In this document: in pieces, positions 1 through 64,000 of the stretch
How the letters are laid out: every line of letters begins with the position of its first letter
How positions within the stretch are numbered: position 1 is the first letter of the stretch
Assembly (NCBI GenBank): GCA_963746845.1
Contig: CAVVCZ010000001.1
Coordinates: 256,001-320,000 of the forward strand
Reading direction: 5' to 3'
Length of the DNA: 64,000 nucleotides
From: an uncultured Chloroflexia bacterium
GTDB lineage: Bacteria > Chloroflexota > Limnocylindria > Limnocylindrales > CSP1-4
Position numbers and translations under genes: made by a program
Notes under the pieces: model-generated
Told to the model about the DNA's origin: nothing
Seen by the model: the letters and a program-made list of their open reading frames with translations, nothing else
The model's database searches: none

Positions 1-1
1 C

Positions 2-388
2 TTCGACCGCGCGATCACGATCCTGCAGGCCTGCTGGGCGTTCTTCGATGGCGTCGCCGCACGGGTCTCGCCCGAGATGCGCAAGGGCCCGCGTGGTGGT
101 GGACGCGACCGCAACCGGATCATCCGCCACACGATCCGCACCGAGAGCGAGGACTTCGCCAAGCAGGTCGGGCTCCGGATCCCGGAGGAGGCGGCGCTGA
201 CCCCGGACGGCCTGCGCCAGCATCGGGAGACCTACGTCGCGGCGATGCGCGCCTACAACGCCGGCCAGATCGAGAAGCGGATGCGGTCGTGGACCCTGCC
301 GTTTCTCATCCGACACTCGGCCTTCCACACGCTCGACCACGCGTGGGAGATGGAGGACAAGGACCTCACCGGCGAGGACGGCGCCTGA
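2..388 (+). CDS. 5'-truncated hypothetical protein, DinB/YfiT-like C-terminus
   Basis: Frame is open from position 2 (FDRAITILQACWAFFD...). It ends ...LIRHSAFHTLDHAWEMED, an HxxxH motif typical of DinB-like folds. Confidence 0.65.
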   Translation, partial: FDRAITILQACWAFFDGVAARVSPEMRKGPRGGGRDRNRIIRHTIRTESEDFAKQVGLRIPEEAALTPDGLRQHRETYVAAMRAYNAGQIEKRMRSWTLPFLIRHSAFHTLDHAWEMEDKDLTGEDGA

Positions 389-669
389 CCCTCGACGGGA
401 CCTGTCTCAGCTGGTCCAGGCCGCGTCGTACCTGGACTGCGTCAGGCTGAACCAGTTACCCGCGTCATCCCGCAACGGTGCCTCGACGCCGCAGGGCCGG
501 TCGGCCGGCTCCTGGTCGAATCACGCCGATCGTCGCTGGCCGATGGATTGGTGACGATTGGCACTTACGTGGCTTCATCGTCGATCGACAGACTGGACCC
601 TGCGAAAGCGATAGCGGCCGACTCTGCGGCCGTCTCTCGAGCACTTGCCGGAATGATCGGAGCCAGGAG

Positions 670-1416
670 ATGAACACGAACCGAACGATCGCCGTGGTCG
701 CAGGAGTGGCCTTCATCATCGCGACGGTTGCCCAGCTGGTGGGCGTCGCGCTGGTGTCCCCGATCCTCACCAAGCCGCTCGATCTCACGAGGATCTCGGC
801 CCACGACAACCAGGTCCTCCTGGGAGCGTTCTTCCAGTTCATCGGAGCTCTGGCATGTCCCGGAATCGCGATCGCCCTGTACCCGGTCCTGCGGAGGTCC
901 AGCGAGGGTCTGGCCCTTGGATCGGTTGGCTTCAGGACCATCGAAGGGACGCTCCATGTCCTGATCGCGATGTGCCTGATGTCGCTGGTGACCCTGAGCC
1001 AGGAGGCTTCGAACGCCGCGACCGCGGGTTCGGCGGCCTTCCAGGTCCAGGCAGCGCTGGTGATGGCGGGGCGAGAGTGGCTGGGTCCCTTGTCGGTGTT
1101 GACGTTCGGCCTCGGGGCGCTCGCGTACTACTGGGTGTTCTATCGGTCGCGGCTCGTCCCTCGGTGGCTGTCCGCCTGGGGTCTCGTGGGCGTCGTCATG
1201 GTGATGGTGTCCGCCCTGCTGGTCGTGTTCCAGGTCATCGAGGCCTTCTCGACGACCCAGATCGTCCTGGCTCTGCCCATCGCCGCCCAGGAGATGGTCC
1301 TGGCCGCGTGGCTGATCGCCAGGGGCTTCAACCCATCTGCCATTGCTGACGAGCGGACCGGTGAGACCTCGCGGCGACCGGCTACCACGGGCACGACGCA
1401 GGGGTTGGCGGCGTAG
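670..1416 (+). CDS. DUF4386-family membrane protein
   Basis: AGGAG immediately upstream of ATG 670; about 6 hydrophobic helices; 'LYPVLRR', 'FRTIEG', 'SRLVPRWLSAWG', 'WLIARGF' motifs. Confidence 0.75.
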   Translation: MNTNRTIAVVAGVAFIIATVAQLVGVALVSPILTKPLDLTRISAHDNQVLLGAFFQFIGALACPGIAIALYPVLRRSSEGLALGSVGFRTIEGTLHVLIAMCLMSLVTLSQEASNAATAGSAAFQVQAALVMAGREWLGPLSVLTFGLGALAYYWVFYRSRLVPRWLSAWGLVGVVMVMVSALLVVFQVIEAFSTTQIVLALPIAAQEMVLAAWLIARGFNPSAIADERTGETSRRPATTGTTQGLAA

Positions 1417-1629
1417 CGGCACGAGCATCGCAATGTGCGCTGGTGTCGTGGGCTGCGTCGGCTGGGCCAGCACCGCGATCACCGGCAATCGAGGTGATCG
1501 GGGAGCGGATCGCGCCGAGCGCGCGTGCCAGTTCGCGACCCGCTCCCCGGCGGTTGGCCCGGCAGTGCCGGACCTTCGGAGGGTGATCGCCCGGGCCACG
1601 AACCGGCAATAAGGCATTCGCCCTAGTCG

Positions 1630-2856
1630 TCAGCCGACGGCGTTCGGCGGCCCCGCCTCCCCGTCGGCCGGTGCGTGAAGACCCGGCCACGACGTGTCCG
1701 GCGGAAGTCCGCGCCCGAACGCGAGGACCCGGAACCGGCCCATCGCGGCCGGATCGATCATCCGGACGAGCGCCGATCGTGCCTCGAGGTACGACTGCAT
1801 CGTGACCCCCGGGCGGGTCTGCTCCTCGACGAGCAGCTCGCCGATCCCGAGCCGGGCAAGGAAGGTGTCCTGGGTCGTCGTGCCGAGGTGGTCCAGCCCG
1901 GCCGACGCGGCTGCTCGCTCGACCGCGGTGACGTCGATGTGCGCCGTCAGGTCCTGCCGGCCGATCGCCCGGTACGGATCCTCGCCAACCCCGTGGCCGA
2001 GGTAGGTCGCGAGCGTGCCCGCTGCCCGGCGGCGCGGGTCGTACAGCTCGACCGCCGGATGCCCGTAATCGATCAGGAGCAGCACGCCCCGGCGCAGACC
2101 GGCCGCCGCCCGCGCGACCCAGCCGTCGACGGCGAGGCAGATCTCGGCGTGCTGGCCGTCGGCGAGGCCGATCCCCTCCGCGGCCAGCCGTTCCGCGATC
2201 GCAACGGTCGACGGATCGGTCTCGACGTCGACCAGGTGGCCCGCATCGGACATCCCCACCCGGACCTCGCGGAGGGCATCACGGCGCTGGACAACGCGGT
2301 GCGTCGGCAGGGCGTCGAGGACCTCGTTCGCGATCGCCAGACCCTCGATCGGCTCACCGTCGTCCGGCGCAACCGTCACGGTCCCGGGCGCCAGCCCGAG
2401 CCCGGACAGCCGATCCCCGAGGGCCTCGACCCGGCGCGGATCGACCTCGTCGACGAGGTAGTGGACCGTCCGTGGCGGCACGCCGCCGGTCTCGGGTGCC
2501 TCCCGACGGACGAGCGTTTCGACGAGCGGAGCCGCGAGCGCCCCCTCGCCGGCGCCGGACTCGCGGATCGTGAACGCCGCGGGCGACCCGACCGCGGCAT
2601 GGACCGCGGCGGCGAACCGCGCGATCGCCCGACCGAAGATCGGGTGGGCCTCGGGCGCGGTCAGGAAGTCGCCCGCGCGGCCGGGCCGCGCGTTCGCCGA
2701 CCGGTAGTAGCCGCGCGTCGGGTCGTAGAGCGCGATCTCCATGAACCGGGCGAACGTCAGCGGGCCGTCACGGCGGATCTCGGCGTGGATCGCCTCGAGC
2801 AGGGCGGGGTCCGAGGGGACGTCGGCCGGCGGGGGCGGGACGCGTCTCAGGTCCAC
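1630..2856 (-). CDS. SAM-dependent methyltransferase, MidA/NDUFAF7 family
   Basis: 'GPLTFARFMEIALYDPTRGYY', 'GDFLTAPE', 'ESGAGEGALA', 'ANEVLDALP', 'LIDYG', 'QDLTAHID'. GTG start overlaps the upstream gene. Confidence 0.88.
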   Translation of the reverse strand: MDLRRVPPPPADVPSDPALLEAIHAEIRRDGPLTFARFMEIALYDPTRGYYRSANARPGRAGDFLTAPEAHPIFGRAIARFAAAVHAAVGSPAAFTIRESGAGEGALAAPLVETLVRREAPETGGVPPRTVHYLVDEVDPRRVEALGDRLSGLGLAPGTVTVAPDDGEPIEGLAIANEVLDALPTHRVVQRRDALREVRVGMSDAGHLVDVETDPSTVAIAERLAAEGIGLADGQHAEICLAVDGWVARAAAGLRRGVLLLIDYGHPAVELYDPRRRAAGTLATYLGHGVGEDPYRAIGRQDLTAHIDVTAVERAAASAGLDHLGTTTQDTFLARLGIGELLVEEQTRPGVTMQSYLEARSALVRMIDPAAMGRFRVLAFGRGLPPDTSWPGLHAPADGEAGPPNAVG

Positions 2857-3902
2857 GACGCCGTCCTCCCGAGGGCGAGCCGAAGCCCGGGTCCGACGAG
2901 CGTGTGGCCGCCGAGCACGATCGGGATCCGCGCGTCTGCGGCGCTCGCCGTCAGCTCCCGGAGCCAGCCGTCGGCGATCCGTTCGTGGAGCAGCAGGTCC
3001 GACCCGAACCGATCCGCGGATGAGGGCCAGCCGGCCTCGTCCCGGCCGGCCCGATGCGCGAGCAGCACGCGGGTGTCGACGACGGCGGCGTCGCCCAGCT
3101 CCCCGAGGATCGTGCCCAGACCACCCGGCCCCGACCGATCCAGCGCCGCGCCGAGGATCGACCGGGGCGGGCGCTGTCCGGCGACGCCGGTGCGGAACCC
3201 GCGCTCCTCCACGAGTGCCCGGGTTCGCACCGCGGTGTGCCGCTCCAGCCAGGCGAGGGTCGTCGCCGACGTCCGGCCGGCGACGACCAGCTCGGCGGCG
3301 GGATCCTGCGCCACCGAGCGAACGAGTCGCAGCCGTCCGACGACGCGGTCGACGACACCGGCCGGTGGCGCCGGCGCCGGGACCCGGCCGGCCATCAGGA
3401 CCACGTCCAGCGGCCCGTCGACGTCGAGCCCGAGGCGCCAGCGCCGGCGCAGGTCGTCGACCCGGTATCCGGCGATCTCGGACAGCCAGCGGGGGAGGGC
3501 ATTGTCGGTCGTCAGGTCGGGCAGGACATCCAGCCGCGACGCCTGGCTGACCGCGATGACATCGGCCGAGTACCGATTGTTCGCAAGTGCCACGGGCGCC
3601 CCGGAGGCGGCGGCCTCGACGAGCTCGCGCCGATCCGCCGCGGTCGCCAGCGGGATCGCACCCGAGCCGAGCACGACGACCCCACCCGGCCGCCGTTCCG
3701 CCACGAACGCGCGGAGACGCGCGGCGAACGGCAGGTCGTCGGGTGGCCCGCCCGTGATCGTCACGTCCGAGGCGCCGGCGGCGAGGAAGCCGGCGCGGTG
3801 CCGTTCCGCGATCGCGGCCCGGGCGGCGCCGACCCATCGCTCGAGCTCGCCCGCGCGCCCGTCCGGCTCGGGGTGCAGGATGAGCACCGCGACGTCGGTC
3901 AT
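2847..3902 (-). CDS. Hypothetical protein with CofC-like / nucleotidyltransferase-fold N-terminal domain
   Basis: 'GSGAIPL', 'NNRYSADV', 'LDVDGPLDV' resembles the DVDTPxDL motif of CofC-like proteins. TAGACT lies 7 nt upstream of the ATG. Confidence 0.5.
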   Translation of the reverse strand: MTDVAVLILHPEPDGRAGELERWVGAARAAIAERHRAGFLAAGASDVTITGGPPDDLPFAARLRAFVAERRPGGVVVLGSGAIPLATAADRRELVEAAASGAPVALANNRYSADVIAVSQASRLDVLPDLTTDNALPRWLSEIAGYRVDDLRRRWRLGLDVDGPLDVVLMAGRVPAPAPPAGVVDRVVGRLRLVRSVAQDPAAELVVAGRTSATTLAWLERHTAVRTRALVEERGFRTGVAGQRPPRSILGAALDRSGPGGLGTILGELGDAAVVDTRVLLAHRAGRDEAGWPSSADRFGSDLLLHERIADGWLRELTASAADARIPIVLGGHTLVGPGLRLALGRTASWT

Positions 3903-3943
3903 CGGCCGGAGTCTAGTGGAGCGGAGGGCGGGCCCTGAGGCGG

Positions 3944-4555
3944 GTGCGGGCGTACATCGGGCTCGGAGCGAATCTCGGCGACGCCCCGGCGACGATCGCC
4001 AACGGGATCCGGGCGCTGGCGGCGCTCCCGGGGGCCCGTCTCCGGGGCGTCTCGAAGCTGTACGCGACGACGCCGGTCGGCGTCGTCGATCAGCCGCGGT
4101 TCCGGAACGCGGTCGTCGCGCTCGACATGCCGGCCGGGCCGGATCCGGCGACGGGCGCCGTGGCCCTGCTCATCGCCCTGAAGCAGCTCGAGCGCGCGTT
4201 CGGGCGCCGGGATCGCGAGCGCTGGGGCCCGCGCGAGCTCGACCTCGACCTGATCATGTTCGGGCGGGCCCGGCTCGCGCTCGATCGTCCGCCCGAGGGG
4301 ATGTCCCTCGACCCCGGCAACGCCGATCGCCTGCTCGTCGTCCCGCACCGCGACGCCGGGGAGCGGCTGTTCGTGCTCGCCCCGTGGAGCGACATCGCGC
4401 CGGGCCTCGTTCCGCCCGGTTGGCACGAGACCGTCGCGACGGCCGGGAGGCGCCGACGCGCCGTCGAGGGGGACACGGCCGTCGAGCCGGTCGCGACCTG
4501 GGACGCCGACACCCGCACCTGGCGGCCGATCGCGGAGGAAGGGAGAGCCGGCTAG
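3944..4555 (+). CDS. folK: 2-amino-4-hydroxy-6-hydroxymethyldihydropteridine diphosphokinase
   Basis: 'AYIGLGANLGD', 'QPRFRNAVV', 'RWGPRELDLDLI', 'PH...ERLFVLAP'. Confidence 0.93.
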   Translation: MRAYIGLGANLGDAPATIANGIRALAALPGARLRGVSKLYATTPVGVVDQPRFRNAVVALDMPAGPDPATGAVALLIALKQLERAFGRRDRERWGPRELDLDLIMFGRARLALDRPPEGMSLDPGNADRLLVVPHRDAGERLFVLAPWSDIAPGLVPPGWHETVATAGRRRRAVEGDTAVEPVATWDADTRTWRPIAEEGRAG

Positions 4556-5061
4556 CCGTCGGCCCCCGGCGGCTCGATCACCCAGTCGTTGCAGGTCATC
4601 CAGTGCCCCTTCGGGTACTCGAACCGCGCGGCCCCGAGGAGACGCATCCCGACCTTCCGGCAGATCGCGTTGGACGGCGTGTTGTCGACGCTCGGATCAG
4701 CGTGGACCGGACGGCGGGCGGCGGCCCAGGCGGCGTCGATCGCCAGCCGTGTCGCCGCGGTGGCGATGCCCCGGCCCTGGAACTCCGGGAGGACGAACCA
4801 GCCCGTCTCCCAGACCGCCTCGCCACCCTCGTCCCGCTCCCAGTACCCGACGGACCCGGCCGCCGCCCACTCGGGCCCGACCTCGACCACGAACATCTGG
4901 CCGCCCGCCGGGTCGTCCAGTTCCAGGTATCTCCGATGCCGGGCGAGGATCTGCTCCTCGGTCTCCGGACCGCCCAGGTGCTTCGTCATCTCCGGATCCG
5001 CGAGGAACCGCCGCTCGAGCCAGAGATCGTCGGGGCCGTGCGGGCGGAGGCGGACATCCAG
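4552..5061 (-). CDS. GNAT (RimJ/RimL-like) N-acetyltransferase; start uncertain
   Basis: 'ETGWFVLPEFQGRGIAT', 'NTPSNAICRKVG'. No in-frame ATG/GTG after the peptidase E stop until M at 4988; in-frame CTG at 5061 is the candidate start. Confidence 0.78.
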   Translation of the reverse strand: MDVRLRPHGPDDLWLERRFLADPEMTKHLGGPETEEQILARHRRYLELDDPAGGQMFVVEVGPEWAAAGSVGYWERDEGGEAVWETGWFVLPEFQGRGIATAATRLAIDAAWAAARRPVHADPSVDNTPSNAICRKVGMRLLGAARFEYPKGHWMTCNDWVIEPPGADG

Positions 5062-5075
5062 GACGACGCGGACCC

Positions 5076-5795
5076 TCAGCCGCCGAGGAACCGCGTGGCA
5101 AGCGCCGTCTCGGTCGCGCCGCCAGACCCGTCCGGCTCCACCCGCCAGGCGCCGGCCGACGGGTCGGACGTGACGACCTCCACCAGATCCCGGTCGCGGA
5201 AGACGAGCGCCGCTCCGTCGTCGACGGCGTAGCCGCCCGGCAGCGTCCCGTCCGCGACGAGCCCCAGGTACAGGGGCCGGCGCTGTGCCTCGCCGTGGTA
5301 GTGCGGGCTGAGGCTGCCGCTGAGGATGCCGAGACCCCCGTGGAGCGGGCGGAGCGTCGGCCCGAACGAGTCGGTCGTGCACGACTCGAACCAGCAGATC
5401 GCGCCGGCGGACATCCCGGCCATGACGACGCCCGCGTCCCAGGCCCGGCGCAGCACCGCGTCCAGCCCATGGAGCCGCCAGAGCGAGAGCAGGTTCGCCG
5501 TGTTGCCGCCGGTGACGTAGACGGCATCCACGCCGAGGACGGTCGCCTCGAGGTCCTCGGCGGTTCGCTCGAACAGCCGCAGCACGCTGGGTTCCGCCCG
5601 CTCCGCGAACAGCCGCTCGAAGTCCGCGATCAGCTCCGGGTCGTCGCGCGTCGCGGTCGGGATGAGGCAGATCCGCGGCCGGTCGCGACCTGATCGCTCG
5701 CGCGCGAGGTCCACGACGACGTCGTCGAGCAGCAGGTTGTCCGGCTCCATCTGGAACCCGCCGCCACCCATCGCGACGATCGTGCGGGCGGTCAT
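5076..5795 (-). CDS. Peptidase E / peptidase S51 family
   Basis: 'ICLIPTA', 'YVTGGNTANLL', catalytic 'GMSAGA', 'PHY'. Confidence 0.88.
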   Translation of the reverse strand: MTARTIVAMGGGGFQMEPDNLLLDDVVVDLARERSGRDRPRICLIPTATRDDPELIADFERLFAERAEPSVLRLFERTAEDLEATVLGVDAVYVTGGNTANLLSLWRLHGLDAVLRRAWDAGVVMAGMSAGAICWFESCTTDSFGPTLRPLHGGLGILSGSLSPHYHGEAQRRPLYLGLVADGTLPGGYAVDDGAALVFRDRDLVEVVTSDPSAGAWRVEPDGSGGATETALATRFLGG

Positions 5796-5808
5796 CCGCG
5801 CCCGAGGC

Positions 5809-6795
5809 TCACAGGCGGACGGACGGCGGCCGATCCCGGTCGAACATGTGGACCGTGTCGACGAACCGGACCTGCTTGGCCTGGTAGGCCATGACGAGCG
5901 AGTGGGTCCGGGCGCCGCCGCCGAAGAACCGGACGCCCTCGAGGAGGTCGCCGGCCGTGACGCCGGTGGCCGAGAACACGAGGTTCTCGCCGGGCGCGAG
6001 GTCCTCGGTGTGGTAGACCCGATCCTCGTCGCCGTGACCCATCGTCGCGCCGCGGGCGCGCTCCTCGTCGCTGCGGTAGCGGAACCGGGCCTGGATCTCG
6101 CCGCCGAGACAGCGCAGGGCGGCCGCCGTGATGACGCCCTCCGGTGCGCCGCCGATGCCCATCACGGCGTGGACGCCGGTGCCGGACACCGCGGTCGAGA
6201 TCGCCGCCGACAGGTCGCCGTCGCTGATCAGCTGGATCCGCGCGCCCGCGGCCCGGACCTCGGCGATCAACGCGTCGTGGCGCGGCCGCTCGAGGATGAC
6301 GACGGTGATGTCGCGGACCGCCCGGCCGAGGGCTGCGGCGATCCGTCGGAGGTTCTCGGACGGGCTCTCCCGGATGTCGATCGTGCCCGCCGCCACGGGT
6401 CCGACGCACAGCTTCTCGAGATAGGTGTCGGGAGCATGGACAAGGCCGCCCTTCTCCGAGGCGGCGAGGACGGTGATCGCACCCGCCTGACCGTGCGCCA
6501 CGAGGTTCGTGCCCTCGAGGGGGTCCACCGCAATGTCGATCTCGGGGTTGTCCTCGACCCCCGCCGGCGTGCGGCGCCCGACCGGCTCGCCGATCCACAG
6601 CATCGGGGCTTCGTCGCGCTCGCCCTCGCCGATGACGATGCGACCCGAGAACTCGATCTCGTCCATCGTCCGGCGCATCGCCTCGACCGCCGCCCGGTCC
6701 GCCTCGTCCTTCTCACCGCGGCCCATGAATCGCGCGCTCGCGAGTGCCGCCGCCTCGGTGACCCGGACCATCTCGAGCGCGAGGAGTTGTTCCAT
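5809..6795 (-). CDS. glpX: Class II fructose-1,6-bisphosphatase
   Basis: 'RVTEAAA', '[13 protein letters not shown]', '[10 protein letters not shown]', 'GGAPEGV', '[13 protein letters not shown]'. Confidence 0.95.
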
Positions 6796-6817
6796 GGGCC
6801 CCCAGCCTGACCTCCGG

Positions 6818-8365
6818 TCAGTGCCGGAAGTGCCTCGTTCCCGTGAAGACCATGGCCAGGTGGTGGCGATCCGCAACCTCGATCGCCATCTCGTCGCGGA
6901 TCGAGCCGCCCGGCTGGATGATCGCGGTGACGCCGGCCGTCGCCGCCATCTGGATCCCGTCCGGGAACGGGAAGTAGGCGTCGCTCGCCATGACCGCGGT
7001 CCGGGCCCGGTCGCCGGCCCGCCGGACGGCGATCTCGACCGAGACCTGGCGGCTCGCCTGGGCCGCACCGATCCCGACCGTCGCACCGTTGCGGGCGAGG
7101 ACGATCGCGTTCGAGCGGACGTGGCAGACCGTCCGCCAGGCGAACAGCAGGTCGTTGAGCTCGTCGAGGGTCGGCCGGCGGCGGGTGACGACCTGGAGCC
7201 GGCCGCGGTCGAGGCCGACCTCGTCGAGGCTCTCGACGAGCAGACCGCCGGCGACGCGCTTGAAGTCGAGGTTCGCGATGCCGTAGTCGCGCATCCCCTC
7301 GGTGGGGTCCGGCGGGATCGCGAGGATCTCGAGGCCGGTCTTGGCCTTCAGGATCCCGACGGCCGCCTGGCTGTAAGCAGGGGCGACGACGGCCTCGTAG
7401 CTGTTCGCCGCGATCTCCCGGGCGGTCGCCCCGTCGAGCTCGCGGTTGACGCCGACGATCCCGCCGAACGCGGCGACGGCGTCCGTCTCGAGTGCGTGCC
7501 GGTAGCCCTCGACGAGCTCGTCCGCGGACGCGACCCCGACGGGATCGGTGTGCTTGACGATGGCGACCGTCGGCGCGGTGAAGTCGCGCGCGATCCGGTA
7601 CGCGGTGTCGAGATCGAGGTAGTTGTTGAACGAGGGACGATCGCCGCGGAGCTGGGTCGCGTCGGCGAGCGTGCCGCTGCGGTGGGTGGTCTCGCGGTAG
7701 AAGGCCGCCCGCTGATGCGGGTTCTCGCCATAGCGCAGGTCGTCGACCTTCTCGAGGACGACAGCCAGCCGGTTCGGGAACGTGTTGTTCGAGATCTGGT
7801 TCAGGTACGCCGCGATCTCCGCGTAGTAGGCCGCCACGAGACCGAACGAGTCGGCAGCGAGCTTCGCGCGGAGCTCCGCGCTGACCGCGTGATGCCGGCG
7901 CAGCTCGGTGACGAGCTTCGGATAGTGCTCCGGGCTGCCGACCGCGGCGACCCCGGCGGCGTTCCGGGCGGCCGCGCCGAGCAGCGCGGCGCCCCCGACG
8001 TCGATCATCTCGATCGCCTCGTCGATGCCGACGAGCTGGGCCCCGACGGCCGGCGCGAACGGGGCGACGTTGACGACGACGATGTCGATCGCGCCGATCC
8101 CCTGGTCGGCCAGCTCGGCCATCTGGGCGTCGACGTCGCGGCGGGCGAGGATGCCGGCGTAGATCGCCGGATGGAACGTCTTGACCTGGCCGCCGATCAG
8201 GGCCGGGAGGCCGGTGAGCTCCGACACGGGCCGGACATCGATCCCCTCGGCGGCGAGATGGTCGCGGGTGCCGTCGGTGGCGTAGACCTCGATCTCGAGG
8301 GCGAGGAGGTCCCGGGCCAGCGTCGCGATCCCGTCGCGGTTGGCGACCGACAGCAGGGCTCGCAC
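6818..8365 (-). CDS. purH: Bifunctional AICAR transformylase / IMP cyclohydrolase
   Basis: 'RALLSV', 'VKTFHP', 'IDVGG', '[14 protein letters not shown]', 'VKH', 'SNAIV', '[11 protein letters not shown]', '[10 protein letters not shown]', 'RHFRH'. Confidence 0.95.
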
Positions 8366-8421
8366 CCGGGTTGACCCTCCTCCACGCGACCGGCCACGGA
8401 CGCGACGCGCTCGTCTCGCGG

Positions 8422-8451
8422 CCGAGTATAGCGCGGGCCATGGCATACTCC
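8422..8451. promoter_or_regulatory. Divergent -10-like boxes between purH and the 8537 gene
   Basis: TATACT on - (8425-8430) and CATACT on + (8444-8449) form the inverted repeat GAGTAT...ATACTC. Confidence 0.45.
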
Positions 8452-8536
8452 GACACCGGCGCCGGCCGAAACCCGGCCCCGTCGTCGCCCGCCGCGCGAT
8501 CCCGCCGGCGGGCTTCCATCGAAGCGAGGATCGACC

Positions 8537-9007
8537 GTGCGGTTGCCCCCCTGGGAGTACCTGTTCACGAGGTTCAGCGTCCACACGTTCCCGGACCTGT
8601 ACACGCCGATGTGGGTCGCCGCGCTCGGCCTCCTCGTCGTCCTCGTCGTCCTGTACAACATCCGGACCCGGGCCCTCCACCGCCACGCCGTCTATCTCGA
8701 CATGTGGGAGTGGCTGCTCTGGACGGGGATCTCCCTGTTCGGCCTGATCCTCGTCGCGGCCGGGTTCAACTTCTACTTCATCGTCCTGCTCGTGATCATG
8801 GTCACCGGGCTGTCCGTTATGGTCTGGGTCCGGTTCATGCACTTCCCGCCGCTGTTCGAGGCGTACGAGCAGAAGATGGCCAAGCAGCGCTACTTCACGC
8901 GCCAGAAGTTCTCGCACCCCGAGGCGACGATCCGGCCGAAGGGCAGCGCGAGCAAGACCGCGGCGGCGAGCCGAACGCGCGCAAGTCGGAGCCGCAAGCG
9001 CCGCTGA
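8537..9007 (+). CDS. Hypothetical membrane protein (3 TM, basic C-tail)
   Basis: GAGGA before GTG; hydrophobic helices; strong GC3 codon bias. Confidence 0.75.
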   Translation: MRLPPWEYLFTRFSVHTFPDLYTPMWVAALGLLVVLVVLYNIRTRALHRHAVYLDMWEWLLWTGISLFGLILVAAGFNFYFIVLLVIMVTGLSVMVWVRFMHFPPLFEAYEQKMAKQRYFTRQKFSHPEATIRPKGSASKTAAASRTRASRSRKRR

Positions 9008-9030
9008 GCGGCGGGCAGGGAGCCACCGGG

Positions 9031-9504
9031 ATGCCGATCGAGGTTCAGCGGTTCGGGGTCGGGCACCGGCGCGCGGACGGTCCGGCGGGTACGACCGGGG
9101 TCTCCGGCCAGGTCATCCACAGCGACGGGCGGGGCGTGATCAGCGAGCTCGCGTTCGCGCGCAACGGGCGGATCGAGCCCCACACCAGCCCGAACTCGGC
9201 CTGGTTCATCGTGATCGAGGGCGGGGGCTGGGTCGTCGTCGATGGCGAGGCGGCCCGGGTCGCCGCAGGTGAGGCGGTCTTCTGGCCGGCCGACATCCCC
9301 CACGGTGCCTGGGCGGACCACGGCCACATGCGAGCCTTCGTGGTGGAGTTCGCGGGCGCGGACGACACGGTGACCGGGCGGCTGATCGAGGGCGGGCCGG
9401 TCGTCGAGATCGCCGAGCGGCTGCCGGTCGAACGGGGCATGGGCGCGCTCCGCGGCGACGGACCGGAGCCGCCGCACGACCCGGACGCGGGCGAGCCGCA
9501 CTAG
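9031..9504 (+). CDS. Cupin domain protein
   Basis: 'IEPHTSP...FIVIEGGGWV' and 'AGEAVFWPADIPHGAW' cupin motifs. Confidence 0.82.
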   Translation: MPIEVQRFGVGHRRADGPAGTTGVSGQVIHSDGRGVISELAFARNGRIEPHTSPNSAWFIVIEGGGWVVVDGEAARVAAGEAVFWPADIPHGAWADHGHMRAFVVEFAGADDTVTGRLIEGGPVVEIAERLPVERGMGALRGDGPEPPHDPDAGEPH

Positions 9505-9540
9505 GGTCGGGCGAGCCCCGACCAGGGTCGGCGAGCGCGG

Positions 9541-10179
9541 CTACGTTCGAGTGGGGTCCAGCACGGCGCCCAGCTGGCCGAGGATCCGCGCGGTCGCGCC
9601 CCAGACATGGAGCCCGTCGATCCGGTAGCCGCCGTAGCGGAGCGGCCAGTCGCCGATCGTCCGCTCGACGATCTCGATCGGCGACCCGGGGAGGAAGGCC
9701 GCCAGCGGCGGCGTCAGGATCCGGGCCACCTCGTCGCGGTTGGCGGTCAGCCGCGGGGCCCGGCGGGCGACGGCAACGACCGGCGTGATCCGGAAGTCGC
9801 TGACCGGGATGAAGACCTCGCCGAGCACGCCGACGATCTCGACGGCCGCGGCGACGCCGTCCAGGTCGATCTCCTCGCGTGCCTCGCGGAGGGCCGTGGC
9901 GGCCGCATCGTCGTCGTCCGGCTCGGCCTTGCCGCCCGGGAAGCTGACCTCGCCGCTGTGGTGGCCGTCGTAGCTCCGCCGCTCGGTGAGGACCAGCCGC
10001 GCCGCGCCGAGCTCGTCCGGGTAGACGAGGGCGAGGACCGCGGCGGCGCGGGCCGTCGCGGTCGGGTTCAGACGCGGCCGGAGCCGCCCATCGGTGAAGA
10101 CGGGCATCAGCTCCGCCGGCCCCTCGGGGAGCGGCGATGGCAGCGCGGACAGCCGGGCGACGGCGTCGTCGAACCTCAT
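9541..10179 (-). CDS. Nudix CoA pyrophosphatase (NudL/YeaB-like)
   Basis: 'LVLTERR...HSGEVSFPGGK...ALREAREE', 'VWGATARIL'. Confidence 0.9.
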   Translation of the reverse strand: MRFDDAVARLSALPSPLPEGPAELMPVFTDGRLRPRLNPTATARAAAVLALVYPDELGAARLVLTERRSYDGHHSGEVSFPGGKAEPDDDDAAATALREAREEIDLDGVAAAVEIVGVLGEVFIPVSDFRITPVVAVARRAPRLTANRDEVARILTPPLAAFLPGSPIEIVERTIGDWPLRYGGYRIDGLHVWGATARILGQLGAVLDPTRT

Positions 10180-10286
10180 CGGCCAGGCACCCTCAGTCGC
10201 GAGCTGCCGCTCGCTCTCCGAGGTCCAAGGTGGAGCTCAATCTCGGCGGGCTCCCGCACGCCGACGCATCCCATTGGCCCGAGGAT

Positions 10287-13058
<2,772 letters not shown>

Positions 13059-13117
13059 GGCTGGGGTCTCCGGGTCGGGAGGTTCGGGGCTCGCCTCTGG
13101 TTCGGGATGGATGGTGA

Positions 13118-14191
13118 TCAGGTGGTGGTGCGCGGGTCCGGCTGCTGGACCTGGTCGAGGAAGGCCCGCGCGGCCGCCTCCGACTCGTCGTCGAGCTTGT
13201 GCGGGAGGACGACCCGGGCGCGGGCGTAGAGGTCGCCGAAGCCCTCCTTGCGGAGGTGCGGCATGCCCTGACCCTTCAGACGGAAGCGATGGCCGTTCTG
13301 CGTGCCGGCGGGGATGCGCAGGAGGACCTTGCCCTTCAGCGTCGTGACTGGCACCTCGCCGCCGAGGAGCGCCTCGCCGAGGGTGATCGGCAGGTCGCGC
13401 TCGAGGTCCGAGCCCTTCCGGGTGAAGACGGGATGGGGCCGGACCTTCGTCCGGACGACGAGGTCGCCGCCGTGCGGGCCCTGCCCGGACAGCTTGATCT
13501 TCGTGCCGTCGTCGGCGCCGCGCGGGATCGTCACGTCGAGCCGGCGCCCGTCGAGCTCGACCCGACGGGTCGTGCCGTGAAAGGCCTCCTCGAGGCTGAT
13601 CTCGGCCACGGCCTCGGCCGTGGCGCCGCGCGGGGCCATGGCCGGACGGCCGCCGGACGACGTCCCGCCCGTCCGCGCCGCGCCGCCGGTCGCGCCCGGC
13701 TGGTTCATGCCCATCTCCATGAGGATGTCGTCGAACGTGGGGCCGCCGGTCGGGCGCCGGCCGCGGCCCGGCCCGGTCGCACCGGCCACCGGCTCGGCGT
13801 CCGCCCCGAAGAAGACGCGGAAGAAGTCGGAGAAGTCGCCGGTGTCGCCGCTGCTCGTGCGGAACTCGTAGCGGACGTTGCCCGCCCCCCCGGCGCGGCG
13901 GGCACCACTCGCGTAGCGGGCGAACGGGTTGCCGGCGGCATCGGGATCGACGCCCGCCCGGCTGTACGCCTCCCAGTCCTTGCCGAGCCGGTCGAACTTC
14001 TTGCGCTTGTCCGGATCGGACAGGACCGCATTGGCCTCGTTGACGGCCTTGAAGCGCGCCTCGGCGGCCTTGTCGCCGGGCTTCTTGTCCGGGTGGTACT
14101 CGCGGGCCAGCCGGCGGAAGGCCTTCTTGATGTCGGCCTGGCTCGCCGTGCGTGGAACCCCCAAGGTCTCGTAGTAGTCCTGGAAATCCAT
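13118..14191 (-). CDS. DnaJ class II (CbpA-like) co-chaperone
   Basis: J domain with HPD, G/F-rich linker and DnaJ_C domain; no zinc finger. Confidence 0.92.
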
Positions 14192-14223
14192 GGGCAGGGG
14201 TGGGTGACTCCTCGATGCGCGAA

Positions 14224-14245
14224 CGGGCCGGTGGTCACCGGCCCG
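14224..14245. terminator. GC hairpin between lon and the dnaJ-like gene
   Basis: CGGGCCGGT-GGTC-ACCGGCCCG perfect stem; no strong U tail. Confidence 0.45.
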
Positions 14246-14259
14246 CGCGCATCAGGAAC

Positions 14260-16779
14260 TCAGTGGTTGCGGTCGACGACCACGGTCGGCTGGTCCGCCG
14301 GCGGGAACGGCGTCCGTCGGACGCGATCCTGTCGCTCGGGCTGGTCGGCCGGCTCGTCGCCCGGCTTGACGACCTTCGGCGGCTCCTGGACGACGAGAGC
14401 CTTCGGCTTCCGCCGCAGTGCGGCGTCGAGCACCTGGTCCATCGTGTCGACGAGGACGAGCTTGATCGACTTCCGGATCTCCTCCGGGATGTCGCGCAGG
14501 TCCTTCTCGTTCTTGCGAGGGAGGATCACGGTCTTCGCCCCGGCGAGATGCGCCGCGAGGATCTTCGACTTCAGCCCACCGATCGGCAGGACCCGGCCGC
14601 GGAGGGTGATCTCGCCGGTCATCGCGACGTCCTTGCGGACGGGGATGCCGGTGAGGCCGCTCACGATCGCCGTGGCCATCGTGATCCCGGCGGACGGTCC
14701 GTCCTTCGGGGTCGCCCCGGCCGGGACGTGGATGTGAAGGGTGTTCTTCTCGAACGTCTCGCGCGTGATGCCGAGCTCGCTGGCATGGGCCCGCGTCCAC
14801 GACAGACCGGCCCTGGCGGACTCCCGCATCACCTCGCCGAGCTGGCCGGTGAGGATGAAGTCCTCCTTGCCCTCCATCTTCGTGACCTCGATCGCGACGA
14901 CGTCGCCGCCGACCTCGGTCACGACGAGACCCGTCGCGGAGCCCGTCTGGTCCTCGGCCTCCAGCTCGCCGTACTCGAACCGCTGCGGGCCGAGGTACTC
15001 GTTGAGCTTCTTCAGGTCGATGACCGTCTTGCGCTTGCGCCCCTCGGCCACCTGCCGGGCGACCTTGCGCATGACGTTGGCGATCTCGCGCTCCAGGTTC
15101 CGGACGCCCGCCTCGTGGGTGTACGACCGGACGAGCTCGATCATCGTCTCGTCGGGGATCTCGATGGTCTTCGCGGTCAGGCCGTGGTTCTTCATCTGCT
15201 TGGGGATGAGGAACCGCTTCCCGATCTCGATCTTCTCGGTCTCCGTGTAGCCCGGCAGCTGGACGATCTCCATCCGGTCGCGCAGCGGCGCCGGGATGGG
15301 GTCGAGCAGGTTGGCCGTGGCGATGAACAGGACCTTGCTGAGGTCGAACGGCACCTCCAGGTAGTTGTCCTGGAAGCTGAAGTTCTGCTCCGGATCGAGG
15401 ACCTCGAGCAGGGCGGACGACGGGTCACCCCGGAAGTCCATCCCGATCTTGTCGACCTCGTCGAGCATGAACACCGGATTGTTCGAGCCGGCCGTCTTGA
15501 TGTTCTGGATGATCCGGCCGGGAAGCGCGCCGATGTAGGTGCGCCGGTGGCCGCGGATCTCCGCCTCGTCGTGGATGCCGCCGAGGCTCATCCGGACGAA
15601 CTTGCGGCCCATGGCCTTCGCGATCGACTTGCCGAGCGACGTCTTGCCGACGCCGGGCGGTCCGACGAACGCGAGGATCGGGCTGCGGATCTCGTCCGCG
15701 AGGGTGCGGACCGCGAGGTACTCGAGGATCCGCTCCTTGATCTTCTCCAGGCCGTAGTGGTCCTCCTCGAGGATCCTGGCGGCCTCCCGGATGTCCAGCT
15801 GGTCGTCGGTCGCGACGTTCCACGGCAGCCCGACGAGCCAGTCGACGTAGGTCCGGATGACGCCGACCTCGGGCGAGGCGGACGGGATCCGGCTCATCCG
15901 GTCGATCTCCTTGATCGCCCGGGCCTTGATCTCCTCCGGCATGCCGGCGGCCTCGACCTTGTCGCGGAGCTCGTTGATCTCGGCCTGCTGCGGGTCGTCC
16001 TCGCCGAGCTCGCGCTGGATCGCCTTGAGCTGCTCGCGGAGGATGTACTCGCGCTGGGTCTTGTCCATCTCGGACTTGACCTCGGACTGGATCCGGCCCT
16101 TGAGCTCGAGGATCTCGATCTGGCGCGCGAGGAAGTTGCTGACGAGCTTCAGGCGCTCGGTGACCTCGACGGTCTCCAGCAGCTCCTGGCGCTGCTCGGT
16201 CGTCATGTCCGGGCTGTACGCGACCATGTCGGCGAGGAGCCCCGGCTCGGTGATGTTGCGGGCGGCCACGGCGGCCTCCGGCGGAACCGGGGCGCCGTTG
16301 GCGACGTACTGCTCGATCTGGGCCTGGACGGTCCGCATCAGGGCCTGGACCTCGAGGCTTCCGCCGCCGGTGTCGGGCAGCTCCTCGACGGTCGCCCGCA
16401 GGTACGGCTCGGTCGCCGAGAAGCCGATGAGCTTCAGGCGCGTCTGGCCCTGGACGATCGCCCGGACGGTTCCGTCCTGGAGCTGCACGACCTGGGCGAT
16501 CTTCGCCAGCGTGCCGATCGTGTAGAGCTCGGCCGGGGACTCGATGTCCTCCTGCTCGGCGTGGCGCTGGGTGACGAGCGCGATCGGCCCGCCCTCCGCG
16601 ACCGCGGCGTTGAGGGCGTTGACGGACTTCTCTCGGCCGACCTGGAGCGGAACGATCATCTCGGGGAAGATGACGGTCTCGCGGAGGGCGACGAGCGGCA
16701 GCTCGCGCGGTCCGCCGTCGGTTGCGGTGGTGCTGGTGGTCGGCTGGTCGTCCCGGTCTGGTGTCGGGCGCTTTGCCAT
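14260..16779 (-). CDS. lon: Lon protease (endopeptidase La)
   Basis: LON_N '[13 protein letters not shown]', Walker A 'GPPGVGKTS', catalytic 'PKDGPSAG', 'PIGGLKSK'. AGGAG upstream of ATG 16779. Confidence 0.97.
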
Positions 16780-16855
16780 CAACGTTCTCCTGTCGAGGTG
16801 GGGATCATCGGCCCTCGGGGGCCGGTCGTGAAGTAGGGGGTTCCGCTGGTCGGGG

Positions 16856-17260
16856 TCACCGATCGTCCGGGGCGGTGCGTGCCCGCGACGCCGCGCGTCC
16901 CGGGCTGCTGCTGCCGGTCGGGTCCGGGGTCTCGCCGGTCGCCTCTTCCGCGGCTCGCCGGCGAACGCCCTCGTCATAGAGGGCCTCGAGGATTCGCGTC
17001 CCCAGCCGCTCCTCCAGCTCGAACAGGAGCCGGATCCCGGCGAGGTTGACGCCGCGCTCGCGGGTCAGGTGACGGATCCAGGTGATGCGACGGATGTCCT
17101 CGTCGCTGTACAGGCGGATGTTCGTGGGGGTCCGGGCCGGACAGATCAGGCCCTCGTCCTCGTAGATCCTCAGGGTCCGCGGATGCGCGGCGACGATGCT
17201 CGCCGCCACGCTGATCACGTAGACCGGGCGCCGCGTGTCACGCTCGATCCGATCGGCCAT
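16856..17260 (-). CDS. hspR: MerR-family heat-shock repressor HspR
   Basis: 'PVYVISVAA...HPRTLRIYE..GLICPART..NIRLYS..D', 'GVNLAGI'; first gene of the lon-dnaJ-clpB operon. Confidence 0.88.
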   Translation of the reverse strand: MADRIERDTRRPVYVISVAASIVAAHPRTLRIYEDEGLICPARTPTNIRLYSDEDIRRITWIRHLTRERGVNLAGIRLLFELEERLGTRILEALYDEGVRRRAAEEATGETPDPTGSSSPGRAASRARTAPDDR

Positions 17261-17321
17261 GGGCCACTGTCCTTGATGTCGTCGATGGGTCCGGCGGGTG
17301 AGCGCCGGTGGAACATGGCGA

Positions 17322-17352
17322 ATCCTAGAACCCTGACAATGACGTTGTCAAG
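17322..17352 (-). promoter_or_regulatory. Sigma70-type promoter with overlapping HAIR-like operator
   Basis: Minus strand TTGACA-N18-TAGGAT. The inverted repeat CTTGACA-N7-TGTCAGG (17332-17352) has the 7-7-7 geometry of HAIR (CTTGAGT-N7-ACTCAAG). Confidence 0.72.
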
Positions 17353-17374
17353 GATGTTTCGGGATCTTTGTTCG

Positions 17375-18544
17375 TCAGGCGGCGCCCGTCGCGGCCTCGC
17401 GCCCGGGCTTGGCCGGCACGCCGGCGACGCGGACGACGACCGTGCTCACCGCGATGCTGATCGCGACGGCTGCGACCAGGGCCACGTACGTCTCGCCGGT
17501 GATCGCGCCCGCCGCGATGGCCGCCGACCCCAGCACGAACGAGAACTCCCCGACCTGGCCGAGCCCGACCGCGAGCTGGATCGGCCGGACGGGCAGGTGG
17601 GTGGCCCGGGCGAGAGCCCAGACGACCGCGACCTTCGCGACCACGATGAGGACGAGGAACGTCGCCAGCCAGCCGACGCCCCGGACGAGCGACGCGGGCT
17701 CGATCAGCGTCCCGATCGCGACGAAGAACAGCACGGCGAACAGGTCGCGGAACGGAAGGAGGCGGCGCCGGGCCTCGGCCGCCTCGGCGCTTTCGGTGAC
17801 GGCGAGGCCGCCCACGAACGCCGCAAGCGCGAGGGGAACCCCGAACACCGCCGACCCGATCCCGGCCAGGGCGAGCCCGCTCGCGACGGACGTGATCAGG
17901 AACAGGTCGTGTTCCGCGTGGAGCGCCCGCAGCACGATCGGGAGGAGCCGGGCGACCGCGATGGCGAGCGCGACGAACGCGACGAGCCCGAGGAAGGTCA
18001 GCTCGAGCGGCCGGCCCGCGGCGCCGAGGAGGGCGAGGAGCACCGCCGCGATCGCGACGCCGGTGCTGTCCTGGATGGCGCTCCAACCGAGGAGGGCGTC
18101 CTCCGTCGGCCGGTCCGTGGTTCGCCGGCGGCTCTTCGTGATGTTGACGATGACGACCGACGATGACAGCGCGACCGACAGGCCCAGCAGGGCGGCGGGC
18201 ACGACCGCCAGGCCGAGCACGGCGAAGACGACGCCGCCGATGAGCGTCGTGATCAAGGTCTGGGCCGGCGCCGCGACGAAGAGGCCGCGTTGCTCGGAGC
18301 GGATGCGGAGCAGGTCGACCTCGATGCCGACCTCGAACAGCAGGAGCACCACACCCAGGTCGGCGAGGAGCTGGAGCTGCTCGCGGTCCGCGACGTAGCC
18401 GGGGGTGAACGGCGAGACGACGACACCGAGCGCCAGGTAGCCGACGACCGCCGGCAGCCCGATCCTGCGGGCGATCCACCCTGCGGCTACCGCGGCGAGG
18501 AGCAGGACGCCGATCTCGAGGATCGGCCCGGCGGTGTGATCCAT
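17375..18544 (-). CDS. CPA2-family cation:proton antiporter (no fused RCK domain)
   Basis: 'GVVLLLFEVGIE', 'ALSSSVVI', 'QD', 'PFRDLFAVLFFVAIG', 'GQVGEFSFV'. Confidence 0.9.
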   Translation of the reverse strand: MDHTAGPILEIGVLLLAAVAAGWIARRIGLPAVVGYLALGVVVSPFTPGYVADREQLQLLADLGVVLLLFEVGIEVDLLRIRSEQRGLFVAAPAQTLITTLIGGVVFAVLGLAVVPAALLGLSVALSSSVVIVNITKSRRRTTDRPTEDALLGWSAIQDSTGVAIAAVLLALLGAAGRPLELTFLGLVAFVALAIAVARLLPIVLRALHAEHDLFLITSVASGLALAGIGSAVFGVPLALAAFVGGLAVTESAEAAEARRRLLPFRDLFAVLFFVAIGTLIEPASLVRGVGWLATFLVLIVVAKVAVVWALARATHLPVRPIQLAVGLGQVGEFSFVLGSAAIAAGAITGETYVALVAAVAISIAVSTVVVRVAGVPAKPGREAATGAA

Positions 18545-18589
18545 CGCCGGATGGTACCGGCCCGGCGCGGGCGGTCCGCGCCGCTCGTC

Positions 18590-19270
18590 TCAGCCGGCGG
18601 CAGCCCCGGCCGCATCGCCGATCAACTGCTCATGGAGGATGTCCTGACACTCTCCCTTGCCGATCGCGATCACCTTGTCGCCCTCGGCCAGGATCATGTC
18701 CGGACGGAGCGGGGTCGCGATGCCGTCACGGATGACCGCGAACAGCGAGCAGCCCTCCGGCACCGGAATGTCCCTGGGCGCCCGTCCGATCGCCGGGGAG
18801 CCGGCCTGGAGGTGCGCCTCGATCAGCTCGAGCTCGCCCTCGCCGAGCGCCGCCAGGTGGAGCAGCTCGTGGACGGGGATGTCCTGCTCGATCGAGCCGA
18901 GGATCATCCGTGTCGGGCTGATCAGCTCGTCGACTCCGAGGTGCTTGAACAGCTCCTCGTTCTTCGGGTTGTTGACCCGGGCGATCGTGCGCGGCACGTC
19001 GAAGTGGTGCTTGGCCATCTGGCAGATGACGAGGTTGTCCTCGTCGTCGCCGGTGACCGCGGCGACGATGTCGGCACGGTTCGCACCGGCCTCGGCGAGG
19101 TACTTGCCCTCGCAGCCGTCGTGGGAGATGACGATCGAGCCGATCTCGTCGGCGATCTGGTTGGCGCGGTCCTTGTCCTTCTCCATGAGGACGACCTCGT
19201 GGCCGCTGTCGATCAACTCCTTCGTGAGGTAGTAGCCGACTTTGCCGCCACCGATGACGAGTACGAACAC
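18590..19270 (-). CDS. trkA: TrkA-family potassium uptake regulator (RCK-N + RCK-C)
   Basis: 'VIGGGKVG', 'AVTGDDEDNL', 'RTIARVNNPKN'; TrkA_C 'AVIRDG...PDMILAEGDKVIA'. Confidence 0.9.
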   Translation of the reverse strand: MFVLVIGGGKVGYYLTKELIDSGHEVVLMEKDKDRANQIADEIGSIVISHDGCEGKYLAEAGANRADIVAAVTGDDEDNLVICQMAKHHFDVPRTIARVNNPKNEELFKHLGVDELISPTRMILGSIEQDIPVHELLHLAALGEGELELIEAHLQAGSPAIGRAPRDIPVPEGCSLFAVIRDGIATPLRPDMILAEGDKVIAIGKGECQDILHEQLIGDAAGAAAG

Positions 19271-19276
19271 GTTGGG

Positions 19277-19840
19277 TCAGCCCTCCCGGGCGGTGGCCGA
19301 CGCGATCGGCGCCGGAACGAAGCCGTTGGCCGCCGAAGCGGCGGTCGACGACGAGGTGGATGGTGCGCCGCTCTCGGCGCCGTGGTGCTCGCCACCAGGA
19401 TGCGTGCCGGTCGGGGCCGACAGACCTGGCCCGAAGGTCAGGCCGAGCCCCAGGAAATCGCTCACCGCGCTGGCCATCAGGTTCGTCCGGCAGAGGGTCG
19501 CCAGACCGAGGTCCGCGTAGGCGCGGGCGCGAAGCGGGTCGTTGATCTTCGCGATCACCTGCTTCGCGCCGAGGGCCTCGGTCGCGAGCTGGCTGGCCAT
19601 GACGTTGCGATTGTCGCCCTCGGTCATCGCCATGAACAGGTCCGCGTCCTCGGCTCCGGCGCGCCGCAGGGTGTCCTCGTCCGTGCCGTCGCCGCGGATC
19701 GCGGTGCCGCGGAACGAGCCCGGGAGACGGTCGAACGCGGACGTCGCCGTATCGATGATGATGACCTCATGACCTGCCCGGTCGAAGCTGTCGGCGAGGA
19801 CCGAGCCGACCCGGCCACACCCGACGATGACGGTTTTCAC
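19277..19840 (-). CDS. TrkA-family RCK-N-only protein
   Basis: 'VIVGCGRVG', 'GDGTDEDTLRRAG', 'TEGDNRN', 'AKINDP'; low-complexity tail replaces RCK-C. Confidence 0.85.
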   Translation of the reverse strand: MKTVIVGCGRVGSVLADSFDRAGHEVIIIDTATSAFDRLPGSFRGTAIRGDGTDEDTLRRAGAEDADLFMAMTEGDNRNVMASQLATEALGAKQVIAKINDPLRARAYADLGLATLCRTNLMASAVSDFLGLGLTFGPGLSAPTGTHPGGEHHGAESGAPSTSSSTAASAANGFVPAPIASATAREG

Positions 19841-20298
19841 GCGTTCTCCTCCTGGATCGGCTCGCGAACGACCCAGACCGTACACGGGGCGTTCTTCAGC
19901 ACGTACGGGATGGTCCTCCCGATGGCGAAGTCGCCCCCGAACTTCGTGCGATAGGCCAGACCGACCACCAGCAGGTCGGCTTCCCGTTCGACGGCCTCGT
20001 CGACGAGCGCGGCCCCGACGTCGCGGGCCTGGAGCAGCACGGACTCGAGCCTCACTCCCACCGCCTCGGCCGTTCCCTCGGCGAGGTCGAGCACCTGCTG
20101 GATCTCCTCCGATCGTCCGGCGACGTCGACGTCGAGTGGCATGGACCAGTCGATCTCGACGATGTGGACGCCGATCAGCTCGGCCTTGCTGGCCTTGCCG
20201 GCTTCGGCCACCAGCTTCACCAGCCGGGTCCCGTTCGGGTGTCCCGACAGCGCCACGACGGCGCGCCGGAACGAGGGAGCAGCGGTGGGCTCTGGCAC
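19837..20298 (-). CDS. Universal stress protein
   Basis: USP C-terminus 'ADLLVVG...GRTIPYVLKNAPCTVWVV'; TGC-TAGAGT extended -10 lies 7 nt upstream of GTG 20298. Confidence 0.85.
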   Translation of the reverse strand: MPEPTAAPSFRRAVVALSGHPNGTRLVKLVAEAGKASKAELIGVHIVEIDWSMPLDVDVAGRSEEIQQVLDLAEGTAEAVGVRLESVLLQARDVGAALVDEAVEREADLLVVGLAYRTKFGGDFAIGRTIPYVLKNAPCTVWVVREPIQEENA

Positions 20299-20330
20299 GG
20301 CGGGGACTCTAGCACTCCGTGGCCCTTTCC

Positions 20331-20455
20331 GGGGCTGTCGCGCCTGGACGACGCTGGACTGCGTTGCCGGCTGCGCTGCTCGCTCACGGGCGTCTGAGCC
20401 CGCTCGCTCCGCGGCTCCCCGGCGCCTTGCCAGCCTCGCCCTGCCGCGACGAACG
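20331..20455. repeat. Dispersed hairpin repeat, copy 1 (full)
   Basis: GGCTGTCGCGCC...TGCGTTGCCGGCTGCG...CGCTCAC[hairpin]GCTCGCT...CGCCTTG...GCGACGAACG; matches the copies at 20473 and 29149. Confidence 0.8.
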
Positions 20456-20472
20456 CCGTCTCGGACCGCTTC

Positions 20473-20544
20473 GGGGCTGTCGGGCCTGACGACGCTGGAC
20501 TGCGTTGCCGGCTGCGCTGCTCGCTCACGGGGGTTCGCGCCCGC
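20473..20544. repeat. Dispersed hairpin repeat, copy 2 (3'-truncated)
   Basis: About 58 nt near-identical to copy 1, then diverges after the central hairpin. Confidence 0.8.
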
Positions 20545-20742
20545 GGCGCCGGTTCGTGTCAGATGGCCACCCGGGGGACGTTCGTCACGCGTTTCTTGTC
20601 CGACGTCCGCCGGGAGGCCGGACGACAAGGCTCGGCGCCCGCTTCGTGCGTGGCGGGATCACGAGGGTGCTCCGGCGCGTTGACGAACGGCCGGGCGGAG
20701 GCCGGATGACAGTAACGCGGCCGGTCGGGGAGCGAGCGCCGG

Positions 20743-22833
20743 TCAGGGAGCGGGTGGCGCGGCGTCGTGCCGCCCGGGCCCGTCGTGCAGCGGCGATCCG
20801 TCTCCCGAGGCCGGCGTCCGCTCGAACAGCGTCGGGTCCTCGCGCCGGTACGGCACGTTGATCACGACAGTGTGCGGCCGGCCGAGGAGCGAGCTCCGCA
20901 GCCGCTTGACCGACTGGTTGTAGAGGATCCGCTCCCACCACCGTCGGGCGACGTATTCGGGCAGGACGACGAACGTGATCGGCGACGGCTTGTCCGGCGG
21001 CCACGCGGCGTCGAGGACGTCGAGGTACGCCTCGAGCGGCCCGGTCAGCGCCCGATACGGCGATTCCACGACGACGAGCGGCACGCCCGGCAGCTGCCGC
21101 TCCCAGCGGTCGCGCACGGCCTGGGCGTCCTCGGGGTTCTCGGTGATGAAGACACCCCGGACGTCGTCGGACACGGACCGCGCGACGTTGACGGCCTGGA
21201 TCACCGCCCGGTTGACGCCCGGGATCGGGACGACGACCCGCTCCTCGCGACTCGGGTGCGTGAAGACGAGGTCCGGCCGGACGGCGAGCTCGCGGCGCGA
21301 CGCGTCGTACTGGCGGTGGATGAACAGCATCATCCCGACGAGGACCGGGATCAGGATCACGACCAGGTAAGCGCCGTCGACGAACTTCACGCTCACGACG
21401 ACGACGAGGACGACGAACGTCAGGACCGCCCCGAACGCGTTGACCGCCGACCGCCAGATCCAGCCGGACTCCCGGACCTTGCGCCAATGGATGACCATCC
21501 CGAACTGGCTGAGCGTGAAGCACACGAACACGCCGACGGAGTAGAGGGGGATCAGGGCGGTGACGTTCCCGTTGAACAGCCAGATCAGGAACGCCGCAAC
21601 CGACGAGAGGACGACGATCCCCCACGAGTAGGCGAGCCGGTCGCCGCGATACGAGAACTGGCGGGGCATATAGCCGTCGATCGCGAGGATCGCGCCGAGA
21701 CGCGGGAACGCATTGAACGACGTGTTCGCGGCGAGGAACAGGATCAGCGCGGTCGCGGCCTGGAAGAGGACGAACAGGATCGACCCCGCCCCGAAGACGC
21801 TCGCCGCGACGAGCGACACGGTCGTCGGGATGTCGCCGACCGTCGGCAGGATCGCGTAGGCGTGGGCGACGACCGTGATCCCGATGAACAGGATCCCGAG
21901 CAGAATCGCCATCGAGGTCATCGTGTTCGCGGCGTTCTTCGATTCGGGCGGCTTGAAGGCCGGCACGCCGTTGGCGATCGCCTCGACGCCGGTCAGCGCC
22001 ACGGAGCCGCCCGCGAACGCCTTCAGCAGCAGGAACACGGACAGCTCGGCGGTCCCGAGCGGCTCCGCGTTCGGCGTCACGATCGGGTGGGCCTGGCCGG
22101 TGATGATGTTCACGAGCCCGAGGCCGACCATCAGCAGAGCGAGCCCGACGAAGGCGTAGGTCGGGACGGCGAAGATGTTTCCGGACTCGCGCAGGCCGCG
22201 GAGGTTGGCGACGGTCATCAGGACGATGACCGTGATCGCGATCTCGATCTTGACGGGATCCAGGCTCGGGACGACCGACACGATCTGGCCGATCGCCGAC
22301 GCGGTCGAGACCGCGACGGTCATCACGTAATCGATCAGGAGCGCGGCGGCCGCAATCAGCCCGAACATCGGGTTGAGGTTCTCCTTCGCGACCGCGTAGG
22401 CCCCGCCGCCGCCCGGATAGGCGCGGCACACCTGTCGGTACGAGGTCGTCACGACCGCGAGCAGGACCGCAATCGCCACGGACACGCCGACGGAGAACGC
22501 CAGGGCGGTTGCCCCGGCAACCGCGAGGACCCGGATGATCTCCTGCGTCGCGTACGCCGACGAGCTGATCGCGTCCGAGCTGAAGATCGCGAGGGCCTTC
22601 TTCTTCGACAGGCGCTCGCCGGCCTCCTCCTCGCTCGCCAGCGGCCGGCCGATCGCCACCTTCCGAACGCCCGCCCACCACCGCCCGACGGGCGTCTTCG
22701 GCTCGTGCGCGGCGGCCTTCGCGACCAGCTGGTTGCGGCCGGTGTAGCGGAAGTAGGGCGAGTGCGGGCGCTCGACGCGGACGCGTCGGTCCGCGGGTTT
22801 CCGGCCCTGCAGCGGCCGGCGGCCACCGATCAT
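20743..22833 (-). CDS. APC-family permease, KimA/YdaO-type potassium transporter
   Basis: 'ALAIFSSDAISSSAYA', 'YPGGGGAY', 'LTGVEAIANG', 'ANTSFNAFPRL'; cytoplasmic C-domain 'ESPYR', 'PEYV...WWERILYNQ'. Confidence 0.88.
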   Translation of the reverse strand: MIGGRRPLQGRKPADRRVRVERPHSPYFRYTGRNQLVAKAAAHEPKTPVGRWWAGVRKVAIGRPLASEEEAGERLSKKKALAIFSSDAISSSAYATQEIIRVLAVAGATALAFSVGVSVAIAVLLAVVTTSYRQVCRAYPGGGGAYAVAKENLNPMFGLIAAAALLIDYVMTVAVSTASAIGQIVSVVPSLDPVKIEIAITVIVLMTVANLRGLRESGNIFAVPTYAFVGLALLMVGLGLVNIITGQAHPIVTPNAEPLGTAELSVFLLLKAFAGGSVALTGVEAIANGVPAFKPPESKNAANTMTSMAILLGILFIGITVVAHAYAILPTVGDIPTTVSLVAASVFGAGSILFVLFQAATALILFLAANTSFNAFPRLGAILAIDGYMPRQFSYRGDRLAYSWGIVVLSSVAAFLIWLFNGNVTALIPLYSVGVFVCFTLSQFGMVIHWRKVRESGWIWRSAVNAFGAVLTFVVLVVVVSVKFVDGAYLVVILIPVLVGMMLFIHRQYDASRRELAVRPDLVFTHPSREERVVVPIPGVNRAVIQAVNVARSVSDDVRGVFITENPEDAQAVRDRWERQLPGVPLVVVESPYRALTGPLEAYLDVLDAAWPPDKPSPITFVVLPEYVARRWWERILYNQSVKRLRSSLLGRPHTVVINVPYRREDPTLFERTPASGDGSPLHDGPGRHDAAPPAP

Positions 22834-23013
22834 GGGACTCCGATCTTGCGGGGCGACCGTCGGTCAGTGACCGCGACGATAGGGCACATCGGCGATGACC
22901 AGATGCTCGCGCCCGAGGAGCGCGACGTCAGGCGTTGGGCGGACTGGTTATACCGCAGGCCGGTCCCACCTGTGTCGTACGACGTGATCCGTGACCCGAT
23001 CACCAGTGTCCTG

Positions 23014-23739
23014 TCAGACACCGTGGCGGAGCCGCTCGACGAGGCGGATCGGGAGCCCGACCTCACGCATCGCCGCCTGGACGGCCGGCACGTCGTAGGC
23101 GACGCGGTGCCAGGTTCCGGTCCCGGTGTCGGTGTCGAGCTCCAGCCAACCGGCTCGCGGGTCGCCGTCGCGCGGCTGGCCGACGCTGCCGGGATTGAGC
23201 AGCTGGCGGGCGCCGACGTCGTGGGTGACGGTGGCGCCGTCGCGACCCTCGCGACCCGTCACGCGATCGCCCTTCCGGGTCCAGGCGAACGGCAGGTGGG
23301 TGTGCCCGAACAGCCCGAGCGGGGTCGTCAATAGCTCGAGGTTGGCCCGGGCGACGGCCGTCGACATCACGTATTCCCAGATCGGGTCGCGGGGGCTGCC
23401 GTGGCAGAGGAACGTGTCGGCCTCGACGCGGGTCTGGGGCAGGCCCCGCAGCCAGTCGATCGTCGCCGGCGACATGCGCCGCCGCGTCCACTCCATCGCG
23501 GCCTTCGCGTCGTCGTTGAACCAGTCGATCTCGCGGCCGCCGACGGCGGCCCGATCGTGGTTCCCGGCGACGCCCACCGCACCGACGGCTGCCAGCCGGG
23601 CGACGACGGCGTCCGGCTCCGGGCCGTAGCCCACGACGTCGCCGAGATGCCACACGGCGTCGACGGCGCCGGCGCTGTCGAGCACGGCCTCCAGGGCGAC
23701 GAGGTTCGAGTGGATGTCCGACAGCACGGCTACGCGCAC
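23014..23739 (-). CDS. Metallophosphoesterase (calcineurin-like)
   Basis: 'SDIHSN', 'LGDVVGYG', 'GNHD', 'HGSP', 'GHTH', 'NPGSVGQPRDGDPRA'. Confidence 0.92.
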   Translation of the reverse strand: MRVAVLSDIHSNLVALEAVLDSAGAVDAVWHLGDVVGYGPEPDAVVARLAAVGAVGVAGNHDRAAVGGREIDWFNDDAKAAMEWTRRRMSPATIDWLRGLPQTRVEADTFLCHGSPRDPIWEYVMSTAVARANLELLTTPLGLFGHTHLPFAWTRKGDRVTGREGRDGATVTHDVGARQLLNPGSVGQPRDGDPRAGWLELDTDTGTGTWHRVAYDVPAVQAAMREVGLPIRLVERLRHGV

Positions 23740-23800
23740 GTGGTGAGCCTAGCGCGGAGGGACGCCGCCGGAGCGACCCGGCGCGGGCCGTGGCGCAGCG

Positions 23801-24604
23801 CTACCAGGGCCGGCGCTTGCGGGCAGCGGGATCGCGTGGCCAGCCCGCACCGATCGGACCGCCGGACCGGGTGACGATCACGAGCCGATGGTCGCGGAGG
23901 TCGTCCACGACCGGGCCGGCGTCATCGGGGACGGCGGGCTCTACCGCGATGCGTGCGTCGGGATCCATCGCCGCGATCGCCCTTCGGGCCGCCCCGAGCT
24001 CGGCGCCGTCCTCGCCGGCCAGGGCGCGCTGCGATTTCCAGGCGACCAGCGATCCACCGGGCTCGAGCAACGGGAAGGCCAGCTCGATCAGGTCGGCGAG
24101 CGGCGCGACGGCCCGCGCGATCACGGCCGCCCCGGGAGGCACGGTGCCGGGCGGGATCGCCTCCGCGCGCATCGCCAGAACCTGCACCGGGAGACTCGTG
24201 GCGGCGACCACCGTGTCGAGGAAGCGGGCCTTCTTCCCGACCGATTCGACGAGGACGCCACGACCCGACGCCAGGGTTGCGACGAGCGGGATCCCCGGGA
24301 AGCCCCCGCCACTGCCGAGGTCGACGACGGCCGTCGCGTGCCGAGCCTCCAGCACGCGCAGACCGGTCAGGCTGTCGACGACGTGCCGGATCGCGATCAT
24401 CGCGGGGTCGCGGATCGCAGTGAGATTGATCGCGGCGTTCCACGCGAGGAGCAGCCGGACGTGGGCGTCGATCGTGGCACGGGCGCCGCGTGAAAGAGCG
24501 AGCCCGATCGCGTCCAGCCCCGCGTCGAGGGCGGCGCCATACGCGGTCGGGAGGTCGGGAAGGGTGTCGACGCGCGTCGGGAGCGGGTCCGGCGGACGGT
24601 CCAG
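23801..24604 (-). CDS. rsmG: 16S rRNA (guanine527-N7)-methyltransferase
   Basis: 'AWNAAINLTAIRD', 'RHVVDSL', 'DLGSGGGFPGIPL', 'ESVGKKARFL', 'ARAVA'. Homology extends 68 codons upstream of the listed ATG to a CTG preceded by AGGAGG. Confidence 0.9.
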   Translation of the reverse strand: MDRPPDPLPTRVDTLPDLPTAYGAALDAGLDAIGLALSRGARATIDAHVRLLLAWNAAINLTAIRDPAMIAIRHVVDSLTGLRVLEARHATAVVDLGSGGGFPGIPLVATLASGRGVLVESVGKKARFLDTVVAATSLPVQVLAMRAEAIPPGTVPPGAAVIARAVAPLADLIELAFPLLEPGGSLVAWKSQRALAGEDGAELGAARRAIAAMDPDARIAVEPAVPDDAGPVVDDLRDHRLVIVTRSGGPIGAGWPRDPAARKRRPW

Positions 24605-24808
24605 GCACCCCTCCTGTCGGTCGTGCCTGTGCGGGCCGTCCGGGGTCCGCTCCCGGCGTCGTCGTACGTCACACCGCGCTCGAACCTGATCTTCCGCTGC
24701 CGGTCCGGTTCGCGGCCGGGTTTCCCCGTGCCCCTCGCCGGCCTCGGTGCCCAGGCGGTCGGTGCGGATGCCGGACGTTAGGGGTCGAGGCGTCCCGCGT
24801 CAATGCGG

Positions 24809-24849
24809 TTATCCACGAATCCACGTTCCCCCCGCGAACCTGTGGACAA
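24809..24849. promoter_or_regulatory. Pair of inverted DnaA-box-like sites upstream of rsmG
   Basis: TTATCCACG (24809-24817) and TGTGGACAA (24841-24849, i.e. TTGTCCACA on -). Confidence 0.5.
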
Positions 24850-24894
24850 GTGACGCCGCTCTGCACCGCGGTGCCGGCGGCCGGGGGCCCTCGG

Positions 24895-26493
24895 TCAGGC
24901 GTGCCGGCGATCCTCGTGCAACGATGGCAGCGCTCGGAGACGCGCCCGTCGGCCGGACTCCGGATCGTCCCCACCGGTGTCGTCGTCGCCGTCCCGGCCG
25001 ATGGCCGCGATCGCCCGCCGGACGATCCGCTCCTCCAGCTCGAGCTCCTCGCCCTCGAGCGCACGGACGAGGGCGGCTTCGATCTCCGCGGTCTGGACGT
25101 CGGCTGGACCCGGCAGGACGAGCACGAACGCGGACCCCGACCCGGGGACCGAGGCGACGTCCAGGTCGCCACCCATCTGTCGGGCGAGGTCCCGGGCGAT
25201 CGGCAGGCCGAGGCCGGTCCCGGTGACCCGCTCGTGGCCGGTGAGCCGCTGGAACCGCTCGAAGATCCGGACCCGGTCCTCCGCGGGGATCCCCTCGCCG
25301 TCGTCTCGGACGACGAGGACGGCGGCGAGCCCGTCCACCCGGCCCTCGATCTCGACGCTCCCGCCGGTCGGCGTGAACTTCAGGGCGTTCGCGACGAGGT
25401 TCGTGAGGATCTGCTCCACCCGCCGACGGTCGCCGGTGGCGACACGCATGCGCGGTGGCAGGGTCGTCGTCAGCCGCGTCCCGTGGTCGATTGCGATCGG
25501 CAGCAGGCTCGAGGCGACCTGGGCCCCGGCCTCGGCGATCGAGAACGGACCGACCTCGAGATTGATCGTGCCCGACTCCAGCCGCGACAGCTCGAGGAGA
25601 TCGCCGACGAGGTCCGTCATGGACCCGACGATCGACCGGCTCCGCTCGAGGAAGTCGCGCTCGACGGATGGATCGAGGACCTGGCCGCCGAGGATCAGCT
25701 CGAGGTACCCGCGGAGGCCGGTCAGCGGCGTGCGCAGCTCGTGCGCGACGGTCGACACGAAGGTCGTCCGCTCGGCGTCCCGCGCCCGCAGGTTCGCCAG
25801 CTCGCGCTCGCTCGCGAGCTGGCTCGTGACGAGCGACAGGGCGACGCCGACGTGGCGGGCCATCGTGGGCGGCAGGCGCTCGGCCAGACGGGCGGCGTCG
25901 ACCGGCCGGCCGAACTCGAACCCGAGGGCGACGTCGCCCGCCGTCGGGATCGGCAGGATCGCGAAGTGACGCGGCCGGTCGAGCTCCTCGACGGCGGCGT
26001 CGGCGTTGGTCGCGGCCACCGTCGCGAGCTCGTCCTCGACGTCGTCGGCGAGCGGCCGGGGCTCCTCGATGGACGGATCCTCGACCCGGGCCCGGCCGCC
26101 GACGATGAACGAGATCGGGGCCCGTCCGGCGGCCGCTCGGCGCGCGCGGGAGCGGGGGGCGTGCGCATCGAGCCAGGCGGCGAGCTCCTCCGCCTCCGCC
26201 GGGTTCTCGTCCTCGTCGATCGCGACGGCCGCCCGTCGCTCGATCCCGTCGGCGACGACGGCGACCCGCCGCGCCCCGACCGTGCGGGCGAGGAGGCGCA
26301 GCAGGCCCGCGAGGCGCTCCTCGGCGGTCTGGTCCGAGGCGAGGATGTCCAGCGCCCGGGCGAGAAGGACCTTCTCCTGGTGGGCGACCCGGTCCTCGGC
26401 GCGCCGGTAGTTCTGGCGGCGCTCGACGAATGGCGCGGGTGGGGCGACGGTCGGCAGCTGCGGCGGCAGGCCGTCCTGGCGCTGGTCGGTCAT
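24895..26493 (-). CDS. Cytoplasmic sensor histidine kinase (HisKA + HATPase_c), orphan
   Basis: H-box 'VAHELRTPLT', N-box 'QILTNLVANALKF', 'DDGEGI', 'GTGLGL'; no TM segment and no adjacent response regulator. Confidence 0.92.
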   Translation of the reverse strand: MTDQRQDGLPPQLPTVAPPAPFVERRQNYRRAEDRVAHQEKVLLARALDILASDQTAEERLAGLLRLLARTVGARRVAVVADGIERRAAVAIDEDENPAEAEELAAWLDAHAPRSRARRAAAGRAPISFIVGGRARVEDPSIEEPRPLADDVEDELATVAATNADAAVEELDRPRHFAILPIPTAGDVALGFEFGRPVDAARLAERLPPTMARHVGVALSLVTSQLASERELANLRARDAERTTFVSTVAHELRTPLTGLRGYLELILGGQVLDPSVERDFLERSRSIVGSMTDLVGDLLELSRLESGTINLEVGPFSIAEAGAQVASSLLPIAIDHGTRLTTTLPPRMRVATGDRRRVEQILTNLVANALKFTPTGGSVEIEGRVDGLAAVLVVRDDGEGIPAEDRVRIFERFQRLTGHERVTGTGLGLPIARDLARQMGGDLDVASVPGSGSAFVLVLPGPADVQTAEIEAALVRALEGEELELEERIVRRAIAAIGRDGDDDTGGDDPESGRRARLRALPSLHEDRRHA

Positions 26494-26683
26494 CGGGTCC
26501 TTGCTGTCCGCCCGGTTTCCGGGAACGGTCGGCCGACCGCTCATCGATCGGCCGCCCGATCGTGGCCGGTGCGGCCGAGGCTCGGTATCACCCGGCAGCC
26601 GGAACGGGATGGTTCGGAAGTACGGGGTCCGGTGGGAGGGGGAGCGAGGGGGTGCGCTGCGGTCGCGGAGGTTGCCGGGCTCA

Positions 26684-27037
26684 TCAGGCTGAACGAGCGC
26701 TCCCGCGGACGGGCCGGCCCAGGGTCCTCCGGACGACGTCGATCACCTCGTCAACATACTCGTCCGCCTGGCCCTCCTCGGCCGCCGTCCGGACACAGCC
26801 CTGGACGTGGTCCTCGAGGACGAGGATCGAGACGGCGTCCACGGCCGCCCGAAGGGCCGCGGTCTGCTGGAGGATGTCGACGCAGTACTCCTCGCGCTCG
26901 ATCATCCGCGCGATGCCCCGCACCTGGCCCTCCATCCGCGACAGGCGACGGACGAGACTCGACTTGTCCTTCGAGTAGCTGTGGCGGAAGTTCGCGGGCG
27001 GCGGCGCCGGCGAGCGCCGGGTCGCGGGAGCTGGCAC
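26684..27037 (-). CDS. csoR: CsoR/RcnR-family metal-sensitive repressor
   Basis: 'RLSRMEGQVRGIARMIE...YCVDILQQ', 'EDHVQGCV' (C-H-C ligands). Start is probably GTG 27037 (GGAG upstream); alternative ATG at 27073. Confidence 0.88.
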   Translation of the reverse strand: MPAPATRRSPAPPPANFRHSYSKDKSSLVRRLSRMEGQVRGIARMIEREEYCVDILQQTAALRAAVDAVSILVLEDHVQGCVRTAAEEGQADEYVDEVIDVVRRTLGRPVRGSARSA

Positions 27038-27073
27038 GGGCGGTCTCCGAGCGTCGGGGTGGTCGTCCGTCAT

Positions 27074-27092
27074 GATACCCCCCAGGGGTATC
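27074..27092. promoter_or_regulatory. CsoR-type operator
   Basis: GATACCCC-CCA-GGGGTATC palindrome with C/G tracts, matching the TACCC...GGGTA CsoR operators; overlaps a TATCAT -10 on -. Confidence 0.85.
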
Positions 27093-27172
27093 GCGCCGCA
27101 ACGACCGCGACAGGCCCGTCCGGCGGTCGTCCCGGGCACGATGTCCGACCCGACCCGGTAGACTTTCCGCCG

Positions 27173-27541
27173 ATGGATCCGCGCGACGACCTCGATTCGC
27201 TCGCCGGCGGGGTTGGCTGCGCCGCCTGCGGCGAGCTCGTCCCGACCGATCGGATCCGCATCCTCGCCCGGCGCGACGACCTCGTCTTCGTCGAGATCGC
27301 CTGTCCGGGCTGCCGGAGCGACTCGCTCGGGATCGTGATCGGAACGGACGACGAGCCGGTCGAGGCCGTCGGGCCGGGTCCGACGTACGGCGAGTTCGGC
27401 CCAGGCGACGTCGAGCGCTTCCGCGAGGCGTTGCCGATCGAGGCGGCCGATGTCGAGGCCGTCCGGCGCGCCCTCGGCCGGGGTGGCCTCGCCGCCCTCG
27501 TCGGGCGATCCGAGCCGCCGGCGTCCGGACCGGCCCGGTGA
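27173..27541 (+). CDS. Hypothetical zinc-ribbon protein (CxxC...CxxC)
   Basis: 'CAAC' and 'CPGC'; TAGACT 8 nt upstream of the ATG; GTGA overlap with the next gene. Confidence 0.72.
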   Translation: MDPRDDLDSLAGGVGCAACGELVPTDRIRILARRDDLVFVEIACPGCRSDSLGIVIGTDDEPVEAVGPGPTYGEFGPGDVERFREALPIEAADVEAVRRALGRGGLAALVGRSEPPASGPAR

Positions 27542-28158
27542 CGGCCGACCGGGCGACGGAATCCGGCAATCGGCGTCGCAACCGCCGCAGGACCGCGGCT
27601 CGTTCGGCCCGGGCGCGGCTCACCCGCGAGCTCTCCGCGGTCGCCCTCGAGCCCGCGGTCGAGCCGCGCGCCTTCGAGACGATCCTCACCCCCGGGGCCA
27701 TCCTCGCGGACCCGCGGTTCGAGGCCTTCGGTGCAGCGCCGCCACCGGATCGTCCGCGGCCGGCCTTTGCCCACGCGAGCGAGGAGGAGATGGCCCGGAT
27801 CCTCGACTTCTACCGGATCCGATGGGAGTACGAGCCCCATACCTTCCCGATCCTGTGGAATCTCGACGGCCTCGTCGTCGAGAGCTTCTCGCCGGATTTC
27901 TGGCTGCCGGACCTCGACCTCTATCTCGAGATGACCACCCTCCGCCAGCGGCTCGTCCGGAAGAAGAACCGCAAGCTCCGCCGGATCCACGAGCTGTACC
28001 CGGACATCCGGGTGAAGCTGTTCTACGCGCGCGACTTCCGCGCACTGATGCTGAAGTTCGGGCGCCTCGCGCTCGCCGACGAGCTGAGCGGCTCGTCGGG
28101 CCAGGTCGTCCCGGATCGGGCGAGCGACGACGACGAGACGTCCGGGGACGGCGCATGA
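27538..28158 (+). CDS. Hypothetical protein with PD-(D/E)xK-like nuclease fold
   Basis: 'SEEEMARILD...WEYEP..F...FSPDFWLP..DLYLEMTT'; ATGA-coupled to hpt. Confidence 0.68.
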   Translation: MTADRATESGNRRRNRRRTAARSARARLTRELSAVALEPAVEPRAFETILTPGAILADPRFEAFGAAPPPDRPRPAFAHASEEEMARILDFYRIRWEYEPHTFPILWNLDGLVVESFSPDFWLPDLDLYLEMTTLRQRLVRKKNRKLRRIHELYPDIRVKLFYARDFRALMLKFGRLALADELSGSSGQVVPDRASDDDETSGDGA

Positions 28159-28721
28159 CCGGCAAGATCGACCTCCAGGGCGACATCGGCGAGATCCTCC
28201 TGACCGAGGAGCAGATCGCCGACAAGGTCGCCGAGCTCGGGGCGCGGATCGGGGCCGACTACGGCGATCGGCGTCTCACCCTGGTCTCCGTGCTCAAGGG
28301 ATCGCTGCCGTTCATGGCCGACCTGATGCGGGCCATCCCCTCACCCGTCCGGATCGACCTCATGGAGGTCAGCTCCTACGGCGGCACGTCGACCGAGTCG
28401 TCCGGGCTCGTCCGGATCCTCAAGGACCTCTCGGCGACGATCGCCGGCGAGGACGTGCTGATCGTGGAGGACATCATCGACACCGGGCTGACGCTCAATT
28501 ACCTCATTCGCTACCTGCGCGGGAAGAACCCGGCCTCGCTCCGGATCTGCACGCTGCTGGACAAGCCGGCCCGGCGGCTCGTCGACATCCCGGTCGACTA
28601 CATCGGGTTCACGATCCCGGACCAGTTCGTCGTCGGCTATGGCCTCGACTACGGCGAGTACTACCGGAACCTGCGGTTCGTCGGCGTCCTCAAGCCCGAG
28701 GTCTACACGAGCGCCGAATGA
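28155..28721 (+). CDS. hpt: Hypoxanthine phosphoribosyltransferase
   Basis: 'VLKGS..FMADL', 'SSYG', PRPP motif 'VEDIIDTGLTL', 'LLDKP', 'FVVGYGLDY...RNL'. Confidence 0.96.
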   Translation: MTGKIDLQGDIGEILLTEEQIADKVAELGARIGADYGDRRLTLVSVLKGSLPFMADLMRAIPSPVRIDLMEVSSYGGTSTESSGLVRILKDLSATIAGEDVLIVEDIIDTGLTLNYLIRYLRGKNPASLRICTLLDKPARRLVDIPVDYIGFTIPDQFVVGYGLDYGEYYRNLRFVGVLKPEVYTSAE

Positions 28722-29143
28722 CGATGCACCGACGACCGCTCGGCGGCGCGCGCCGCCTGGCGGGCCTTGCCGCGATCCTGATCATCGTCGCCTGCCTGCT
28801 GCCGTGGTTCGGGACATCGACCGACGCCGGCCTCCCGCCATTGACCGGCAACGCGTTCAGCGGCAGCGGGATCGTCGTCTTCTTCGTCGGCCTCGCGGTG
28901 ATCGCGCTGCTCGCGCTGCCGTACGCGGCCGGCGACACGCCCGTGGGCCTGGATCGGCCGCTGAGCTTCCTGATCCTGACCGTGATCGGCTGGATCGCCC
29001 TCGCGATCCGCGCGATCGACCTGGCCCTGACGAACGTCGAGGTCCTCTTCCCGACCCGCGCCTACGGCCTGTGGCTCGCCGCGCTCGGCCTGATCCTGCT
29101 GAGCAGAGCGGTCTATGACATGTCGCGCGAGCGACGCGTCTAG
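28718..29143 (+). CDS. Hypothetical 4-TM membrane protein
   Basis: 'LLPWF' and 'YGLWL' motifs, four hydrophobic segments, ATGA-coupled to hpt. Confidence 0.75.
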   Translation: MTMHRRPLGGARRLAGLAAILIIVACLLPWFGTSTDAGLPPLTGNAFSGSGIVVFFVGLAVIALLALPYAAGDTPVGLDRPLSFLILTVIGWIALAIRAIDLALTNVEVLFPTRAYGLWLAALGLILLSRAVYDMSRERRV

Positions 29144-29148
29144 TCAGC

Positions 29149-29271
29149 GGCTGTCGCGCCCGAACGCCGATGGGTGCGTTGCCGGCTGCGGTCCGCGCTC
29201 ACGCACCTTGAAGTGCGCTCGCTTACGGTCCTCCCCGGGGCCTTCCCCTCGACGCCCGAGCGCGACGAACG
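29149..29271. repeat. Dispersed hairpin repeat, copy 3 (full, diverged)
   Basis: Same ends (GGCTGTCGCGCC / GCGACGAACG) and core TGCGTTGCCGGCTGCG..CGCTCAC as copy 1; lies between convergent genes. Confidence 0.75.
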
Positions 29272-29286
29272 CAGTGGCGTGCGGTC

Positions 29287-30564
29287 CTACCGTCCGGTTG
29301 GACTCAACCAGACGGTGGGGATGTAGTTGTCCGGGGCGCCGACCGTGCCCGTCGCGACATAGCCGGGGCCGTCCGGGACGACCGCCTGCGGCTCACCCTG
29401 GCCGAACGACGCCTGATCCGGCATCCGCGTCCACGTCCGACCATCCGGTGACGTCCAGGCCGTGCCCTGCCCGAACTGCTGGCCGAACAGGAAGTGGCCG
29501 ACCGCGACGAGCTCGCCCGACGGCCCGGCCACGACGTCCGCCATCGTGATCCCGAGGCCGTGGTAGACGAGCGAGTCCTGGCTCGGCGCGACCCCCCAGG
29601 TCCGGCCGTCCGTCGACAGCCAGATCATCGCCGCCCTCGAGGCGAGGTCGGAGCCCACCGCGACGTAGCCCGGGCCGCCGGCCGCCACCGACGCCATCTG
29701 CCCCGCGCGGAACATGTCACCCCCGTCGACGCGTTCCCAGCTCCGCCCATCGGCAGACCGCCAGACGGCCGATCCCGTCGCATGCCCCACGGGACCGGTC
29801 GTCCCGACAGCGACGAGGCCGCCCGGCCCGGCCGCGATCGCGGCGACCCGCCCATCGGCCATCGCCGGCGTGTCGGGCAGGCGGGTCCACGACGAACCAT
29901 CCGGCGAAGTCCAGAAGCGGGCGGAACCGGGCTGGTTGACGACCCCTGCCCAGCCGCCCGAGACGAACCCGCCCGGACCGGCGACGACGGTCGTCATCCG
30001 CGTCTCCGGGGCCTCGACGAACGTCGACCCGCCGGCCACGGGCTCCCACGCGACGCCGTCGGACGACGTCCAGGCCGCGGCGTCGTTGTTGATCCGGCCA
30101 ACGACCGCGACATGTCCGACGGTCGGGCCGGTCGGGGCGCCGGCGGCGATCGCCAGCGCAAACGCCCCGTCCACGGTCGTCGGCAGGCCGGCCAGCGTCC
30201 AGCGGTGACGATCGGGCGAGGCCGAGGTCCAGGTGACCGGGACGAAGTCGGGGAACGTGTAGCCCACGGCGATCAGCCGCTCGCCGACCGCCGCGAGGTC
30301 GTACGGATTGCCCTGGCTCGCGAAGTGGCCCGGATGTCCCAGGCCCCCGCCGCTCCCGACCGGTGGGACCGACGGCGGCGCTGCGCCCATGCCCGCCGGT
30401 CGTTCGACGTCGGCCGTCTCCCAGTCGAGGCCCGGCGGGCCCGGGGCGTGGCTGGCGGCGATCGGGGAGGCGGGTCCGGGCGAGGTCACGTCCGACCCAC
30501 ACCCGCCGGCGAGCGCGAGGGCGACGACGGCTGCCACGACGCGACGGGCCGAGCCCGGGATCAC
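29287..30564 (-). CDS. Lipoprotein with Asp-box (BNR)-like beta-propeller repeats
   Basis: Signal peptide ending LAGGC; repeated 'WxSxDGxxW' and 'AGPGG(F/L/Y)VAVG'. Confidence 0.75.
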   Translation of the reverse strand: MIPGSARRVVAAVVALALAGGCGSDVTSPGPASPIAASHAPGPPGLDWETADVERPAGMGAAPPSVPPVGSGGGLGHPGHFASQGNPYDLAAVGERLIAVGYTFPDFVPVTWTSASPDRHRWTLAGLPTTVDGAFALAIAAGAPTGPTVGHVAVVGRINNDAAAWTSSDGVAWEPVAGGSTFVEAPETRMTTVVAGPGGFVSGGWAGVVNQPGSARFWTSPDGSSWTRLPDTPAMADGRVAAIAAGPGGLVAVGTTGPVGHATGSAVWRSADGRSWERVDGGDMFRAGQMASVAAGGPGYVAVGSDLASRAAMIWLSTDGRTWGVAPSQDSLVYHGLGITMADVVAGPSGELVAVGHFLFGQQFGQGTAWTSPDGRTWTRMPDQASFGQGEPQAVVPDGPGYVATGTVGAPDNYIPTVWLSPTGR

Positions 30565-31328
30565 GGCAGGGCCCGGATCATCCCGCCGTCGATCGGAACG
30601 ATGGCGCCGCTCACGTAGCTCGCGGCGGGCGACAGGAGGAACGCCCCGAGGCGGCCGACCTCGGCCGGGTCGCCGTATCGGCCGAGCGGGATCCGGGCGA
30701 TCGTCTCGCGCTGGATCTCCTCGACCGGCCGGCCGGTCGCGGTCGCGCGCAACCCGTCGAGGTGGGCGATCCGGGCCGTCGAGACGCGGCCGGGGGCGAT
30801 CCCGTTGATCCGGACCGGGGCGATCTCCGCGGCGAGCGATTTCACGAGCCCGGCCAGCCCGGGTCGGAGGACATTCGACGTCGTGAGGTACGGGATCGGC
30901 TCGCGAACGGAGCTCGAGAGGATGATCAGGATCGCCGGCGCCGACGACGCCTGGAGGTGGGGCAGGCCCGCCCGGATCAGGCGGATCGCGCTGAGCAGGA
31001 CGCCGTCGATCGCGGCGGTCCAGGTCGCCTCGTCGAGGTCCGTGAACCCGCCGCCGGCCGGGCCGCCGCTGTTGACGACGAGGAGGTCGAGGCCGCCCAG
31101 GGCGGCGGCGGCGGTGTCGACCGCATCGGCGGGACCGTCCGCGGTCGAGAGGTCGGCCGGGACCGCGAGCCCGTGGGTTGCGGCCGCCGCCTCGTCGAGG
31201 CGCGCTCCGGGTCTCGCCGTCAGCGCAACCCGGGCGCCCTCGACGGAGAGCTCGGTGGCGATCGCCCGGCCGAGCCCGCTCGAGGCCCCACCGACCAGCG
31301 CGCGGAGACCGTTCAGCCCGAGGTCCAT
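30561..31328 (-). CDS. SDR-family oxidoreductase
   Basis: 'GGASSGLG', 'VVNSGGP', 'SNVLRPGL', 'RIPLGRYG.P.E', 'IDGG'. Confidence 0.92.
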   Translation of the reverse strand: MDLGLNGLRALVGGASSGLGRAIATELSVEGARVALTARPGARLDEAAAATHGLAVPADLSTADGPADAVDTAAAALGGLDLLVVNSGGPAGGGFTDLDEATWTAAIDGVLLSAIRLIRAGLPHLQASSAPAILIILSSSVREPIPYLTTSNVLRPGLAGLVKSLAAEIAPVRINGIAPGRVSTARIAHLDGLRATATGRPVEEIQRETIARIPLGRYGDPAEVGRLGAFLLSPAASYVSGAIVPIDGGMIRALP

Positions 31329-31332
31329 CGCC

Positions 31333-32082
31333 TCATGGTACGGGCGCTCCGGCGGTGCTCGCAGCCGGGGCGTCAGGGGCGGGGATGCGGACCGCCCACA
31401 TGCGTTCGTAGGCGCCGGCCTGGAGCGCGAAGATGTACTCGCCGGGTGCCCAGAGGTCCGTCCGCACGTGACCGGGAACGACCGGCGGGGCGTACAGGGC
31501 GCCGAGCGGCGGCACGAGCGTCGGGCTTGCGCTGTGGAGGACGAGCGGGCTCGCGATCCGGACCGGCCCGCCGCTGGAATCGTCCGTCGTCACGAACCAC
31601 GCATGGATCTCGACGCCGTCCGGGGGCCGCTCTGGTCCGGCCCACGGCCCGCAGAAGCCGAGGGCCTCGATCTCCGGGCTCATCGGGATGACACCGGTTG
31701 CCGGATCCATTGGGATTGACGTCGCCGTCGCCGGGGTCATCGTCCGCCAGGACCGGAGCGTGCCGCCCGGCCAGCGCTCGCGGCTGAACACCCGCCAGCC
31801 CGGCGGATCTTGGCAGTCGATCCGGATCCCGGCCAGCGGATCGACAGACGGGCGCTCGGTGGGCGGCGGCGTCGCCGGGCGGGGCGTGAACGCCGGACCG
31901 CCGGCCTCGGGCCACGGCTTGACGAACGCGATCGCCACGAAGATGGCGACCGCGACGACGATGACGCCCGGGCCGCGACCCGCACCGCCGATCCGGACCA
32001 TCGCCGAGCCGGACGGAGGCGGGCGCCGCCCATCGGCCCCCTGGGCCTTCGGCTCCTCTTCCCAGCTGGGCTCGTCGCCCAT
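31333..32082 (-). CDS. Hypothetical membrane-anchored Pro-rich protein
   Basis: Single TM segment ending 'VKPW'; two Cys in the extracytoplasmic part. Confidence 0.62.
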   Translation of the reverse strand: MGDEPSWEEEPKAQGADGRRPPPSGSAMVRIGGAGRGPGVIVVAVAIFVAIAFVKPWPEAGGPAFTPRPATPPPTERPSVDPLAGIRIDCQDPPGWRVFSRERWPGGTLRSWRTMTPATATSIPMDPATGVIPMSPEIEALGFCGPWAGPERPPDGVEIHAWFVTTDDSSGGPVRIASPLVLHSASPTLVPPLGALYAPPVVPGHVRTDLWAPGEYIFALQAGAYERMWAVRIPAPDAPAASTAGAPVP

Positions 32083-32109
32083 GGCAGCCCCCGCCGACGA
32101 TCCGCCGGC

Positions 32110-32892
32110 TCAGATCTCCCCGAGGTAGGCCTTCCTGACCGTCTCGTTCTCGCGGAGCGAGGACGCCTCGCCGGACAGGACCACGTTGCCTGTCTGGAGG
32201 ACATAGCCGCGATGGGCGACGTTCAGGGCCTGGAGCGCGTTCTGCTCCACGAGCAGGATCGTCGTCCCCTCGGCGTTGATCTCCCTGATCGTGTCGAACA
32301 CGACCTGGATGAGGATCGGCGCCAGGCCGAGCGACGGCTCGTCGAGGAGGAGCAGGCGCGGCCGCGACATCAACGCCCGGCCGATCGCGAGCATCTGCTG
32401 TTCGCCACCCGAGAGCGTCCCGCCCTGCTGGTGGGTCCGCTCGCGGAGCCGGGGGAAGAGGGTCATCACCCGGTCCACGTCCTCGGCGATCTGGGCCTGC
32501 GGCTGGGTGAACCCGCCCATCTGCAGGTTCTCGAGGACCGTCAGCCGGGAGAAGATCCGGCGCCCCTCGGGGGCGTGGCCGATCCCGGCCTTCACCAGCG
32601 CATGGGCAGCCGTCTTCGAGGTGTCCTTGCCGTCAAACGTCACGGTGCCCTGGCGCGGGTGGAGCAGGCCGCAGACGGTCTTCAGGGTCGTGGTCTTGCC
32701 GGCGCCGTTCGCGCCGATCAGGGTCACGATCTCGCCCCGGTTGACCTCGATCGTCACGCCCTTCAGGGCGTGGATCTGGCCGTAGTAGGTATGGACGTCG
32801 TCGAGCTTCAGGAGCAGCTCGCCGGCCGACGACGCGGGCGCGATCGCACCGGGCGCAGCGGCGGGGCCGGCGGTCGTCTCGGGGGCGGTCAT
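32110..32892 (-). CDS. livF: Branched-chain amino acid ABC transporter ATPase LivF
   Basis: 'GANGAGKTT', 'PEGRRIF', 'LSGGEQQMLAIGRALM', 'LDEPSLGLAP', 'VEQN'. Confidence 0.94.
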   Translation of the reverse strand: MTAPETTAGPAAAPGAIAPASSAGELLLKLDDVHTYYGQIHALKGVTIEVNRGEIVTLIGANGAGKTTTLKTVCGLLHPRQGTVTFDGKDTSKTAAHALVKAGIGHAPEGRRIFSRLTVLENLQMGGFTQPQAQIAEDVDRVMTLFPRLRERTHQQGGTLSGGEQQMLAIGRALMSRPRLLLLDEPSLGLAPILIQVVFDTIREINAEGTTILLVEQNALQALNVAHRGYVLQTGNVVLSGEASSLRENETVRKAYLGEI

Positions 32893-33934
32893 TGCGCCGG
32901 GGCCCCAAGGTAGGCCTCGATGACCCGGGGGTCCTTGCGGACCTCCTCCGGCGATCCCTCGGCGATCCGCTCGCCGTGATCGAGGACGGTGACGCGGTCG
33001 CTGATGCCCATGACCACCTTCATGTCGTGCTCGATCAGGAGGACCGTGAGGCCGAGATCCGTCCGCAGCTTGTTGATCAGGGCCATCATGTCCGACGTCT
33101 CGCGCGGGTTCATCCCGGCGGTCGGCTCGTCGAGCAGGAGCAGCGTCGGGTCGCTGCCGAGGGCGCGGGCCACCTCGAGGCGACGCTGGTCGCCGTACGG
33201 CAGGTTCTTCGCCAGCTCGCCGCCGATGCCGCGGAGGCCGACCAGCCGGAGGAGCTCGTCGGCCCGCTCGCGCGCCTTCTTCTCGTCGGCACGGTTCTTC
33301 GGCGTCGAGAACATCGCGTCGAACAGACCCGCCTTCAGCTTGATGTGCATCCCGACGAGGACGTTCTCTTCGGCCGTCATGTTCTGGAAGAGCCGGATGT
33401 TCTGGAACGTCCGACCGATCCCGGCCGACACCATGTCATTGGGCCGGGCGCTCCGGAAGATCCCGAGACGGCTCAGCAGGCGGCGGTACCACGGCGGACG
33501 AACGATCGCCGATAGCAGCATCAGGACGAGGGCGGCCAGAGTCAGCGCGCCGCCGATGAAGGCAACGGTCTCGTCGTTGACGCCGAAGACGACGATGCCG
33601 GAGAGGATGCCGACGATCAACGCGGGCACGACCCACACGAACGGCTCGAGCCAGGCACGGACCGGCCGGGCGATCATCGTCCGGTCCCGGACGAGGATTT
33701 GCCCCGACGTCGGGTCGTAGATCCCGGCAATGATGTTGAAGAACGTCGTCTTGCCGGCACCGTTCGGCCCGATCAGGCTGACGATCGAGCCCTCGGGGAT
33801 GTCGAAGCTCACGTCGTTGACCGCGATCAGGCCGCCGAACCGCTTCGTGATCCTGCGCGCGGACAGGAGCTGCGTTCGGCCAGCGGGCACCGGCTGATTG
33901 ATCGGGCCTGCGCCGGCAGCCGGCACGTTGGCGG

Positions 33935-33938
<4 letters not shown>
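32889..33938 (-). CDS. livG: Branched-chain amino acid ABC transporter ATPase LivG with hydrophobic insertion
   Basis: 'FGGLIAV', 'GPNGAGKTT', 'RTFQNIRLF', 'LPYGDQRRLE', 'LDEPTAG', 'IEHDM'; about 70-aa hydrophobic insert before the Q-loop. Confidence 0.9.
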
Positions 33939-35085
<1,147 letters not shown>

Positions 35086-35089
<4 letters not shown>

Positions 35090-36207
35090 GCCCGTTCTCC
35101 GATCTGCTGGCCGAGGATCCCGGCCGGACGGAAGACGAGCACGAGGATCAGGACGACGAACACGATCGCCTGGGACCAGCGAGCCTGGCCGACCGCCTGG
35201 GTGAACACCTCGATGAAGGCGATCAGGAAGCCGCCGATGGCAGCGCCGGTCAGGTTGCCGATCCCGCCGAGCACCGCGGCGGTGAACGCCTTGAGGCCGG
35301 CGTTGAAGCCGAGGTCGAACCGGACGAAGCCGAAGTACTGGCCCTGGAAGACCCCAGCTGCCCCGGCGAGCGCGCCGCCGATGAGGAACGTCATCGCGAT
35401 CGTCTGGTTCAGGTCGACGCCCATGAGCTGGGCGGCCTGCTGATCCTGCGCGGTCGCGCGCATCGCCCGACCGAGGCGGGTCCGGCTGATGAACGCCTGG
35501 AGCCCGACCATCAGGGCGATCGCGACGACGAAGATCACGAGGCTGATGACGCGAATCTGGGCTCCGAGGATCGCGATGTGCTCGTTCGGGACGACCTGGG
35601 GGACCTTCCGATCGCCGGTCCCGACGATGATCTGCATGAGGTTCTGGAGGATCAGCGACACGCCGATCGCGGTGATCAGCGGGGCGACGCGCGGGGCGTG
35701 GCGCAGCGGCCGGTAGGCGAACCGCTCGATCGTGACGTTGATCCCGCCCATGAGCGTCATGCCGACGAGCAGCGCCGCGGCGAGGACCGCGATCAGGACG
35801 AGGGGCTGCGTGATCGGCGCGTCCGGCAGATGGAGCCCGAGGAAGTCGAGCGGCGCCGGGAAGCTCGTCAGGAAGAAGAGGGAGACGAACGTCCCGACCA
35901 TGAACACGTCGCCATGGGCGAAGTTGATCAGCTCGATGATGCCGTAGACCATCGTGTAGCCGAGGGCGACGAGGGCGTAGATCGCGCCGAGGACGAGCGC
36001 GTTGCCCACCTGTTGGGCGCTCGTCGCGACGGCCCTCGGAAAGGCGTCGGCGACCTCAGCCGGGTCGGTAGAGCCCAGGTTCGTCAGGTACTGGATGACC
36101 AGGAGGATGCTGAAGTAGACGAGGATCCCGATGATGCTCGACAGGACGAGCTTGGCCCCGAACGGGATCCGGCGTTGCGAGACGGGCGAGGACGCAACTG
36201 CGGTCAC
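35086..36207 (-). CDS. livH: Branched-chain amino acid ABC permease LivH
   Basis: 'GAIYALVALGYTMVYGIIELINFAHG', 'KAFTAAVLGGIG'. Confidence 0.93.
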
Positions 36208-36249
36208 GGTCAGCGTCTCCGATCAACGTGACAGGAGGAGAAGAGACGG

Positions 36250-36280
36250 CGAGGCCGGGGATCGTGGATCCCCGGCCTCG
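36250..36280 (-). terminator. Hairpin after the binding-protein gene (partial terminator or mRNA stabiliser)
   Basis: CGAGGCCGGGGATC-GTG-GATCCCCGGCCTCG, a 14-bp perfect stem followed on - by a pyrimidine-rich tract. Confidence 0.65.
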
Positions 36281-36293
36281 TGGGTGGCCGGTG

Positions 36294-37538
36294 TTACTTG
36301 GCGAAGTCGAGCTGCTCCTTGAACGTCCAATCCTTCTTGGCGGGGTCATAAGCGTAGAAGCTGATGATCTTCTGGCTCGTGTCGCCGTTGGCGTCGAACT
36401 TGAACTGGCCGATCACCGACGTGTAGGTGATCGAGGGGTCGACGACCGCGGCGCGGAGCTTCTCGCGAAGATCCTTGACGTCGGTCGCAGTGGGGCCGGC
36501 CCGCTTCAGGGCATCGAGGACGACCTGGGCGCAGGCGTAGCCGGTGGCGGAGTAGCCGGTCGGATCCGTGCCGTACTCCTTCTTGAACTTGTCGGCGAAC
36601 TCCTGGCGGCCGGGGAAATCGCCGACGGCGGCGGCCGTCGCGTACGACTTCTTGGCGTCGTCGCCGGTGAGGTTCAGGAACGAGTCCTTGGTGGCCGCCG
36701 AGCCGTCATAGATGCCGTCCGGGCCGACAAACGGAATGTCGAGCCCGGCCTGCACGGCCTGCTTGAGGAGCCGCGCGCCGCCGTCGGCGGTGACGCCGCC
36801 GAAGTAGATCGAGCCCGGGTTCTTGGCCTTGGCCGCGGTCAGCAGCGCGGTGTAGTCGGTGGTCGTCTTCGGTGCACCGTCACGGGCGACGACGGTGCCG
36901 CCGTTCGCCTCGAAGTACTTCTGGAAGTTGTCGGCGATGCCCTTCCCGAAGGTGTCGGTGCTGTCGACGATGTAGACCGTCTTGATGTTCAGCTTCTCGA
37001 GGATGTAGCGGGCGGCCGCGGGGCCCTGGTTGTCGTCGGTCGTGACGACGCGGACGTAGTTGATCTTGGTGGGGTTGGTCTTGCGGATGTCCAGCGCGCC
37101 GAACTCGGGCTTCGTGAGGCCTTCGTTCGTGTTCGCGGGCGAGCATTGCGCCAGACCGGCCGCGTTCGAGAGCGGGATCTGGACCTTGGCGACGCTCGAG
37201 TTGAGCGGGCCGACGACCGCGACGACGTTCGGGTTCGCGACGAGCGCCGTCATGTTCTGGGCGCCGGTCTGCGGGTCATGCACGCCGTCCTTGGCGTCGT
37301 CGAGCACGACCGAGTTCGGGATGTCGATCTTCCAGCCGCCGACTTCGCCGCCCGCATCCTTCACGGCAAGCTTGATGCCGTTGATGATCGGCTGCGATGC
37401 GGCGAGCTCGCTGCCCTGCTGCGGAAGCTCGATCGCGAGATTGATCGTGCCCTTGCCGCCGGAGCTCCCGCCCTGGCTGCAACCGGCGAGCACGAGCACG
37501 CCGACGGCGCCGAACGCGCCGACTTTGCCGAGTTTCAT
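36294..37538 (-). CDS. Branched-chain amino acid ABC substrate-binding lipoprotein (LivJ/LivK family)
   Basis: Lipobox LAGC; 'VVGPLNSSVA', 'SPANTN', 'DDNQG', 'FDANGD'; GAGGAG RBS. Confidence 0.92.
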   Translation of the reverse strand: MKLGKVGAFGAVGVLVLAGCSQGGSSGGKGTINLAIELPQQGSELAASQPIINGIKLAVKDAGGEVGGWKIDIPNSVVLDDAKDGVHDPQTGAQNMTALVANPNVVAVVGPLNSSVAKVQIPLSNAAGLAQCSPANTNEGLTKPEFGALDIRKTNPTKINYVRVVTTDDNQGPAAARYILEKLNIKTVYIVDSTDTFGKGIADNFQKYFEANGGTVVARDGAPKTTTDYTALLTAAKAKNPGSIYFGGVTADGGARLLKQAVQAGLDIPFVGPDGIYDGSAATKDSFLNLTGDDAKKSYATAAAVGDFPGRQEFADKFKKEYGTDPTGYSATGYACAQVVLDALKRAGPTATDVKDLREKLRAAVVDPSITYTSVIGQFKFDANGDTSQKIISFYAYDPAKKDWTFKEQLDFAK

Positions 37539-37775
37539 TCAGTCTCCTCCTCGAACGCTCGTCGCCCGGAATGGCCCCGGACGACTCCGGTCGGCGCTCC
37601 CTCCGACTCCGACACGACCACGCCCCGCGGGTGCACCCGGGGCCCGATGCGTCGCCTCCGAACAGCCTCAGCGGTTGCCGAGTGGTCCGGATCCTGGCGA
37701 GCGGCGGTGCGTGACGGATGACGTCGCGGAGCGCTGGTTCGGCCGGCGCGCAGGTTGCCGCCGAAGCGATGCCGT

Positions 37776-37803
37776 ATCATAGACATTGGCGGACCGAATG
37801 CAA
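37776..37803 (-). promoter_or_regulatory. Putative sigma70 promoter of the liv operon
   Basis: TTGCAT-N16-TATGAT on - in a locally AT-rich patch. Confidence 0.55.
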
Positions 37804-37955
37804 CACCGGTCGGCGCGACCCGGGCGTGGCTGTCGAGCTCATGGCTCGCCACCCCGCGAGGTGCCACCGATCGCCGTGTCAACGGTCGGCCTCCCGATCG
37901 GCGCAGGCATCACCAGGATCGCCTCCGCCGTCCAGCACGAGGTGCCTCCGCCCGC

Positions 37956-38426
37956 GTGGAATACCTGATCCGGCCCGCTCGCATCACGGACATCGAACGG
38001 CTCGTCGCCCTCGGCGGCGGTCCCGCGCGAACGTCCGCCGGTGCCGGCGCGATGGACTCTGGGGACCTGCTCCGGCAGCTGGTCTATCTCCCGCAGGCGA
38101 GCATCTTCATCGCCGAGGCACACCGTGAGGTCGTCGGAGGTGCGGTCCTCGCGCTCCGTCCGTCCGTCGCCGCCGGTGGGTTCGTCGGTGCCGTCGATTT
38201 CATCGTGGTCGATCCCGAGCACGATGCGGATCGCGTGACCGACGCGCTCCTGGAGGAGGTTCTGCGCTCGGCACGCAACAAGGGCTGCAGCGTCGTGGAG
38301 GCGGCTCTTCCCGACGACCCGGCGGAGCGGACCCGCCTGGAACGTCACGGGTTCATCGAATCGAGTCCGCGCGCGGAGTGTCGGGTGGCCGCAGTCGGAA
38401 CGGCCAGATCGCGCAGCAACAACTGA
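37956..38426 (+). CDS. GNAT-family N-acetyltransferase (degenerate AcCoA motif)
   Basis: 'IRPARITD', 'IFIAE', 'VDFIVVDPEH', 'LERHGF'. Confidence 0.72.
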   Translation: MEYLIRPARITDIERLVALGGGPARTSAGAGAMDSGDLLRQLVYLPQASIFIAEAHREVVGGAVLALRPSVAAGGFVGAVDFIVVDPEHDADRVTDALLEEVLRSARNKGCSVVEAALPDDPAERTRLERHGFIESSPRAECRVAAVGTARSRSNN

Positions 38427-38498
38427 TCAACAGCATCTGATCCGCGACGCCAGGCAGCGCATTCGCGCCGGGGTCGCTCGACCAGTCAAGGAGTCAAG

Positions 38499-40454
38499 GT
38501 GGGCAAGAACGTCGCCGTCTTCGTGGACGTGGCGAACATCTTCTACGCGGCAAAGGCCGCAGGCACGGACATCGACTACGTCACGCTCCTCCAGGCGGCA
38601 ACCGCCGGGCGCGACTTCGTCCGGGCATACGCATACACCGGGCTGGACCCGGACAACGAGAACCAGCGGAACTTCCACGCGTTCCTCGCGCGGAACCACT
38701 ACAAGGTCGTCAGCAAGGACATCCGCAAGTACGGCGACGGCAAGGTCAAGGCGAACCTCGACATCGAGCTCGTCGTCGACCTGATGAAGACCGCGCGCAA
38801 TCTGGACATCGCGATCGTCGTGTCGGGCGACGGGGACTTCGCCCCGGCAATCCGGGCGGTCCAGGAGATGGGCGTCCGCGTCGAGGTCATCAGCTTCCGC
38901 GGCAACACGTCCAGCGACCTCATCGACGTCGCGGACCTGTTCACGGACATCACCCAGCTCGCGCGCGTCGACAAGTCGTCCTCTCGGTCGGGCCGGCGGG
39001 TCGCAAGTGACGACGAGGACCTGTCGATGACCGAGGTCCCAGACAAGCAGACCGAGGGAACCGGAGCCCGTGGCCGGGGACGCGGACGCGGCCGGGGCAG
39101 GCCCGGCGAGGCCGAGCCGGCAGCGGCCAGCGGCCGGCGTGGCGGCAGAACGTCGTCCGCCCGAGCCGGAGCCGGAACCGGGGCCGCAGCGGCGGTCGCC
39201 GCCTCGGCCAACGGCGGCGGATCGCTGACCGTGCTGCCGGGCGAGAAGCTGTCCCGAGTCGCATCCATCGAGTCAACCGAGATCGACGTCGAGGACGTCG
39301 ACGAGGAGCTGCTCGAGACCGCCGAGGGCGGCGAGGGACTGACCGAGGACGGCGACGCACGCCGGCGGCGCCGTCGGCGCGGTGGTCGTGGACGCGGTCG
39401 CGGTCGCGGTCGCGACGAGACGATCGAGCCCGCGGCGGGCTCCGCGCCGGGTGGCCCGGCGAACGATGAAGACGACTTCGAGGAGGAGGAATCCGAGGAG
39501 GTCGCCGCGGCCGCGCCGCGCGGCCCGAAGACGACGCCATTCGGCTCGTTCTGGGACTCGCAGCTCGGCGTGCCGAGCGCCTCGACCGCACCGGTCGGGC
39601 CCACGGGGCCGGTCGGCGACGACGAGGACTTCGACGAGCCGGAGATCCCCGAATACCTGATCGCCGAACAGCGGCGCGGCCAGCAGCAGGGCGGTCGCAG
39701 CGGCGGAGGTCGCGGTGGCGCCCGCGGCGGACGCGCCGCCTATACGGCCGCGATCGAGCGGGAACGGTACGGCCGCGGCAGCGGCAGCGGCGGGATCAAC
39801 CGCTATCCGGATGTCAGCGGACGGGATCGTCAGGGCCAGGGCAGCGGCAGCGGTGGTGGTGGCGGAGGCGGTCGCGGGCAGGGCGGCGGTCGCGGCCAGG
39901 GCGGCAGTCGAGACGGCGGCTATGTCCGTCGCGACAGGCCCGAGGGCCAGAATCGCGTTGAGCGGCCGGCTCGAACCGGCGGCGACCCGTGGAGCGAGGT
40001 GCCGCCGGAGCTCGAGGAGATGCTGCGTGCGCAGCTCGCCCAGTCCTCGAAGGGCCGCCCGGCGGCCCCGGCCGGCGGAACAAGTGGATCCCGCGCGGGC
40101 GGACCGGCCTCCGGCGCAACCGAGGCATCGGTGGCCGAGGCGGACGTCGCCGCGGCTCCCAAGGCTCGGACGACCCGGCGCACGACCGCGAAGGCCGCGC
40201 CGGACGCATCGGCGGGCGCGGACGCCGCCCCGGCGCCGAAGCGCAGGGCGACGACGCGGAAGCCCGCGGCCGCCGCCGGCGCCCCGGACACAGCCGAGAC
40301 GTCGGACGCGTCGGAGGCCGCGCCGAAGCGCAAGACGACGACCCGCAAGACGTCCACGGGGAAGGCGACGGCGTCTGCCGCCGGCGACGACTCGGCGTCG
40401 GCCCCGGCGCCGAAGCGCAAGCCGGCGACCCGGAAGAAGGCCGAGCCCGCCTGA
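38499..40454 (+). CDS. NYN (LabA/DUF88, PIN-like) ribonuclease domain with long disordered C-terminal tail
   Basis: 'VFVDVANI', 'KANLDIELVVD', 'VSGDGDFAP', 'GVRVEV', 'ADLFTDI'; then about 490 aa of R/G-, acidic- and A/K/P-rich sequence; AAGGAG RBS. Confidence 0.9.
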   Translation: MGKNVAVFVDVANIFYAAKAAGTDIDYVTLLQAATAGRDFVRAYAYTGLDPDNENQRNFHAFLARNHYKVVSKDIRKYGDGKVKANLDIELVVDLMKTARNLDIAIVVSGDGDFAPAIRAVQEMGVRVEVISFRGNTSSDLIDVADLFTDITQLARVDKSSSRSGRRVASDDEDLSMTEVPDKQTEGTGARGRGRGRGRGRPGEAEPAAASGRRGGRTSSARAGAGTGAAAAVAASANGGGSLTVLPGEKLSRVASIESTEIDVEDVDEELLETAEGGEGLTEDGDARRRRRRRGGRGRGRGRGRDETIEPAAGSAPGGPANDEDDFEEEESEEVAAAAPRGPKTTPFGSFWDSQLGVPSASTAPVGPTGPVGDDEDFDEPEIPEYLIAEQRRGQQQGGRSGGGRGGARGGRAAYTAAIERERYGRGSGSGGINRYPDVSGRDRQGQGSGSGGGGGGGRGQGGGRGQGGSRDGGYVRRDRPEGQNRVERPARTGGDPWSEVPPELEEMLRAQLAQSSKGRPAAPAGGTSGSRAGGPASGATEASVAEADVAAAPKARTTRRTTAKAAPDASAGADAAPAPKRRATTRKPAAAAGAPDTAETSDASEAAPKRKTTTRKTSTGKATASAAGDDSASAPAPKRKPATRKKAEPA

Positions 40455-40486
40455 TCGGGACCGGCGATCGGCCGGAAGGCGACGCG

Positions 40487-41839
40487 ATGATCGCGGAGGC
40501 CCCCGCGAGCGGCGGGCGGATGCGGACGCGCGGGCACGACGCGGCGATCCGCGCCGTCCGGGCGATGATCACCGGTCGTCCCCCGCACGCGCTGCTGATC
40601 GGGGGGCCGTCCGGCGTCGGCAAGACCACGCTCGCCCTGGACCTCGCGGCGGGGCTCCTGTGCGATGACCCGGATCCGGGCAACCGGCCGTGCCGGGCAT
40701 GCCGAGGCTGTCGGCTCGTCGAGCGCGGCCGCCATCTGGATGTCCACCGGCTGGCGCCGGTCGGTCCCGGCGACCAGATCCGGATCGGGGATCGCGATCG
40801 GCCGGACGACGGGACCATCCGCCGCCTGATCCTCGACCTCGCGTTCCTTCCGGTCGAGGGTGGCGCACGGGTCGCGATCATCGAGCGGGCGGACCGGATG
40901 GGCGACGATGCCCAGACTGCGCTCCTCAAGACGCTCGAGGAGCCGCCCGCCGGGGTCACGATCGTGCTGTGCGCCGACGACGAGGATCGGCTGATGCCGA
41001 CGGTGCGCTCGCGCTGCGCCAGGATCCGGCTCGGGCCCGTCGCCGTGCGAGACGTGGAGGCGATCCTCGCCGAGGCGGGGCTCGCCGACCCGCCGCTGGC
41101 CGCCCGGCTCGCTCGGCTGTCGGGCGGCCGGCCGGGGCTGGCCCAGCTGCTGGCCCGCTCTCCGGACGCGGTCGCGGCCCGCGACGAGATCGCCCGGACG
41201 CTCCTCCACCTCCTCGGTACGGGCCACGCCGCGCGGCTGGCGGCCGCCCGGGACCTGCTGGACCTCGCGATCCGGATGGATCGCGTCCTCGAACGGTCGC
41301 TTGCCGAGATCACCGAGGCCGCGGACGACGCCGCATCCGGGGGAGCGCGCGGGCGCCGCGCCGTGGGACGCGGCCGCGGGGCGGCGGCCACGGGCGCCGG
41401 ACGGGCACCCGAGGCGCGGGCCGGCATCGACGCGAGCGCGACCCAGCCGGACGCCGCCGCGGCGACGGACGGCGAGGGCGACGGCGAGGAGGAGGAAGAG
41501 GAAGAGGACGTGGAGGCCAACCGGAAGTCCTCCGCGACGGCCCCCCAGCGTCGACGGGCGGCCGGGTCCGTGGTCGGCCTGTGGCGCGAGCTCGCCCGCG
41601 ACCTGCTCGTGGTTCGTCTCGGCGTGGACCGCGAGGTGCGGGATCCGGCGCTCCTGGACGACCTCCGTGCGGCGGCCACCACGCTCGGTCCGGACGGAAC
41701 GTCGGCCGATGACCCCGTGAACGCCGGCCTGTCGGCGTTCCTGGCCCGGCTCGACGCGGCCGGCGAGCTCGTGGAGGCGAACGTGCGGCCGGAGATCGTC
41801 CTCGACACGCTCCTCCTCGCGTGGCCCGCCGTCCGATGA
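40487..41839 (+). CDS. holB: DNA polymerase III subunit delta'
   Basis: 'PHALLIGGPSGVGKTT', Zn module 'LLC...PCRACRGC...HLD', 'ALLKTLEEPP', 'PTVRSRC'. Confidence 0.9.
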   Translation: MIAEAPASGGRMRTRGHDAAIRAVRAMITGRPPHALLIGGPSGVGKTTLALDLAAGLLCDDPDPGNRPCRACRGCRLVERGRHLDVHRLAPVGPGDQIRIGDRDRPDDGTIRRLILDLAFLPVEGGARVAIIERADRMGDDAQTALLKTLEEPPAGVTIVLCADDEDRLMPTVRSRCARIRLGPVAVRDVEAILAEAGLADPPLAARLARLSGGRPGLAQLLARSPDAVAARDEIARTLLHLLGTGHAARLAAARDLLDLAIRMDRVLERSLAEITEAADDAASGGARGRRAVGRGRGAAATGAGRAPEARAGIDASATQPDAAAATDGEGDGEEEEEEEDVEANRKSSATAPQRRRAAGSVVGLWRELARDLLVVRLGVDREVRDPALLDDLRAAATTLGPDGTSADDPVNAGLSAFLARLDAAGELVEANVRPEIVLDTLLLAWPAVR

Positions 41840-42150
41840 GCGAATCGACACGCGCGACGACGTCCCGCCTCGAGGCGATCGTGCGCGGCCGCGTCCAGGG
41901 AGTGGGCTTCCGCTACTGGGTGGTCCGCCGGGCGACGGACCTCGGCCTGACCGGCTGGGTCGCCAACGAGCCGGATGGCAGCGTGCGGTGCGTGGCCGAG
42001 GGCTCGTCGGCGGATCTCGACCGGCTTGAAGGGCTGCTCGGCACGGGGCCGCTCGGCTCGGTGGTCGAGGACGTCCGGATCGTCCGCCTGCCGGGAACCG
42101 GCGCCTTTCGCGGGTTCGAGGTCCGATCCGGCGGCCATCGTGGCGACTGA
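41836..42150 (+). CDS. acyP: Acylphosphatase
   Basis: 'VRGRVQGVGFR', 'GLTGWVANEPDGSV'. Confidence 0.93.
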   Translation: MSESTRATTSRLEAIVRGRVQGVGFRYWVVRRATDLGLTGWVANEPDGSVRCVAEGSSADLDRLEGLLGTGPLGSVVEDVRIVRLPGTGAFRGFEVRSGGHRGD

Positions 42151-42280
42151 TCTCGGCCGGGCGTCCGCCCCGGGCGGTGCCCCGCTGCACCACCTTCGCC
42201 TCGGACCCGGACGTTCAGCACCGGCCGGCAGGACGATCTCCGGTATCGGTCCAACCCCACCCGGGCGATCCTTCAACGTG

Positions 42281-42580
42281 ATGGAGTCCCATCCGTCCGT
42301 CCCTGCGGAAGCCGCCACCGTCGAGCCAGCCACCGTGGCCGAGGATCTCCCCGAGCTGTATCGGCGGATCCTCGAACGGGTCGCCGTGCTCGAGCGCCTC
42401 GGCGCGCGTTCCGAGGCCGGGCGGATCCGCGTCGAAGCCACCCGAGCCTATTCGAGCGCCTGGGACGAGACGGCTCGGCGCGGCCTGCTGGCCCTGATCA
42501 TCCGGGCCGACCGGAGCGCCGAGGCCCCCGTCCGGACCCGCGGGTGGTCGCTCCGCCGGCGATCCGCGCCGGCCCGCTGA
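42281..42580 (+). CDS. Hypothetical helical protein
   Basis: Protein-like ORF 'AEDLPELYRRILERVAVLE...AYSSAWD'; fits the gene gap. Confidence 0.6.
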   Translation: MESHPSVPAEAATVEPATVAEDLPELYRRILERVAVLERLGARSEAGRIRVEATRAYSSAWDETARRGLLALIIRADRSAEAPVRTRGWSLRRRSAPAR

Positions 42581-42614
42581 CCGCATCGCCCACCGCACTC
42601 GCTACCCTGTCGGC

Positions 42615-42923
42615 GTGGATGCCGACGCGCCCCGGATCGCCGACGCCCTCGCGACGGCAGGCGCCGCCTACGACGACCTGCTCGGGCTCGCGGAGGACGT
42701 CGAGGACGAGTGGTCGTACGTGAACGACCTCGCGGATGCGTGGCGTGGCCGGTTCGACGAGGTCGCGGCCCTCCGCGGCGGGGAGCCGGCGACGCCGGAG
42801 GTCGCGGCCGCGATGGCGGGCCTGGCCGACGAGGTCGCCCGGATCGACGACCCGCATCGCGCGATCGACTGGTTGTCGACCTTCCCGCAGATGGTCCTGA
42901 TCGCGGTCGGCGAGCGACCGTGA
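42615..42923 (+). CDS. Hypothetical acidic helical protein
   Basis: 'EDEWSYVNDL', 'DPHRAIDWLSTFPQ'; TACCCT 6 nt upstream of the GTG. Confidence 0.68.
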   Translation: MDADAPRIADALATAGAAYDDLLGLAEDVEDEWSYVNDLADAWRGRFDEVAALRGGEPATPEVAAAMAGLADEVARIDDPHRAIDWLSTFPQMVLIAVGERP

Positions 42924-42936
42924 TGGGGGCGCGGGC

Positions 42937-43638
42937 GTGAGGTTCCAGGATGCGGCGCCGGATGCCCGAGCCGTCGTCTACGCGGGGATCCAGGCCGAGC
43001 CGCTCGTGGCACGGGCGGCCGCACTGCTCGCCGATGCCGGCCCGGACCAACGGATCCTCGCCCGGGCGGTCATGAATGGATCGTCCACCGAGCCGGCGGC
43101 GTGGCGGGCGATGGCGCCGAGCCTGTTCGGGCCGGCCGCGGCCGTCCCGGGACCGGACGGCGATCGAGATCGGAGCGAGGCGATCCTCGCCGTCGCGCTC
43201 GAGGTGGCGGAGCGTGGCGAGCAGATCCGCTCCCAGGTGCGCGGCGCGATCGTCGAGGCCCTGACCGAGCTCCTCGCGGGCCGGAGGACCCCGGACGCGA
43301 GCGTCCGGCGCGAACGGCGGATCCTGTTCGACGGCGTGCGCGCCGAGATCCACCCGTATGACGTTACCGTCGAGACGAGCGGCGCATCCGAGGCCATCGA
43401 CTGCAAGTGGGGAGCGCGCGGGATCAACGCCGACGTCCTCCACCAGCTCGACGACGCGCGGTCGCACGCAGCCGACGAGGACGAACGTCTCGCTGTCACC
43501 CTCGTCGTCTTCGACGCCCGCCGGTCCTGTGACGTGCGGCTCGCCCGCGAGACGGCACCGTTCGCCGGCACCGGGCTCATCTCGCTCGAGATGCTGGACG
43601 ACCTGGCGCGCGCCCCGTCCGGACGGGCCGCGCGATGA
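42937..43638 (+). CDS. Hypothetical protein, possible restriction-endonuclease-like fold
   Basis: 'GAIVEAL', 'PYDVTV...EAIDCKWG' (D...DxK); ATGA overlap with the next gene. Confidence 0.55.
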   Translation: MRFQDAAPDARAVVYAGIQAEPLVARAAALLADAGPDQRILARAVMNGSSTEPAAWRAMAPSLFGPAAAVPGPDGDRDRSEAILAVALEVAERGEQIRSQVRGAIVEALTELLAGRRTPDASVRRERRILFDGVRAEIHPYDVTVETSGASEAIDCKWGARGINADVLHQLDDARSHAADEDERLAVTLVVFDARRSCDVRLARETAPFAGTGLISLEMLDDLARAPSGRAAR

Positions 43639-44435
43639 CGGCGTCGGCGCCCGGAACCGCTGCGGGCTGGCGGTCCTTCCACGAGACGTCGTATCGGGTC
43701 CGGTTCGACGAGGCGGGCCCGGACGGCGTCCTCCGAACGTCCGGGTACATGCGCTACGCGCAGGATCTTGCCTGGCTCCACTCCACGGCACTCGGGTTCG
43801 GGCGAGAGTGGTACGCCGAGCGCGGTCTGACCTGGCTCGTCCGGGCCGCCGAGCTGACGATCCGCGCGGATGCCCCGATGGGGACCAACGTCACGGCCCG
43901 GACCGAGGTCGTGGGCATGCGCCGGGTCTTCGCCCGCCGCCGCGGGACGTTCCGGCTTGCCGACGGCAGTCTCGCCGGCCGGGTCCACACCGACTGGGTC
44001 CTGATCGACGCACGTGGGGTCCTCACCCGCGTCCCGCCGGTGTTCGGCGAGATGTTCGGCGGCGACCAGCTCCACGACGGGGTCGGGCGGATCGCCCTGC
44101 CGCCCACGCCGCCCGACGCGTCGCGGCTGGCGCTCACCGTGCGACCGCACGAGCTGGACCCGATGGGCCACGTGAACAACGCGGTCTATCTCGACTGGTT
44201 CGAAGAGTGCCTCGCGGTGCATCCCGGCGGGGCCGCCGCGACCGCGGTTGTGCCCCGCCGCTATCGCTGCGAGTTCAGCCTGGCCGCGGAGCCGGGGGCC
44301 GCGCTCGAGGGCGCCGTCTGGCCTGACGGGGATGGCTGGAGCTTCCGTCTGATCGACGCGACGACCGGCGCGGACCTCTTCCGGGCACGGCTGGAGACGA
44401 AGGTCGAGACCACCGACGACGAGGAGGATCGATGA
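43635..44435 (+). CDS. Acyl-ACP thioesterase (double hotdog)
   Basis: 'YRVRFDEAGPDG' and second domain 'ELDPMGHVNNAVYLDW'. Confidence 0.88.
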   Translation: MTASAPGTAAGWRSFHETSYRVRFDEAGPDGVLRTSGYMRYAQDLAWLHSTALGFGREWYAERGLTWLVRAAELTIRADAPMGTNVTARTEVVGMRRVFARRRGTFRLADGSLAGRVHTDWVLIDARGVLTRVPPVFGEMFGGDQLHDGVGRIALPPTPPDASRLALTVRPHELDPMGHVNNAVYLDWFEECLAVHPGGAAATAVVPRRYRCEFSLAAEPGAALEGAVWPDGDGWSFRLIDATTGADLFRARLETKVETTDDEEDR

Positions 44436-45634
44436 CGCGGATCGTGCTGCACGGGGGCCGGCTGTTCGACGGAACGGGGAGCGAGCCGTCCGAGGCCGAT
44501 GTCGCGATCTCGGAGGGTCGGATCGTCGACGTCGGGTCCGACCTCGACGGCGACGAGCTGGTCGACGTCGCCGGCCGGACGATCCTGCCCGGCCTGTTCG
44601 ACTGCCACACCCACGTCTGCCTGTCCCACGTCGACGCGTGGAAGGTCGTCCAGGAGCCGTTCTCGCTCCAGTTCTACGACGCCGCGGAGAACCTGCGGAA
44701 GACCCTCGAGGTGGGGATCACCACGATCCGCGACGCCGGTGGCGCCGACCTCGGGATCCGGACGGCCGTCGAGCGGGGCCTGATCCCCGGTCCCCGGATG
44801 CAGATCTCGATCGTGATGCTGAGCCAGACCGGCGGGCACGGCGACGACTGGTTCCCGTCCGGTGTCGACGTCCCGCTGATGGCCAACCACCCCGGGCGAC
44901 CGTCCGGGATCGTCGACGGCGCCGATGCCGTCCGGCGGAAGGTCCGCGAGCTGCACCGGATGGGCGCCGACGTCATCAAGGTCGCGACGTCCGGCGGCGT
45001 CCTGTCGCCGCGCGACGATCCGCGCCACGCTCACTTCCGGCCGGCCGAGCTCGAGGCGCTCGTCGAGGAGGCGACGGCCGCCGGGATGTACGTCATGGCC
45101 CATGCCCAGGGCGCCGACGGGATCAAGAACGCGGTCCGGGCGGGCATCCGCTCGATCGATCACGGGATCTACCTCGACGACGAGGCGATCGAGCTGATGC
45201 TCCGCCACGGGACCTGGTTCGTGCCGACCCTCGTGGCCCCGCAGGGCGTGCTCGACGCCGTCGACGCCGGCGTGCCCCTTCCGCCGGCGGTCGTCGACAA
45301 GGCCCGGATGGTGCTTGACATCCACCGGGCCGCGTTCCGGAAGGCCGTCGAGGCCGGCGTCCGGATCGCGATGGGGACCGACTCCGGCGTGACGCCCCAC
45401 GGACGGAACCTCCGCGAGCTCGCCCTGATGCAGGCCGGCGGGATGACCCCCGCCGCGGTCCTCGAGGCGACGACGCGGAGCGCCGCCCAGCTCCTCGGCG
45501 TGGACGCGACGCTCGGGACCGTCGAGCCAGGCAAGATCGCCGACCTCGTCGTGCTCGCCGGCGACCCGTTCGACTTTGCCGGGATGGCCGAGCGGGTCGA
45601 GGGAGTCTGGAAGGACGGCGTTCGCGTCATCTGA
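44432..45634 (+). CDS. Metal-dependent amidohydrolase (prolidase-like)
   Basis: 'PGLFDCHTH', 'TTIRDAGG', 'IKVATSGGV', 'AHA', 'SIDHG', 'GTDSG', 'GKIADLVV'. Confidence 0.92.
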   Translation: MTRIVLHGGRLFDGTGSEPSEADVAISEGRIVDVGSDLDGDELVDVAGRTILPGLFDCHTHVCLSHVDAWKVVQEPFSLQFYDAAENLRKTLEVGITTIRDAGGADLGIRTAVERGLIPGPRMQISIVMLSQTGGHGDDWFPSGVDVPLMANHPGRPSGIVDGADAVRRKVRELHRMGADVIKVATSGGVLSPRDDPRHAHFRPAELEALVEEATAAGMYVMAHAQGADGIKNAVRAGIRSIDHGIYLDDEAIELMLRHGTWFVPTLVAPQGVLDAVDAGVPLPPAVVDKARMVLDIHRAAFRKAVEAGVRIAMGTDSGVTPHGRNLRELALMQAGGMTPAAVLEATTRSAAQLLGVDATLGTVEPGKIADLVVLAGDPFDFAGMAERVEGVWKDGVRVI

Positions 45635-45653
45635 CGCGTGCCACAATCCGTCC

Positions 45654-46934
45654 ATGGCGATCGCCGAGCCGGCCGCATCCGAATCCCTCCACCAGACCTG
45701 GCAGGCCCGGACGCCGCGGTCCGCCGCGCTGTTCGAGCGAGCCGGGCGGGTCCTGCCCGGTGGCTCGACCCGGACCACGGTCTTCGCGCCGCCGTACCCG
45801 CCGTACCTGACGGGTGGCTCCGGCATCCACGTCCACGACGTCGACGGGAACGACTACCGCGACTTCCTGGGCAACTACACGTCCCTGATCCTCGGGCACG
45901 CCCACCCCGCGGTGGTGGCCGCGGTCGAGGCGCAAGTCCGGCGCGGGTCGGCCTTCGGCGCCCCGAGCGAGCTCGAGATCGCCCTCGCCGAGGAGCTCGT
46001 CCGCCGGATCGATTCGGTCGAGCGGGTGCGCTTCACGAACTCCGGCACCGAGGCCACGATGTTCGCGATCCGGGCCGCCCGCGCGGTGACCGGTCGGTCG
46101 CTCGTCGGGATCTTCGAGCGGGCCTACCACGGGACCCACGACACGGTCGTCGCCGGCTCGCCGGGGGTGCCCGGCCCCGTCGGGGAGCTCGTCGTCACGC
46201 TGCCGTGGGACGACCCGGAGGGCGTCGATCGCGCGCTGGCGGGCCACGAATCGGACCTGGCGGCGATCGTCATCGAGCCGATCCAGGGTGCCGGCGGCGT
46301 GCGTGCCGCCGCGCCGGAGCTACTCGCGCATCTCCGGGCCGTCTGCGACCGGATCGGAGCGCTGCTGATCTTCGACGAGGTCATCTCGTTCCGGGCCGCA
46401 CCGGGTGGCGCCCAGTCGCTGACCGGCGTCCGGCCGGACCTCACGACGCTCGGCAAGATCATCGGCGGCGGGTACCCGCTCGCGGCGTTCGGGGGCGCGG
46501 CCGGGATCATGGACCGGTTCGACGCCCGGCGATCGGGCGCGCTGACCCACGGCGGGACGTTCAACGGAAACCCGGTCGGGGCGGCCGCCGGTCTCGCGAC
46601 CCTCGCGCAGCTGCCTCCATCGGTCTACGACGAGCTCGCGATGCGGGCGACGCGACTCCGGGAGACCGTCGCGGCACGAGCGGCGGCCGCCAGTGTCCCC
46701 GTCCGGGTCGACACCGCGGCGTCGCTCTTCCAGGTCCGGCTCGGCGACCACACCGCCGCCTCGGCCGTCGCCACGGGCACGGGCGCGGCCGACCTGTTCG
46801 TCCGGCTCCTCCTCGCCGGCTTCTACCTGGCCCCGCGGGGGATGGGCGCGATCGCGACCCCCGCAACCGACGCCGACGTCGACGATCTCGCCGGTGCGAT
46901 CGTCGAGGCGGCCGCGTCGGTGCCGACCGGCTGA
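45654..46934 (+). CDS. Class III aminotransferase, glutamate-1-semialdehyde aminomutase-like
   Basis: 'DVDGNDY.DF', 'RFTNSGTEATM', 'YHG', 'LIFDEV', 'GKIIGGG', 'HGGTFNGNP'. Confidence 0.88.
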   Translation: MAIAEPAASESLHQTWQARTPRSAALFERAGRVLPGGSTRTTVFAPPYPPYLTGGSGIHVHDVDGNDYRDFLGNYTSLILGHAHPAVVAAVEAQVRRGSAFGAPSELEIALAEELVRRIDSVERVRFTNSGTEATMFAIRAARAVTGRSLVGIFERAYHGTHDTVVAGSPGVPGPVGELVVTLPWDDPEGVDRALAGHESDLAAIVIEPIQGAGGVRAAAPELLAHLRAVCDRIGALLIFDEVISFRAAPGGAQSLTGVRPDLTTLGKIIGGGYPLAAFGGAAGIMDRFDARRSGALTHGGTFNGNPVGAAAGLATLAQLPPSVYDELAMRATRLRETVAARAAAASVPVRVDTAASLFQVRLGDHTAASAVATGTGAADLFVRLLLAGFYLAPRGMGAIATPATDADVDDLAGAIVEAAASVPTG

Positions 46935-46951
46935 GGGATCGGAGGCGGAAG

Positions 46952-47389
46952 ATGCGGACGAACCTGTCGATGGCCGATCTCGGGGACCTCCTCGAGCGGC
47001 CGATCCTCGCGGTCATGGCGACCCGCCGGCCGGACGGGACGGCGATGCTCTCGCCGGTCTGGTACGAGTGGGATGGCGACGCCATCGTGATCTGGACCAC
47101 CGGACCCACCGAGGGCAAGAACCGCCACCTCGCCGCCGATCCACACACGACCGTCGTGATCGCCGAGCCGGTGATGCCCTATCGCGGGCTCGAGGTGACC
47201 GGTTGGGCCGAGCTGACCTCCGAGGGGTTCGACGCCGCCGTTCGGCGGATCAGCGCACGCTACGTGAGCCAGGCCGAGGCCGACCAGCTGGCCGCAGGGT
47301 TCGAGCAGCCTGGCACGCTCATCCGGATCCATCCGGACCGGCTGCGCGCCTGGGACTTCGTCGACGAGTGGAACGAGGCGCCGGCCTGA
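46952..47389 (+). CDS. PPOX-class (flavin/F420-binding) pyridoxamine 5'-phosphate oxidase-like protein
   Basis: 'ATRRPDG...SPVWY', 'KNRHLAADP', 'YRGLEV.G'. Confidence 0.85.
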   Translation: MRTNLSMADLGDLLERPILAVMATRRPDGTAMLSPVWYEWDGDAIVIWTTGPTEGKNRHLAADPHTTVVIAEPVMPYRGLEVTGWAELTSEGFDAAVRRISARYVSQAEADQLAAGFEQPGTLIRIHPDRLRAWDFVDEWNEAPA

Positions 47390-47422
47390 CGGGCCCCGCC
47401 GGCCTGAACCGCGCCGGTTCCG

Positions 47423-47884
47423 TCAGCCCTCGCCGGCTCGCCAGGAGGTGTAGATCGGCGGCCAGTCGTCGGCGGTCGGACGGCGGCCAAGGAGCGCGTG
47501 CTCGATGTCGAGCTCGAGGAGCCGATAGCCGTCGCCGTGAGCGTCGAAGGCCCAGGCCGCGTGCGCGTGCTCGCGGAGCGTTGGGTCTGTGACGTCGCGA
47601 GACCGCCCGCGGACGGCGAACTCGTCGGGCGCCGCCGGGTCGACGTGGGTGTGGAGGGCAAAGCGCGGGTCGACGGCCAGGTCCCGGGCCTTCGCGGAGC
47701 GGGCCTGGATGAAGGTCAGCAAGCGACCGTCCACGATCTCGGCGTAGACCGGGTTGATCCGCGGCGGCTGTCCGTCCCGGATGGTTGCCAGGAGGCCCTC
47801 GCCGATCCCGGATCGGGTCAGCAGGCGGCGGCCGGTCGCCGCCATGTCCGGGTTCGCGGTCTCCAGGTCGTGCCAGGTGGCCAT
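47423..47884 (-). CDS. Pyridoxamine 5'-phosphate oxidase-related protein
   Basis: 'LATIR.G.PPRINPV', 'SAKARDLAVDPRFALH', 'EFAVRG'. Confidence 0.8.
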   Translation of the reverse strand: MATWHDLETANPDMAATGRRLLTRSGIGEGLLATIRDGQPPRINPVYAEIVDGRLLTFIQARSAKARDLAVDPRFALHTHVDPAAPDEFAVRGRSRDVTDPTLREHAHAAWAFDAHGDGYRLLELDIEHALLGRRPTADDWPPIYTSWRAGEG

Positions 47885-47895
47885 GCGTCCTCCGG

Positions 47896-48024
47896 TCAGC
47901 TGAGTGTCGTCGTCAGGCGATCATCGGCGAATCCGTCCCGGCTCTCTGCGCCGAACAGCACGGCGGCGATGTCGAGCGCGATGAGTGCGGCCACCGCCGC
48001 GACGAGTGTGATCAGGGCTTCCAT
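47896..48024 (-). CDS. 42-aa small membrane peptide
   Basis: AAGGAG RBS; MEALITLVAAVAALIALDIAAVLFGAESRDGFADDRLTTTLS (one TM plus GAESRDG). Confidence 0.7.
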   Translation of the reverse strand: MEALITLVAAVAALIALDIAAVLFGAESRDGFADDRLTTTLS

Positions 48025-48106
48025 GAATGGGCTCCTTCGGTCGTTGTGCGGTCCGGTGCTGATGCCATGGTCGCTTGCAACCGGTCCTCTGGTAAGGTCC
48101 GGTTCG

Positions 48107-50017
48107 ATGACGAGAACGAAGACCAGTTCGGCACTGGAGCTCCTGCTCCAGCTCGACCGCGCCGGCCCCGATCCCCTCCATCGCCAGGTGGAGCGGGCGA
48201 TCCGTGGCGCCATCCGCGACGGGCGTCTCGAGGCCGGCACGGCCCTGCCGTCCAGCCGAGCGCTCGCGTTGCAGCTGATGGTCTCCCGCGGCATCGTCGT
48301 GGAGGCCTATGAGCAGCTCGTTGCGGAGGGATACGTCGTCAGCCGGCCCGGTGGATCCACCCGGGTCGCGCGCTCCGCGGCCGTGGCGGAACCGTCCCGC
48401 ATCCAGCTGGAGCCGGCGTCGTACGCCTGCGACTTCCGTCCGGGACGGCCCGAGGTCCGCGAGTTCCCGCGCACCGCCTGGCTTCGTGCGCTGCGCCGCG
48501 TTCTCGCCACCTCCCCGAGCGAACGGCTGACGTATGGGGCCGGTCACGGCATGCCGGAGCTCCGAACGGCGCTCGCCGGGTACCTCAACCGGGTCCGTGG
48601 CACGGCCGCAGATCCGGCCGACGTCATCGTCTGCACCGGGTTCGCCCAGGGCCTCTGGCTCGTCGCGCGGGCGCTCGCCGCAACCGGCGCGCGGGTCGTG
48701 GCCGTCGAGGACCCATCGGACGCGGAGTACCGGCGGACGATCGAGGCGAGCGGTCTTCGATGGGTCGCGATCCCCGTCGACGACGGCGGGATGCGCGTCG
48801 ACGCGCTGGCCGCCACCGACGCGGATGCGGTCGTGGTGACGGCCGTCCATCAGTACCCGACCGGCGCGGTGCTCGCGCCCGACCGGCGCACCGCGCTCGT
48901 CGACTGGGCGGAGCGGCGGGCCGCGACGATCATCGAGGACGACTACGACGCGGAGTTCCGCTACGACCGCGAGCCGATCGGGGCGATCCAGGGCCTGAGC
49001 CCCGGCCGGGTCGTCTACGCCGGCTCGGCGAGCAAGATCCTGGCCCCGGGCCTCCGGCTCGGGTGGCTCGTCGCCCCGCCGTCGCTGGTCGAGCCGATCG
49101 CCGCCGCGAAGGTGGCCGCGGACATGGGCTCCGCGGCGCTCGACCAGCTCGCGTTCGCCGACATGCTGGAGCACGGCGAGCTCGACCATCACCTGCGGAA
49201 GATGCGGCCGATCTACCGCCGGCGACGGGACACGCTCCTCGCGGCGCTCGCGCGGCATCTGCCCGATCTGCGGCCCACCGGGGCGTCGGCCGGGCTCCAC
49301 GTCCTCGCCTGGCTGCCTCCGGACCTCCGGATCGACGAAGTCACGATCCTCGCCGCCGCCGACCGGGAGGGGATCGCGCTGGCCGGGCTCGCGTCCCGCC
49401 GGGTGGCGCCGGGCCCGGCCGGCCTGGTCTTCGGGTACGGGGCGATCGACGACGCAGCGATCGACGACGGCGTCCGCTCCCTGGCGGGGGTGATCGCCCG
49501 GCTGAGGACGGACCCCGATCCGGACCGACCGATCGTCGCCGTCTACGGCACCCTGCGACGGGGCGAGCGGAACCACGCCGCTGATCGCGAGTGCCGAGTC
49601 GCTCGGGCCGGCCACGACCGCAGGCCGCTTGTGGGGCCTCCGCTCGAGCGCGGAACGGTCCTACGGCTATCCGGCGCTCGTCCACGACGCGGACGGACGC
49701 GTCGCCGTGGAGCTCTACCGGTTGCGGGATCATGCCCACCTCGCTCAGCTCGACGCGCTCGAGGCGTACGACCCGGACGACGAGCCGGGCTCCGAGTACC
49801 TGCGCCGACGGGTGGCCGTGGCCGACGGACCGGTTCCATCCGCCTGGGCGTACCGCCTGGCCGGGTCGATCCCTCCGTCCGCCGAGGCGATCCCCGACGG
49901 CGACTGGACCCGTCACGACCGCGACCGATGAGTTCCCGGCGCGAGCGTTGTCTCGATGGGTGGCGCCCGGAGCAATTGCTCCCGGCGCCTCCGCTGTCCC
50001 GCTCGGCGCGCGGTTGA
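48107..50017 (+). CDS. MocR/GabR-family PLP-dependent regulator running into a GGCT domain; ORF as read is out of frame after ~49577
   Basis: wHTH 'LPSSRALA...VSRGIVVEAYEQLVAEGY'; AAT domain 'IIEDDYDAEFRY', 'GSASKILAPGLRLGW'; TAAGGT 8 nt before ATG 48107. Confidence 0.88.
   Translation: MTRTKTSSALELLLQLDRAGPDPLHRQVERAIRGAIRDGRLEAGTALPSSRALALQLMVSRGIVVEAYEQLVAEGYVVSRPGGSTRVARSAAVAEPSRIQLEPASYACDFRPGRPEVREFPRTAWLRALRRVLATSPSERLTYGAGHGMPELRTALAGYLNRVRGTAADPADVIVCTGFAQGLWLVARALAATGARVVAVEDPSDAEYRRTIEASGLRWVAIPVDDGGMRVDALAATDADAVVVTAVHQYPTGAVLAPDRRTALVDWAERRAATIIEDDYDAEFRYDREPIGAIQGLSPGRVVYAGSASKILAPGLRLGWLVAPPSLVEPIAAAKVAADMGSAALDQLAFADMLEHGELDHHLRKMRPIYRRRRDTLLAALARHLPDLRPTGASAGLHVLAWLPPDLRIDEVTILAAADREGIALAGLASRRVAPGPAGLVFGYGAIDDAAIDDGVRSLAGVIARLRTDPDPDRPIVAVYGTLRRGERNHAADRECRVARAGHDRRPLVGPPLERGTVLRLSGARPRRGRTRRRGALPVAGSCPPRSARRARGVRPGRRAGLRVPAPTGGRGRRTGSIRLGVPPGRVDPSVRRGDPRRRLDPSRPRPMSSRRERCLDGWRPEQLLPAPPLSRSARG
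49529..49931 (+). pseudogene. Gamma-glutamylcyclotransferase (AIG2-like) domain split by a +1 frameshift
   Basis: 'VAVYGTLRRGERNH' is in the MocR frame. The remainder 'PLIASAESLG...YPALV...VELY...LDALEAY...EYLRR' is in the +1 frame from 49578. Confidence 0.75.
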
Positions 50018-50199
50018 CCGCCGCGCGACCGCGGAGCAAGATGCGATCCGGCGCCGTCCCGCGCCCGACCTCCATCCCGGCGCTCACGCCGCCGGCCCGG
50101 GAGGTAGAGGTGGCTCTGCCATCGGGATCGTGATCGTCGTCGCCCTTCGGAGGGGCATCGGGAGCGTGGGTCCCGGGCCTGCCGCCGCAAGGAGCTGAC
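50014..50199 (+). promoter_or_regulatory. Promoter plus ~150-nt structured 5' leader (candidate cis-regulatory RNA)
   Basis: TTGACC-N17-CAAGAT; nested stems ACCTC/GAGGT, TCCC/GGGA and GGCG-CTCA-CGCC; TTCG- and GCAA-containing hairpins, the last overlapping the AAGGAG RBS. Confidence 0.5.
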
Positions 50200-50937
50200 A
50201 TGACCACCCAGAAGGCCCTCAAGCGCCGCGTCCGGACGCGCATGTCGAAGACCGGCGAGGCGTACGCCGCCGCGCGCCGCCAGGTCCTGGCCCGGGCCCC
50301 GGAGCCGGAGCCGCCCGCCGAGGAGGCCGCCCCGTCGCCCGCCGAGGCGGCCCGAACCGGGACGACCCGGACCTCGTCTGACGAGGCCGTTCTCGCCCGG
50401 ACGGGTCGGCGACGAGCCGAGTGGTTCGCGCTGCTCGACGCCTGGGGTGCCGCCGATCGATCCCACCGCGACATCGCCCGTTGGCTCGCGACCGAGCACG
50501 AGGTCGATGGCTGGTGGGCGCAGGAGGTGACGGTCGACTACGAGCGGGCCATCGGCCGGCGACAGGTCGGCGAGCACCTCGACGGCTTCTCGATCACCGT
50601 CTCGCGGACGATCGGCGTCCCCGTCGAGCGGCTGTTCGACGCCTTCGTCGAGGCGGACCTTCGGGCGCGCTGGCTGCCGGACGTCGAGCTGACCGTCCGG
50701 ACGGCGACACCCCACCGGACCGCACGATTCGACGTGGGCGGCGGGCCGACCCGGCTCGCGATCGGCTTCACCGCCAAGGGCCCCGACCGCAGCACCGTGG
50801 CCATGGAGCACGCACGCATCCCCGACGCGGACGCGGCCGAGCGCTGGAAGGCGAGCTGGCGCGACCGGTTCGCCGACCTGAAGGGAGCCCTCGAGGGCGC
50901 GGACGTCGCGACCGCCGGGCGCGGGCCGGCGGGTTGA
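50200..50937 (+). CDS. Protein with basic N-terminal helix, DUF4287-like middle and SRPBCC/AHSA1-like C-terminal domain
   Basis: 'KALKRRVRTRMSKTGEAYAAARR', 'RTGR..AEWFALLD', 'EHEVDGWWAQ', 'SRTI.VPVERLFDAF', 'VAMEH'. Confidence 0.75.
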   Translation: MTTQKALKRRVRTRMSKTGEAYAAARRQVLARAPEPEPPAEEAAPSPAEAARTGTTRTSSDEAVLARTGRRRAEWFALLDAWGAADRSHRDIARWLATEHEVDGWWAQEVTVDYERAIGRRQVGEHLDGFSITVSRTIGVPVERLFDAFVEADLRARWLPDVELTVRTATPHRTARFDVGGGPTRLAIGFTAKGPDRSTVAMEHARIPDADAAERWKASWRDRFADLKGALEGADVATAGRGPAG

Positions 50938-51743
50938 GCAGCTCGAGGGCCGGGCGGGGCCTCGCGACCTCGTCCGACGGGATCCCGATCGTGTATTCGA
51001 TCGGCGGAGCGGGCGCCCCGGCCCTCGTCTTCGTCCACGGCTGGTCGTGCGACCGGTCGTACTGGAGGGAGCAGGTTCCGGCGTTCTCGGGCGATCACCT
51101 CGTGGTGACGATCGACCTTGCCGGGCACGGGGAGTCGGGCTCGGGCCGCGTGTCGTGGACGATGCCAGCATTCGGTGACGACGTCGTCGCGGTGATCGAA
51201 GCGCTCGATCTCGATCGGGTCGTCCTCATCGGCCACTCGATGGGCGGCGACGTCATCGTCGAGGCCGCGCTTCGCCTCCGCGACAGGGTCGCGGGTGTCG
51301 TCTGGGTCGATACCTATCGGTCGCTGGGCCTGCCGTCCGACGAGGCCGAGGACGCGGCGTTCGTCGCCTCGTTCGACGACGACTTCCCGGCGGCGGTCCG
51401 ATCCCTCGTCCGCGACGACCTGTTCCGTCCGACCGCCGATCCGGAGCTCGTCGAATGGGTCGCCTCCGACATGGCGGCCGAGCCGGCGGAGATCGGCCGC
51501 GACGCGATGCGTCACTCGCTCGCCAACGAGGGCCCCATGATCGCGGCGCTGCCGCGGCTCCGGACGCCGGTCGTCGCGATCAACCCGGACGATCCGCCGT
51601 CCGACGTCGAGTCCCTGGCCCGCCTCGGCGTCCGAACGATGGCGACCACCGGGCTCGGCCACTTCCCGATGCTCGAGGACCCAGCCCAGTTCAATCGCCT
51701 GCTTCGGGAGGTGCTCGCCGGCTTGGGCCGGCCGGTCTGCTGA
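50934..51743 (+). CDS. Alpha/beta hydrolase
   Basis: 'VFVHGW', 'IDLAGHGES', nucleophile 'GHSMGG', 'GHFPMLEDP..FN'; TTG start overlaps the upstream stop. Confidence 0.9.
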   Translation: MSSSRAGRGLATSSDGIPIVYSIGGAGAPALVFVHGWSCDRSYWREQVPAFSGDHLVVTIDLAGHGESGSGRVSWTMPAFGDDVVAVIEALDLDRVVLIGHSMGGDVIVEAALRLRDRVAGVVWVDTYRSLGLPSDEAEDAAFVASFDDDFPAAVRSLVRDDLFRPTADPELVEWVASDMAAEPAEIGRDAMRHSLANEGPMIAALPRLRTPVVAINPDDPPSDVESLARLGVRTMATTGLGHFPMLEDPAQFNRLLREVLAGLGRPVC

Positions 51744-51758
51744 GCCGGCGGCCCGCCC

Positions 51759-53969
51759 TCAGGTTCCTGCCGCCGGTGCCGACGCCGGCCCGTCGACGCT
51801 CGCGGGCTGAACCGGGCGGACCAACGGTGCGGCCGCCGAACCGGCTCCGACCGCAGCAGCCGGTGGCTGTTCCGCATCGAACAGGTGGAGCACCGTCCGC
51901 CATGTCTTCGCGACGATCCCGAGGACCGGGATGATCATCACCATGCCGACGATGCCGGCGATCGCGCCGCCCGCGGGGATCGCCAGCAGCACGACGGCGG
52001 GGTGGATGCTGACCGTCTTGCCGTAGACGAGCGGGGTCACGATGTTGCCCTGGACGATATTGAAGACGATCGTGAAGATCCCCATCAGGACGATGTCCGT
52101 CGTCGATCCGACCGCCACCGCGACGAGGAAGCCGAGCAACGTCCCGATCGCCCCGCCGATGTACGGGATGAACCCGAGGATGAAGCTCAGCACGCCGATC
52201 GGGAACGCGAGGGGCAGGCCGAGGATGAACATCGTCAGCCACTGCATGACCCCGCCCGAGAGTGACACGATCGCCGTCCCGACCATGGAGCTGTAGAGCG
52301 TCGACGCCGACTGCGTCCCGACGTCGTCGACCCGATCACGGCGGTCGAGCGGAACGACGCGCAGGAATGTCGCCCACCATGCCGCGCCGTCGCGGAGGAA
52401 GTAGAACGTCAGCAGGAGCGAGATCGTCAGGGCGATCACGAGCCCGGCCGTGTTCGCGACGATCACGGCCAGGTTCGAGGCCAGCCCGCCGACGAGCGCA
52501 TGGACGAGAGCTGCCGGGGTGGTGCCGAGGCTGAGGCGACCGGCGCCGTCTGCCGCCGTGCTCTCGATCTCTGGCAGGGACGCGACCATCGTCAGGATCG
52601 TGACGACCAGCACGAGGACCACGACCGCCACGCTGGCGATCGTCACGAGCGCGGGTGCGGCGTTCGCCCCCAGGCCGCGTTGACGGGCGACGCGCACGAG
52701 CGGGCGGAGGACCACCGCGAAGATGAGCGCGAGGATCAGGGGCAGGCTGAAGAGTGGCTGAAGGATGAGAGCAATCACGACCGCGAGGAGCCCAAGGACC
52801 ACCAGTGCCCGCCAGCTGAACTGGCCCATCCGATCGAGCCAGACCGGCACGAGGGCGTTGGTGGGCGCCGCTTGCGTTCGCGTGCCGAGGACCTCGACGA
52901 TCGCGGGCGCGAACGCCTGCAGCGCGGTCAGGACCGGGACGGCGGCGAACAGTCCGACGAACCCGAACAGGGCGCCTGCGGCAGGGATCGCGATGAGGGC
53001 GAGGCCCGGGTTGACCCGCGTTCCTGCGCCGTAGACGCGAGGTGCGAGGAACTGCCGCTCAAGGATGTTCGTGACGCCGACGAGCGCGAGGAAGGCGCCG
53101 GCGGCAAGGAACCCCTGCGTGCCGACCGTGATGAGGGTGATCACCGTCGCGCTGAACAGTCCCCCGAGGTACGGAACGAACGCGGCGATGAAGACCACGA
53201 CCGCCAGCGGACCTGCGAACGGCACGCCGAGGATCGTCAGGAACACGGCGACCGAGGCCGCATCGGCGACCGCCAACGCGGACGTGCCGCGGAGGTATCC
53301 GCTCAGCTCGTCGAGTGCGACGGTTGCTCGTGCCGTCAGGGCCCGGGCGCGCCAGTCGTCGATGTTGCTGGTGGTCGCCTCCCAGCCCCGGTCGCCATCG
53401 GACAACAGATAGAAGGTCAGGAATCCGCCGAGGATCATGATCGTGACGAAGCTCGCGATCGGGGCGACCAGCTCGGCAATGTTGCTGGCGAGCCAGGTCT
53501 GGAAGTTGTCAGCGATGGCGTTCACGAGATTGGTCAGCCCCGTCGGCGCCCCGAGCTCTGACAGCTTCGCCGACAGGGCAGCCAGCCCTTCCTTGTTGCG
53601 CTGGAGGATGTCGACGACGGCCGGGATGAAGGCGACGACGATCGCCGTCAGGGCGAGAAGCACGAGGCCGACCGCGAGGAAGCTGGCGGCCGCCGCGGCC
53701 CGGCCCCTCGGCCAGCCACGCTCGGTCCGGAGACGGATCACGACCGGGTAGACGAGGGCGGCGACCAGCAGACCGACGAGGATCGCACCGGTCACGGTCG
53801 ACAGGAAGAGCGCGAACCAGCCGATCACCAGGACCAGCGCGAGCGTCACGAGGACCCGCCAGCCGATCGCGGCGAGACGGTCAAGCCAGCTCGGGACGAT
53901 GCCGGATCCCGTCGGCGTTTCGCCCGGATCGGTTTCCGTGGCCGTGATACCTGTCGGGTCGACCGTCAT
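51759..53969 (-). CDS. AI-2E family transporter, internally duplicated (two AI-2E units)
   Basis: Two copies of 'VP.WLDR...WR.LV', 'LTFY.L.DG', 'F(V/I)PY(L/I)GG' and 'P.VYG...(N/H)P'. Confidence 0.88.
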   Translation of the reverse strand: MTVDPTGITATETDPGETPTGSGIVPSWLDRLAAIGWRVLVTLALVLVIGWFALFLSTVTGAILVGLLVAALVYPVVIRLRTERGWPRGRAAAAASFLAVGLVLLALTAIVVAFIPAVVDILQRNKEGLAALSAKLSELGAPTGLTNLVNAIADNFQTWLASNIAELVAPIASFVTIMILGGFLTFYLLSDGDRGWEATTSNIDDWRARALTARATVALDELSGYLRGTSALAVADAASVAVFLTILGVPFAGPLAVVVFIAAFVPYLGGLFSATVITLITVGTQGFLAAGAFLALVGVTNILERQFLAPRVYGAGTRVNPGLALIAIPAAGALFGFVGLFAAVPVLTALQAFAPAIVEVLGTRTQAAPTNALVPVWLDRMGQFSWRALVVLGLLAVVIALILQPLFSLPLILALIFAVVLRPLVRVARQRGLGANAAPALVTIASVAVVVLVLVVTILTMVASLPEIESTAADGAGRLSLGTTPAALVHALVGGLASNLAVIVANTAGLVIALTISLLLTFYFLRDGAAWWATFLRVVPLDRRDRVDDVGTQSASTLYSSMVGTAIVSLSGGVMQWLTMFILGLPLAFPIGVLSFILGFIPYIGGAIGTLLGFLVAVAVGSTTDIVLMGIFTIVFNIVQGNIVTPLVYGKTVSIHPAVVLLAIPAGGAIAGIVGMVMIIPVLGIVAKTWRTVLHLFDAEQPPAAAVGAGSAAAPLVRPVQPASVDGPASAPAAGT

Positions 53970-54083
53970 CTGGACTCCTCGCCGGGACCGCCGGTCGGCG
54001 GTCCGAACGCCGCCATCATCGCGGTCGTTGTCCAGTCGCGCCAGTGGTGGCCACCGGTCGGTCGCACCCGGTGGGCCCCGATG

Positions 54084-54866
54084 TCAGTTCCCGAAACCGG
54101 CCTCCACCTCCAGGGCGGTCGGTTCGAACGCGCCGCGCGCGCTCATCAGCTCGCCCTCCTCGAAGTAGATCTCCCGCAGGTCCACCAGGTCGAGGTGGAG
54201 GAACTGGTGGGCACCCGTGACGTGACCTCGGGCGCGGGCGGCCGTGCCGTCGCGAAGCCGCTCCGCGGGCGCGTTCGGGCGGCCCGGAAGGACCACCTCG
54301 ACGCCGCGAGCCAGTTCATCGTCGGACGGCGCCGGGCCCTCGAGGCGGACCGAGAGGAGCTGGTCGAAGTCCGGCGCCTGCCGGATCGTGTGGGCGAGGA
54401 ATCGTTCGCTCCCGCGACCGAACAGGAAGTACGTCAGATCGTCCGGCTTGTCCGCGCCACCGAACCGTGCGGCGAAGACGACCGACCGGATGTCGACGAT
54501 CAGATCGGACAGGGCGTCGATCGCCTCGCCGCCGCGTTCGAGGTGGCCACGGAAGACCGTGGCCCGGAAGGTCGTCCGGGCCGGCGGATCCGGCCGGTAG
54601 AGCGACGACAGGGCGAACTTCTCCGGGAACACGGTGTAGAGGCGCTCGTCCGGGTGCGCGTCGCGCTCGGCCGTCCAGACCGGGACGGCGTCGGCGCCGT
54701 CGCGGGTCAGGCCGACCTCCAGGATGAGCTGGGCGTCGTGCGGCGCCATGAACATCGGCAGATGGGACAGGAAGACCGTGTCGTGGCCCAGGGCGACCAT
54801 GTTGTGACGACCGAAGTCCGCCGGCGGCTCCTCAACGGCGCCGTCGTGGTGGTGACCGTGATCCAT
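54084..54866 (-). CDS. Hypothetical protein with His-rich N-terminus
   Basis: GGAGG RBS; 'MDHGHHHD', 'HNM', 'FLSHLPMF..PHDAQ', 'FRGHLERGG', 'PDFDQ'. Confidence 0.72.
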   Translation of the reverse strand: MDHGHHHDGAVEEPPADFGRHNMVALGHDTVFLSHLPMFMAPHDAQLILEVGLTRDGADAVPVWTAERDAHPDERLYTVFPEKFALSSLYRPDPPARTTFRATVFRGHLERGGEAIDALSDLIVDIRSVVFAARFGGADKPDDLTYFLFGRGSERFLAHTIRQAPDFDQLLSVRLEGPAPSDDELARGVEVVLPGRPNAPAERLRDGTAARARGHVTGAHQFLHLDLVDLREIYFEEGELMSARGAFEPTALEVEAGFGN

Positions 54867-55006
54867 CGTCCCCTCCGCGTGCGCTGGCCTGCTCGGGCGG
54901 ACCCTATCGCCGGCATGTCTGGCCCGCGTCTCGTCGGGACGACCAACGTTGCATCTCGGGTTCACGGCTTGCCGCGGATCCCCGTCCCGGGCAGAATGCC
55001 CCCGCG

Positions 55007-55081
55007 ATGACGCCCACGGAACGCATGGACCAGGGCTGTACCTGTCGCTCCTCTGCCGAGCGGGGTCGGTGCTGTCCCTGA
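55007..55081 (+). CDS. Cys-rich leader peptide (putative attenuator uORF)
   Basis: MTPTERMDQGCTCRSSAERGRCCP* (alternative ATG 55025); 4 Cys codons; follows TTGCCG-N17-CAGAAT (54969-54997). Confidence 0.62.
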   Translation: MTPTERMDQGCTCRSSAERGRCCP

Positions 55082-55112
55082 GCGCGGTCACGACCGCCAA
55101 TGGATGCCCTGG

Positions 55113-55140
55113 GACCCCTGCACGGCAGGGGTCTTTCGTT
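55113..55140 (+). terminator. Intrinsic terminator in the sulfurtransferase leader
   Basis: GACCCCTGC-ACG-GCAGGGGTC stem plus TTTCGTT, 40 nt upstream of the CDS start. Confidence 0.75.
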
Positions 55141-55179
55141 GCCCACGACCTTCCGGACCACAACCCGAGGAACCATCCG

Positions 55180-56529
55180 ATGTCGAGCACCATCTCCGCG
55201 AACGCCCCGACGGTCGTCACCATCGACGCCATCGATCTGCTTCGCCTCCTGTCGGATCCGCGCGTGATCGTGGTCGACACGAGACCGCTGCCATCCTTCA
55301 ACGGCTGGGGGACGGACGAACTGCCGGGCGGACACGTCCCGGGCGCCGTCGCGTTCCCGATCGACTGGCTGCGGTCGGTCGATCAGACCGAGATCGGCCG
55401 GCTCTTCGCGTCGAAGGGGATCGCGCCGGATCGCACGGTCGTCGTCTACGGCGAGCGCGACGGCGACGCGGCGCCTCTTGCCGTCCGCCTGGTCGAGGAC
55501 GGGTTCGGCGACGTCGCCGAGCTCGCGGGTGGCTGGGCCAGCTGGGTCGCTGACCCGGTCCGCCCGGTCGAGTCGCTGCCCAACCATCACCGGCTCGTCC
55601 ATGCCGGCTGGCTCCGGGCCGTCATCGACGGCGACCGGCCGGAGGCGGCGCCGGCTGGTCGGTTCCTCGTCTTCCACGTCAACTTCGGCGTTCCCGAGGA
55701 GTACGCGGAGAACCACCTCCCGGGCGCGCGCTACCTCGACACGAACTGGCTCGAGGATCCGCTCGACTGGAACCGTCGGTCGCCGAAGGAGCTCGACGCG
55801 GCCCTCCGCCACCTCGGCATCACCCACGACACGACGGTGGTCCTGTACGGTCGTGACACCGAGGGCGACGCGGACGAGAAGTGGCCGGGCCGGCGGGCGG
55901 GCCAGATCGCCGCCACACGGGCGGCCCTGATCCTCCGCTACGCCGGCGTCGATGACGTCCGGATCCTGGATGGCGGGTACGACCACTGGGTCCGCGACGG
56001 CAACCCCCTCGAGGAGCGGGTCACCGAGTCGGTGCCGGTCGAGTCGTTCGGGGTGAGCATCCCGCAGCGCCCGGAGCTCATCGTCGACCTCGACGACGCC
56101 AAGGCGATCCTCGCCGATCGCGGCGGGTCGGCCCTGGTCAGCGTCCGGACGTGGCGCGAGCACATCGGCGCGGTCAGCGGCTACAACTACATCGGTCCGG
56201 CCGGTCGGATCGCCGGCGACGTCTGGGGCAACAGCGGATCCGACGCGTACCACATGCAGCACTACCGCACGATCGACAACACGATGCGCGCATACCCGGA
56301 GATCGCCGCAAGCTGGGCGGAGGCGGGCATCACCCCGGACAAGCGGATCGCCTTCTACTGCGGCACGGGCTGGCGAGCGAGCGAAACGTGGTTCTACGCG
56401 TCGCTCATGGGCTGGCCCAACGTGGCCGTCTACGACGGCGGCTGGTTCGAGTGGAGCCAGGATCCGGTCAACAACCCGATCGAGCTGGGTGAGCCCGCCA
56501 CATCGGACGCCGTTCCGGTCCGGCTCTGA
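55180..56529 (+). CDS. Three-domain rhodanese sulfurtransferase (YnjE-like)
   Basis: 'GHVPGA', 'HLPGA', 'TVVLYG', 'ILDGG'; active loop 'FYCGTGWRAS'; 'VYDGGWFEWS'. Confidence 0.92.
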   Translation: MSSTISANAPTVVTIDAIDLLRLLSDPRVIVVDTRPLPSFNGWGTDELPGGHVPGAVAFPIDWLRSVDQTEIGRLFASKGIAPDRTVVVYGERDGDAAPLAVRLVEDGFGDVAELAGGWASWVADPVRPVESLPNHHRLVHAGWLRAVIDGDRPEAAPAGRFLVFHVNFGVPEEYAENHLPGARYLDTNWLEDPLDWNRRSPKELDAALRHLGITHDTTVVLYGRDTEGDADEKWPGRRAGQIAATRAALILRYAGVDDVRILDGGYDHWVRDGNPLEERVTESVPVESFGVSIPQRPELIVDLDDAKAILADRGGSALVSVRTWREHIGAVSGYNYIGPAGRIAGDVWGNSGSDAYHMQHYRTIDNTMRAYPEIAASWAEAGITPDKRIAFYCGTGWRASETWFYASLMGWPNVAVYDGGWFEWSQDPVNNPIELGEPATSDAVPVRL

Positions 56530-56568
56530 TCCCGCCATCGGACCGAAGCTCGGGCTCCCGACCGCGCC

Positions 56569-57699
56569 CTACGCGACGATGCGCGCGACCGCTCGCAGGT
56601 CCTGCGCGAGGAGTTCGGGGACCTCGGTGGCGGCAAAATGGCCGCCGCGCGGCATGTCCGTCCAGTGCACGAGGTTGAACTGCCGGGCCGCGACCGACCG
56701 GCTCGGGGAGCCCGGCTCATCGCCCGGCATGCGGGCGATGCCGACCGGTGCCACGACCGGGCTCGTCGGTCCCGTCCGACGCGTGTGCCGGTATCGGTAG
56801 TAGGGCAGGAACGACGTGCCGATGCTGTTCGTGAGCCAGTACAGCGTGGCCGTCGCCAGCACCTGGTCCGGCGCGAACGGCGGTCCATCACCGCCGTCGC
56901 GATCGCTCCATGCGCGCCACTTCTCCACGATCCACGCGGCGAGCCCTGCGGGTGAGTCATTCAGGCCGACCGCGAGCGTCTGTGGCTTCGTACCCTGGAT
57001 GTCGCCGTAGGCGCTCTCCTCGCGTTCCCACGCGCGGACCCGACGGAGGTAGGACCGGTCCTCCGGATCCGTCGACGCCCGGGCGAGCCGGTCGTCGGAC
57101 CAGTCCGTGGTGAGGTGGATCCCGAGCACGGCCTCGGGGTGGCGTCGCGCGATCGAGATCGTGACGCCGGCACCGATGTCACCGCCATGCGCGATGAATC
57201 GGTCGTAGCCCAGGACGTCGCGCATCAGCTCGACCCACAGCTCGGCGAGCGCGAACGGCGATCGACCGTCCGAGGCCGGGGCGGGCGAGAAGCCGTAGCC
57301 GGGCATCGACGGCACGACGACGTCGAACGACAGGCCGTCGAGATCGTTCGTCAGCCGCGGCAGGATGTCGAGCATCTCCAGGAATGAGCTCGGCCAGCCG
57401 TGGGTCATCAGGAGCGGGATCGAGTCCGGCCCGGCTCCCTTCACGTGGACGAAGTGGACCGGCCGGTCGCCCAGCAGGGCCGTGAAGTTCGGCACGGCGG
57501 CGATCCGGCTCTCCACGGCGCGCCAGTCGAAGTCGGTGGCCCAGTGACGGACCAGTCCGGCGAGATAGTCGTGCTCGACGCCGTAGTCCCAGCCGGACCC
57601 GAGCGGGGCCGGGAGGCGGGTGGCGCCGAGCCTCCGGCGCAGGTCGTCCAGGTCGTCTTCGGCGGCGCGGTAGGTGAAGGGCTGCGGGATGGACGTCAC
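56569..57699 (-). CDS. Epoxide hydrolase (EHN + alpha/beta hydrolase)
   Basis: 'FDWRAVE', 'HGWPSSF', 'PSMPGYGFS', 'HGGDIG', 'DSPAGLAAWIVEKW', 'GGHFAA.E.P'. Confidence 0.92.
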   Translation of the reverse strand: MTSIPQPFTYRAAEDDLDDLRRRLGATRLPAPLGSGWDYGVEHDYLAGLVRHWATDFDWRAVESRIAAVPNFTALLGDRPVHFVHVKGAGPDSIPLLMTHGWPSSFLEMLDILPRLTNDLDGLSFDVVVPSMPGYGFSPAPASDGRSPFALAELWVELMRDVLGYDRFIAHGGDIGAGVTISIARRHPEAVLGIHLTTDWSDDRLARASTDPEDRSYLRRVRAWEREESAYGDIQGTKPQTLAVGLNDSPAGLAAWIVEKWRAWSDRDGGDGPPFAPDQVLATATLYWLTNSIGTSFLPYYRYRHTRRTGPTSPVVAPVGIARMPGDEPGSPSRSVAARQFNLVHWTDMPRGGHFAATEVPELLAQDLRAVARIVA

Positions 57700-57797
57700 G
57701 GCGAATCCCCTGGCTCGTTGCCTTGGATGAACACGAGTTATGCGACGTTAGAGGTGTTTCACCGAGACGTCAACTGGTTATTGCGTGATACTGGTGT

Positions 57798-58382
57798 CTG
57801 TCATGCGGCACGCTCACTGAGGCCCAGCGCCTCGTCGACTTCGTCAACACGGAGGACCTCCGGCGTCCCGATCGCCGAGAGCCGCCGTTCGGACCCGACG
57901 AGGGGCTCGACGATCCCGGGGCGCTCGACCACTGGCTGGCCGAGCACGAGCTCGGGGATGGAGGTGGCGCCCGCCAGGACGACCTCGACCTCGCGCGACG
58001 GCTCCGGACCGCGCTCCGCGGCGTGCTGCGACGCGACGGGAGGGTCGTCCCTGCCGAGGCGACCCTGGTGAACGACGTCGCCCGCGAGCTCCCGCTGATC
58101 ATTCGCGTCGACGGTGCTGCGCGCCCGGTCGCCGAGCCCGTGTCCGATGGGCCGCGCGGCGCGTTGACGCGGCTGCTCGCGGATCTCCTGCTGCTCCGCG
58201 ACGCCGGCGAGCTCGACCGGTTGAAGGCATGCGCGGCCGACGATTGTCGGTGGGCGTTCGTCGATCGCTCACGCCCGGGCATCGGACGGTGGTGCTCGTC
58301 GACCGCGTGCGGCAATCGCGACAAGACGCGCCGGTATCGGGGGAGCCGGCGACCGTCTACGAAAGGGTCTCGTACAGGTTGA
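57798..58382 (+). CDS. ABATE / CGNR zinc-finger regulator; start uncertain
   Basis: 'LVDFVNT' at 57831 is in frame with 'RLKAC...C.WAFVDRSR...RWCSSTACGNRDK'; the only in-frame upstream start is CTG 57798. Confidence 0.8.
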   Translation: MSCGTLTEAQRLVDFVNTEDLRRPDRREPPFGPDEGLDDPGALDHWLAEHELGDGGGARQDDLDLARRLRTALRGVLRRDGRVVPAEATLVNDVARELPLIIRVDGAARPVAEPVSDGPRGALTRLLADLLLLRDAGELDRLKACAADDCRWAFVDRSRPGIGRWCSSTACGNRDKTRRYRGSRRPSTKGSRTG

Positions 58383-58734
58383 TCTCGTTCCCTTCGGGGT
58401 CGAGCAGGTCCGCGTACGCGCCCCACGCCTGGCGGCCCTCGCGGGTGAACGTGATGCCCTGGGCCTTCAACGCCGCCACGAGGTCGTCGAGGCCCGTCGT
58501 CCGGATCGCGGGCACGATCGGGGGCGGGCTCGCCGTGCCCTGCGGCTGGGGAACGCGACGGGCAAACAGCTCCAGCCGGGTCCCGCCGGTATCGAACGCC
58601 ACCCAGTTCTCGCCCGGCCGATAGATCGACGCGTCGGGCTGCTCCAGGATGGGCCGGAAGCCGAGGGTGTCGCGGTAGAACGCGAACATCAGCGGGAAGT
58701 CGTTCGCGCGGACGATGATCAGGTCGAGCGCCAT
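58357..58734 (-). CDS. VOC / glyoxalase family protein
   Basis: 'FYRDTLGF', 'LKAQGI', 'WG.YA...DPEGNEI'. Confidence 0.88.
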   Translation of the reverse strand: MALDLIIVRANDFPLMFAFYRDTLGFRPILEQPDASIYRPGENWVAFDTGGTRLELFARRVPQPQGTASPPPIVPAIRTTGLDDLVAALKAQGITFTREGRQAWGAYADLLDPEGNEINLYETLS

Positions 58735-58776
58735 ATCCCTCGGTACGACGCGGCTCCTCGAGCCGGTTCCGTCAGG

Positions 58777-61700
58777 TCAGCGGTCGCCCGGTCGGCGGCG
58801 AATGATGACGGCGGCGCCGAAGCCCGAGATCAGCACCAGCGTGAGGATGACGGCCCACGCCGTCGTCGCCCGGACCGGTCCGAACGGCGTCCCGAGGATC
58901 GGATCCGCGTCCGTCTGGGGGATGGCGGCGTTCACCGTGATCGTCAGCGTCGCGTCGTCGCACAGGGCGGGATCGTTCGGGCTGCAGATCCGGTACGTCA
59001 CCTGGTCCAGACCGCTGAACCCGGCGGCAGGCGTGTAGATGATCGATCCGATCGTCGCCGTCCCGTGGGCCGGACCGACGACGATCTGGGGCGTTCCGGC
59101 GTCGCCGATGTCGTTCGCCTCGACGTCGACCTCGACCGTCTGGCCCGCGCTCGTGACATCCGCGTCGTCGACGGCGACCGGGAAGACCGCGACGTTGACG
59201 GTGCCCATCGCGCAGGCGGGGATCGCGTTGTCGTCGCAGCCCTCGATGGTGAACCCGTCCTGACCCGTGAACGTGCCGGTCGGCGTGTAGGTGAACGAGC
59301 CGTCCTGGGCGATCGAGACGGTGCCGTGGGCGGGCGCGGTCGAGACCGTCAGCGTGACCGTCTGGCCGGTGTCCGGATCGGTGACCGTGACCGCACCGGA
59401 GACCGGCACCGTCGCGTCGGTCTCGACCGCGGCGTCACCGACGATCGGCGGCGTGTTGCCGACCGTGAACGTCCCGGGCACGTACGTGATCGTGTAGTTG
59501 GCGAGGCCGGTCCCGACCGCGGCCGAGATGGTGATCGGGTACGTGCCCGGTGCCGCCAGGGCCGGAGCTCCCGCGCTGGCCAGGATCGCCGCCGCGACCG
59601 AGTCCGCGTTGTGCAGGCCGGCGACGGAGAACTCCGTGCCGTCGAAGACGAAGAGGATGCCAAACGGCTTCGACTGGTCGTTGGCGGTGATCGTGAGCGG
59701 CGCCGGGTTGACCGTCAGGGCTCCCGGGACGTAGCTGATCGTGTAGTTCCCGAGCCCGGTCCCGAGCGCGGCCGACGGCGTGATCGGGTACGGGCTGCCG
59801 GCGACCGTCGCGGTCGGCGCGGCACCCGCGCTCGCGAGGGTCACGCTCGTGACGGTGTCGGTCCCGAGCAGGCCGCTCGTCGTGAACTCGGTCCCCGCGA
59901 ACACGACCGTCTGGCCGTACGTCTTGGTCCGGTCGTCGGCGGTGATCGTGAGCGGCGCCGGGTCGATCTCGTCGATGACCGTGCCCGCGTCGGCGAGGTA
60001 GTTGCCGGCCGGGTCGCTGAACGTCCACGGGTCGACCGTCGTGCCGACCGCGGTCCGGGTCGTGGCCGACAGGTCGAGCCCGGCGCTGAGGTCCTCGCCG
60101 AGGACGCCCGTGGCGGTCCCGGTCGCGGTGTGGGGCAGGGCGTCGTAGGTGACGCTGTAGCCGGTCACGACGATGACCGCGACCGCCGGGTCGACGGTGA
60201 GCGTGCCCGGGACGTAGCCGATCGTGTAGTTCCCGAGCCCGGTCCCGACCGCGGCCGAGATGGTGATCGGGTACGGGCTGCCCGCGACGGTCGCGGTCGC
60301 GATCGCGCCCGGGCTGGCCAGGCTGACGCTCGTGACGGTGTCCGTGTTGAGCAGGCCGCTCGTCGTGAACTCGGTCCCCGCGAACACGACCGTCTGGCCG
60401 TACGTCTTGGTCCGGTCGTTGGCGGTGATCGTGAGCGGCGCCGGGTTGACCGTCAGGGCTCCCGGGACGTAGCTGATCGTGTAGTTCCCGAGCCCGGTCC
60501 CGAGCGCGGCCGACGGCGTGATCGGGTACGGGCTGCCGGCGACCGTCGCGGTCGGCGCGGCACCCGCGCTCGCGAGGGTCACGCTCGTGACGGTGTCGGT
60601 CCCGAGCAGGCCGCTCGTCGTGAACTCGGTCCCCGCGAACACGACCGTCTGGCCGTACGTCTTGGTCCGGTCGTCGGCGGTGATCGTGAGCGGCGCCGGG
60701 TCGATCTCGTCGATGACCGTGCCCGCGTCGGCGAGGTAGTTGCCGGCCGGGTCGCTGAACGTCCACGGGTCGACCGTCGTGCCGACCGCGGTCCGGGTCG
60801 TGGCCGACAGGTCGAGCCCGGCGCTGAGGTCCTCGCCGAGGACGCCCGTGGCGGTCCCGGTCGCGGTGTGGGGCAGGGCGTCGTAGGTGACGCTGTAGCC
60901 GGTCACGACGATGACCGCGACCGCCGGGTCGACGGTGAGCGTGCCCGGGACGTAGCCGATCGTGTAGTTCCCGAGCCCGGTCCCGACCGCGGCCGAGATG
61001 GTGATCGGGTACGGGCTGCCCGCGACGGTCGCGGTCGCGATCGCGCCCGGGCTGGCCAGGCTGACGCTCGTGACGGTGTCCGTGTTGAGCAGGCCGCTCG
61101 TCGTGAACTCGGTCCCCGCGAACACGACCGTCTGGCCGTACGTCTTGGTCCGGTCGTTGGCGGTGATCGTGAGCGGCGCCGGGTTGACCGTCAGGGCTCC
61201 CGGGACGTAGCTGATCGTGTAGTTCCCGAGCCCGGTCCCGAGCGCGGCCGACGGCGTGATCGGGTACGGGCTGCCGGCGACCGTCGCGGTCGGCGCGGCA
61301 CCCGCGCTCGCGAGGGTCACGCTCGTGACGGTGTCGGTCCCGAGCAGGCCGCTCGTCGTGAACTCGGTCCCCGCGAACACGACCGTCTGGCCGTACGTCT
61401 TGGTCCGGTCGTCGGCGGTGATCGTGAGCGGCGCCGGGTCGATCTCGTCGATGACCGTGCCCGCGTCGGCGAGGTAGTTGCCGGCCGGGTCGCTGAACGT
61501 CCACGGGTCGACCGTCGTGCCGACCGCGGTCCGGGTCGTGGCCGACAGGTCGAGCCCGGCGCTGAGGTCCTCGCCGAGGACGCCCGTGGCGGTCCCGGTC
61601 GCGGTGTGGGGCAGGGCGTCGTAGGTGACGCTGTAGCCGGTCACGACGATGACCGCGACCGCCGGGTCGACGGTGAGCGTGCCCGGGACGTAGCCGATCG

Positions 61701-64000
61701 TGTAGTTCCCGAGCCCGGTCCCGACCGCGGCCGAGATGGTGATCGGGTACGGGCTGCCCGCGACGGTCGCGGTCGCGATCGCGCCCGGGCTGGCCAGGCT
61801 GACGCTCGTGACGGTGTCCGTGTTGAGCAGGCCGCTCGTCGTGAACTCGGTCCCCGCGAACACGACCGTCTGGCCGTACGTCTTGGTCCGGTCGTTGGCG
61901 GTGATCGTGAGCGGCGCCGGGTTGACCGTCAGGGCTCCCGGGACGTAGCTGATCGTGTAGTTCCCGAGCCCGGTCCCGAGCGCGGCCGACGGCGTGATCG
62001 GGTACGGGCTGCCGGCGACCGTCGCGGTCGGCGCGGCACCCGCGCTCGCGAGGGTCACGCTCGTGACGGTGTCGGTCCCGAGCAGGCCGCTCGTCGTGAA
62101 CTCGGTCCCCGCGAACACGACCGTCTGGCCGTACGTCTTGGTCCGGTCGTCGGCGGTGATCGTGAGCGGCGCCGGGGTCACGTCGAACGATGCGCTCGTC
62201 GCGCCGATGAGCCCGGCGCTCGAGCTCTGGAGCTGGTACGTGCCGACCTGATCGACCGCGAGGTTCCCGAACGTGGCGATGCCGTTCACCGCCGCGACCG
62301 TGAGCGTCCCACCGAGGGTCGGCCCGGCCGGCGTCAGGGCCAGGGTCACCGAGGCGCTGCTCTCGGTCACGACGAGTCCGTTGTCGTCGAGGATCGCGAC
62401 CGTCACGGCCGGGCTCATCGTCGAGCGGTAGACGGTGTTCGTCGGCCCCTGCTGGAACGCGAGGTGGGTCGCCCGATTCCAGGTGACCGTGTTGTCCGCC
62501 GAGGTGGAGACGGTGTTGGGGTTGCCGGCGAGGTCGGTCGCGACCCCGGCACCGATCGACGCGATCACGGTGCCCGAGGTGGTCATCCCGGTGACCGCCA
62601 CGTTGAACGTGGTCGGACCGCCGGTCACGGTGCCGGTCTTCACGCCGCCCGAGGTCCCACCGATCGTCACGTCGCCCGTCGCGAACCCGGTCACGGGCTC
62701 ACTGAAGGTCACCGTGAAGTTGATCGGGCTGGCATTGGTCGGATCCGCCTGGCCAATCGCCTGGTTGATCGCGACGGTCGGGGCGACCACGTCCCAGGTG
62801 ACCGTGTTGTCGACCGAGGTCGACGCGACGTTGTTGTTGCCGGCGGCATCGGTCGCCCGATTGGCCGCCATCGACGCGATCACGGTCCCGGAGGTCGTCA
62901 TCCCGGTGACGGCCACGTTGTACGTCGTGGGGCCGCCCGTCACGGTCCCGACGAGCACCCCGCCGGCGGTCCCGCCCAGGGTGACGTCCCCGGTCGCGAA
63001 GCCGATCACCGGCTCGCTGAAGACGACGGTGAAGTTGATCGGGCTGGCGTTGGTCGGATCTGGCTGAGCAGCCGCCTGGTTGATCGTCACGGTCGGCGCG
63101 ACGTTGTCCCAGGTGACCGTGTTGTCTGCCGAGGTGGAGGCGGCGTTGTTGTTGCCGGCCGGGTCGGTCGCGACGCTCGCGCCGAGTGACGCGACGACCG
63201 TGCCCGGGGTCGTCATCCCGGTGACCGCGACGTTGTACGTCGTGGGGCCGCCGGTGACGGTGCCGGTGAGGGCCCCGCCGACCGTGCTGCCGGTGAAGCT
63301 GACGTCACCGGTCGCGAAGCCGATCACCGGCTCGCTGAAGACGACGGTGAAGTTGATCGGGCTGGCGTTGGTCGGATCGGGCTGAGCAGCCGCCTGGTTG
63401 ATCGTCACGGTCGGCGCGACGTTGTCCCAGGTGACCGTGTTGTCCGCCGAGGTGGAGACGGTGTTGGGGTTGCCGGCGAGGTCGGTCGCGACCCCGGCAC
63501 CGATCGACGCGATCACGGTGCCCGAGATCGTCATCCCGGTGACCGCCACGGTGTACACGGTCGGGCCGCCGGTCACGGTGCCGGTCTTCACGCCGCCCGA
63601 GGTCCCGCCGATCGTCACGTCGCCCGTGGCGAAGCCGGTCACGGGCTCGCTGAAGGTGACCGTGTAGTTGATCGGGCTGGTGTTGGTCGGATCCGCCTGG
63701 CCGATCGCCTGGTTGATCGTGACGGTCGGGGCGGTCCGGTCGATCGTGACCGTCGGTCCGTCCGTCTGGGCGTTGTTGTTCCCGGCGGCGTCGGTGACGG
63801 CGTTGACCCGGATCCGCAGGATGACCGTCCCCGCGCCACAGCCGGTGAGGGTGACGGTGTACGCGGCAGCGGCACCGGCCGGGGCGCCGATCACGCAGCC
63901 GGCCGCGGTCCCGACGTTCGAGAGGTCGTTGGCCAGGAAGCCGGCAACGCTCTCGCTCCACGTCACGTCGAAGACGAGGGTGGCGGCGTTGGTGATGTCG
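58777..64000 (-). CDS. Large cell-surface adhesin-like protein (Ig-like repeats, MBG repeats, cadherin/Big_9-like domains, C-terminal anchor); 5' end lies outside the window
   Basis: T/V/A/G-rich; 'APTVTINQ..FSEPV.GF' x4; 'APLTITA.D.TKTYG...GNYTI.YVPG.LTV' MBG units; 'PAHGTV...DGSFTYTP'; ends IPQTD + TM + RRR. Confidence 0.9.
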   Translation of the reverse strand, partial: DITNAATLVFDVTWSESVAGFLANDLSNVGTAAGCVIGAPAGAAAAYTVTLTGCGAGTVILRIRVNAVTDAAGNNNAQTDGPTVTIDRTAPTVTINQAIGQADPTNTSPINYTVTFSEPVTGFATGDVTIGGTSGGVKTGTVTGGPTVYTVAVTGMTISGTVIASIGAGVATDLAGNPNTVSTSADNTVTWDNVAPTVTINQAAAQPDPTNASPINFTVVFSEPVIGFATGDVSFTGSTVGGALTGTVTGGPTTYNVAVTGMTTPGTVVASLGASVATDPAGNNNAASTSADNTVTWDNVAPTVTINQAAAQPDPTNASPINFTVVFSEPVIGFATGDVTLGGTAGGVLVGTVTGGPTTYNVAVTGMTTSGTVIASMAANRATDAAGNNNVASTSVDNTVTWDVVAPTVAINQAIGQADPTNASPINFTVTFSEPVTGFATGDVTIGGTSGGVKTGTVTGGPTTFNVAVTGMTTSGTVIASIGAGVATDLAGNPNTVSTSADNTVTWNRATHLAFQQGPTNTVYRSTMSPAVTVAILDDNGLVVTESSASVTLALTPAGPTLGGTLTVAAVNGIATFGNLAVDQVGTYQLQSSSAGLIGATSASFDVTPAPLTITADDRTKTYGQTVVFAGTEFTTSGLLGTDTVTSVTLASAGAAPTATVAGSPYPITPSAALGTGLGNYTISYVPGALTVNPAPLTITANDRTKTYGQTVVFAGTEFTTSGLLNTDTVTSVSLASPGAIATATVAGSPYPITISAAVGTGLGNYTIGYVPGTLTVDPAVAVIVVTGYSVTYDALPHTATGTATGVLGEDLSAGLDLSATTRTAVGTTVDPWTFSDPAGNYLADAGTVIDEIDPAPLTITADDRTKTYGQTVVFAGTEFTTSGLLGTDTVTSVTLASAGAAPTATVAGSPYPITPSAALGTGLGNYTISYVPGALTVNPAPLTITANDRTKTYGQTVVFAGTEFTTSGLLNTDTVTSVSLASPGAIATATVAGSPYPITISAAVGTGLGNYTIGYVPGTLTVDPAVAVIVVTGYSVTYDALPHTATGTATGVLGEDLSAGLDLSATTRTAVGTTVDPWTFSDPAGNYLADAGTVIDEIDPAPLTITADDRTKTYGQTVVFAGTEFTTSGLLGTDTVTSVTLASAGAAPTATVAGSPYPITPSAALGTGLGNYTISYVPGALTVNPAPLTITANDRTKTYGQTVVFAGTEFTTSGLLNTDTVTSVSLASPGAIATATVAGSPYPITISAAVGTGLGNYTIGYVPGTLTVDPAVAVIVVTGYSVTYDALPHTATGTATGVLGEDLSAGLDLSATTRTAVGTTVDPWTFSDPAGNYLADAGTVIDEIDPAPLTITADDRTKTYGQTVVFAGTEFTTSGLLGTDTVTSVTLASAGAAPTATVAGSPYPITPSAALGTGLGNYTISYVPGALTVNPAPLTITANDQSKPFGILFVFDGTEFSVAGLHNADSVAAAILASAGAPALAAPGTYPITISAAVGTGLANYTITYVPGTFTVGNTPPIVGDAAVETDATVPVSGAVTVTDPDTGQTVTLTVSTAPAHGTVSIAQDGSFTYTPTGTFTGQDGFTIEGCDDNAIPACAMGTVNVAVFPVAVDDADVTSAGQTVEVDVEANDIGDAGTPQIVVGPAHGTATIGSIIYTPAAGFSGLDQVTYRICSPNDPALCDDATLTITVNAAIPQTDADPILGTPFGPVRATTAWAVILTLVLISGFGAAVIIRRRPGDR
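59676..62176. repeat. Intragenic tandem repeat, 738-bp period, about 3.4 copies
   Basis: Identical shadow ORFs recur at 59780, 60518, 61256 and 61994; copies look identical by eye. Confidence 0.95.
62480..63735. repeat. Four diverged ~315-318-bp Ig-like domain repeats
   Basis: Recurring 'GCCTGGTTGATCG...GGTGACCGTGTTGTC' blocks; protein unit of about 105 aa. Confidence 0.85.

Follow-up and report, generated by a model that had tools for sequence, protein, structure and literature searches.

The window (the whole stretch of DNA that was analysed, 64,000 nucleotides) encodes a 651-aa protein in which a NYN nuclease domain is followed by a long tail, predicted to be disordered. The protein is best read as a member of a known nuclease family with a new architecture. 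We consider it moderately probable that it is an auxiliary endonuclease of RNA processing or decay with an RNA-binding, motif-bearing tail, i.e., an endoribonuclease of the NYN/LabA (COG1432) type that is specific to its lineage and has a housekeeping role. The coordinates of the gene, its parts and the adjoining gene are listed in Table 1.

Table 1. Features of the NYN gene and its surroundings (nucleotide positions in the window; residue numbers of the 651-aa protein)
Feature	Positions	Strand	Details
Shine-Dalgarno AAGGAG	38488..38493	+	read from sequence; 5 nt ahead of GTG
Whole gene: 651-aa NYN protein with tail predicted to be disordered	38499..40454	+	GTG start; stop codon included
NYN (PF01936, LabA/COG1432-type) nuclease domain	38508..38951	+	residues 4-151; Pfam, structure search, invariant columns
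Island 1: SGRRVA...DLSMTEVPDKQTE	38988..39056	+	residues 164-186; mean identity 0.87-0.92, 28 cluster representatives
First RG box ARGRGRGRGRGR	39066..39101	+	residues 190-201; R193 invariant; R195, R197, G198 nearly invariant
Island 2: LPGEKLS	39234..39254	+	residues 246-252; P247, G248 invariant
Acidic block, sequence variable	39273..39356	+	residues 259-286; net-charge profile; identity 0-0.4
Poly-Arg/RG block (18 aa)	39360..39413	+	residues 288-305; identity 0.95; R289, R292, R294, G296-G300 invariant
Second acidic block	39462..39500	+	residues 322-334; net-charge profile
Island 3: TPFGSFWDSQLG	39534..39569	+	residues 346-357; F348, G349, S350, W352, Q355, G357 invariant
Island 4: acidic run and EPEIPEYLIAEQRR	39618..39677	+	residues 374-393; E380, P381, P384, E385, Y386, L387 invariant
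Islands 5 and 6: AYTAAIERERYG and INRYPDVSGR	39738..39824	+	residues 414-442; helix 413-423 predicted in AYTAAIERERYG
Gly/Arg/Gln-rich linker	39825..39980	+	residues 443-494; gap fraction up to 0.9 between orthologues
Island 7: GDPWSEVPPELEEMLRAQLAQ	39981..40043	+	residues 495-515; V501, P502, A511 invariant; P497, W498, S499, E500 nearly invariant
Basic A/P/K/R/T tail, four APK[RK]R..T..RK repeats	40155..40439	+	residues 553-647; spacing ~29 aa
holB (DNA polymerase III delta')	40487..41839	+	directly downstream of NYN gene

The NYN domain and its gene

The domain matches PF01936 with an E-value of 1.4e-34 (120.1 bits, cut-off 24.2) over profile positions 1–144 of 145. A sequence match to 2qip_A (E 2.5e-18) aligns the acidic motifs of the two proteins, and the Foldseek search with the predicted model gave TM 0.80 and E 4.8e-13 for 2qip and TM 0.68–0.76 for MARF1 NYN domains. 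According to the AlphaFold2 analysis (50-sequence alignment), pLDDT over the domain is 62–89 as 10-residue block means, and the model has the PIN-like alpha/beta fold. Invariant in the 50 sequences are D10, N13, D88, E90, D94 and the stretch S109-G-D111-G-D113-F114; the acidic residues predicted to hold the metal ion, four in number according to PMC5499597, are matched by the invariant D10, D88, E90, D94, D111 and D113. These results bear out the intact domain with its acidic residues that an earlier note on this DNA had described from the letters alone. MARF1 is an endoribonuclease by experiment, and characterised NYN domains cut single-stranded RNA (PMC6294520); the domain of the 651-aa protein would likewise act as a metal-dependent endoribonuclease. 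According to PMC5499597, none of the bacterial COG1432 NYN proteins had been investigated for nuclease function by 2017, and the literature consulted on the family contains no demonstrated nuclease role for one.

A Pfam search of the 651-aa protein found no RNase E/G catalytic domain (PF10150), and the protein is not a member of the RNase E/G family, which it resembles in layout only. OST-HTH/LOTUS domains were absent as well, and the tail matched no Pfam family with the threshold relaxed to E 10. The earlier note stated that other domains, such as OST-HTH, are usual in NYN proteins; PMC5499597 agrees as regards OST-HTH in bacterial ones.

As for the reading frame, 33 overlapping ORFs were listed at the gene region, where the local GC content is 65–77%; long spurious ORFs are frequent across this region. 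The 651-aa frame is regarded as valid on the strength of the Pfam match, the homologues and the synonymous-site variation. Full-length homologues show 54–91% identity (BLASTP, over the local alignment). The NYN gene and holB lie 32 nt apart, and since the gap contains no terminator-like site, co-transcription of the two is probable; the scan of positions 37500–42500 found no promoters or terminators. The position upstream of holB is conserved across three families (f2 and f3 besides its own). The other neighbours are genes of an ABC transporter, a GNAT acetyltransferase and an acylphosphatase, and no rRNA, tRNA or ribosomal-protein genes adjoin the NYN gene. In four soil metatranscriptome libraries, short contigs at least 85% alike were found, mostly over the NYN part and the P-loop region of holB; they weakly suggest that the gene is transcribed, the tail being scarcely covered and such libraries being able to contain DNA. 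Twenty sequencing runs were listed, each containing just 5–12% of the sampled words.

The orthologue was found in 57 of the 61 genomes of relatives, and the four without it are only 58–76% complete; all 27 high-quality genomes of families f1–f3 contain it. The names of the homologues suggest that the clade of the protein is the class Limnocylindria. An assignment to the anti-phage defence NYN nucleases (PADLOC PDLC01154) was considered and rejected: the match is limited to the NYN part (profile positions 149–292 of 310), and a defence gene would be expected to be patchy in its presence, whereas this one occurs in nearly all relatives, with GNAT, holB and acylphosphatase genes as a fixed housekeeping neighbourhood.

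Composition and conservation of the tail

The tail (~490 aa) consists of G (17.7%), A (16.3%), R (12.4%), E (8.5%) and other residues, with 77 basic and 72 acidic positions in all. Its charge segregation is 0.110 compared with 0.054 ± 0.006 in 1000 shuffles (z 8.9), none of which reached as high a value. AlphaFold2 assigns pLDDT below 50 nearly throughout and predicts short helices at residues 351–355 (island 3), 385–393 (island 4), 413–423 and 503–516 (island 7, with the highest tail pLDDT, 78). By charge segregation and model confidence, the long low-complexity tail reported in the earlier note is real, with the acidic blocks and the basic tail of A/K/P/T type that it named, and the motifs quoted there lie where it had placed them: the poly-Arg/RG block and the hydrophobic islands (PFGSFWDSQLG from nt 39537, EPEIPEYLIAEQRR from nt 39636, INRYPDV at residues 433–439 and DPWSEVPPELEEMLRAQL from nt 39984). 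The basic repeats start at residues 553, 579, 608 and 637, and their consensus APKRRTTRK recurs across the 50-sequence alignment. The Gly/Arg/Gln-rich linker holds an 18-nt tandem repeat at 39867–39910 (period 18).

In the alignment of the 651-aa protein with 27 cluster representatives, the NYN domain averages 0.90 identity and the tail 0.40, where the islands stand out with 0.70–0.95. Among 11 genes of one genus, synonymous codons vary at 53–94% of the conserved island sites and at 58% of those in the NYN domain, and the poly-Arg/RG block has more than one synonymous codon at 94% of its conserved sites; since synonymous change occurs inside the islands, the constraint acts on the protein. Conserved islands between diverging linkers had been set beforehand as a test of the scaffold idea, and both alignment identity and synonymous variation gave a positive answer.

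The poly-Arg/RG block is the most deeply conserved element of the tail. The sister family f3 retains it together with the acidic blocks and the basic repeats, its islands being different, and most hydrophobic islands are conserved only within the order. The RNase E-like layout proposed in the earlier note is borne out: a long, charge-segregated, Arg-rich region predicted to be disordered is present, and motifs amid divergent linkers are found within the order; the general layout extends to f3. Of the islands, FGSFWDSQLG, LPGEKLS and INRYPDV are missing from the streamlined genus g2; island 1 (locus L030) and a variant of island 4 are retained in the streamlined sister genus.

In the six frames of its own genome, each island, including island 3, is confined to the NYN gene; poly-Arg counts carry no meaning when a genome of 70% GC is translated in all frames, and were left out. 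A phmmer search with the tail alone against 1.84 billion representatives gave 215 matches at E ≤ 0.001. The 150 that were inspected are all full-length orthologues, or fragments or miscalled frames of these, and the tail is joined to no other catalytic domain among them. The protein-atlas cluster search of the tail was made with NYN clusters excluded. Its best named clusters were C-terminal regions of RhlB (PF12300; 0.77 and 0.76); this likeness was rejected, since shuffled proteins often score higher, and is probably a matter of Arg/Gly composition only.

RNA-decay enzymes and alternative readings

The earlier note had proposed an alternative degradosome and asked whether the genome lacks rne or rny. 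RNase E/G (PF10150) was indeed not found in the genome (92.4% complete), but it exceeds the cut-off in just 1 of 301 Chloroflexota genomes, and a lack shared by almost all of the phylum weakens the argument. RNase Y is present and full-length, and was detected in 296 of the 301 genomes; RNase J and PNPase are encoded as well, and neither RNase Y nor RNase J has a long tail. With these three enzymes at hand, the genome has no need of another decay enzyme and leaves no place for an alternative initiator of decay; the degradosome idea is supported in part only. In addition, the PNPase of some families was found to bear an inserted exonuclease of RNase T type; within the 41-genome sample of the class, these are exactly the families that have the NYN-tail protein (f1–f3). 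The insert is a new finding; its co-occurrence with the tail probably reflects one shared branch and therefore counts as about one event.

For the auxiliary endonuclease that we favour, the following mode of action is proposed. The N-terminal 160 residues would form a metal-dependent PIN-like active site, and the poly-Arg/RG blocks and basic APKRRTTRK repeats would bind RNA multivalently. The alternation of acidic and basic blocks could promote self-association or condensation with RNA. Some seven short conserved motifs, four of which are predicted helices, may dock onto other proteins or onto the enzyme itself. The enzyme would work in RNA processing or decay beside RNase Y, RNase J and PNPase rather than replace them. 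Besides the lack of any need for a further decay enzyme, several points count against this reading. Most hydrophobic islands are specific to the order, and the signs of transcription are weak. Ribosome-biogenesis factors and nucleoid proteins, too, typically have RG and Lys/Arg-rich tails. The sole conserved gene link of the NYN gene is holB, a replication gene.

It appears unlikely that the protein goes further and organises a degradosome, with tail motifs that recruit enzymes such as PNPase, RNase J or a DEAD-box helicase, and nucleates an RNA-decay body, taking the part that the C-terminal domain plays in RNase E. Such a role would suit the near-absence of RNase E/G, the tail-less RNase Y and RNase J, the likeness in layout between the two tails and the PNPase insert in the same families, taken as about one event. 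The poly-Arg block resembles RRRRRRSSA, the nonapeptide of cyanobacterial RNase E that serves as the PNPase site, and the FGSFWDSQLG island recalls the GWW PNPase site of Caulobacter (PMC3964918); SRRRRRRRSKS and TRRRRRRRRGSS of other Chloroflexota NYN proteins likewise resemble the cyanobacterial peptide. However, RNA binding explains poly-Arg equally well, the islands turn over between families and occur nowhere else in the genome, and RNase Y, the usual organiser in bacteria without RNase E, is near-universal in the phylum. Partner binding is itself a proposal, to which the complex prediction for PNPase (863 aa, 19-row alignment) and tail residues 283–400 adds nothing either way: with the controls not folded, each of its two runs scored 0.00 (mark 0.32). 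The NYN-based RNA-decay hub of the earlier note, with tail motifs that would bind other RNA-decay enzymes, is kept as a hypothesis.

A minor possibility, too, is a nuclease of rRNA or tRNA maturation or a ribosome-associated one, in which RG boxes and basic repeats would act as a GAR/nucleolar-type RNA-chaperone tail holding the enzyme on (pre-)ribosomes. Gene neighbourhoods have implicated bacterial NYN genes in tRNA/rRNA processing (PMC5499597), and two LabA/NYN proteins of Synechocystis co-purify with Rbp3 and 41 ribosomal proteins (PMC12232666). The near-universal presence in the clade and the single NYN match in the own genome are as a housekeeping factor would show. Here, however, the neighbours include no rRNA, tRNA or ribosomal-protein gene, and the sequence evidence does not distinguish the class of substrate.

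Highly unlikely is a nucleoid- or replication-linked nuclease whose histone H1-like APKRRTTRK repeats bind DNA while the PIN-like domain, co-expressed with the clamp loader, clears RNA from RNA-DNA hybrids or flaps. The narrow gap to holB, the adjacency kept in three families and the place of flap endonucleases among PIN-like nucleases, which is established knowledge (PMC5499597), point in that direction; yet the adjacency may simply have been inherited as an operon within one class, RG boxes are well known for binding RNA, and characterised NYN domains target single-stranded RNA (PMC6294520).

A functionless, drifting low-complexity tail from repeat expansion in a high-GC genome, with only the NYN domain of importance, is disfavoured and barely credible: short tandem DNA repeats, highly variable linker length and a tail ~170–200 aa shorter in the streamlined sister genus would suit it, but seven islands are conserved with free synonymous change, the frame is open over the full length in 27 of 28 relatives' matches spanning the whole query (the other has a single TGA), and ~300 aa of tail are retained even in genomes of 1.0–1.4 Mb.

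Comparison with known systems

RNase E is the known scaffold of bacterial RNA decay; RNase Y and RNase J are such scaffolds less clearly. The 651-aa protein resembles the RNase E of E. coli, Caulobacter and cyanobacteria in having a compact N-terminal nuclease followed by a long region of predicted disorder, in which charge blocks alternate, some segments are rich in arginine and short motifs are conserved amid divergent linkers; RNase E tails contain arginine-rich RNA-binding segments and short partner motifs (PMC3964918). It differs in its unrelated, NYN/PIN-like catalytic domain and in that a membrane-targeting helix is not evident; its host also has RNase Y.

MARF1, DNE1 and N4BP1/KHNYN have the same nuclease fold, and in them, too, non-catalytic regions deliver a small NYN nuclease to RNA or to the decay machinery (PMC6294520, PMC10226599). 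Their accessory regions are folded (RRM, LOTUS/OST-HTH or KH domains), and they bind decapping factors, whereas the bacterial 651-aa protein has no folded accessory domain; its sequence identity to MARF1 is only 14%. It belongs to the same Pfam family and subgroup as the bacterial LabA/COG1432 proteins (VPA0982, i.e., PDB 2qip; Synechococcus LabA; Synechocystis Slr1870 and Slr0650), and its best solved match, 2qip, shows 31% identity. Those proteins are ~160-aa stand-alone domains or NYN-OST-HTH fusions, and a disordered tail of ~490 aa is not described in the available parts of PMC5499597 and PMC12232666. Within the parts of the literature available, the search found no description of a bacterial NYN nuclease with a disordered scaffold tail or of any Chloroflexota NYN protein.

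Within the phylum, the 651-aa protein as a query matched nothing in 14 genomes of families f69 and f70. That these families have no NYN protein at all was rejected, as PF01936 detects a divergent one in all five genomes tested; the C-terminal region of that protein is of another kind and looks mostly ordered, with an RG box at the end. Six NYN proteins of other Chloroflexota families (L034–L039) combine the domain with a low-complexity region of 162–716 aa on its N-terminal side, unlike the protein studied here. Arg runs of at least four residues occur in four of the six, and some of the extensions are charge-segregated (z 0.9–6.7). Their NYN identity to the 651-aa protein is 32–47% with no islands in common, and they are probably paralogous or independently elaborated. 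These N-terminal extensions, apparently disordered, are a new finding. A phylum-wide generalisation, in which NYN proteins with a long disordered region (C-terminal here, N-terminal elsewhere) would be condensate-forming organisers of RNA decay whose poly-Arg recruits PNPase as RRRRRRSSA does, here in its RNase T-insert form, seems distinctly doubtful.

The protein studied here is a conserved NYN protein whose larger part is disordered, by prediction, in the manner of RNase E, and a related theme recurs in a phylum that is essentially without RNase E. The protein would thereby be a second, independent case of the “nuclease plus motif-bearing disordered scaffold” design and would open a way into the RNA metabolism of abundant, mostly uncultured soil and freshwater Chloroflexota.

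The NYN gene and its domain

The NYN frame comprises 651 codons, starts with GTG and has a ribosome-binding site (AAGGAG) 5 nt upstream. Since long open frames are cheap at the 65–77% GC of this region, where the ORF scan listed 33 overlapping ORFs, the frame needed independent support, which was obtained. According to the Pfam analysis, residues 4–151 match the NYN family (PF01936; E 1.4e-34, 120.1 bits against a cut-off of 24.2), and NCBIfam profiles gave insignificant matches only. AlphaFold2, run on an alignment of 50 sequences, modelled the domain confidently (block pLDDT means 62–89). The best solved match of the model was the structural-genomics NYN protein 2qip (E 4.8e-13, TM 0.80), whose chain 2qip_A is also similar by sequence (E 2.5e-18); TM values of 0.68–0.76 were obtained for the mouse and human NYN domains of MARF1, a demonstrated endoribonuclease (PMC6294520). 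None of the 50 aligned sequences departs from D10, N13, D88, E90, D94 or the SGDGDF motif (D111, D113). In a PIN-superfamily survey, LabA-like proteins are placed in NYN.COG1432, none of them studied as a nuclease, with OST-HTH as the common fusion partner (PMC5499597).

Coordinates of the features discussed (window positions unless a locus or contig is named)
Feature	Coordinates	Strand	Remark
Branched-chain amino-acid permease and binding protein	in conserved block 35086-42150	-	
GNAT acetyltransferase	37755-38426		5' of NYN gene
NYN gene	38499-40454	+	
holB	40487-41839		ATG start at 40487, GGAAGG site ahead
Acylphosphatase	41821-42150		19-nt overlap with holB
PNPase, 863 aa	G000:C4:831665-834253 (locus L004:1462-4050)	-	same genome, outside the window
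Divergent NYN gene of f69/f70	L078:2018-3778	+	
Divergent NYN gene of f69/f70	L079:846-2501	-	
NYN gene read	L034:122-2341	-	
NYN gene read	L035:460-3087	+	
NYN gene read	L036:85-2598	-	
NYN gene read	L037:586-2568	+	
NYN gene read	L038:518-2572	+	
NYN gene read	L039:631-1602	+	

Composition and conservation of the tail

The tail (residues 160–651) is rich in Gly (17.7%), Ala (16.3%) and Arg (12.4%) and contains 77 basic and 72 acidic residues, whose segregation lies 8.9 SD above 1000 shuffles, none of which reached the observed value. Four APK[RK]R..T..RK repeats are spaced by about 29 residues, and no Pfam family was found in the tail even at E 10. In the 50-sequence AlphaFold2 model its pLDDT is below 50 except in short helices (351–355, 385–393, 413–423 and 503–516), with 78 for block 501–510. 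Reading of the translation placed every motif quoted in the earlier note where that note had located it.

Conservation was assessed by aligning the protein with 27 full-length representatives of 50%-identity clusters, namely listed tail-search matches of at least 550 aa that start with the NYN domain; the rest, mostly fragments and miscalled frames, were excluded. Mean identity to the window's protein dropped from 0.90 for the NYN domain to 0.40 for the tail. Over these representatives, identity was 0.95 in the 14-residue poly-R/RG segment, 0.92 in LPGEKL, 0.87–0.92 in SGRRVA / DLSMTEVPDKQTE, 0.87 in WSEVPPELE, 0.83 in PEIPEYLIA, 0.70 in SFWDSQL and moderate in AYTAAIERERYG, whereas the linkers fell to 0–0.3 with many gaps; the proposal that islands are conserved while linkers diverge is thus borne out. 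In the 50-sequence alignment, invariant tail residues are R289, R292, R294 and G296–G300 of the poly-R/RG block, F348, G349, S350, W352, Q355, G357, E380, P381, P384, E385, Y386, L387, V501 and P502. Among 11 genes from one genus (the window's and 10 of 11 genus loci, L013 being missed by the pattern), 53–94% of conserved-residue sites in the islands are encoded by two or more synonymous codons, compared with 58% for the NYN domain, so the constraint acts on the protein and not on DNA or RNA.

Members of the window's genus match across residues 1–651. The sister genus with streamlined genomes (1.0–1.4 Mb) has frames of 450–480 aa that match residues 2–323; it retains DLSMTEVPDKQ and the poly-R/RG block, EIPEYLIAEQRR and the PWSEVPPELEE helix persist as recognisable variants, and its tail lacks FGSFWDSQLG, LPGEKLS and INRYPDV. 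In family f3 of the same class, the poly-R/RG block persists together with acidic blocks and PKRR-type basic repeats, with islands peculiar to this family, and tblastn with the tail gave no match in two f3 loci. Judged from these comparisons, island conservation thins with increasing distance. Six-frame translation revealed no islands elsewhere in the window's genome.

Distribution and gene neighbourhood

A word-indexed search found 2341 relatives at E <= 0.001 among 8000 candidates scored. The best 120 of these are 556–723 aa long with PF01936 only, and those with a name are annotated as 'LabA/DUF88 family protein' or as 'NYN domain-containing protein' from Candidatus Limnocylindrales or Chloroflexota. 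The gene was detected in 57 of 61 whole genomes (the window's own and 60 of relatives, including unpublished G010, on which no claim rests individually), the four misses being genomes 58–76% complete; the window's genome has a single NYN match. In a class sample of 41 genomes, each at least 90% complete, an orthologue was present in 12/12 genomes of the window's family f1 (plus the window's own), 1/1 of f2 and 13/13 of f3, and the same query found none in f69 (0/13) or f70 (0/1). That f69 and f70 have no NYN gene at all was ruled out by PF01936 matches in 5/5 genomes tested; their NYN protein is divergent (about 550–590 aa), with a C-terminal region that looks mostly ordered and helical and an RG box both internal and terminal (TRRGSRGGRGRRGGRGRGKRP).

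A phmmer search with the tail only against 1.84 billion representatives gave 215 matches at E <= 0.001 and 152 at <= 1e-10. Among the 150 listed, the tail either begins at about residue 160 in an orthologue of full length or belongs to a fragment or miscalled frame (two run on into holB or acylphosphatase frames), and none is fused to another catalytic domain.

Across the phylum, the NYN domain matched in 133 of 301 Chloroflexota genomes at E <= 1e-10, and by our count roughly 40 matches outside the class lie in open frames of 400–986 aa. In all six genes read (L034–L039), the NYN domain is C-terminal and preceded by a low-complexity stretch of 162–716 residues, 72–87% of them disorder-promoting. 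Four contain runs of at least four Arg (e.g. SRRRRRRRSKS, TRRRRRRRRGSS) and a fifth has a 17-residue arginine/glycine-rich run; the group has its own common motifs, among them RPARRYRFDRPA and PEPSPARG, and Pfam found NYN alone in the three scanned. The closest outgroups (42–48% identity) have short tails of about 50–90 aa, one containing ...DRRPFDRERFGER... The combination of NYN with an arginine-bearing disordered region thus seems to have been elaborated repeatedly in the phylum, with the extension either before or after the domain.

Two f3 loci preserve the gene order from permease to acylphosphatase, and NYN–holB adjacency is preserved in f2 as well. Only 32 nt without terminator-like structure separate the NYN stop from the holB ATG, which has its own GGAAGG site, so the two genes are likely co-transcribed. 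The 450-aa holB product, longer than usual for delta' subunits, has in its C-terminal half (window about 41300–41600) both an acidic run (GEGDGEEEEEEEDVE) and an Ala/Gly/Arg stretch of low complexity. Housekeeping proteins of this organism may often contain disordered insertions, a point to weigh when judging how unusual the NYN tail is.

A PADLOC match (PDLC01154, E 8.9e-21) covers the NYN domain only. Its constant housekeeping neighbours and its occurrence in nearly all relatives speak against a part for the gene in defence. In soil metatranscriptomes (four libraries, each from a different study), numerous short contigs show at least 85% identity to window positions 38462–38947 (the NYN-domain part), and others to 40568–40648, the holB P-loop region, the latter probably derived from many organisms.

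RNA-decay inventory and possible function

The window's genome (3.56 Mb, 12 contigs, 92.4% complete) gave no match to RNase E/G and contains RNase Y (682.9 bits; its usual membrane helix is present at the N-terminus), RNase J (611.7 bits) and PNPase. RNase Y and RNase J are both free of long low-complexity tails. RNase E/G is absent phylum-wide, exceeding the cut-off in 1 of 301 genomes, and RNase Y was found in 296 (290 over cut-off); this tally includes unpublished G204, G286, G098, G232 and G330, on none of which singly a claim rests.

The PNPase carries an RNase T/DEDDh 3'-5' exonuclease domain (PF00929, E 2.5e-26, residues 254–405) between its first and second RNase PH domain pairs. It matches contiguously in 26 of the 27 f1–f3 genomes of the class sample, the exception (G272) matching from residue 32 with the start on another contig. 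In all 14 f69/f70 genomes the match falls in two pieces (about 5–240 and 426–853) within frames of 737–814 aa, indicating no insert. The insert-bearing families are those with the NYN-tail protein; this co-occurrence may reflect a single branch and, since kin share ancestry, counts as about one coincidence rather than a correlation.

As for function, the NYN domain would cleave RNA, the RG/poly-Arg blocks and basic repeats would bind it, and the tail motifs might dock partners or mediate self-association. An auxiliary nuclease of RNA processing or decay is the reading we narrowly favour. A genuine degradosome organiser is doubtful. The protein is laid out like RNase E, whose cyanobacterial and Caulobacter forms bind PNPase via RRRRRRSSA and EKPRRGWWRR, respectively (PMC3964918), but is not a member of that family. 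A role linked to rRNA or the ribosome appears equally unlikely. Two LabA/NYN proteins of Synechocystis were co-purified with ribosomal proteins and the RNA-binding protein Rbp3 (PMC12232666). A replication-linked role beside holB, or a functionless tail despite its selected motifs, is less probable still.

Among the papers listed by literature searches, none deals with a bacterial NYN nuclease that has a disordered scaffold tail or with Chloroflexota NYN proteins. The protein is a NYN family member with a new architecture, in which a conserved nuclease domain is followed by a long disordered region that is under selection, is organised in charge blocks and contains short motifs conserved at the protein level. 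Since RNase Y, RNase J and PNPase are all present, it fills no empty slot; if it takes part in RNA decay, it works beside them.

Follow-up and report, generated by a model that had tools for sequence, protein, structure and literature searches.

Whether a bacterial sulfurtransferase gene may be switched by the supply of charged tRNA-Cys is the question raised by a locus in the window, by which we mean the whole stretch of 64,000 nucleotides that was analysed. A short ORF with Cys codons, a terminator and the gene of a triple-rhodanese protein follow one another there, an arrangement that recalls the classical leader-peptide attenuators of the trp, his, leu and other amino-acid operons in enterobacteria. 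The source organism is known from metagenome assemblies alone, no public RNA run being listed as containing the stretch, and its genome has a G+C content of 71%. The original prediction read the arrangement as a terminator-based cysteine attenuator in a lineage different from the mycobacteria; the orthologous loci indeed belong mostly to Chloroflexota/Ca. Limnocylindrales, and the reading, predicted from sequence and folding alone, is supported by comparison with related genomes. We conclude that the leader is probably a ribosome-mediated transcription attenuator of a monocistronic sulfurtransferase gene, responding to how much charged tRNA-Cys is available, and that this gene would most likely be turned on by cysteine scarcity.

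Organization of the leader

The elements of the leader and the gene, in coordinates of the window, are as follows.

54969..54974, + strand, -35-like hexamer TTGCCG, read off the sequence
54992..54997, + strand, -10-like hexamer CAGAAT, 17 nt after TTGCCG and 9 nt before the ATG
55007..55081, + strand, leader ORF of 24 codons, MTPTERMDQGCTCRSSAERGRCCP*, with its ATG at 55007; 45 leaders contain a homologous ORF
55037..55045, + strand, proximal Cys codons TGT-ACC-TGT (Cys11 and Cys13)
55045..55063, + strand, protector hairpin, TCGCTC (55045-50) with GAGCGG (55058-63), from the MFE and ensemble of 55007-55142
55055..55077, + strand, antiterminator 5' strand in the distal uORF (GCCG, GCGGGGTCGG, GC, GTCC), from the fold of 55052-55126
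55084..55097, + strand, apical hairpin P2 (GCGGTC/GACCGC), which begins 2 nt past the stop codon
55102..55126, + strand, antiterminator 3' strand, comprising the spacer, the terminator 5' arm, the loop and 2 nt from the start of the 3' arm
55113..55140, + strand, intrinsic terminator, a 9-bp stem, G+C-rich, of GACCCCTGC/GCAGGGGTC (55113-55133) with loop ACG and tail TTTCGTT at 55134-55140
55180..56529, + strand, triple-rhodanese sulfurtransferase gene, 449 aa, with three Pfam Rhodanese stretches

The promoter-like pair, the ORF that follows it after 9 nt, the terminator and the YnjE-like rhodanese gene all lie where they had been predicted, and so does the hairpin at 55084-55097, the proposed 2-nt loop of which cannot close (ViennaRNA gives 5 bp and a 4-nt loop). 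An antiterminator box inside the uORF, GCGGGGTC, had been proposed to pair with the terminator 5' arm; in the predicted fold it does so, as part of a 5' strand that extends not over the proposed 8 nt but over about 23. The terminator stem has an energy of -19.0 kcal/mol in the window copy, and 40 nt separate the terminator from the gene.

A promoter-like pair of the form TTGnnn-N16-19-nAnnnT precedes the ORF in 45/45 leaders; in the 16-leader alignment A1, the TTG of the -35-like hexamer and C24, A25 and T29 of the -10-like box are invariant. Between the -10 box and the start codon lie 9 nt in 27 leaders, 8 nt in eight, 10 nt in eight, and 7 nt and 11 nt in one each; the spacing thus measures 8–10 nt in 43/45, and no Shine-Dalgarno sequence fits between the two. 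With the -10 box of the window copy 9 nt from the ATG, the 5' UTR would have at most a few nt, leaving a Shine-Dalgarno without room. Transcription from the sigma-70-like promoter would thus begin at the leader ATG or no more than a few nt away from it, in which case initiation is expected to be of the leaderless type.

A consensus promoter/terminator scan of 54000-57500 called 0 promoters and 0 terminators. The terminator was missed because a G-U extension of the stem consumes part of the T run, and the promoter because CAGAAT/TTGCCG score under the cut-off of the scanner; a stem and tail of this kind fall outside its overly strict criteria, and the null call does not count against the elements. 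Folding of the whole 191-nt leader, as a single sequence, gave a stability no better than that of shuffles (z -0.10). The more-than-chance status of the leader rests on comparison among genomes and not on the single sequence.

Distribution among related genomes

In 45 genomes, all of one family, the leader lies ahead of the triple-rhodanese ortholog, and it was found at 15/18 orthologous loci of the same genus. Across the family it occurs in 31/151 genomes and 15/49 genera, always as a single copy per genome, and at 28/29 family loci it lies upstream of the triple-rhodanese ortholog. Beyond the family, a covariance model applied to a phylum-wide draw found the leader in 0/147 genomes, and in 0/3 other family genomes of the same draw.

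Within the 3.56-Mb genome of the window, nhmmer with the leader alignment matched the leader's own locus alone, and a scan for Cys-rich sORFs followed by a terminator gave no second convincing match besides it. Scanning that genome for leaderless Cys sORFs situated directly behind a promoter returned four matches, the window locus included; the other three do not resemble leaders, one being out of frame within a gene and two apparently inside coding sequence.

Reading frame and cysteine codons

Conservation of the Cys codons upstream of orthologous genes was expected from the original prediction, and comparison bore it out: at least two proximal Cys codons are present in 43/45 leaders. In 44/45, the promoter-proximal start, picked without reference to phase, shares the frame of an invariant TGT, while the number of codons ahead of the first Cys takes seven values (7–12 and 15) over the 45 leaders. 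This second proximal TGT is invariant in 43/43 in-frame leaders, 36 of which have the earlier Cys two codons before it. Over all 45 leaders, the ORF's own frame has 122 TGY triplets and the other frames 41 and 29, and TGT makes up 78 of the 122 Cys codons (64%), compared to a genome fraction of 0.15, a four-fold enrichment of a rare codon. Exceptions are individual: L015 is out of frame, with one Cys codon left; L047 has a single proximal Cys codon; the leader ORF of L057 extends to the start codon of the gene; and L002 is without a T tract. The proximal Cys codons of the window copy form C-T-C and are not consecutive, its sole CC (codons 22-23) lying inside the antiterminator strand; CC or CCC is present in the leaders of some relatives.

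The frame bears on a different explanation, in which a riboswitch-like element or an RNA-binding regulator operates the leader through a bound ligand or protein, and the ORF is incidental to a G+C-rich sequence. At 71% G+C, short ORFs arise frequently, the distal part of the ORF is read in two different frames, and conservation of the box, of both terminator arms and of the apical hairpin is at the nucleotide level, all of which such a switch would accommodate. It does not account for a start-to-TGT frame kept over seven length classes, nor for the fact that the only conserved bases outside both helices are the Cys codons. The leader is, furthermore, without a match in Rfam (Rfam 15, permissive thresholds: best E-value 1.2, with all matches far below the gathering score). 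We consider a bound RNA switch quite unlikely.

Conversely, the ORF might matter for its product, a small Cys-rich peptide with a function of its own (it might, for instance, bind metal or sulfur as a partner of the enzyme), with a leaky terminator setting the ratio of peptide to enzyme mRNA. Tight pairing with the sulfurtransferase gene at 28 of the 29 family loci would suit a partner of this kind, as would the motif C-x-C ... A-E-Q-G-R-W-C, which recurs in many of the leader peptides. The nucleotides that spell AEQGRWC are kept, however, where their translation differs: in L010, L018 and L054 an insertion of 1 nt shifts the frame, such that the peptides end in ...CRAGRAT, ...CVAGRAA and ...CEAGRAA respectively, while the GCAGGG box, nearly invariant at the nucleotide level, persists together with the distal Cys codon's 'GT'. 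The distal Cys is absent in several leaders (for example L002, L043 and L053), the N-terminus is unconstrained, and the conserved bases are accounted for by pairing. A functional peptide is thus very unlikely in our estimation, and the distal uORF seems to be conserved as RNA and not as peptide. The original prediction had cautioned that a ribosome stalled at the distal CC would cover the antiterminator. This caveat proves harmless: the distal TGT is kept as RNA, in another frame in the three leaders just named; a ribosome that has come so far would already be committed to termination.

Terminator and predicted antiterminator

Both structures on which the attenuator reading depends, the terminator and a predicted antiterminator, appear to be preserved across the leaders, as the original prediction led one to expect. 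Of the terminator cells in the 45-leader comparison, 91.5% are paired, the basal pair being GC in 16, AU in nine and GU in seven, and 40/45 leaders have at least five T within 8 nt of tail. In the predicted antiterminator, which encloses the apical hairpin, the partners of the entire distal uORF half are the spacer and the terminator 5' arm, in a register identical in 16/16 folds, and the stop codon directly adjoins the apical hairpin in 36/45 leaders.

Antiterminator positions are 84.4% paired, a value that 0/500 shuffles reached, compared to 80.6% in shuffles. The covariation score of 0.182 exceeds both shuffled (0.130; 0/500) and slid (0.025–0.066) controls, and both sides change in 12/22 pairs, counts that refer to an alignment which had been fitted to the antiterminator structure; we judge the covariation seen in these sequences to be modest. 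The core pairs GCAGGG:CCCTGC hardly vary and are hence uninformative either way; L055 has a compensatory replacement of GCAGGG/CCCTGC by GCCAGG/CCTGGC. The apical hairpin P2 is 85.6% paired in alignment A5, with four of its six pairs changing on both sides.

Energetically, the fold available until the terminator 3' arm has been made surpasses dinucleotide shuffles in stability, with a median z of -2.2, z < -2 in 31/45 leaders and z of -1.93 for the window copy. The number of pairs that the distal uORF makes with the C-rich 5' arm (5–9, where shuffles average about 5.4) showed no excess over dinucleotide shuffles, and the pair count was dropped as an argument for the antiterminator, energy alone making the difference. 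A pairing of UGUGU with GCACG suggested by RNAalifold was judged to be a weak, G-U-rich artefact.

Predicted response to ribosome position

We modelled the switch by placing a ribosome codon by codon on each leader and folding the remainder at equilibrium. With the front edge assumed to lie at 13 nt, a value on which the results depend, the median probability of the terminator, P(terminator), over 45 leaders was 0.01 when the first Cys codon occupied the A site and 0.99 when the stop codon did. Individually, P(terminator) fell below 0.5 at the first Cys codon in 32/45 leaders, antitermination there being unpredicted by the equilibrium model in the other 13. Codon by codon, the median was 0.01 at position -2, 0.55 at -1, 0.83 at 0 and 0.98 at +1; in silico, the changeover from antiterminator to terminator coincides with the CxC. 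In the window copy P(terminator) is 0.12 at Cys11, where the pairing GGGGTC:GACCCC has a probability of 0.80, and 1.0 from Cys13 on.

On this basis the following mechanism is proposed. The distal half of the 24-codon ORF would be the 5' strand of a long antiterminator, folded around the apical hairpin just past the stop codon. When Cys-tRNA is plentiful, the ribosome would reach the stop codon and melt both the antiterminator strand and the apical hairpin, allowing the terminator at 55113-55140 to form and transcription to end. When Cys-tRNA is scarce, the ribosome would stall on bringing the first proximal Cys codon (55037) into the A site, and its front edge would end just short of 55055; the antiterminator could then form and RNA polymerase would enter the gene. 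In the window copy, 55045-50 may also sequester the box when no ribosome is present, and an untranslated leader would then terminate too, as in trp; without a ribosome, the terminator pairs of this copy have P 0.97. The protector is not conserved, as P(terminator) exceeds 0.9 without a ribosome in just 15/45 leaders.

The same model leaves room for a sensor of translation rate or stress in general, in which read-through follows whenever a ribosome is slowed within the ORF's first half, through general starvation, oxidative damage or antibiotics, and the Cys codons are not operative. Stalls at all positions from -10 to -2 produced low P(terminator), with medians of 0.00–0.19; since a stall anywhere upstream of the Cys codons has an equally low value, these codons are not distinguished by the model. 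Nor, given one Cys-type leader locus in the genome of the window, is there a Cys regulon to argue from. What tells against a general sensor is the pattern of conservation: the N-terminal codons are free in both sequence and number, and within the stall-competent zone the Cys codons alone are conserved (43/45), with the rare TGT enriched over genome usage and an enzyme of sulfur metabolism as the target. We regard a general sensor as unlikely and prefer an attenuator that reads Cys-tRNA.

The putatively regulated gene and a second leader type

Among proteins of solved structure, the best relatives of the sulfurtransferase are 6h98_A, annotated 'Sulfurtransferase' (E 7e-115), and YnjE, 3ipo_A (E 4.5e-93). 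The protein aligns end to end with 6h98_A, the segment 'fycgtgwr' being identical in both, and it has the three rhodanese-like domains and C-terminal catalytic CGTGWR loop of the YnjE type. We take 6H98 and 6KTV to be the ergothioneine synthase EanB, and PF10017 (histidine trimethyltransferase, EgtD type) presumably provides the link to EanA. PF10017 was not found in the genome of the window (92% complete), and the 151 family genomes contained only weak partial matches to it, two of them at the cut-off. An anaerobic ergothioneine pathway of EanA and EanB was rejected, its PF10017 partner not being found in the window's genome.

Four orthologous rhodanese loci bear another leader instead, one that otherwise lies upstream of MetY-like genes of Cys/Met metabolism. 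This second 'MCMRWRPRRAEDGV' cassette precedes a MetY-like gene in the genome of the window and at most of the loci found; at two of the four rhodanese loci, L092 and L125, its MCM is changed to MCTC or MCPC. We count this functional link in favour of the attenuator reading. Rfam returned only chance-level matches for this leader type. A wider picture can be put forward tentatively and is open to considerable doubt: Limnocylindria of soil might possess a small, ribosome-read sulfur regulon, based on two unrelated and interchangeable leaderless attenuator cassettes (CxC and MCMRWRPRRAEDGV) that are swapped among sulfurtransferase, OsmC-like and carbonic-anhydrase-like genes, in which the sulfurtransferase would be a sulfur scavenger induced by cysteine starvation and not an ergothioneine enzyme.

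Comparison with known systems

In common with the attenuators of trp, his and leu, the leader has a short ORF with codons for the amino acid that would be sensed, a terminator hairpin and a predicted antiterminator that exclude one another, a T tract, and regulatory codons that lie upstream of the antiterminator strand at a distance of one ribosome edge; the window copy also has a protector of the 1:2 type, a feature not conserved among the 45 leaders. It differs in that it is predicted to sense Cys, in that its ORF is apparently leaderless, and in having one long antiterminator helix, the whole 5' strand of which is coding and the apical hairpin of which abuts the stop codon. Its target is a single sulfurtransferase gene and not a biosynthetic operon, and its lineage is the Chloroflexota.

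Mycobacterial precedents had been invoked in the original prediction, and they stand, but as regulators of translation and not of termination. In the available part of their preprint, Canestrari et al. (bioRxiv 10.1101/834739) describe a 'Cys ribulon' of polycysteine leaderless sORFs, Ms5788A/Rv0815A, the regulated M. smegmatis operon containing cysA2, a putative thiosulfate sulfurtransferase. Their sORFs are defined by at least two consecutive Cys codons, situated at the sORF 3' end and pairing with the Shine-Dalgarno of the next gene; the effect is translational and the authors exclude intrinsic termination (bioRxiv 10.1101/834739). As described there, both systems place an sORF with Cys codons, leaderless there and apparently leaderless here, before sulfur genes, and in both low cysteine would be expected to induce. 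The Chloroflexota leader, in contrast, has a CxC in the middle of the ORF, where consecutive Cys codons would define a mycobacterial sORF, together with an intrinsic terminator, and its uORF is predicted to pair with 55102-55126 and not with the ribosome-binding region at about 55165-55179. The likeness noted is one of description.

Two further systems were found by bioinformatics. The uORFC-8-2 of Rhodobacterales is a predicted ribosome-mediated Cys attenuator before cysS, with a terminator stem and U run and two tandem Cys codons at about positions 14-15 inside the first stem; the available text restricts it to cysS of alpha-proteobacteria (Brewer et al. 2021, PMC8632094). It resembles our leader in having a terminator and a uORF with conserved Cys codons, and both rest on bioinformatics, whereas gene, lineage and architecture differ, the Chloroflexota gene being a triple rhodanese and the CxC lying upstream of the helices. 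Candidate Cys leader peptides before cys/cbs operons of Actinobacteria, as reported in the accessible part of Seliverstov et al. 2005 (PMC1262725), are likewise short ORFs, with Cys codons in runs, before sulfur amino-acid genes, found by comparative genomics; they are without conserved terminator hairpins, and Rho was suggested, whereas the terminator and the predicted antiterminator are the best-conserved parts of the Chloroflexota leader.

Attenuation mediated by a uORF was, to the knowledge of Canestrari et al. 2020, undescribed for cysteine (bioRxiv 10.1101/834739, available part). Our own literature search for terminator-based Cys attenuation, within the accessible text of its sources, found it solely as the prediction for cysS (PMC8632094). 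A terminator-type Cys attenuator as such has therefore been predicted earlier, in Rhodobacterales, and the rhodanese leader would be, judging from its sequence conservation, a well-supported new example of a textbook switch.

Significance

For cysteine, the leader provides a predicted case of classical terminator-based attenuation that is comparatively well supported, and the alignment of 45 sequences, with its covariance model, could seed an RNA family. It would extend leader-peptide attenuation, with apparently leaderless initiation, to uncultured Chloroflexota, and the predicted tie of the sulfurtransferase to the supply of cysteine may serve as a lead to the function of the enzyme.

Leader anatomy in the window

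Reading the sequence of the divergent intergenic region confirmed the elements that the original prediction had placed on its plus strand:

54969-74, plus strand: -35-like TTGCCG, 17 nt before CAGAAT
54992-97, plus strand: -10-like CAGAAT, 9 nt before the leader ORF
55007-55081, plus strand: leader ORF of 24 codons, MTPTERMDQGCTCRSSAERGRCCP and stop
55084-97, plus strand: small hairpin
55113-33, plus strand: G+C-rich terminator hairpin of 9 bp, tail TTTCGTT
55180 (start), plus strand: gene for a 449-aa protein with three Pfam Rhodanese stretches

The small hairpin, described as 6 bp with a 2-nt loop, is present but forms 5 bp around a 4-nt loop. By itself the window leader sequence is unremarkable: neither a promoter nor a terminator was called in it by a consensus scanner, the whole-leader fold of the window sequence was no more stable than shuffles (z -0.10), and an Rfam search returned chance-level matches only. 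The gene neighbouring the leader on the upstream side varies among relatives; in the window it is a divergent ORF (54084-54866, minus strand, 260 aa, N-terminus MDHGHHHDG) without a Pfam or NCBIfam match, as is an ORF of 218 aa at 57770-58426 (minus strand).

Distribution of the leader

Full-length orthologs of the rhodanese gene were found in 18 same-genus relatives (59-71% identity; 24 same-genus genomes searched) and one split across two contigs in a nineteenth. The sister family, whose genomes measure about 1.1 Mb, gave distant two-domain rhodanese matches only. The same leader precedes 15 of the 18 full-length genes; it is absent from L013, L017 and L019, where a cyclic-nucleotide-regulator-like gene terminates immediately upstream. 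A covariance model built from 16 leaders matched 31 of 151 genomes and 15 of 49 genera in an even draw of the family, in single copy each, and 0 of 147 genomes in a phylum-wide draw outside it. The ortholog lies downstream in 28 of 29 fetched family loci, L040 being truncated by a contig end; at L051 and L060 the single reported ortholog alignment starts approximately 450-500 nt downstream of the leader. The best 80 orthologous loci in a species-wide collection, mostly labelled Chloroflexota or Ca. Limnocylindrales and some actinobacterial, included 48 with the leader; many of these overlap the earlier genomes, so they were kept out of the leader count and the working set comprises 45 distinct leaders. 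This set includes L059 which, like L017, comes from a genome flagged unpublished. The leader is real and conserved.

Reading frame and cysteine codons

When the promoter-like hexamers and the closest start codon were chosen for each leader regardless of frame, an invariant TGT fell in frame with the start codon in 44 of 45. The stretch preceding the first Cys is unconserved and 7, 8, 9, 10, 11, 12 or 15 codons long; every length class keeps the frame, and several independent indels must therefore all have been multiples of three. At least two proximal Cys codons occur in 43 of 45 leaders, in patterns that include CxC, CC, CxCC and up to CCxCCCC, and 122 TGY triplets are in frame, with 41 and 29 in the two alternative frames. 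Rare TGT accounts for 78 of these 122, compared with 15% of Cys codons genome-wide (long ORFs, 71% G+C genome). L047 has a single proximal Cys, L015 a 1-nt deletion that breaks the leader frame and leaves one Cys codon, and L057 a frameshifted ORF that keeps CCCC, continues past the terminator and stops at the ATGA of the gene; the single-base indels in L015 and L057 either reflect misassembled MAGs or are genuine variants. The -10 box lies 8-10 nt before the start codon in 43 of 45 leaders, leaving no space for a Shine-Dalgarno site, from which we infer leaderless-type initiation of the leader ORF.

The distal ORF behaves as RNA rather than peptide. Beyond the proximal Cys codons, GCCGAGCAGGGC and GGTGT are nearly invariant as bases, yet a 1-nt insertion shifts their frame in L010, L018 and L054, where the ORF ends ...CRAGRAT, ...CVAGRAA and ...CEAGRAA respectively. 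Because the bases are kept despite the frame change, we conclude that they are conserved for pairing. The concern that stalling at the distal Cys codon would cover the antiterminator loses its force, this codon being likewise kept for pairing and read out of frame in the same three leaders; it is absent from L002, L043 and L053.

Proposed antiterminator and terminator

Each of 16 leaders, folded from 15 nt past the first Cys codon to the terminator loop, formed a single long interrupted helix. The proposed pairing between the antiterminator box in the distal ORF and the terminator 5' arm was present in all 16 folds, but its extent had been misjudged, since it is only part of that helix. In relatives it consists of GCAGGG with CCCTGC. 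In the window, GGGGTC and GC lie opposite GACCCC and GC, and GCCG additionally pairs with CGGC across the loop. The Arg-Trp-Cys codons pair with the spacer in a middle helix, and in 36 of 45 leaders the apical hairpin starts immediately 3' of the stop codon.

In the 45-leader alignment, which is model-fitted and leans towards the model structure, 84.4% of antiterminator cells were paired (80.6% shuffled, 0/500 reaching the observed value; 29-59% slid) and the covariation score was 0.182 (0.130 shuffled, 0/500; 0.025-0.066 slid). Both-sided changes affect 12 of 22 antiterminator pairs, chiefly those of the apical and middle helices; core pairs are near-invariant and so carry no covariation information. 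In L055, GCCAGG with CCTGGC replaces the GCAGGG with CCCTGC of other leaders, a change that keeps the antiterminator pairing at positions unconstrained by the terminator. The terminator stem is 91.5% paired across the 45 leaders, and its tail has T in at least 5 of 8 bases in 40 of them, L002 having no T tract. Stability alone separates the real distal ORF from dinucleotide shuffles (median z -2.2; z < -2 in 31/45; window -1.93); its pair count with the C-rich arm is about equal in shuffles (5-9 real, shuffled mean ~5.4).

Within 110 nt scanned 3' of the terminator, 17 of 45 leaders (e.g. L003, L006, L008, L010, L012, L018) carry a CCGTCA(C/T) motif, often ACCGTCACGA, usually directly 5' of a Shine-Dalgarno-like GAAGGGA; it is absent from 55141-55179 of the window.

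Ribosome-position model

We computed ensemble probabilities of terminator pairs with mRNA freed from 13 nt past the A-site codon, in a model that is at equilibrium and assumes this front edge.

Modelled probabilities by ribosome position (codon positions are relative to the invariant TGT; L015 and L057, with shifted frames, are excluded from that scan)
Window, no ribosome: terminator 0.97, antiterminator 0.03
Window, A site at Cys11: terminator 0.12, antiterminator 0.80
Window, A site at Cys13, Cys22 or stop codon: terminator 1.0, antiterminator 0 or not applicable
Position -5 to -2: median terminator 0.00-0.01
Position -1: median terminator 0.55
Position 0 (invariant TGT): median terminator 0.83
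Position +1: median terminator 0.98
Position +2 to +6: median terminator 1.0

Without a ribosome, the window box is sequestered by pairing of TCGCTC (55045-50) with GAGCGG (55058-63); the 45 leaders are mixed in this state (median P(terminator) 0.61, above 0.9 in 15). Across the set, the median is 0.01 with the first Cys codon in the A site (below 0.5 in 32/45), rising to 0.96 once the last proximal Cys codon is reached and to 0.99 at the stop codon. Conserved Cys codons occupy position -2 in 36 of 43 leaders and position 0 in 43 of 43; in the model these are the last positions at which a stalled ribosome would leave the antiterminator free. Stalls farther upstream are equally effective in the model, and switching fails in 13 of 45 leaders at equilibrium.

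Other upstream regions of orthologs

Among the 32 collection-wide loci without a covariance-model match, five (L076, L077, L080, L090, L134) keep the promoter TTGC...-N17-CAnAnT with the attenuator wholly or partly deleted, and from their sequence resemble natural losses of the attenuator; L134 and L077 have a short ORF, free of Cys codons, that overlaps the start codon of the gene as ATGA. L117 has a weak leader copy. Fourteen carry instead a conserved A+T-rich element, TAGTCGCTTTACTTTG(T/G)A(T/A)ACT...TAGGAT, which looks like a promoter plus operator for a DNA-binding regulator; these loci belong to MAGs, most labelled Gaiellaceae, Actinomycetes or Thermoleophilia.

A+T-rich element, approximately 40-150 nt upstream of the ortholog: L065, L074, L084, L087, L091, L094, L100, L102, L107, L113, L129, L132, L133, L138

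One locus labelled Ca. Dormiibacterota, L111, has another short ORF, ending ...GSHCSCT, some 200 nt 5' of the ortholog; this single case may represent a CxC leader of independent origin in a different lineage.

Four of the 32 (L063, L066, L092, L125) have a different, unrelated leader, whose ORF starts shortly downstream of a -10-like box and ends ...MCMRWRPRRAEDGV; a separate terminator lies beyond it. Matches to the conserved part of this leader occur in 46 of 151 family genomes, and an Rfam search with the leader gave no match. The window's genome is among the 46, with its match outside the window:

G000:C4:175106-175148, minus strand: second leader, locus L170

There and at most of the 29 fetched loci that have an ORF downstream (from the second-leader set L145-L174), it precedes Cys/Met-metabolism PLP-enzyme genes (PF01053, MetY-like), an assignment that Pfam confirms for three of seven products tested, the others being judged by N-terminal sequence. 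It also precedes OsmC-like genes (three loci) and a carbonic-anhydrase-like gene (one locus), and its MCM becomes MCTC or MCPC at two rhodanese loci. This second leader is probably a Met/Cys-sensing attenuator, and its presence at rhodanese loci independently ties the sulfurtransferase to sulfur amino-acid regulation.

The downstream sulfurtransferase

The best solved relatives of the 449-aa protein are 6h98_A, 'Sulfurtransferase' (E 7e-115, residues 17-439 aligned), and E. coli YnjE (E 4.5e-93). We take 6H98 and 6KTV to be the anaerobic ergothioneine synthase EanB. According to a review, the key residues of EanB include Tyr353, Cys412 and Arg417. The CGTGWR loop and an SGYNYI tyrosine of the protein match 6h98_A exactly. 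A search for PF10017, the family of the partner methyltransferase, found nothing in the window's genome (92% complete) and only weak partial matches in 151 family genomes, so an ergothioneine role is unsupported. The gene looks monocistronic; many loci have a convergent gene downstream of the ortholog.

Relation to known systems

Canestrari et al. (bioRxiv 10.1101/834739) showed that mycobacterial polycysteine leaderless sORFs work by unmasking a Shine-Dalgarno site rather than through termination, whereas the window leader is proposed to switch between terminator and antiterminator; uORF attenuation for cysteine was undescribed to those authors' knowledge. Other sources describe Cys leader peptides of Actinobacteria 'without obvious terminators' (Seliverstov et al., PMC1262725), predict uORFC-8-2, a Cys attenuator of the terminator type upstream of cysS in Rhodobacterales (Brewer et al., PMC8632094), and, in a 2026 M. 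tuberculosis paper, cite the cysteine case as translational only. Our literature search found no report of such an attenuator for Chloroflexota or for this sulfurtransferase gene. We consider it likely that the leader is a cysteine-sensing transcription attenuator, in which case it adds a further example to an already known type of switch.
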